From Saccostrea cucullata (lineage: Eukaryota): DNA of 64,000 nt. Within the stretch, counting starts at the first letter, position 1; each line of letters begins with the position of its first letter. The notes under the pieces were generated by a model. That model was given only the letters and a program-made list of their open reading frames with translations. It did no database searches and was not told where the DNA came from. Location: NCBI RefSeq assembly GCF_032062105.1, contig NW_026940921.1, positions 1 through 64,000 on the forward strand, written 5' to 3'. The position numbers were made by a program, and so were the translations under genes. Below, piece after piece: positions 1-64,000 of the stretch.

Positions 1-14534: not shown

Positions 14535-15487
14535 CTGTGGAATCATTTTTATTCGTGGGGGTCAATGTTCGTGGGTAGCCAAAAGTTTCCTGGTTCGTGG
14601 GGACGTAATTTCGTTGGTAACAAGTTCTATTTCGTTATATTTCTCCAAAGAAAACGTACCGCGACGGCTTGCACAGACAAATTACAGCCGTGATGTCACA
14701 ATAAATTATGATAATTAAGAACACCAGTGGTACACGTCCTGACGGAACATGTTTCTAAATCTCTAAACCAATTCATGCTAATTGGCTAATTAACACGCGA
14801 AGCGGATTATAAAAAAGCGTAAACTGACCCAAACCATATTATACTCGATAATTTGGCCAAGAATTAGAGTCATTCCTTATAATTTAATTTAAAAATAATT
14901 ATTCAACTGGGGATGTAAAATTGTGTTGTTTTTATGAGTTCAAATTTACCGCGCAATAATATAACCGTAGTAACGGAAGTGATGGGAAGCGAGGGGAGGT
15001 AAAAACTGATACATAGATCTAGCAGCCATGATGCTTGTTTACATGAGGTAAGATCGAGTAACTGTTTGAAATTAAAGGTACATTCATTGAATCTGGAATT
15101 TTCCATGAATCCCAAAGACTGGAAATGAGGGGATTGATGGATACAGATGATTCAGCTGGTTGTCAAGGGGGTGTGTCCCCATACCAAACCAGATTATACA
15201 AAATGTTATGCGTTCCTTTTTGGAAATCAACCATTGAGAGGCAAGAATACAAGCAAAATTAAATTATTTAAATTTAATTTGGTTTTGTGTCAATAAGCAC
15301 TTACAGATTGTCTTCTTTGTGCGCGATCACACGGACACAAGGGAAACGGTTATTTTACGATATCAGTTTTAACAAATAATAAAAACATATGTTTGTATAT
15401 ACGTTCGTGGGGATGTAAATTCGTGGGTCAGGGTTACCCACGAAAGCCACGAACATTGGTCCCCCACGAACAATGATGATTCCACAG
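14535..15487. mobile_element. Tc1/mariner-like non-autonomous element (MITE)
   Basis: TA|CTGTGGAATCATTTTTATTCGTGGGGGTCAATGTTCGTGG ... CCACGAACATTGGTCCCCCACGAACAATGATGATTCCACAG|TA: long TIRs and a TA TSD. Confidence 0.8.
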
Positions 15488-16220
15488 TATTTGTGAAGGT
15501 TATACCTTTGCAGACAAATAATTTTGTTATACATTGTTATATATACTCTGAAACTACAGATTTATTTTACAATTAGTATTTTGGGAAATATCGAATTCCT
15601 AGTTTCTTTGATCTTTGTTTGTGCAATATGGGACATGGAGGAAAATTTACAAACTAAATTACAAAGATAGCTTATTAAAAACCTTTCCATATTTAAAGTT
15701 ACATGATAAGAAAAGGCTCTTAAAGCCACCATGTTTGTCGGAGAAAATAATTGATTCTACCAGTTGGTTCCTTAATTTTACATTTGCAAACAAAGGAAAA
15801 GATGCGCTGTGAACATTAACAACATTATTGATAATAAGAGGTCAGTCTTCTTTAACCATATTTTAGTTGAAATAATCCCTCTTCATTTCCCACAGATGTT
15901 TCAAAACTTTTCTTTTAATTTTAAACAAAGTCTGCGGTGCCTGCATTCTCCGTCTCCATAGTCCTCTTCCATTTTCCTATAGTGTTCCGCTGGACACTTT
16001 AGGTCTAAATGTAAAGCTCTTTATTGGTATATGGTGGCGTTGAGGCATGCGTAATTATATCTGTATAATATATATGATTTTCTTTATTTAGCAATTAGTC
16101 TTGTTATACGGATTCAAAAATGCTGGTATTTATGTAGTACACAGTGGGATTATGCGCATGCACATAAGGTACTCTATACCGATTAAGAACATCAAATATA
16201 GGCCATTGATCACATGATTT

Positions 16221-17303
16221 TTAGCTCACCTCGACGAAGTCGAGATGAGCTTATGCTATACCCCCGGCGTCGGCGTTAGCGTCGGCGTCCCAGATTAAAG
16301 TTTTAGGAGCAAGTCCATTCCCTAGTAACTATAAGCCCTACCTGAACCAAACTTGCATGAATGACGCATCTAGGGATGTACACTACCAGACTTGCTTCGG
16401 ATGCTTTCTAAATGAGTGAACAGGTTTAAAGTTTTTTGGAGCAGGTCCATTCCCAAGGAATTATAAGCCCTAACAAATTTGCATGGATGATGCATCTAGG
16501 AATGTACACTACCAGACTTGCTTCAGACTTGCTTTAGATCTGACCTACATTTTCTAGATGAGTGACCAGGTTAAAGTTTTTGGAGCAGTCCATTCCCAAG
16601 AAATTATAATCCCTACCCGGACCAAACTTGAATGGATGATGCATCTAGGGATGTACACTACCAGACTTGCTTCTGATGCTGGATCTGACCTACATTTTCT
16701 ATATGAGTGACCAGGTTAAAATTTTGGAGCAGGTTAAAGTTTTTGGAGCAGGTCCATTCCTAAGAAATTATAAGCCCTACCCGGACCAAACTTGCATGGA
16801 TGATGCATCTAGGAATGTACACTACCAGACTTGCTTCGGATGCTGGATCTGACCTATATTTTCTTTCCCAAGTATCTATAAACCCTTTTTTGACCAAACT
16901 TGCATGGATGATGCATTTAGGGATGGACACTACCAGACTTGCTTCGGATGCTGGATCTGACCTACATTTTCATTCCCAAGTGACTATAAGCCCTACCTGA
17001 ACCAAACTTGCATGGATGATGTATCTAGGGATGGACACTACCGAACTTGCTTCGGATGCTGGATCTGACCTACATTTTCATTCCCAAGTGACTATAAGCC
17101 CTACCTGAACCAAACTTGCATGGATGATGTATCTAGGGATGGACACTACCGAACTTGCCTCGGATGCTGGATCTGACCTATATTTTCCATACAAGAAACA
17201 AGTTTAAAGTTTTGAGAACAGATCAATCCGAGTAAACTTGAAGTTCTTGATATATGCAGTATTAACAGTTATGAATATTTGTTTACACCATACATGTTTT
17301 AAT

Positions 17304-17342
<39 letters not shown>

Positions 17343-18070
17343 CATTTTCTCCGTCGTCCGTCCGTCCATCCGTCTAGCTGTCTGTCCGTCTTTCTTTCCG
17401 TCTGTAAACTTTTCACATTTTCGACTTCTTCCAAGAACCACTGGGCCAATTTTGACTAAACTTGGTACAAAGCATCATTGGGTAAAGGGGAATTTAAATT
17501 GTTAAAATAAAGGGCCAACTCCCCTCACAAGGGCAGATCATCAAGAAAATACAAAAATATAGGATGGGGTCATTAAAAAATCTTCTCAAGAACCACTGGT
17601 CCAGAAAAGCTTAAAACTTATGTGGAAGCATCATGGGATAGTGTAAATTCTAAATTATTCAAATCATGACCCCCGGGGATAGGGCGGGGCCACAATGGGG
17701 AATCAAAGTTTTACATAGAAATATATAGGAAAAATCTTTGAAAGTCTCCTTCTCAAGAACCACTGGTTCAGAAAAGCTGAAACTTATGTGGAAGCATCCT
17801 AGGGTAGTTTAGATTCTAAATTGTTCAAATCATGACCCCCGGGGGTAGGGCGGGGCCACAATGGGGAATCAAAATTTTACATAGAAATATATAGGAAAAA
17901 TCTTTGAAAATCTTCTTCTCAAGAATCACTGGTTCAGAAAAGCTGAAACTAGCATCCTAGGGTAGTGTAGATTTCAAAATGTTAAAATTATGATCAGTGG
18001 GGTTGGGTAAGGTCGCAATATGTATTAAAAGGGGGAAATCTGGTAAAGAACAGAATGGTCAAAGCTTCTC

Positions 18071-18102
<32 letters not shown>

Positions 18103-18283
18103 TTTTTTTTCACGCTACCCGCGTAGAAATGTGTATATGCCATGAAAGGGATTAAACACAACTTGCAAGAATATTGTTGTTGGAATGAATACTAAATATT
18201 AAGAAAATATGATGTGAGATTTGCATTACTCAAACTGATAACATTGGTCGAGGTGAGCTTCGTAATCTTTGATTACCTATGTT
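16221..18283 (+). mobile_element. Helentron/HINE-like element with internal tandem repeats, containing a nested second HINE
   Basis: 5' box TTAGCTCACCTCGACGAAGTCGAGATGAGC; ~113-140-bp repeats at 16300-17190; 3' box GTCGAGGTGAGCTTCGTAATCTTTGATTAC. Confidence 0.7.
17301..18101 (+). mobile_element. Nested HINE (CTCACCTGAGCCGAAGGCTCAAGTGAGC family) with ~168-bp satellite-like units
   Basis: Conserved 5' box and (CCGT/CTGT)n run, ~168-bp tandem units, and 3' CAGGTGAGCGATGTGGCCCATGGGC followed by a T-run. Confidence 0.75.
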
Positions 18284-18289
18284 TTATCG

Positions 18290-18476
18290 TGCCAACGCTT
18301 ATTATGACACATGACCCTTGTTTTAATTAGATCTCATCCGAAAGACCCGTGACTTTCACATCTCATGCTGCGGATGCTTAGCGAAGGAACACTCATTAAC
18401 TATGTTTTGTTATTAAGTACGGCTAAGGGGAATCGAACCTGGTTCTATCTATTTACGCTCTACCGCTAGGCCACCA
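18290..18476 (-). mobile_element. tRNA-derived SINE 5' portion
   Basis: Minus strand has GGTGGCCTAGCGGTAGAGCG (A box) and GGTTCGATTCCC (B box), followed by a SINE body similar to 12888-13176. Confidence 0.6.
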
Positions 18477-18629
18477 TGACTTCTAAAAACAAGCTTGACT
18501 GTATCAAATTCAAACAATTATGATAGAAACCAAATAAGGGAATATATTTCGGGAAACTTGTCTAATCCAGTTTTTGTGTAATCCGAAATGTTGCTTAATA
18601 CGTTGTTAACTATAAGACCATTTCAGTGA

Positions 18630-21613
18630 ATTTATTTATTTATTTTTTTTTTATTTATTATTTTTTTTTTGTATACAAATTTTATTTCACAGACCTATGT
18701 TATAACACAAGAATTCCCTACTCAAATATTTATGGCAGTTGCCAGGGATGGGGCCCTGACTAAACTCCATCTAAATAAAATTACAAAAAATACTAGTGAT
18801 TCTATATCACCTCGCAGGATGATTATTGATATTGTAAGACGAATAGCGTACATAAGTAATAATAGTTACATTGTTTTTTATAAACAAATAATGTTTATAA
18901 TAGAATGTTTTTTATATATCTAAAATATAAGTAATTGTAGCGTACATAAGTAATAATAGTTACATTGTTTTTTATAAACAAATAATGTTTATAATAGAAT
19001 GTTTTTTACATATCTAAAATTTATAATTTGAAATTGAAATTATTTGAGTAATTGAAAACATAATTATATTAATTTTACAATCAATATATAAGAGGAGTAT
19101 ATGAATACACATTCCCATTGTTGTCTAAAGGGGAGATCACATACACTCGCTCAGTCCTTGGGTTCCCCTTCAGCAGCACTACTAGAGGGACTGAAACCGC
19201 TAGTAGCGGGACTTATTTAACTTATAAAACTAAATTCTAAATGTATTATTGATATACATATATGTATTTTCATACAAATACAATTTACAGTAATTTTGTA
19301 AACTTATCAATAATATCAACATTAAGTGAATAATTACAACATTTTATTACTTTGCACCAAAAAACTGTGGATTTTTTTATATTATGTAAAATATTATATT
19401 CAGTTTCATCGAGATTTTCCATTCTACAGAACATTTGTATTTATATATCTTTAATGCAATAAAGGAAATAAAATTATTCAAAAAATATGTTTTCTTATTA
19501 CATTCTAAGTAAAAACCAATAATAATGTCTTCCCATTGAATTTTAATTTTCAACACAGTGGAAGCTATATCCCAGATATATTTAACATTTCTACATTCAA
19601 ATATAAGATGTTGCATGTCTTCTACAACAGAACAGATAGAACACTTATCTGAGGTTTCTTTTTTCCATTTTACCATATATTTTTTACAACAAAGTAAATT
19701 GTGTAGTAATTTGTAATTGAATTCTGCAATGTTTTTATCTACAGCTACTTTAATCTTTTGCTGATAAATAGATTTCCACATTTCTTGATTAACATTGAAT
19801 GTTTCTCCAAGTAAACGCTGATGTTTTGGCGGAGAAAATTTCTTACTTAAAAGGACATTATAAAAAAAAAATGACACTTCTTACTTTCAATCTTACAATA
19901 GTTTCCATGAAAATTAAAATACCTTTTGTTCTTTATATTAATGAATTTATGTTGGTGTTATCCATTTTTTCTCTAATATATTTAAAAACAGAGTAGATTA
20001 TTTTATATTCACACAATATATTTGACTTTTTTTGAATTTCTTCTCCTATATTTTCGATAGTTTTAAAACCAGCATCTGAAAAGAGGTCTTTTACATATTT
20101 TATATTTTTAACCCAGTGTTTAAAGAATATCGTTTTCCCCTTAAATAAAGAGTCTATTATTCCATAATGGTTCTTGTAGAATTTCGTTTATATTCATCCT
20201 TTTTAAGTCAGGAATTTTTTACATTGATTAAAATAAATAAAAATTTCTTTATAAAACAATGGTGATCTTTTAAATGGGTCAAAGTCGTTTAGATCACTGC
20301 TGTTGGTTTTTAATATATATTCATTTTACATTATATGTCTCTAATAAATTCTCAAGGTGAGAGTGCAAAGAGTTGTGATCAGCATTATTTATAAGGCGTG
20401 GTATCCAAACAGCTTTTAATGCTTGGAACTTAGTAAGTACGTCAACTACCCCAATCCCCCCTTCTTCTATTTTGCCAATTAATGTATTCCGTTTAATCCT
20501 GTCTCTGGAGTCCCAAAGGAAGTTGAAAATTAATTAATTTTTTTTTTATTCGTTTTCTTGTGGAATAGGTAAAATAGACGCAACATAGATAAATTCACTA
20601 ATACCTAAGCTGTTTATTATTTCAGTCTTGCCAAAAATTGTGAGTTTTCTTTTTTTCCAGGATTCAAAGAGTTTTTGCATATTTTCGCATTTATCAACCC
20701 AATTTTTTCTATAGCATTCATCTTTATTTACACCTATGTATATGCCCAAACATTTAAGAGATGAAGTATTTACTTTTATACCTTCTATTTTTTCTCCGAC
20801 ACGACTCAATGCTCCTGTCAAGATGCATTCAGTTTTATCTATATTCAACTTGGATCCGCCATCGCCTTTCTAATATAAAAGAGAGATAACTGCTACTCTC
20901 TGTGAAAAACTCATTTGTTCATTTTCAAAAATATTTTTCAATGCTTCGTAAAACAGAAGTTGTATATCATTCCAAAAACGTTGATAAAATTCGTCTGTGA
21001 GACCATCTAAACCGGGCGATTTGTTAGGTTTTAGATTAAACACTGCTTCAGAACATTCTTCTGCAGAAGGAAATTGTTCACAGAAATTAGCATCGCTTTC
21101 GCTTAGTGTATTTTCCAGTTCAATTGAAGATAGATAATTGTCTATGCCATCGTCAGATATATTATTTGAAGCGTATAGATTTTCATAAAATTCACACATA
21201 TCACCTAAAATGTCATCTGTAGTCTCTATATTATTGTTATTTATCTTTAATTCTTTTATGACATTTTGTTTTTTTCTGCTTTTTTCTAAATTAAAAGAAT
21301 ATTTTGAACATTTTTCACCCTCTAATATCCATTTTGATCGTGATCTTACAAAGGCACCTTTACACTTTTTGTCATTAAGCTCATCTAATTCTCTTTCTAT
21401 TTTGCGTTTTTTATTCATGTCAATATTTTGAAAATCTGATTCTTCTATTTTATCTAATTCCTTTTCTAAAAAGTTGATTTTTTGCTTAATATTTTGACTT
21501 GATTTTTTTGCGAATCTAATAGAAAAATCTCTTGCTTTAATTTTGAAAGATTCCCACCTATCTATCGGGTTTACCTGTTGTTTTTGTAGCTCACTTATTA
21601 TATTTTTAATTCC

Positions 21614-21660
<47 letters not shown>

Positions 21661-21752
21661 CATTTGTCCGTTGTCTGTCGTTGTTGTCGTTGTCGTTGTA
21701 GTTGTCGTCGTTGGCGTCGGCATAAACTTTTCACATTTTAATCTTCTCCTTG

Positions 21753-21789
<37 letters not shown>

Positions 21790-21799
21790 AGTATCCTTA

Positions 21800-21833
<34 letters not shown>

Positions 21834-21927
21834 TCACACCCTCTTTCAAGGGGAGATAATTATGAATTAGTGAAAAATTCGGGTTTACCTGTTGTTCTTG
21901 TAGCTCACTTATTATATTTTTAATTCC

Positions 21928-21974
<47 letters not shown>

Positions 21975-22066
21975 CATTTGTCCGTTGTCTGTCGTTGTTG
22001 TCGTTGTCCTTGTAGTTGTCGTCGTTGGCGTCGGCATAAACTTTTCACATTTTAATCTTCTCCTTG

Positions 22067-22103
<37 letters not shown>

Positions 22104-22113
22104 AGTATCCTTA

Positions 22114-22147
<34 letters not shown>

Positions 22148-22880
22148 TCACACCCTCTTTCAAGGGGAGATAATTATGAATTAGTGAAAAATTAATGTCA
22201 TCTTTTAAAAATCTTCTTCTCCAGAACCAATGGGCCAGGAAAAATGAAAGTCATGTGGAATCATCCTCAGGTAGTGTAGATTCAAGTTTGTTCAAATCAT
22301 GACCCCCAGGGCAAGGGTGGGGCCAAAATGGCCGACCCAAGTTTTACATAGGGATATATAGGGAAACCTTTTAAAATCTTCTTTTCAAGTACTTCAAAGC
22401 TATGATTAGTGATATTTACTGTAGATCACTAAATTTTTGCGACACCTTATTTTCGCGAGATAATAATTGACTCTTGATTAGCGAGACAAAATTTTCGCGA
22501 ATTGTGGTAATTTCTCTATATAATCTTTAGAAATACTATTGTACGCGAGAATTAAATTTTCGCGAGCACACTGTCTCACGTAATTACGCGAAAATAAAGG
22601 AAGTATATGGAATCATCCTCAGGTAGTGTAGATTCTAGTTTGTTCAAATGATGAACGCCTGGAGGGGGGGGGGTAAATTCAAGCCTGATGTGCTCAGGTG
22701 AGCGCTGTGGCCCCTGGGCCTCTTGTTTATATTCTACATCAGTTAAATGGGAATTGTTTAATTTCCAGTACCCACTCCCTTGTGTTTTCTCATCTTATTT
22801 AAATGATATTTTTAAAACCCTATGATTGGACATTCTTTTTCCGTTTATTTGTTATCTTTTCTGTAAAATTTTCTTCTCTT
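18630..22880 (-). mobile_element. 5'-truncated, decayed L1/Tx1-clade non-LTR retrotransposon (ORF2 pseudogene), interrupted by a HINE
   Basis: Minus-strand ORF2 pieces: post-endonuclease GSGYWKLNNS (~22760-22790), RSRSKWILEGEKCSKY, NKSPGLDGLTDEFY, RKLTIFGKTEIINSL, and the C-terminal zinc finger CSICSVVEDMQHLIFEC. An A-rich tail lies at ~18630-18670. Many stops and frameshifts. Confidence 0.9.
21618..22727 (+). mobile_element. HINE inserted in a T-run of the L1/Tx1 ORF2, with duplicated 5' end and a truncated mariner-like MITE (~22418-22600)
   Basis: TTAGCTCACCTGAGCCGAAGGCTCAAGTGAGC occurs at 21618 and 21932. The 3' box is CAGGTGAGCGCTGTGGCCCCTGGGCCTCTTGTT. The L1 reading frame resumes on both sides. 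Confidence 0.85.
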
Positions 22881-23011
22881 TGAAACCATTTGTAACCAGA
22901 TTAGACAAGTTTTATATATGTCGTTAAAGTGCACGTAAAACGTCCACGCAATATTTTTTTCAGATTTAATTCTTAAAACAAATAACTTATAACAAATTTG
23001 ATCACTGTGGA

Positions 23012-23355
23012 TTAGTTTTCACTTCCATTGGTAGTTCCATTTAGAGAGCGTTTACCGTGATGTGCACACTCACATGAGTTATACATGCTGTCGCTGGGGG
23101 TGTTATATCCATTACATGAAACAATCTCCCACGTCACTTCCGGGTTGTTCCAACCTAAATTTGAAATTTGATTGGCGCCATTTTCCAAGTCGAAATGGGC
23201 CACATATCCGTAGTCGTTGTGTCCGTTACCATAGGGACCAGTTCCCTGGTTACACCAGTTCTGGTTGGGGTAAACATTGGGACACAGGTTGGTTACCATG
23301 AAAACCTGAGATTGCCCTGAAGGACCTGGTCCTCCCTGGCCGGGCACCCAGCCCC
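23012..23355 (-). CDS. GH45 endo-beta-1,4-glucanase (molluscan cellulase), exon 3
   Basis: Acceptor ttttatttttaaag|GG. Translation GGWVPGQGG...VFMVTNLCPNVYPNQNWCNQ...HFDLENG...WNNPEVTW...CECAHHGKR closely follows Mytilus-type Cel45A, including the catalytic HxD Asp. Confidence 0.96.
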
Positions 23356-23740
23356 CTTTAAAAATAAAATACACCCCATTATTCAGAGATAGTTCCGCCT
23401 CCATAGATTCTCTTTAAATACAAGTGGAGGTATTCTACATTTTAACAGAACTAACTGCTTTTATTTTGATGCCAGGTGTTAAAGTCCACAAATGCACACG
23501 AAAAAAATGAAAACAGATTAAATTAAACGAAAAAAGTTTAAGATGGTAATTTAGATTATTAACTGATTTAATTATGGTGCAGTTTTCAACCACCCTTATG
23601 ATAGATGCATTTGGCGCATTTACTTGTGTTTGTCCTTTTAACCTATGTACCTGTGATTTCAGTTTTGAATTTGAATTACCATATGGATGTCAAACTTGTG
23701 GTTGTCAGTTTACCCCAGGTTTGCGATTTGAAGCAATATG

Positions 23741-23929
23741 TTGAGTTTGTCATTTTGACGCATTTACCTGTGTTTGTCATTTTGATGCATTTACCTGTGT
23801 TTGCTATTTTGACGCATTTATCTGTGTTTGTCTTTTTGATGCATTAACCTGTGTTTGTCTTTTTGACGCATTAACCTGTGTTTGCCATTTTGACGCATTT
23901 ACCTGTGGTTGTAAGTTTTACACATTTTC
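23741..23929 (-). repeat. 27-bp tandem repeat derived from the 3' end of GH45 exon 2
   Basis: Six intronic units, consensus GTAAATGCGTCAAAATGACAAACACAG, directly follow the exonic GAAAATGTGTAAAACTTACAACCACAG. Confidence 0.92.
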
Positions 23930-24151
23930 CACATCTCTGACCACACCATCCGCCGTATCCTTCATCAAAGAACATCTGGTTAGGGGCGGTGACGAAGTGG
24001 TCATGGTTCCAGCCAAACTGGCTGTCTCCGTGGCCGCACCCACACGCCCCCTTGTGGTAGTCAGCGTAGCGCGTTGTGGAGGCACACCGCTTCCCATTGT
24101 ACATTCTGGGAGAACCCTGACATTTCTGGTCACAGCTCACATATGCCAACC
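23903..24151 (-). CDS. GH45 endo-beta-1,4-glucanase, exon 2
   Basis: cag|GG...ACAG|gtaaat; 249 nt, phase 1-1. Encodes DQKCQGSPRMYNGKRCASTTRYADYHKGACGCG...WCGQRCGKCVKLTTTG. Confidence 0.96.
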
Positions 24152-24711
24152 CTGAATGATTGAGAAAGTCATTGTATATGATAAGTCAAAAAATATTATG
24201 AGATCTTTTGAAAAAAATTGATGAAAGGGATCAAAATTGTTATAATTATTTTAAAAAAAATGTCATTTGAACCGATCAATTTCTGTTACATCAAAATATT
24301 TCAAGTACAATTTAAGGGAAATGAATCACCATATGCTAGTAGCTGGTTGCAACCAGCTTGTTTATAAAAGACACACGAATTGGTGCTCCTTCAAACAATA
24401 TGACATATCTAAAGTAAGTAAGATAACCTGTATATAAGTATCGTTTTTACATGTTGTATATTGAATGTGAAAGTCTATTCTACATTTTACCCTAATATTT
24501 AAGATTTATGTATATATTTATTTATTCTAGCATAGCTTTCGATCTTAAGTTAAAAGTACGTGAATATGAATGATTAGATCAAAAAGCGACAAATAAAAAA
24601 AAGAGACAAATAAATGGATTGAAACAAAAAAAAAGAAAGAAGAAAATATACAACTGTGATGAAATAGAGTTAAATAAGTAGTTACATGAAATTAAGTAAA
24701 ATTTTCATTAG

Positions 24712-26178
24712 TTTTTTGGGAGTTGAACTATGTTCAATCTCCCATGGTTATCACGTATTTTAAAACATGCGCAGTAATTTGTGTTGATTATATAGAGCCG
24801 AAAGCGAGGCTACTGTGTCGGCTGATTTACTCCGATGATTCTCAACAGAAAACATGCATAAACATCCGCCACAAATAGTTCATGTCATTTTCTCCTGAAT
24901 TGATCTAATTTTCATAATTTGAAATGTAAGTGAATGTAATAATGATAAAGTAATCTTATTCTGAATATTAGATTTCGTTCAAAGTAAAACTAAATTATAA
25001 AGAACCTCAAAAGTTTTTCGTTATGGAACTCATTTTTTGTGTGGCGTCATACACTGAAAAAGATAAGATCGACAACTCTACATACTAACGGCAAGCGGTA
25101 AATCTAGTCGTCCCGACGCCCGACGGTGCAGGATTTTTAGCAATTTCTTTTTTACCCGTGCACAAAATTTATTCAAACTTTTCATGAACATTTTCTTGGT
25201 TTAAATGAATTCATTAATGCATAAAAACTTTAGGAAACATGCGTATTTATTACTAAATCAGCAGTATACCTGCCAAAAGCGGTAAATCTAGTACTCTGTT
25301 ATAAATGTTAAAACCAAACGGACACTGATGTTTTCGTAAAATCATTTCGTAAAAACAACAAAATGATTTTTTTTTAAAGGAAAACCACATTTACATACCA
25401 GATAACTCGTACGCGCACAAACTCTCACATATACCACTGTTTTTGTGTTTGATCATTAAATATTTGTTTTAAACTTGGTATTGCTTTTTTCTTCACAATA
25501 TTAAAAAAGATAAAGTTCTGACGTACTTCATGTATAAAGTTCGTGTAATTGAAATACATTTATATTCACAGAGAAGTTTTACATAACAAACCTGTTAGCT
25601 CTTAAAAGGATGCTGTGTTAAAATCCATATTTTATCAACATTGACACTATTCCTGCGAAACTGAAATTTTCATATCTTACAAATTTGAAGACTGTGAGCA
25701 GTGAATTATATAAATGATCAACCGCCTCTAATATGAATATAATGCCAATGTCCATGTTTTGCAATGGGAAACCCAAAATATGTGTAGGATGGAAAGTAAT
25801 AGAAGGTGCACAACGGCAATATGTAATAAAGATTCTATGAAAATTTCTTTCAGTGGTGTAAGAGGAGTTGCTGATAAGAGATGGGTACACCTAAAGCGTT
25901 ATAAACAGATAGACGGAAATCCAGATTAATAAATACCCTCCCGCTTTTCAAGCAGGGGGTATAAAAAAGGACTAATGTAGGCAGGCAACAATATGGCCCC
26001 TGCATTTTTTTGCTATTCAATGTCTCTGAATGTCTTTCTCAAGATTTTTGCAATTCAAAAAATCTGAAACAGTTGTCTGTATTTGAAATAATAATATTGT
26101 TCACTCACTTAACCTCCCGATCAAAGATTTTATTTAACACCACGTTCAACTCCCATGAGTGCTTTCAGTACTTTGATT
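24712..26178 (+). mobile_element. HINE-like element in GH45 intron 1 (GGGAGTTGAAC subTIR family)
   Basis: 5' hairpin GGGAGTTGAACTATGTTCAATCTCCC; 3' GTTCAACTCCCATGAGTGCTTTCAGTACT. The same 3' end occurs inverted at 51906-51980. Confidence 0.55.
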
Positions 26179-26285
26179 ATGTAATTAGCGGTGATATTAA
26201 CCAAAAATAATTTTAAAAAAAACTGCCATGGGAATTGATCTTTAAAATAATAATTGCAAATTAATATTTCTCTTATTAGACTCAC

Positions 26286-26316
26286 CAAATATTAAAAGGC
26301 AGATCAAAGCTCTCAT
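26286..26316 (-). CDS. GH45 endo-beta-1,4-glucanase, exon 1 (signal peptide MRALICLLIF)
   Basis: ATG AGA GCT TTG ATC TGC CTT TTA ATA TTT G|gtgagt. Phase 1 matches exon 2, giving a 17-aa signal peptide MRALICLLIFGLAYVSC. Total CDS is 624 nt (207 aa). Confidence 0.88.
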
Positions 26317-26372
26317 GATGGAAGATAGCGTCGATCAGAATTAAGTAATAGATAATATTTCCTCTAGTGTTC

Positions 26373-26380
26373 CTTATATA
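26373..26380 (-). promoter_or_regulatory. TATA box of the GH45 gene
   Basis: TATATAAG on the minus strand ~57 bp upstream of the ATG. Confidence 0.7.
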
Positions 26381-38927: not shown

Positions 38928-40900
38928 ATGGACCGGGAGGTTAGCTCGTTCGGTCTTGGTAGGGGGGCTTTGAGACCCGAGGGGGGTTGGTACGCTCGTT
39001 CGCTGGGGGGAGACCGGAGTGGTCTATTAGGTGCCCCGTTAGAGTGCAGCCCAGGGAAAGTCCCGCCTACTAAGAGTGTGAAGTTTGTCCCAGGTGTTGC
39101 TAGTACACCTGTGCCCCAGGGGGGAGTGCCCCGGATAATGTCACTCAGTATGGGGAGGGGGACATGTCACTCACACAGGGAGCTATTTCGGAGGGTCCAG
39201 GGGAAACACCCGGATGGTCCGCTTTCTATTCCCTTATCCAGGAGCGTCAACAGATATTAGAGGGAGCGGTTGACCGGATGCAGGGGGAAATGGGTCAGAT
39301 CCACGGTGACCTTGACACTGTTAATAAGAGGGTCGACACCCTAGGTCGGGATATAGGCATGGTGAATGACAGAATGGATGTTTTTGGTCAAGATATGGGG
39401 GCCCTGAGAGGGGATATAGATGCCCTGGGGACCAGTGTGTCAAAACAGCTGGGGTCGATGGGATCTAACATAGGTGCCATGGAGACAAGTATGGGGGGCC
39501 AGTTAGGTAACATTACTCAGATGTTGGCTGGGTTAATGAAGACCAGTCAGCCCCAGTCACCCCCACCCACGCAGGATAATAGGGTCAGTCAGCCAGTAGT
39601 GACTAGTAGCCAGGGGAGTCCTTGGGTCCCTAGCGCACTACCCGGACAGCAGGTGCCTATTAGTAATCCTGTAGTGACCGCACATAGCGGGGGGTATATG
39701 CCTGTCTCTGTGGGGGGCCCTAGTGTAACCATGTATCAAGGTCAGTCCCTATCCTCACTTGGCAATGACAGTTTAGTCTCGGGATTGCCGAGCACTATTA
39801 CTTTGGGTTCATTCGCGTCAGGGGAGACCGATTGCCCAGTGCCTCCTAGCACGGGCCCACCGGTTCCGGGTCAGGTTGCATGGTGCACCCGAGCGGGTAC
39901 TTCCGCGACATTGCCCTTAGCGTCCGCGCATCCTAGTGTTGCTAACTCGAGTGGTCAGGGCGCTGGCCACTATGGTAGGTTGGTTGGGGAGTCAGTAGCA
40001 TTAGGGGGTAGTCCGTCGTTTATGCCCAGTCAGGGGGGTCTGCATAATGCAGGACAGGGACATTCCCTGATGACCACCGCGTACCAGAGCCTATTGCCTA
40101 GCTTACTTCCCGCGGGTACCCGTAGCTGCATTAGTCGAAATATTCCAGCCGAGGTCAAAGGGGTTAGATATAACGGGGACGTAGAATGGGGTCCGTTTTA
40201 CTCGAAGTTTTCTACCATTGCCGAGTACCATCAGTGGAGCGACCCCGACTCTCTGTTTGCCCTAAGTCTCACGTTAGAGGGGGCAGCCCTTAAATACTTT
40301 GACATCCTCAGGCGACGAGGCGCGCTATTAAGTTTCCGTGAGGTCGTTCTCCGGATGGAGGAGCGATTCGGTAAGACTTCTCTTAGAGCCGCCTCACAGC
40401 TGGAATTTAATTCGATCAACCAGCGGGCGGACGAAGCTATTGAGCAATGGGGAGATAGGGTGATGGACACCGCCCAGAAAGCGTTCGGTGGCGGCACCTC
40501 GCCAGAGGTCTTCCAGGAGCAAATTATTGTCCGTTTTGCTCTTGGGTGTAATGATGGGGAGGCGGGGCAACAGTTGATCAATAATCCCCCGGGAACTCTC
40601 GAGGAGGCAATTAAAAGGGTAAAGACGTATCAACTTAGCCGTAGAGCTTTAGCCCGCCGTCCGCGGGCAGTCAGATCGCTTTCTAGAGACCGGAGTAAGT
40701 CACCAAGTTCAGGCTTTTATCGCGCCAGGTCAGACTCTGAGAACCAAGACTTTTTCGTGGCACGCAGAGAGCGCTCGGAATCTAGGGACCGCTCTAATCG
40801 TGCCAGCGGAGACCGTCCTTATCGTGCCAGCAGGGACCGTCCTTATCGTGCCAGCGAGGACCGTTCCCCAGATCGTGCCAGCGGAGAGTCCGTCCGCTGA
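38928..40900 (+). CDS. gag: Gypsy gag-like ORF (probable 1-nt frameshift in the G-run near 39160; C-terminus truncated)
   Basis: Heptad coiled coil, low-complexity linker, capsid-like region RYNGDVEWGPFYSKF...Q.ADEAIEQWGDRV...TLEEAI, then RS-rich repeats. No CCHC knuckle is seen. Confidence 0.8.
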
Positions 40901-42848
40901 GGGGGGTAGTTGTGGTTCATCTACCCTTCGTCAGGCCATTGTTTCTAGTCCTTGGGAGGATACCCCTTTGTCTGTAAGTGCGTCTGCACTACCCAGTTTC
41001 CAGATTAATGTCAGTGGGGTGTCGAGTTTAGATCCCAAGATTGAGACAGTTAGTCCTCAAGTCTGTCAGGTAACAGGTGACACTGCGGGAATTTCCTTAT
41101 CTTCATACAGTCCCGCAGACCTAGCTCAGAAACAGAAGCATGACAAAGCTATAGTGTACCTAAGACAGTACTTAGAGTCTGGGGACCTACCTACCGAAAG
41201 TGACTTAATTATCTGTAGTCCGGAAGAGAAGTGCTATCTTCTGGAGCGAGACTGCTTTTATCTCGACGAGACAGCAGTTGTTTGGCGAGAACCGGATGAC
41301 TCGGATGCGCCCCGTCGGCTCCTAGTGCCGCGGAGTCTCAGATCCGAGATTATGCACTTATGTCATGACATACCGTCCTCTGGTCACCAGGGAATCCAGA
41401 GAACTAAAGAACGCCTTAAACAACAGTTCTACTGGTGGCGGATGACAAAAGACATTAAATTATATGTCAAGACCTGCGACGTATGTGCCAGGAATAAGCG
41501 TGGTTCGTTGCCAAACAGGTCAGAGCTCAAGAGCTACCAAGCTGGAAGCCCGATGGAGAGGGTACATTTAGACTTTCTCGGGCCGCTTCCCCGAACTGAT
41601 AGCGGGAACGAATACATACTCATGATGGTAGATAACTTTACCAAGTGGGTAGAGTGTATTCCGCTTCCGTCTCAGACAGCGGAAGTCACCGCCCGTTCCG
41701 CTATCAATGACTTCTTTTCTCGATTTGGCTATCCTTACGAAATCTTTACAGATCAGGGCCGCAATTTTGAGAGCGAGCTGTTCTGTAAGATTTGTGCCAT
41801 GTTAGGGATCCATAAAGCCAGGACCACACCCTACCGTCCGTCAGGGAATGGCCAGGTAGAGCGCTACAACCGCACTCTAATGGACGCGGTTCGTTGCTAC
41901 GTAGATGGCCAGCCCAAGTCATGGGATAAGTACTTAGGCCCATTGGCTGGAGCGTTGCGGTCCGCGGTAAACCACCATACTGGATACACTCCAAATCGTC
42001 TCATGCTGGGTAGAGAAGTAAATATACCAGCAACCTTGATGTTCGCCCCACCGCCTTCCACGTCTTTTCAAAATGGGGAGGAGGGTGAGGTAGACAAGTA
42101 TGTACGTGATCTAGAAGAAAATGTTCAGAGCGCGCACGACATTGCCCGCGGTAAATTAAAAGTCGCGCAAAAGGCAATGAAAAGGTCTCATGACATTAAG
42201 GTCCGTACCAGTAAGTTCAAGGTCGGAGACTTGGTCTACTGGCGCCGCAATGCGGGAAAAAAGGTAGAATCAGTATGGAGGGGTCCTGGGATAATAACCG
42301 AAGCCAAATCGGACACAATATTTGTGGTTAAATCTCGGCGCGAGGTCAAGGTCATGCACCATGACAAACTGAAAAGGTGCGAGTCCAGGCAACTCCCCAA
42401 ATGGTTAGTAAACTATAGGAATAAGTTGCCCGGACAGTCAGTAGCCCGAGATGGGGATAGTTCTCCTATACATGAAGTGGTTGCACCGCTGGGCACCGTA
42501 GACCCAGGAATTAGTCCTGAGAGCCCGGGGAGTGGGGGTCACTCAAAAGTTAGCCCCAAACCAGCGGAGTCATTAGGTCCATATATGGGTACTCGTAAAC
42601 GGGTTAGGGAAAGAGTAGAGCAATCTAAACAACCCCCATCGCCCAAAAGACCTAAAGCCACTAGGGGGACTAGAGCCAAGAAATATTGTGTTTGTCTACA
42701 GTCTAATCCCAAGGGGATGATGGTGCAGTGCGACAACTGTCGGGACTGGTTTCACCCAGGGTGTGTGGGTATAAGGGAGGATTATGCCAAATCTGTACCT
42801 CAATATATCTGCCCCGAATGTAGTCCCGTCGGAGTCGACACTGGGTAG
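40900..42848 (+). CDS. pol: pol remnant: integrase (H2C2, DDE core, GPY/F-like) with C-terminal PHD finger; PR, RT and RNase H absent
   Basis: CHDIPSSGHQG...CDVC, VHLDFLGP, FTDQGRNFES, NGQVERYNRTL, WRGPG, then YCVC...MMVQCDNCRDWFHPGC...YICPEC. Confidence 0.93.
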
Positions 42849-42999
42849 TTAGAGTAGTTAGGTTTCCGCAATGATGTGGAAGCGTGTGCAAGTTTTAGTA
42901 GGTTAACATCAGGTTTAGGTAGACTTGTACATGAATTAGTTAGTAAACCTATGTCTAACGGGTTTGATAAACTTACATGTCTTTGTAGGTTCGTAAGTG

Positions 43000-44877
43000 A
43001 TGTCTAAGGAAGTTGATGAGTTTGTCTTCGAGGGCGGAAGCTCCGCCGAGGAAGAGATGCGGGACCGCAGTGACGCGGATTCCGAAGTGGCCGCACCGGC
43101 GAGCGACGCAGAGACGCCGGAGGGAGACAACGGGAGGCCCAGAGGTCGAGGAATCATTACAGGGATTCCAGATGTGCCGCCTCCATTGCCGCCGGCTGGA
43201 CGCGGAGCGCCTATCCGACCAGAGCCCTCTTGGTCGGAGATTGTTGAGCTGAGCCTTGGGAGTCAGGAGCCTGCGAAGGCGCAGGAACCCAGCGCACCCC
43301 GACCCCTGGGAGTTGGGCGTGCGGGGTTGACCAGTTATGCCAGGTTAAGGTTATTACCCGCAGGTGCGGAGGGGGCGGGAGCCCGCCGTATCAGAGCCAG
43401 AGGTACCCGCAGGTGTGCGGTCCATGCTTGTGGAATGAAGTTTTCGGGGGCAACCCCGATGTTGGCTCACATTTGGGAGTACCACACTAGGGGGGTGGAT
43501 GACCCCCAGGTGTTCAGGGATTTTCTCCTGCAGTTAGCTCGTTTGCTCAGGGTGTCCCCTGAGGGTACCAGCGACTTTGGGATGCTGGGTCATCTCCGCC
43601 AGTGGGCGGTCTGGCGAATGGGAGAAGTCGAATGGGGGTTTTCCGGTAGTGTCAGAGATCTGATGATCCGTTTCTCTGCTCATCTGGGTATTGTGCCGCC
43701 CCTAGAGTCGGAGATCCGCAGGGTGCGGATGGGGGAGTTGCCCCATGTTGCAATGCTCATACACCCCCGGGTGATAGCTATTATGTTAAACGGTGCCAAC
43801 ATTATGGGGACTTGGAACTGTATGGAACGATCCCGCTCTAATATAGCGGAGTCTTGGGAAGACGAGTTATTGCCGGAGGCCCTTGGTCAGCAGCGAGGTG
43901 GTTCTTGTACCGGACAGCCTTCCGAGCTCCAGGGAGAGCTTGGTGACCACGACTGTGGTAGCGGAGAGCCCGCAACCACCAGTTGTTGTTGTGGTTCCGC
44001 CGGAGGAAGGCGCCAGCGGCGGAGCGCCGCGGCCTTCTTGGTCAGCGGACCCCCAGGTCCCTCTGATACAGGTTGTTGACTGTTTGTGGTTCCCCCGGAG
44101 GATCCCGGGTGGTGAGGGACAGTCGGTGGGGGAGTTGTTGCGCGCAGACCACCGCCCCGTCGATGTACGAGTGGAGCTGGTGGGTGGTTGCGTAGCGTAT
44201 GGTTTCCGAGAGGAGCCCCTCTCGGACTTAGGCAATCCGCAGTGGGTGGTAGCTCAGGGGATTTCCCCTGGGTCTGCGGACTTTGTTCTGCAGTCCGATG
44301 TAGCCCGCGTTGTGGGAGTGTGTAGAAGCAGGAACTTTGTGTTAGGAGAGATTGGACTGGATTATTCCGGTCCAGCCACTCAGAGGTGCCAGAGGTTTGT
44401 GCTGGCGGAGTTCTTCCGCCAGGCCACGTTCAGTACCGGGATGATACTGGTTTTGAGGGGGACAGCGGACGACCCTTTGGGCCGCGTTCCTACTCAAGAT
44501 TGCCTTACTCTTATGGACGGGATGTTTGTTCCCATCCTAGTACCTATCTTTATCCGTGGTTTCACTGGTGGACAGAGCAGGTGAAGCTCTGGGTGGAGTC
44601 TGGCAGACCCGTATTCTTTGGAATCGGAGGTCAGATCGCGGATATGTCCGCGACCCAGTTGTCGGGAGTCAGAGCTATTCCTACCGACCGACTGCTAGTC
44701 GAGTCGGATAGTCCTGAGTTTCCTTGTGGAGTTGAAGCGCCGATGGGCCCCGGGCACATCGGAGAAGTGTACCGCAGAGTAGCCGCAGCGAGAGGACAGG
44801 ACGTCGCCTTGCTAGCGGGCCTGGTTTTTAGGAACTTCAGGGTGTTCTTTGGGCCTCAGTTGAGGGGGTCGTTATAA
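43000..44877 (+). CDS. Gypsy ORF3: acidic N-terminus, C2H2-like motif, C-terminal TatD-fold domain (two 1-nt frameshifts at ~43880 and ~44570)
   Basis: The joined frames give VLGEIGLDYS, MILVLRG, IFIRGFTGG, VFFGIGG, IPTDRLLVESDSP and NFRVFFG in TatD order. A strong splice acceptor precedes it at 42987-42988. Confidence 0.8.
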
Positions 44878-45286
44878 ATACTTGCGCTGTAGCCGGGAAA
44901 TGATGCCCGGATGTACTTACCTGAGTTTGCCTGCATCGGGAGCAGATAGTCCTGATGGCCGGAACCAGCCGCACTATAGATGTCGCCTTTGATGTACTGA
45001 GCAGAGCCTATCCAGATGTATCAGCGATGGACCACTTGGTGGATGTTAACAACGATGGACCTCGTGGTGTTCCGAGACGACGCGGAGGATGAGTGACTGT
45101 GTGATAGGAACTGTTAAATCTGTGATTTTTATTATTATAGAGACATTAATGTTTAAAGTTTCATTATTGTGTGAATGCATGTGTATGTATGTAAGATAGG
45201 CCCTGCTAGGTGTTAATTATTACTATTGTTTGTATATTATAGTTTGTCCCATTGTAATTACTTTGCGGGCTGGGACGCCCTCTTTC

Positions 45287-45300
45287 AAAATGGGGAGGAG
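45287..45300 (+). promoter_or_regulatory. Polypurine tract
   Basis: AAAATGGGGAGGAG immediately precedes the 3' LTR. Confidence 0.9.
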
Positions 45301-45560
45301 TGTAGTGGTCCTGGAGGAGCTGGGAACGATTTCTCTAGTAACCTCCAGACCACGTGCCCGGCAGTGATGCGGGCTGTGACGTAATCGTCACTCTCTCTGA
45401 TTGCTGATTGTCGACCCGTTCAGACGTGTTTACCAATCCTCTGTAAGTCACTGTATTATTGTTGATATATTATTGGCGACCACTAATAAACGTGCGGAAT
45501 TTTACCATAGTGTTTCTGTATCCGCCATCACAGACATGTAAACATAGCAGAAATACTATA
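45301..45560 (+). repeat. 3' LTR (260 bp)
   Basis: Direct repeat of 31130-31389, followed by the CAAG TSD. Confidence 0.97.
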
Positions 45561-46414
45561 CAAGGGTCATTGGTTGAAAAGATTGGTGATGATGTGAAGT
45601 AAGAGATAATGGAACCTTTACTATGTCTTTTATTCTGGTATTGTAGATAAAATTTCACCGATTGACTAGGTCAATAAAAAATCTGCAAAAATAAAAAATA
45701 TAAAATAAAATCCGCCCGCCCGCCCCGATTTTTAAAAAAATTCGGATGAGAATCTAGCAATTTATTTATTATGGCCTAATGTTATCTACACTAAACTTTC
45801 CTTCGGCTAACATTAATGCATACATGCTTTATCGCCTTAGACTGTGTTTGAAAATAATTTTATCTCCTCTTTTTGAGTAGCTTGATCAATTTATTCTGAG
45901 TATGTCGTATAGTTAATCTTATTGCTCCTCATTCAGTAAATATGGTATTCTATATTCTAGCACTCGTCTTGAATCTTAGGTCTCTAGTTGGAGTTAATTT
46001 ATGTACTATATTAAAGCGAAATACCATTCTTCTCTCTTAATCAATCCTTCGATTTTAGCAAGATTCTTCTGCATTGATAACTGTTTTAGGTCTCCAAGAT
46101 CTTGCATCATCTTACACACAAGGTACTTTATTTACCATCTTTCAATATATCAAATTTCTGGGCATTGCTATGGTTGCTGGTCTTTCTCTTTTTATGACGA
46201 CTTCCTTGAACGTTTTTGCTTTTTTTTTTTGTTGATTTTGTTTAGAGTTAAACACAACTTTTTTGTCGTTTCTCATTTTTCCTGTTAACTTTGGACTTAT
46301 TTCATAACGAAAAGAATGTAGGGCATAATTTTGTTAAGTGCCTCCTTAAATCTAAAATTTCGATCAAACCTTTTTGTTCTGCAAAGAGAAATCAGTAGCC
46401 CAGTAAATAAGAAA

Positions 46415-46772
46415 TTCAATGTACTGTAACAAGTATATTTAAAGTGATCTACAATCAATGGACAATAGCAGGTGTATTTGAAGTGATCTACATTCAATGA
46501 GCCATAAGAAGTGTGTTCGAAGTGATCTACATTCAATGAACCATATCAAGGGTATTTAAATAAATTAATCTACATTCAATGAACCATAACAAATATTTGA
46601 AATTATCCACATTCAATGAGCCATAACAAATATATTTGAAGTGATCCACATTCAATGAACCATAACTTGTGTGTTTGAAGTCATCTACTTTCAATGAACC
46701 ATAAAAAGTGTGTTTGAAGTGATCTGCACTCAATTTACCAAAATTAGTGGGTTGGAAGCTATCTGCATTCAA
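46415..46772. repeat. 39-bp degenerate minisatellite (~9 copies)
   Basis: Consensus approximately GTGTTTGAAGTGATCTACATTCAATGAACCATAACAAGT. Confidence 0.9.
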
Positions 46773-48292
46773 TTTTTAATCGTGGATAGGGGATGACAAT
46801 ATCATTTGAATAACCTTTGAGTGAAGTTTGTACATGAATTGTATCCAACTTAGAAATCGCCTTATGTTAGGCAAGCTTTTTTATAAAAATTTAGTTGCCC
46901 TCACCCTATCGACAATTCAAAAGTTATTTAATCCTCCGAAAAGCAATGCAATTTATACATTCCGGAACAATTTTTTTTTTTTTAGAAAATTCGACATTTA
47001 ATTTTAAATTTTATCGATAGAAATATTCTCACCTATCTTTTGACTTCTTTTTTCATCCTGGGGTGGACGAAGCCAAATATGATTGATTGTATTATGTTTT
47101 ACGCCGAGTCGGCAATTTTTCAGCCATGTTTCGGCGGAAGTAGCCAAATATACATTTACCTGTTTAAATAACTTGCAAATGCAAATCCTTGCCACAAGGT
47201 CAACTTTAAAATAATGTTTATAAAGAAGCCAAATAAACATTATTTTAAACTTGGCCTTGTGGCAGGGATTTGAATTTGAAAGTTATTTTAACATGTATCT
47301 TTACCCGTTTTTTTAAATATGAACCATGCAGAAAAAGTGAATCAAATTCATTTAGATACTTGATATATCCAAATGTCCAGTTTTATACACAGTATGGTGG
47401 GGAGTGGGCTGTTCGTGAAATTTGCTATGTAATAAATTATCTTTTCTTGTCTTTTTCTTTTTAAAATTTCTTTGAATACAATAAAAATTTGAATTTATGA
47501 ATTTATTTTATGATGTTTTTATTCATTTAGATACTAACTTACATAATAATATATCAATATTATTTTATACGGCCAACCGATTAATTGGTCTGAGAGTAGT
47601 GCGCTTTTTGCATTGGATGGTCACATGATGCCTTATATTTTATCTGATTAAGGTCACGTTGTGTGCCTTTTCCACTTATCTTCATTTCAAAGGTTGATAA
47701 ATGGCACATTTCAAGTATTGTGGGATCTATCTAGAGTAATTACAGAATGGTATAAATAGCATAACATGTGAACGTAAGCGACTGACAACCTTCTAGTTGT
47801 ATGTATCTTTCCTGAAGGATATGGGAAAGAGATCGACTTGTTTAAAGACTTTTGGTTCATCCAAAAACTTTCATTAAATTTAACTATCGAAATATACGAT
47901 ACTGTACTTTCATTTTTTTCTGGTAAAGTAAAATTATTTGTGAATAATCATACAGCACCAAAGATAAGCTGAGGTTAAGACGACATGACTTCAGAACGAA
48001 ATACACACATATGCAATTATAATTTGCTGCAATAGAAATATACTATGAAATAAAAAACTTATGTTTCAAAACTCAAATCTAACAGATTCAAATAATAAGA
48101 AGATAAGATAGTTTATTTCAACATTTTATACTTCTGTTCTGTATACATTTAAGTGTTAATTTGCTACTTGAATAGTGCGCGTGTTCGAAAAGTATATGCA
48201 GTCGCCATTTTATAAAACAATTAGAAATGTAAACAAGTCATTGTCCTTTACTGTAACATGGATGTTACTGAATATAGACTCAAACTCCTGTC

Positions 48293-48377
48293 TTAAACCA
48301 CTGGATTCAATAACTGATGAAGGATTTCCTGCATTTTCTTCGTTTTTGAGCTTAAGTGACTAACATCTCTCCCATAT
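48293..48377 (-). CDS. NPY: NPY/NPF precursor, exon 3 (Y-G-R plus C-terminal peptide)
   Basis: ttttctttccag|A TAT GGG AGA GAT...GTG GTT TAA. Phase 2 completes the split Arg codon AG|A, giving RPRY-GR. AATAAA lies ~180 nt downstream (48112-48117). Confidence 0.85.
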
Positions 48378-49702
48378 CTGGAAAGAAAATAATCACAAAT
48401 CAAACGGTAGTACAGTGAAACCTGTATAATCAGACATGCACTGGAAGACAAATTTTGTGTTGGAATATACTGATTACACAGTGTAAAGAAACACGAGAAG
48501 CAGTAAAATGGAAACGTAATTAAATGTCGTAATTCATAGTGTGTCGGATTATTCAGGTGTCGGATTAAGCAGTTTTCACTTTGTTTACATCATCTTAACT
48601 ATTTCCCTCCTTCACTTTTTATTAACACAAAATGTGTATGTGACGCACTTATACCCAAAGTATGGAATAAGCTCCATGCTACGGTTAAGGTATTTAAAAT
48701 ATAAAGGTAAATTTTGGGGTCAAGAAATGGAGTTTCCCAAAGACAGGTATATCGAGAGAAATATATGAAGAGTGAAATACAAGTATGAAAAAAAAAGCAA
48801 TAGCAACCTTTTAATGTTCCTGTCAAGGTTAAGTTTTTCAAAAGTAGTTCAAACTTCAACGTAATGGACATAGGTCAACATTAACAGTACTGCAAGGAAA
48901 AGGTCTTTTACCAAGAAATGAATGTGTGAATTATACAAGCCCTTGCACCAACCATTCAAATGTAAGACCCAAGATTAGTTTATCAGTGTATATGTTTACG
49001 CATGATAATTCATATGCATGAAAATGGTAAAAAAATCAATTACCCAGTTCGCTTAGTATATAAACACAGGAAATATATAAATGTTATCAAAGAAATACAG
49101 GTTCCGCAAACGTCATAAATTTTCAATGTATTTATCAATGACGTCATTAAATTATTTATTAAATGTTACATGGATGTTTACACTCACATGGTTTCAGATG
49201 TCATTTGACAGAGTGCGTGTTATGTTTATACTGACCTAGTGTCCGTCAAGAAAATGTTTGTCATAATTATACTGGCATAGAGCCAGATGTCCCTTGACAA
49301 AAATTATTGCCATGTTTATACTTAGGTAATGCCAATGTCAGCTGACATAATGTGAGTGCCAGCGTTTACACCAATACGTCACATTAAACTTAAAAGCATT
49401 CGTTATCTGAACACCAAAAATATGTGAATCTGTCTCAGTCCTATATATATCAATACACTTGTAACTTTTTTTGACGTCAGTTTTGACAGTGTATACTTAT
49501 ATGAATATTGATTTGTGGTGATTGATTTTCGTGCTTTAAAAGTGTCGATTAATATAATTATTTCAAATCCAATTTTTTCGCGGCGAGCTCAAATTTTGAT
49601 GCTCTACATACATGTAACACAGAATCAACTAATATGAAACATTTAAGAAAATAAGCTAATTATAAGTGTTAAAAAAACCATTGAAGAATAAAGTTTACCG
49701 AG

Positions 49703-62231: not shown

Positions 62232-63434
62232 TATTTCCATTTTTACTTGAAATAACCATCATAAAATAAATCGAAATACCGTCTAATTGAGTAGATTTGA
62301 AATGCACAAGGCCCCATGACGTCAAATTTTACTATAAAAAATAGTCCCAAAAAAACGAAACAAATTTATTGACTATTTATATTTACCGTAGTCAAATATC
62401 AACATTTATAAAATAAACAACAAAAAAATTTTAAATAATGGTCAAAGTAATCTTGTTGACTTTAATTATATATGTGACCTAGATTTAGGTTGTCGGAAGC
62501 ACGAACATTTGGCATTATGTCACTTCTGCGCCGCCATATTGAATGCAATGTTGCTGAAACGGGAGCTGGTCAGCATGGTCAGGGAACCGATTTGTATGGA
62601 TGTTATAATAACAGAAGAAGTTTTATTAAGAAGTCGGATGGTAATGACTAAGGGAATTTTGTATCAGATGATGGAGTACGTGCAGGTCCATGTGGCAATG
62701 TCAATTTCTCCACGTGGCTGTTACGGAAGTGGTGTCGGACTTAGGCCTCGGTCATAAAAGCGTTGCACAAGTGACTTGCTTTAGCCGAAGATAATTCATT
62801 AATTATTTTGTTTTGTTAAAAAAATATATATCATATCAAATTACTTAGTAAACAATTAAAACATCTTTTTTTTTCTTGAGTATATTTATACGTCAGTGAT
62901 ATACATGCAGGTTGACACCTGACCTTTCAGTAATAGAGAAATATACATACCACAGGGTATTATCATGAAATAAACAAGAAACACTTTTGTAGTGTTTATC
63001 ATAGAGAAAACAATTGGAAATGGAAATATTTTAAATTTTATTAAATTAAGGAAGCTCTAAACACTGCGAACTAAACAGCTGTATATAAAGGGTAGTTTTA
63101 TGCAGTAAGAGTGATCTGCCTTTAGAAGTAAGATGTTATTTTCAGTTAATTACACGTTTTGTAATAAATTAAAAATATTTTTATAGCATTAAACATGTTA
63201 TATCAGACCAAGAATAATTAGCTCGAGTAATTGAATTAATGAAAAACAGATTGTGTTTCAATTGTAAAAAGTAGTTCTAATTTATATGCTTTTAAATCAC
63301 CAAATTAAGTAAGAAAAATTAAATCAAGTCTAGAAAAAAAGATTGAATAAAATACGTGAAGGAGTCGATCTCTCAATGACAAGAATGACTGTCAACACAA
63401 AAAAGAAATAAAAATCATGCGATATTAAGAATAC

Positions 63435-63437
<3 letters not shown>

Positions 63438-63473
<36 letters not shown>
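63438..63473. repeat. (GA)n microsatellite
   Basis: About 18 GA dinucleotides. Confidence 0.95.
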
Positions 63474-63475
<2 letters not shown>

Positions 63476-63646
63476 ATCGTCGGAACCCACGGATTTTCTC
63501 TCCGTTAAAATACGTAGTATAACAGAAAAAAAAAAACCTGTGGATACCGACAATGCGAACATACTTGTTATGAAAGAAGCACTCGCGAGATTGCATGTGT
63601 ATATAATGTTCTCAACATTATGTTTTATCATTTCAGGGAATCCACA

Positions 63647-64000
63647 ATGAGCCATGATCACCAAATGGCTCAGCATTTTGTACAATGCCAACTCTGTACA
63701 AACAACGTTCAATTTCTATGTAAACCTTGTAATATAAAACTGTGTGAGAACTGTGTGGGTGGGCATCTTCAAAATAAAACCCCGGAAGCTCATCAATTTA
63801 TTCATTATCACAAGTTCCGGGGTCAAAAGTCAGTAATGGACGATCCGGAAGTTGTTGCGGTGATCACGTGTCCCTATAACAATATGTTAGATATTGCACG
63901 ACAAGGAGACAGTTATTTTTATGTTTGTAGTTCTCTCAGTCGGCACATTTCTAAACACGATTTCAAGCAAAATCTGGCAATAGACAGCAAACTTGCAGCT
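63647..64000 (+). CDS. B-box zinc finger protein (bivalve TRIM-like B-box/NHL family), N-terminal part, runs off the window
   Basis: Acceptor ttttatcatttcag| at 63636, then MSHDHQMAQHFVQCQLCTNNVQFLCKPCNIKLCENCVGGHLQNKTPEAHQF...MDDPEVVAVITCPYNNMLDIARQGDSYFYVCS. The frame is open to the window end. Confidence 0.85.
   Translation, partial: MSHDHQMAQHFVQCQLCTNNVQFLCKPCNIKLCENCVGGHLQNKTPEAHQFIHYHKFRGQKSVMDDPEVVAVITCPYNNMLDIARQGDSYFYVCSSLSRHISKHDFKQNLAIDSKLAA

Follow-up and report, generated by a model that had tools for sequence, protein, structure and literature searches.

Some retroelements depend on host proteins to arrive at active chromatin (TFIIIB for Ty3, BET proteins for MLV), and chromoviruses carry a reader of their own that leads them to silent chromatin. 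If real, an integrase with its own reader of active promoters would fill the missing case among site-selective retroelements. Chromoviruses such as MAGGY, for which targeting was demonstrated, have a Ty3/Gypsy Pol in which a histone reader, a chromodomain recognizing heterochromatin marks, is located at the integrase C-terminus after the GPY/F-SH3 part (PMC6673714; bioRxiv 10.1101/2021.11.30.470311). PHD fingers have been described as widespread on retrotransposons (PMC6673714) and as often fused with integrase and reverse transcriptase (RT) domains (bioRxiv 10.1101/2021.11.30.470311). An engineered precedent is the ING2 PHD fused to the integrase-binding domain of LEDGF, which shifts HIV-1 integration to transcription start sites (review PMC8149907), indicating that the principle of PHD tethering works.

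The window analysed here, a stretch of 64,000 nucleotides from Saccostrea cucullata (NW_026940921.1, positions 1 to 64,000), contains a Gypsy element with a histone reader at the same place in Pol. Instead of a chromodomain, it carries a PHD finger of the H3K4me2/3 class, so that the target predicted from the sequence is the opposite kind of chromatin. The finger is strongly conserved across a broad clade of animal Gypsy elements with a chromovirus-like build, in which the reader would point to active and not to silent chromatin.

Structure of the retroelement

The element is a young Ty3/Gypsy LTR element, recently inserted and internally deleted, which extends over 31130-45560 and measures 7145 bp once a nested Mutator-like transposon is subtracted (coordinates are those of the window, on the forward strand unless marked as reverse). 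Its two 260-bp LTRs (31130..31389 and 45301..45560) are 100% identical, with TG...TA ends in which the final TA is unlike the usual CA, and are flanked by copies of the target-site duplication CAAG (31126..31129 and 45561..45564); junction reads of the empty site were found in all four of the read runs examined. A TGG motif one base past the 5' LTR (31391..31401) is a candidate primer-binding site by its sequence, and a polypurine tract can be read directly at 45288..45300. No Rfam family reached threshold within the window. A domesticated host gene was ruled out by the identical LTRs and the multi-copy family, and a Ginger transposon by the LTRs and gag of the window element and the RT of its relatives. 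For the RT of P0002, a relative from S. cucullata, the best solved match was the Ty3 Gag-Pol (E 3.3e-74, versus 1.3e-22 at best for retroviral RTs), an assignment by similarity and not by a reference tree.

The gag frame (39104..40900) contains a capsid-like domain, with weak Pfam matches to PNMA / Retrotrans_gag and 47% identity over 170 aa to the gag of P0121, and has no zinc knuckle in the window copy. P0121 is complete, with knuckle, protease, RT, RNase H, integrase and PHD in a single frame, including the Pol order protease-RT-RNase H-integrase; the window copy is without protease, RT and RNase H. P0002 and P0473, the RT-bearing relatives nearest to the window copy (86% identity each), begin to align to the window only at 40875. 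Together with the completeness of P0121, this indicates that the window copy lost its middle, with an approximate junction at 40870..40880 at which the Gag knuckle, protease, RT and RNase H are gone; lacking these enzymes, it is non-autonomous. The junction sits in a short repeat unit at the gag end, suggesting that the deletion arose by a jump between short homologies during copying; no reads or contigs bridging it were found in the runs examined. Since the LTRs are identical and RT is missing, the window copy was probably made recently in trans by an autonomous relative, and it is possible instead that the deletion followed insertion, rather than being copied already deleted. The integrase frame comes directly after gag but in a different reading frame, and its first Met does not occur before aa 234; this copy is probably unable to make the integrase-PHD protein via the usual Gag-Pol route.

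The nested Mutator-like DNA transposon (31444..38720, reverse strand; 7.3 kb) lies just behind the primer site, has terminal inverted repeats and a 9-bp duplication, and is not part of the retroelement. It contains a MULE transposase frame (33073-35694) and a separate frame (35565-36347) that combines a Pygo-like PHD with an OTU-like protease. The site thus holds a stack of two PHD-bearing transposons that are unrelated to each other. Elsewhere in the window, a zf-RVT fragment of a non-LTR retroelement (19380-19880, reverse strand; E 1e-6) and a 248-aa frame (20873-21616, reverse strand) with a weak MCM2_N match (E 0.002, below the cut-off), probably acidic low complexity, were found. A near-identical stretch is duplicated at 3015-4642 and 9802-11811, ~7.2 kb apart, and satellite-like arrays have periods of ~146, 108, 90, 42, 39 and 27 bp.

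The integrase ends in a PHD finger

The frame 40653-42848 comprises 731 codons without a stop and contains both Integrase_H2C2 (E 2.9e-22) and rve (E 1.3e-12) Pfam domains, with the PHD finger at its end. The integrase (41322..42398) has an HHCC zinc domain, a DDE core with its D-D-E motifs at 41565, 41748 and 41847, a GPY/F-like motif and an SH3-like C-terminal domain. The GPY/F-like motif that the initial annotation had reported is the WRGPG at 42276. That annotation had also placed an intact C4HC3 finger at the end of the integrase ORF, and the translation of 42684..42821 (138 bases) agrees residue by residue: it yields a 46-residue finger from the Tyr before Cys1 through Cys8, matching Pfam PHD PF00628 at aa 679-723 of the frame (E 3.5e-10; 40.2 bits, cut-off 24). 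The finger is indeed C-terminal, but eight more residues follow its last Cys. The Tyr, Met and Trp described earlier as an aromatic cage are all present, with an Asn at the variable fourth cage position; the Met lies, more precisely, three residues before Cys3. A chance fusion produced by the assembly or the gene model was ruled out by the stop-free frame and by 190 relatives with a finger.

Between the integrase C-terminal domain and the finger is a linker (42399..42683), modelled with low confidence (pLDDT <50 in parts) and probably disordered, which includes a basic patch. Across the family, the stretch between the C-terminal domain and Cys1 is 38 residues long in the median (quartiles 37-41, range 23-262, n = 156), and the window linker, with 110, far exceeds it. 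The basic linker noted earlier is thus real in the window but is not a family trait, and the patch belongs to a sub-lineage.

The finger marks a clade of animal Gypsy elements

Two protein searches with an integrase plus PHD query matched 528 of 5659 and 489 of 4141 candidates, and the best 120 of each were examined. Among the matches listed, a strict C4HC3 pattern was found within the last 300 residues in 110 of 120 long proteins and in 80 of 120 shorter ones; four of the 10 long proteins without a finger had broken remnants in their tails. Absence from related intact elements would have spoken against the steering proposed in the initial annotation; the finger was present in these 110 long Pol relatives.

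Because these queries favoured PHD-bearing matches, the search was repeated with the integrase core alone, against 50%-identity representatives, and the best 150 were examined. A PHD followed the core in 17 of the 150 representatives listed. Fifteen of those listed had at least 50% identity; six stop short, and seven of the nine others have the PHD. For the tree, 40 of the 150 were dropped (partial core, <35% identity or multi-element models), and the window and 16 earlier matches were added, 12 of them chosen as PHD-bearing and four without it. The window falls in one 30-row clade (SH-aLRT 100), with support of 100/97 on a 60-row subset whose bootstrap was not quite settled. Within this clade the finger occurs in 13 of 15 unbiased representatives, compared with three of 95 outside (representatives listed). 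Clade hosts with the finger include bivalves and gastropods (Saccostrea, Ostrea, Pinctada, Mytilus, Pecten, Haliotis and Nucella), echinoderms (Lytechinus, Acanthaster and Anneissia) and a crayfish (Procambarus), and the clade rows from Elysia and Ptychodera are without it.

These data also bear on two other readings: that the PHD was captured and persists as a passenger, only for its folded zinc module, or that the pattern is an artefact of match selection. Such readings gain something from the PHD content and ranking of the first two queries, from the four PHD-less rows among the 30 in the clade and from the clade member P0341, whose finger is without the cage. Yet the PHD-free search returned the same clade, and its 17 fingers keep the cage Trp in 16 and the Met in 15 cases, by reading of the output. 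Moreover, the Pygo-like PHD of the nested Mutator, a one-case control, has the same zinc ligands and no cage Met, so the fold itself does not force that residue. We consider passenger status or selection artefact very improbable. Close PHD-less sister lineages are also present in the tree, and the finger is thus dispensable for integration itself.

Three PHD-bearing rows lie outside the clade. P0332 and P0431 have a similar finger, and the finger of P0417, a complete Gag-Pol outside the main clade and a single-member cluster, is ING-like (20 of its 23 matches are ING-family, best E 1.8e-14). A tree constrained to keep every PHD-bearing integrase in a single clade could not be rejected (p-AU 0.268), so the integrase tree lends no support to repeated capture, and the only argument for a second one is the finger type of P0417, which may represent an independent PHD capture.

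Several clade entries have labels that can mislead annotation ('COMPASS component SPP1', 'tatD' or symbiont proteins). P0037, P0056, P0184, P0214 and P0255 are labelled as 'COMPASS component SPP1' (Mytilus) or as bacterial symbiont proteins (Thiodiazotropha, Sedimenticola), most likely through mislabelling or host DNA. The PHD-bearing Pol relative P0126 also has a precomputed PF01885 (TPT1/KptA RNA 2'-phosphotransferase) domain. A metagenome locus scan gave five short loci from 43 pattern matches; one of them, L004, is decayed, and no third ORF was seen in it.

Conservation of the cage and similarity to H3K4me readers

Of the 190 fingers among the matches listed, 182 combine all three cage residues: Tyr/Phe before Cys1, Met three residues before Cys3 and Trp two residues before the His. 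For conservation analysis, 180 fingers of modal length were thinned to 115 that are at most 70% alike, with a mean identity of 47%. Of these, 115 have the Trp, 113 the Met and 109 the Tyr/Phe, and Trp and Met are the two best-kept columns apart from the zinc ligands. The fourth wall is Asp, Trp, Tyr or Phe in 102. Acids stand at two likely Arg2 positions in 101 (after Cys3) and 100 fingers, and we take these residues to be the receivers of H3 Arg2. In ING proteins, the fourth wall of the cage is a small residue. The Asn of the window finger at this wall is shared by two of the 190 fingers, and several of its loop positions also depart from the family. The Trp is a conserved cage position (PMC3793974), and changing the Met to Ala weakened TAF3 binding more than 100-fold (PMC8246079). 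The earlier inclusion of BPTF among the Met-cage readers did not stand, since its cage-back position is described as an aromatic residue, not Met (PMC8246079).

The top solved-structure sequence matches were EBS, CFP1, PHF2, SHL, PHF8, BPTF, KDM7A and DIDO (E 5e-13 to 3e-10, among the best 60 of 74). The C-terminal 229 residues were modelled with AlphaFold2 from 50 alignment rows; the finger (pLDDT ~92) and the SH3-like domain were confident and the linker was unsure. The model finger superposed on the H3K4me3 complexes of BPTF (1.5 A, 49 columns), PHF2 (1.8 A) and DIDO (1.3 A); for the SH3-like part, the superposed structures were integrases of retroviruses and of Ty3. With sequence and fold matches in agreement and a strongly conserved cage, the proposed assignment to the H3K4me2/3-reader class was borne out, and the family finger quite probably reads methyl-lysine, namely H3K4me2/3.

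PHDs of the same class bind non-histone peptides too, as in PHF2 with VRK1 (7m10, 8f8y), and the clade co-occurs with a large third ORF; in line with both, the ligand of the pocket could be a methyl-lysine outside histones or a peptide resembling H3, supplied by a host factor or by the ORF3/TatD protein of the element itself. Against this, the putative Arg2-receiving acids are kept together with the cage, and nearly all the top structural matches are H3K4me complexes. We therefore regard such a ligand as improbable and retain methylated H3K4 as the expected one.

A third ORF with a TatD-like domain

Downstream of the integrase, a third ORF region (42997..44877) extends over three frames (42997-44079, 43847-44584 and 44326-44877) and contains a C2H2-like motif followed by a degenerate TatD-like domain (Pfam TatD E 7.3e-10 and 0.041). 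The TatD metal-binding motif consists of His-x-His, Glu, His, His and Asp. By alignment, the window pieces keep the Glu and the Asp, and the His ligands are missing. A search with the TatD region returned 64 proteins from 7008 candidates, of which 61 match the window; all six ligands of the motif are present in 51 of the 64, and the C2H2-like motif likewise in 51. The N-terminal part of the window ORF had no Pfam match and no significant pairwise match to P0246, and its only Atlas leads, below 0.9, were C2H2-like; its homology to the zinc-finger region of the relatives is thus argued from motif pattern and position. Each of the two DNA runs yielded contigs that omit 0.9-1.2 kb of the third ORF (43047-44230), where read depth also drops, indicating that many copies are without its middle.

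Co-occurrence of the finger with TatD, raised in the initial annotation, holds. In the Acanthaster gene model P0117, integrase, PHD, C2H2-like motif and TatD are joined, and in P0245 a partial PHD is joined to TatD. In addition, four of 40 TatD proteins on contigs shorter than ~110 kb have a contig of exactly the same length and of the same source as that of a PHD-bearing Pol; 0.18 length matches were expected by chance under jitter, and four were reached in 0 of 20000 trials. These matches point indirectly to linkage of the TatD ORF with the PHD-bearing Pol. As guesses at its role, TatD could trim or protect cDNA, or clean up single-stranded by-products.

Target site, related copies and expression

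The visible target is a ~440-bp high-copy AT-rich repeat, with the element near its middle (30908-31129 and 45561-45777). This repeat is MITE-like, with 34-bp inverted ends (30908-30941 and 45744-45777) and GC-box-like motifs. Read depth in the bin over the right flank was 2970 and 5681, and mostly 50-660 inside the element. The flanks have 29-34% GC. Their CpG observed/expected ratios, 0.71-1.02, do not distinguish a promoter from repeat DNA. Among window ORFs of at least 142 aa, none was recognised as a host gene. The target site is no evident promoter, and a single surviving insertion is weak evidence in either direction.

Related copies covered 30 of 30 bins in each of two DNA runs. In RNA, 160 of 12.8 million reads matched, over 23 of 30 bins, and 96 of them were only 90-95% alike; being scarce and mostly this divergent, they are no proof of expression from the window copy.

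Proposed mechanism

What is established is the domain architecture, the existence of the clade, the conservation of the cage and the agreement in fold. The explanation that we consider best, with a probability of roughly 55%, is a marine-invertebrate Ty3/Gypsy lineage whose integrase-PHD tethers it to H3K4-methylated nucleosomes and biases its insertion. In complete elements, the protease would release an integrase-PHD protein, and several PHDs would hang off the integration complex via short flexible linkers. Each PHD would grip an H3 tail, whose methyl-Lys4 would enter the Tyr-Met-Trp pocket while its Arg2 meets the acidic residues. The complex would thereby be tethered to H3K4-methylated nucleosomes, and insertion biased to promoter-proximal or otherwise open chromatin. 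Whether such a PHD-driven bias is real seems to us an even bet.

The finger might also read H3K4me2/3 without any choice of site, serving as a chromatin tether, in nuclear retention, or in action on the element's own chromatin or episomal cDNA. That would account equally well for cage conservation and would fit the unremarkable target site, and the same alternative was raised for a Copia MBD by De Mendoza 2019 (PMC6673714). Engineered PHD tethers, however, do relocate integration (PMC8149907), and the linker length is tightly kept, at 37-41 aa between the quartiles of 156 members, which suggests a geometric role beside the integrase. We judge a role confined to tethering rather unlikely, and prefer tethering that also biases insertion.

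A wider statement would be that a large animal Ty3/Gypsy clade targets H3K4me3 promoters by its own integrase-fused reader and travels with a TatD nuclease, and that related integrases took up a reader more than once (the ING-type P0417); taken as a whole it is tentative, somewhat short of even odds. Existing genomes of oyster, mussel and sea urchin would allow the case to be tested, with PHD-less sister families as a control in the same host. If true, such elements would be predicted to supply more than their share of regulatory insertions.

Comparison with known systems

No account of the clade, its cage or a TatD in a retrotransposon was found in the literature covered, which lay outside Repbase, GyDB and most subscription papers, and prior notice of the clade in print is quite possible. 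Two mollusc and annelid LTR surveys (PMC6238403 and PMC8556966) have no 'PHD' in their main text, none of the motifs searched was found in the PMC6238403 supplements (C-clade, MolGy), and term look-up gave nothing relevant in PMC5408684, PMC3286476, PMC5890265 and bioRxiv 10.64898/2026.05.21.726589. Supplementary Table 6 of bioRxiv 10.1101/2021.11.30.470311 could list members of the clade. The animal transposon-PHD fusions described there likewise combine a PHD with integrase or RT domains and are read as recognizing H3K4me, but their named example is Pygo-like, on cnidarian retrotransposons, whereas the finger described here is CFP1/PHF2/DIDO-like.

Chlamydomonas Gypsy-7a_cRei is a comparable element, and REM1, cited in PMC9940879 and PMC6673714, is grouped with it here. 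Gypsy-7a_cRei is also a Gypsy Gag-Pol with a PHD, for which an effect on insertion sites was proposed, but it belongs to a green alga and its PHD is listed as lying between RNase H and integrase, not at the integrase end as here; the portion of that source covered contains no analysis of the cage (PMC9940879). Ginger1-9_HM also has a Gypsy-like integrase with GPY/F and a C-terminal PHD, but it is a DNA transposon with inverted repeats and a Ulp1 domain, without LTRs or RT, and one of 16 tabulated families (PMC2836005). In the ING2-PHD/LEDGF system an H3K4me3-reading PHD is likewise tied to integrase, artificially and via a host cofactor, whereas here it is a natural, covalent part of the integrase (PMC8149907).

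The earlier comparison with chromoviruses holds for the position of the domain, but the window element is itself no chromovirus: Pfam scans up to E 1 found no chromodomain, and a PHD instead. If the proposed targeting is true, these elements would be the mirror image of chromoviruses and a natural counterpart of PHD-retargeted HIV.

Follow-up and report, generated by a model that had tools for sequence, protein, structure and literature searches.

The DNA analysed here, referred to as the window, comprises 64,000 nucleotides of Saccostrea cucullata contig NW_026940921.1, and at positions 43000-44877 it holds ORF2, the 3′ accessory gene of a Gypsy retrotransposon, whose product ends in a TatD-type nuclease domain. 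The locus raises the question of what a nuclease fold in which all five histidine ligands are replaced does for the element that carries it. A sequence-only reading had taken ORF2 for a captured TatD which lost metal-dependent catalysis and kept its fold, possibly as a nucleic-acid-binding or decoy protein. The fold, the env position, the loss throughout the family and the selection were borne out; however, the His-less state is a derived exception, and most families look intact.

The window element and its third gene

Positions 31130-45560 are a young Ty3/Gypsy LTR retrotransposon, with all features on the + strand except where stated. It shows two direct LTRs of 260 nt with TG...TA ends (5′ LTR, 31130-31389; 3′ LTR, 45301-45560), which are 100% identical and therefore indicate a very young insertion, as well as a 4-bp target-site duplication, CAAG (31126-31129 and 45561-45564), a PBS-like stretch immediately 3′ of the 5′ LTR (31390-31408) and a polypurine tract (45287-45300). 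The LTR ends and the 4-bp duplications are the same in other copies; ends in TA, instead of CA, are found in the family of the window and in some relatives.

The 5′ leader contains a MULE-type DNA transposon of 7.3 kb, foreign to the Gypsy element (31444-38720, − strand), with terminal inverted repeats, a 9-bp duplication (31435-31443 and 38721-38729), an 873-aa transposase frame (33073-35694, − strand) and a PHD-containing frame (35565-36347). The Gypsy LTRs are still identical around this insert, so both insertions are very recent. The leader also shows a candidate splice donor, GTAAGT (38784-38789), and the gag region that follows (38886-40900) lies in two frames in the window copy and has weak matches to Retrotrans_gag and PNMA. 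At a deletion junction (40875-40895), about 2.7 kb encoding the zinc knuckle, protease, reverse transcriptase (RT) and RNase H are missing, and the window copy is therefore non-autonomous. The end of pol (40896-42848) encodes an integrase (H2C2 and rve) with a C-terminal PHD finger, a module already reported in retrotransposons (PMC6673714). The order protease-RT-RNase H-integrase is complete in the full-length copy L204.

ORF2 starts 151 nt past the integrase-PHD region and is followed by the polypurine tract and the 260-nt LTR. A branch-point-like CTAAC and an acceptor-like pyrimidine tract with AG (42955-42988) end 11 nt upstream of its start. In the window, the gene is spread over three overlapping frames of the + strand (42997-44079, 43847-44584 and 44326-44877), separated by 1-nt frameshifts at two places, near 43880 and near 44569, as had been read from the letters. 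The joined protein of about 625 residues proved to be real, as copies L005, L006, L007 and L015 contain an unbroken ORF of 625-627 aa. The nearest named proteins to this product are oyster proteins.

Searched at the DNA level, the genome yielded 45 matches to the family, the best 30 of which were analysed. In full-length copies, two LTRs, 97-100% identical to each other, enclose a single gag-pol frame of about 2200 aa and, behind it, the third gene. The frameshifts of the window are matched by an indel in none of the 29 other copies, one of which shows a different small deletion nearby; they are therefore private damage or assembly errors. Programmed frameshifting was rejected, given the four unbroken copies and the restriction of both breaks to the window copy. 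The 5′ half of ORF2 is largely absent in at least 13 of the 30 copies, and the spread of copies without half of the gene is compatible with ORF2 working in trans or giving a benefit that is not essential. Two internal deletions of ORF2 recur in the family, show short microhomologies and have multiplied into derivatives of several copies, one carried by L003, L004, L010 and L014, and the other by L012, L018-L021 and L023-L026. Furthermore, codons 126-285 of ORF2 show synonymous distances of 1.2-2.3 versus 0.2-0.4 for the integrase in the same copy pairs, and this excess suggests that the segment may have been exchanged between subfamilies.

The location between pol and the 3′ LTR and the acceptor-like site before the start are shared with errantiviral env and with the env genes of further Ty3/gypsy elements (PMC13524379). 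In contrast with env, the ORF2 product shows no signal peptide, no clear membrane segment and no fusion-protein fold; its N-terminus is hydrophilic, the highest 19-residue hydropathy (1.78) lies inside the barrel, and the fold is that of TatD. In 9 of 15 families, the first Met has an acceptor-like site at most 20 nt before it, versus 414 of 2507 control ATGs (16.5%), and judged by these signals ORF2 is likely to be made from an env-type spliced message. Reads of the element amounted to 127 of 12.8 million and 110 of 11.3 million in two oligo-dT runs; depth over ORF2 was mostly below 1, too low for strand, start or splicing to be read, and no splice joint to the ORF2 acceptor appeared in these sparse reads. 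One contig from a run guessed to be RNA shows the 3′ third of ORF2 at higher depth and a start upstream of the acceptor. The reads also skip 880 nt internally, but this gap equals deletions found in genomic copies and was rejected as an intron.

TatD genes of Gypsy families and their donor

The Saccostrea cucullata genome shows 151 Pfam TatD matches, of which 38 places were sampled, together with two stretches of one tandem TATDN3-like host locus. A gag and/or pol match was found upstream on the same strand in 35 of the 38 places, and in 19 of them a pair of direct repeats flanks the match inside the 10-kb stretch examined. Most of the 16 repeat pairs inspected begin with TG and are accompanied by PBS-like sites, purine tracts and 4-bp duplications. 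The TatD-bearing elements form about 10 families, with two starred RT clades mirrored by two starred TatD clades. TatD is thus a standard 3′ gene of about 10 Gypsy families in this oyster genome. The host also has TATDN2-like genes of its own, at two separate intron-containing loci (L206 and L207), and a tandem cluster of intronless TATDN3-like host genes is located at G000:C14024:320000-334000 (L073, L074 and L141).

Outside this species, where 20 of 150 matches were traced to their names, relatives include proteins of Crassostrea, Pinctada, Pecten, Mytilus and three sea urchins, and one Mytilus relative combines TatD with an integrase zinc-binding domain in a single protein. Of 61 TatD loci in metagenome contigs, 21 carry the zinc-finger/helical domain presented further on; pol is found upstream on the same strand in 13 of them, whereas none of the 40 loci without the domain has a pol match. 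Many of the TatD annotations in bivalve and sea-urchin genomes, and some of those in bacterial metagenome bins, are likely to be retrotransposon genes. Five element-type TatDs (P0023, P0036, P0191, P0195 and P0227) are filed as bacterial, from "Sedimenticola" metagenome bins, and are probably host DNA within those bins. In the nematode protein P0219, the annotation places a TATDN2-like domain after part of a phlebovirus-G2-type fusion domain, which may be a mis-joined gene model or a link between env and TatD in another retroelement.

Capture of the domain, as had been proposed, is supported, and both trees place the donor in the animal TATDN2 clade, not in a bacterium. The element TatDs and animal TATDN2 are separated from prokaryotic TatD and TATDN3 with supports of 100/98 (LG+G4, 77 rows), and the same split is obtained under a site-mixture model (97/93) with 55 rows that include the closest prokaryotic matches. 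The rows of the site-mixture tree include 11 GTDB matches and 5 metagenome rows, and neither tree contains a group I (TATDN1) row. The element TatDs are sister to TATDN2 and not nested inside it; as a single clade they receive 70/85 in one tree and 83/64 in the site-mixture tree, values which neither show nor reject their monophyly. A bacterial donor was not supported, as the best GTDB matches (80 kept of 576, 24-38% identical), sampled by the 11 in that tree, fall outside the group of element TatDs and TATDN2. A viral origin was also tried, and the 30 candidate stretches in IMG/VR contigs gave no confirmed relative.

The barrel, the order of the motifs, the PF01026 match and the long N-terminal extension are shared with TATDN2 and group II (HxH) TatD proteins, as these are described in PMC10085689 and PMC10711561, and TATDN2 is the nearest cellular clade in both trees. 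Unlike TATDN2, the oyster gene is intronless and LTR-flanked, has an added zinc-finger/helical domain and has five histidines replaced. TATDN2 is reported to degrade R-loop RNA (PMC10711561) and to be abundant in germ cells of medaka (PMC12709183). QatD of the anti-phage system qatABCD likewise shows a group II TatD recruited into a genetic conflict; however, QatD is bacterial, stands on the side of the host, is catalytically active and represents an unrelated co-option (PMC13434339).

Loss of the histidine ligands and selection on the barrel

The TatD assignment of residues 356-622 (44066-44865) is supported by sequence and by structure prediction. Pfam TatD_DNase matches the last piece of the window with an E-value of 7e-10 and an unbroken copy with 6e-15, and the unbroken protein scores 55.7 bits versus a PF01026 cut-off of 27. 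The AlphaFold2 model shows an eight-stranded barrel with pLDDT mostly >90, and Foldseek places TatD-family structures, or close relatives with the amidohydrolase fold, at ranks 1-17 (E 2.5e-10 to 3e-7). All eight TatD motifs that had been quoted are present in the window in the order claimed.

The earlier statement that the Glu and Asp ligands are kept and all five histidines replaced holds for the window and across copies. The five positions show Leu (18/18), Phe (18/18), Ser (24/28), Val (26/28) and Arg (27/29), the last at residue 519, where the other 2 of 29 copies retain His. The carboxylates are invariant in the family (Glu450, 28/28; Glu568, 29/29; Asp570, 29/29). Five of the seven members of the group II TatD ligand set (HxH, GxHP His, Glu, xHxR His, xHxF His and Asp) are thus replaced. 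A wider census comprised 114 rows, 106 of element type, after near-duplicates were dropped, and eight of the host. Among the 104 element-type rows ungapped at the ligands, all seven are kept in 85 and at least four are lost in eight; these eight represent at least three losses on separate branches, of which those seen in single sequences may be decayed copies.

Proteins P0001, P0002, P0003 and P0005 form a His-less clade with supports of 100/100 that is nested inside His-intact rows, so the loss is derived. P0003 and P0005 are proteins named from Saccostrea echinata on the same His-poor branch; the loss is therefore common to the family and to relatives in another oyster species, and not private to one copy. 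The His-less TatD domain shows dN/dS values of 0.07-0.10 in five pairs (Nei-Gojobori; dS 0.14-0.79), with bootstrap upper bounds of 0.10-0.17, and the His-intact families range between 0.09 and 0.30. Variants common to at least two of the 29 copies have a pN/pS of 0.14, versus 0.50 for private variants, a contrast typical of genes that are under selection while the element replicates and decay once a copy has inserted.

Simple decay of a passenger gene, or histidine losses private to the window copy, would agree with a copy that is broken and non-autonomous, but this explanation is refuted by replacements fixed in 18-29 copies, a dN/dS of about 0.1 and four unbroken ORFs, and is left with hardly any probability. 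Of the outcomes named beforehand as speaking against the captured-TatD reading (no TatD match, homologues outside LTR elements, or private decay with dN/dS near 1), none occurred. Catalytic residues are lost while the fold and purifying selection are kept, as is characteristic of pseudoenzymes. On these comparisons, the TatD domain is probably dead but selected, and the His-less barrel is predicted to be catalytically inactive.

Ten pocket positions are identical at 9-10 sites among intact relatives, at 3-4 sites between dead and intact proteins, and at only two sites between the two His-less lineages. The barrel strands (33-38 of 51 residues identical) and helices (53-64 of 108) are conserved at the level of close intact relatives. 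At the level of sequence, then, the active-site pocket drifts while the barrel scaffold stays conserved. In addition, the His-less barrel lacks the aromatic residue behind the ETD motif, and the domain is net acidic (K+R 20-25 versus D+E 23-31).

These data also bear on the possibility that the barrel is still an enzyme, with a remodelled site in which Glu450 and Asp570 would hold one metal and Arg519 would replace the second, or with a new substrate. Residual chemistry is conceivable because the three carboxylates are invariant within the family and because TATDN1 lost hardly any activity when single histidines at two of its metal ligands were changed to Ala; group I TatDs, moreover, work without HxH (both from PMC10085689). 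However, all five histidines were lost together, and the relative P0003 has changed the remaining ligands as well (Glu to Asp and Asp to Asn), together with other pocket residues, which a new chemistry shared by the branch would forbid. We regard a surviving enzyme as unlikely.

A constant zinc-finger/helical domain with exchangeable cargo

The reading of ORF2 as a TatD protein only had left its constant part unremarked, which is a C2H2-type zinc finger with a helical domain (residues 129-285; 43384-43854). An iterative profile search among the proteins collected here found it in 96 proteins, and its two Cys and two His, the zinc ligands, are nearly invariant across 91 sequences. In 52 of 94 proteins the finger follows a basic stretch, versus a background of 8.5%, and the dN/dS of the domain is about 0.04-0.15. 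The predicted structure of the domain is confident (pLDDT 90). For the whole protein, in which only some 400 of the 625 residues are ordered, the pTM is 0.61, a rough hint that the zinc-finger and TatD domains may pack together. The domain has no match in Pfam or in BFVD; against PDB, Foldseek gave none at E 0.001 and VIA-align a best Z of 4.0. The ESM Atlas yielded only leads scoring from below 0.9 to 0.90, and these searches taken together prove neither novelty nor absence.

The domain also occurs without TatD, in 11 of 40 further elements selected by their RT: five are cargo-free, four carry an MBLAC1-like metallo-hydrolase, one carries an SGNH hydrolase, and one is cut short. MBLAC1 is an RNA endonuclease. 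The MBLAC1-like cargo (L220:4052-5473, L222:3822-5159 and L216:7281-8099) matches PDB 4v0h with an E-value of 2e-27 and comprises one intact family (HxHxDH) and one with the histidines replaced. The His-less family has a dN/dS of 0.10-0.21 in six informative comparisons and is under purifying selection. This second cargo died in parallel with TatD, which is the strongest sign that enzyme folds can be useful to these elements without their chemistry. In L247:4042-5274, an SGNH/GDSL hydrolase with apparently intact catalytic motifs is located behind the zinc-finger/helical domain. Some related Gypsy families lack the third gene, and together with the half-gene copies they indicate that ORF2 is needed neither in cis nor by all relatives.

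Cargo-free families (L212-L215 and L218) and an exchangeable cargo would also suit a barrel without any role, in which selection only purges changes that misfold or destabilise the zinc-finger protein carrying it. A useless C-terminal domain would nevertheless normally be lost by a stop codon, and here the barrel is full length in two oyster species at 47-74% identity, with a dN/dS as low as that of intact families; selection on folding alone is accordingly improbable.

A further possibility is close to what had been suggested from the sequence, namely that the dead barrel is a nucleic-acid-binding decoy: it would bind the RNA, R-loops or cDNA ends of the element without cutting them and thereby protect them against host TATDN2 or against silencing. 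Both dead cargo types derive from RNA-processing nucleases (for TATDN2, PMC10711561), position 486 stays basic, Arg stands for His at 519 in 27 of 29 copies, and the inactive DEDD proteins Maelstrom and EXD1 are described as retaining RNA binding (PMC5408684). However, the pocket has only two of ten positions in common between the dead lineages, the stacking aromatic is lost and the domain is net acidic, so that a role in binding nucleic acids is not preferred, although the zinc finger or a different surface could still bind. We consider the decoy rather doubtful. The scaffold or partner role is preferred over nucleic-acid binding because the pocket drifts, the barrel is kept and the domain is net acidic.

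In the explanation that we favour, to which we give about an even chance, the TATDN2-related His-less barrel behind the zinc-finger/helical domain would be a selected scaffold or partner-binding module and not a nuclease; if the domain is indeed dead but selected, a non-catalytic protein-contact or scaffold role is somewhat better than an even bet. An ancestor of this Gypsy lineage would have joined a host nuclease domain of TATDN2 type to a zinc-finger accessory protein, and intact versions might trim RNA or single-stranded DNA ends of the RNA:DNA intermediates of the element, or R-loops. On the His-less branch, the chemistry would have become dispensable and the barrel been kept for its surface, which may pack on the zinc-finger domain and/or contact partners of the host enzyme. 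The ORF2 protein would likely act in trans, in the nucleus. Tentatively, and with a probability well short of even, these elements may belong to a large and old Gypsy clade of marine invertebrates whose third genes would encode a trans-acting accessory protein of an undescribed class, in which a new zinc-finger/helical targeting domain is combined with exchangeable host RNA-processing enzymes (TATDN2-like, MBLAC1-like and SGNH), repeatedly turned into dead mimics that would hijack or block partners of germline R-loop and RNA-end nucleases as a counter-defence.

The nearest described case is ORF3 of the rotifer LTR elements Juno and Vesta, which encodes a DEDDy exonuclease or a GDSL/SGNH esterase (PMC5408684). 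As in the oyster elements, a host-type enzyme occupies the env position, is specific to families and has a function that is only inferred, and an SGNH cargo is also found here, in L247. The oyster cargoes differ in having TatD and MBLAC1-like folds, always behind one conserved zinc-finger/helical domain. Furthermore, the Juno and Vesta ORF3s are reported to keep their catalytic residues and to show no clear departure from neutrality, whereas the oyster cargo shows repeated loss under purifying selection. Maelstrom and EXD1 are likewise nuclease folds without catalysis, but according to the same paper they are host silencing factors with a DEDD fold that keep RNA binding, whereas ORF2 is encoded by the element and has a TatD fold. 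In the literature searched (titles and the beginnings of abstracts, with Repbase, GyDB and subscription journals outside its scope), neither a TatD gene nor MBLAC1 was found in LTR elements, in line with the earlier remark on TatD, and the term "TatD" is absent from PMC13524379 and PMC10294476. Enzymatic third genes of LTR elements are thus already known, and what is new is the repeated, selected catalytic death and the constant, undescribed carrier domain.

Accessory genes other than env are poorly known in animal LTR retrotransposons. The present lineage provides natural matched pairs on one constant domain (intact and dead TatD, intact and dead MBLAC1-like cargo, and no cargo), which make the function of enzymatic third genes directly testable and form a clean series for how pseudoenzymes arise. 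Finally, the third gene of several elements is in frame with the integrase, either fused or past a single stop (L215, L218, L212 at the pol end, L120:5771-9007, L131 and L133), and in three of the five cargo-free families the frame continues from the integrase-PHD region, which hints that such a third gene may travel with pol.
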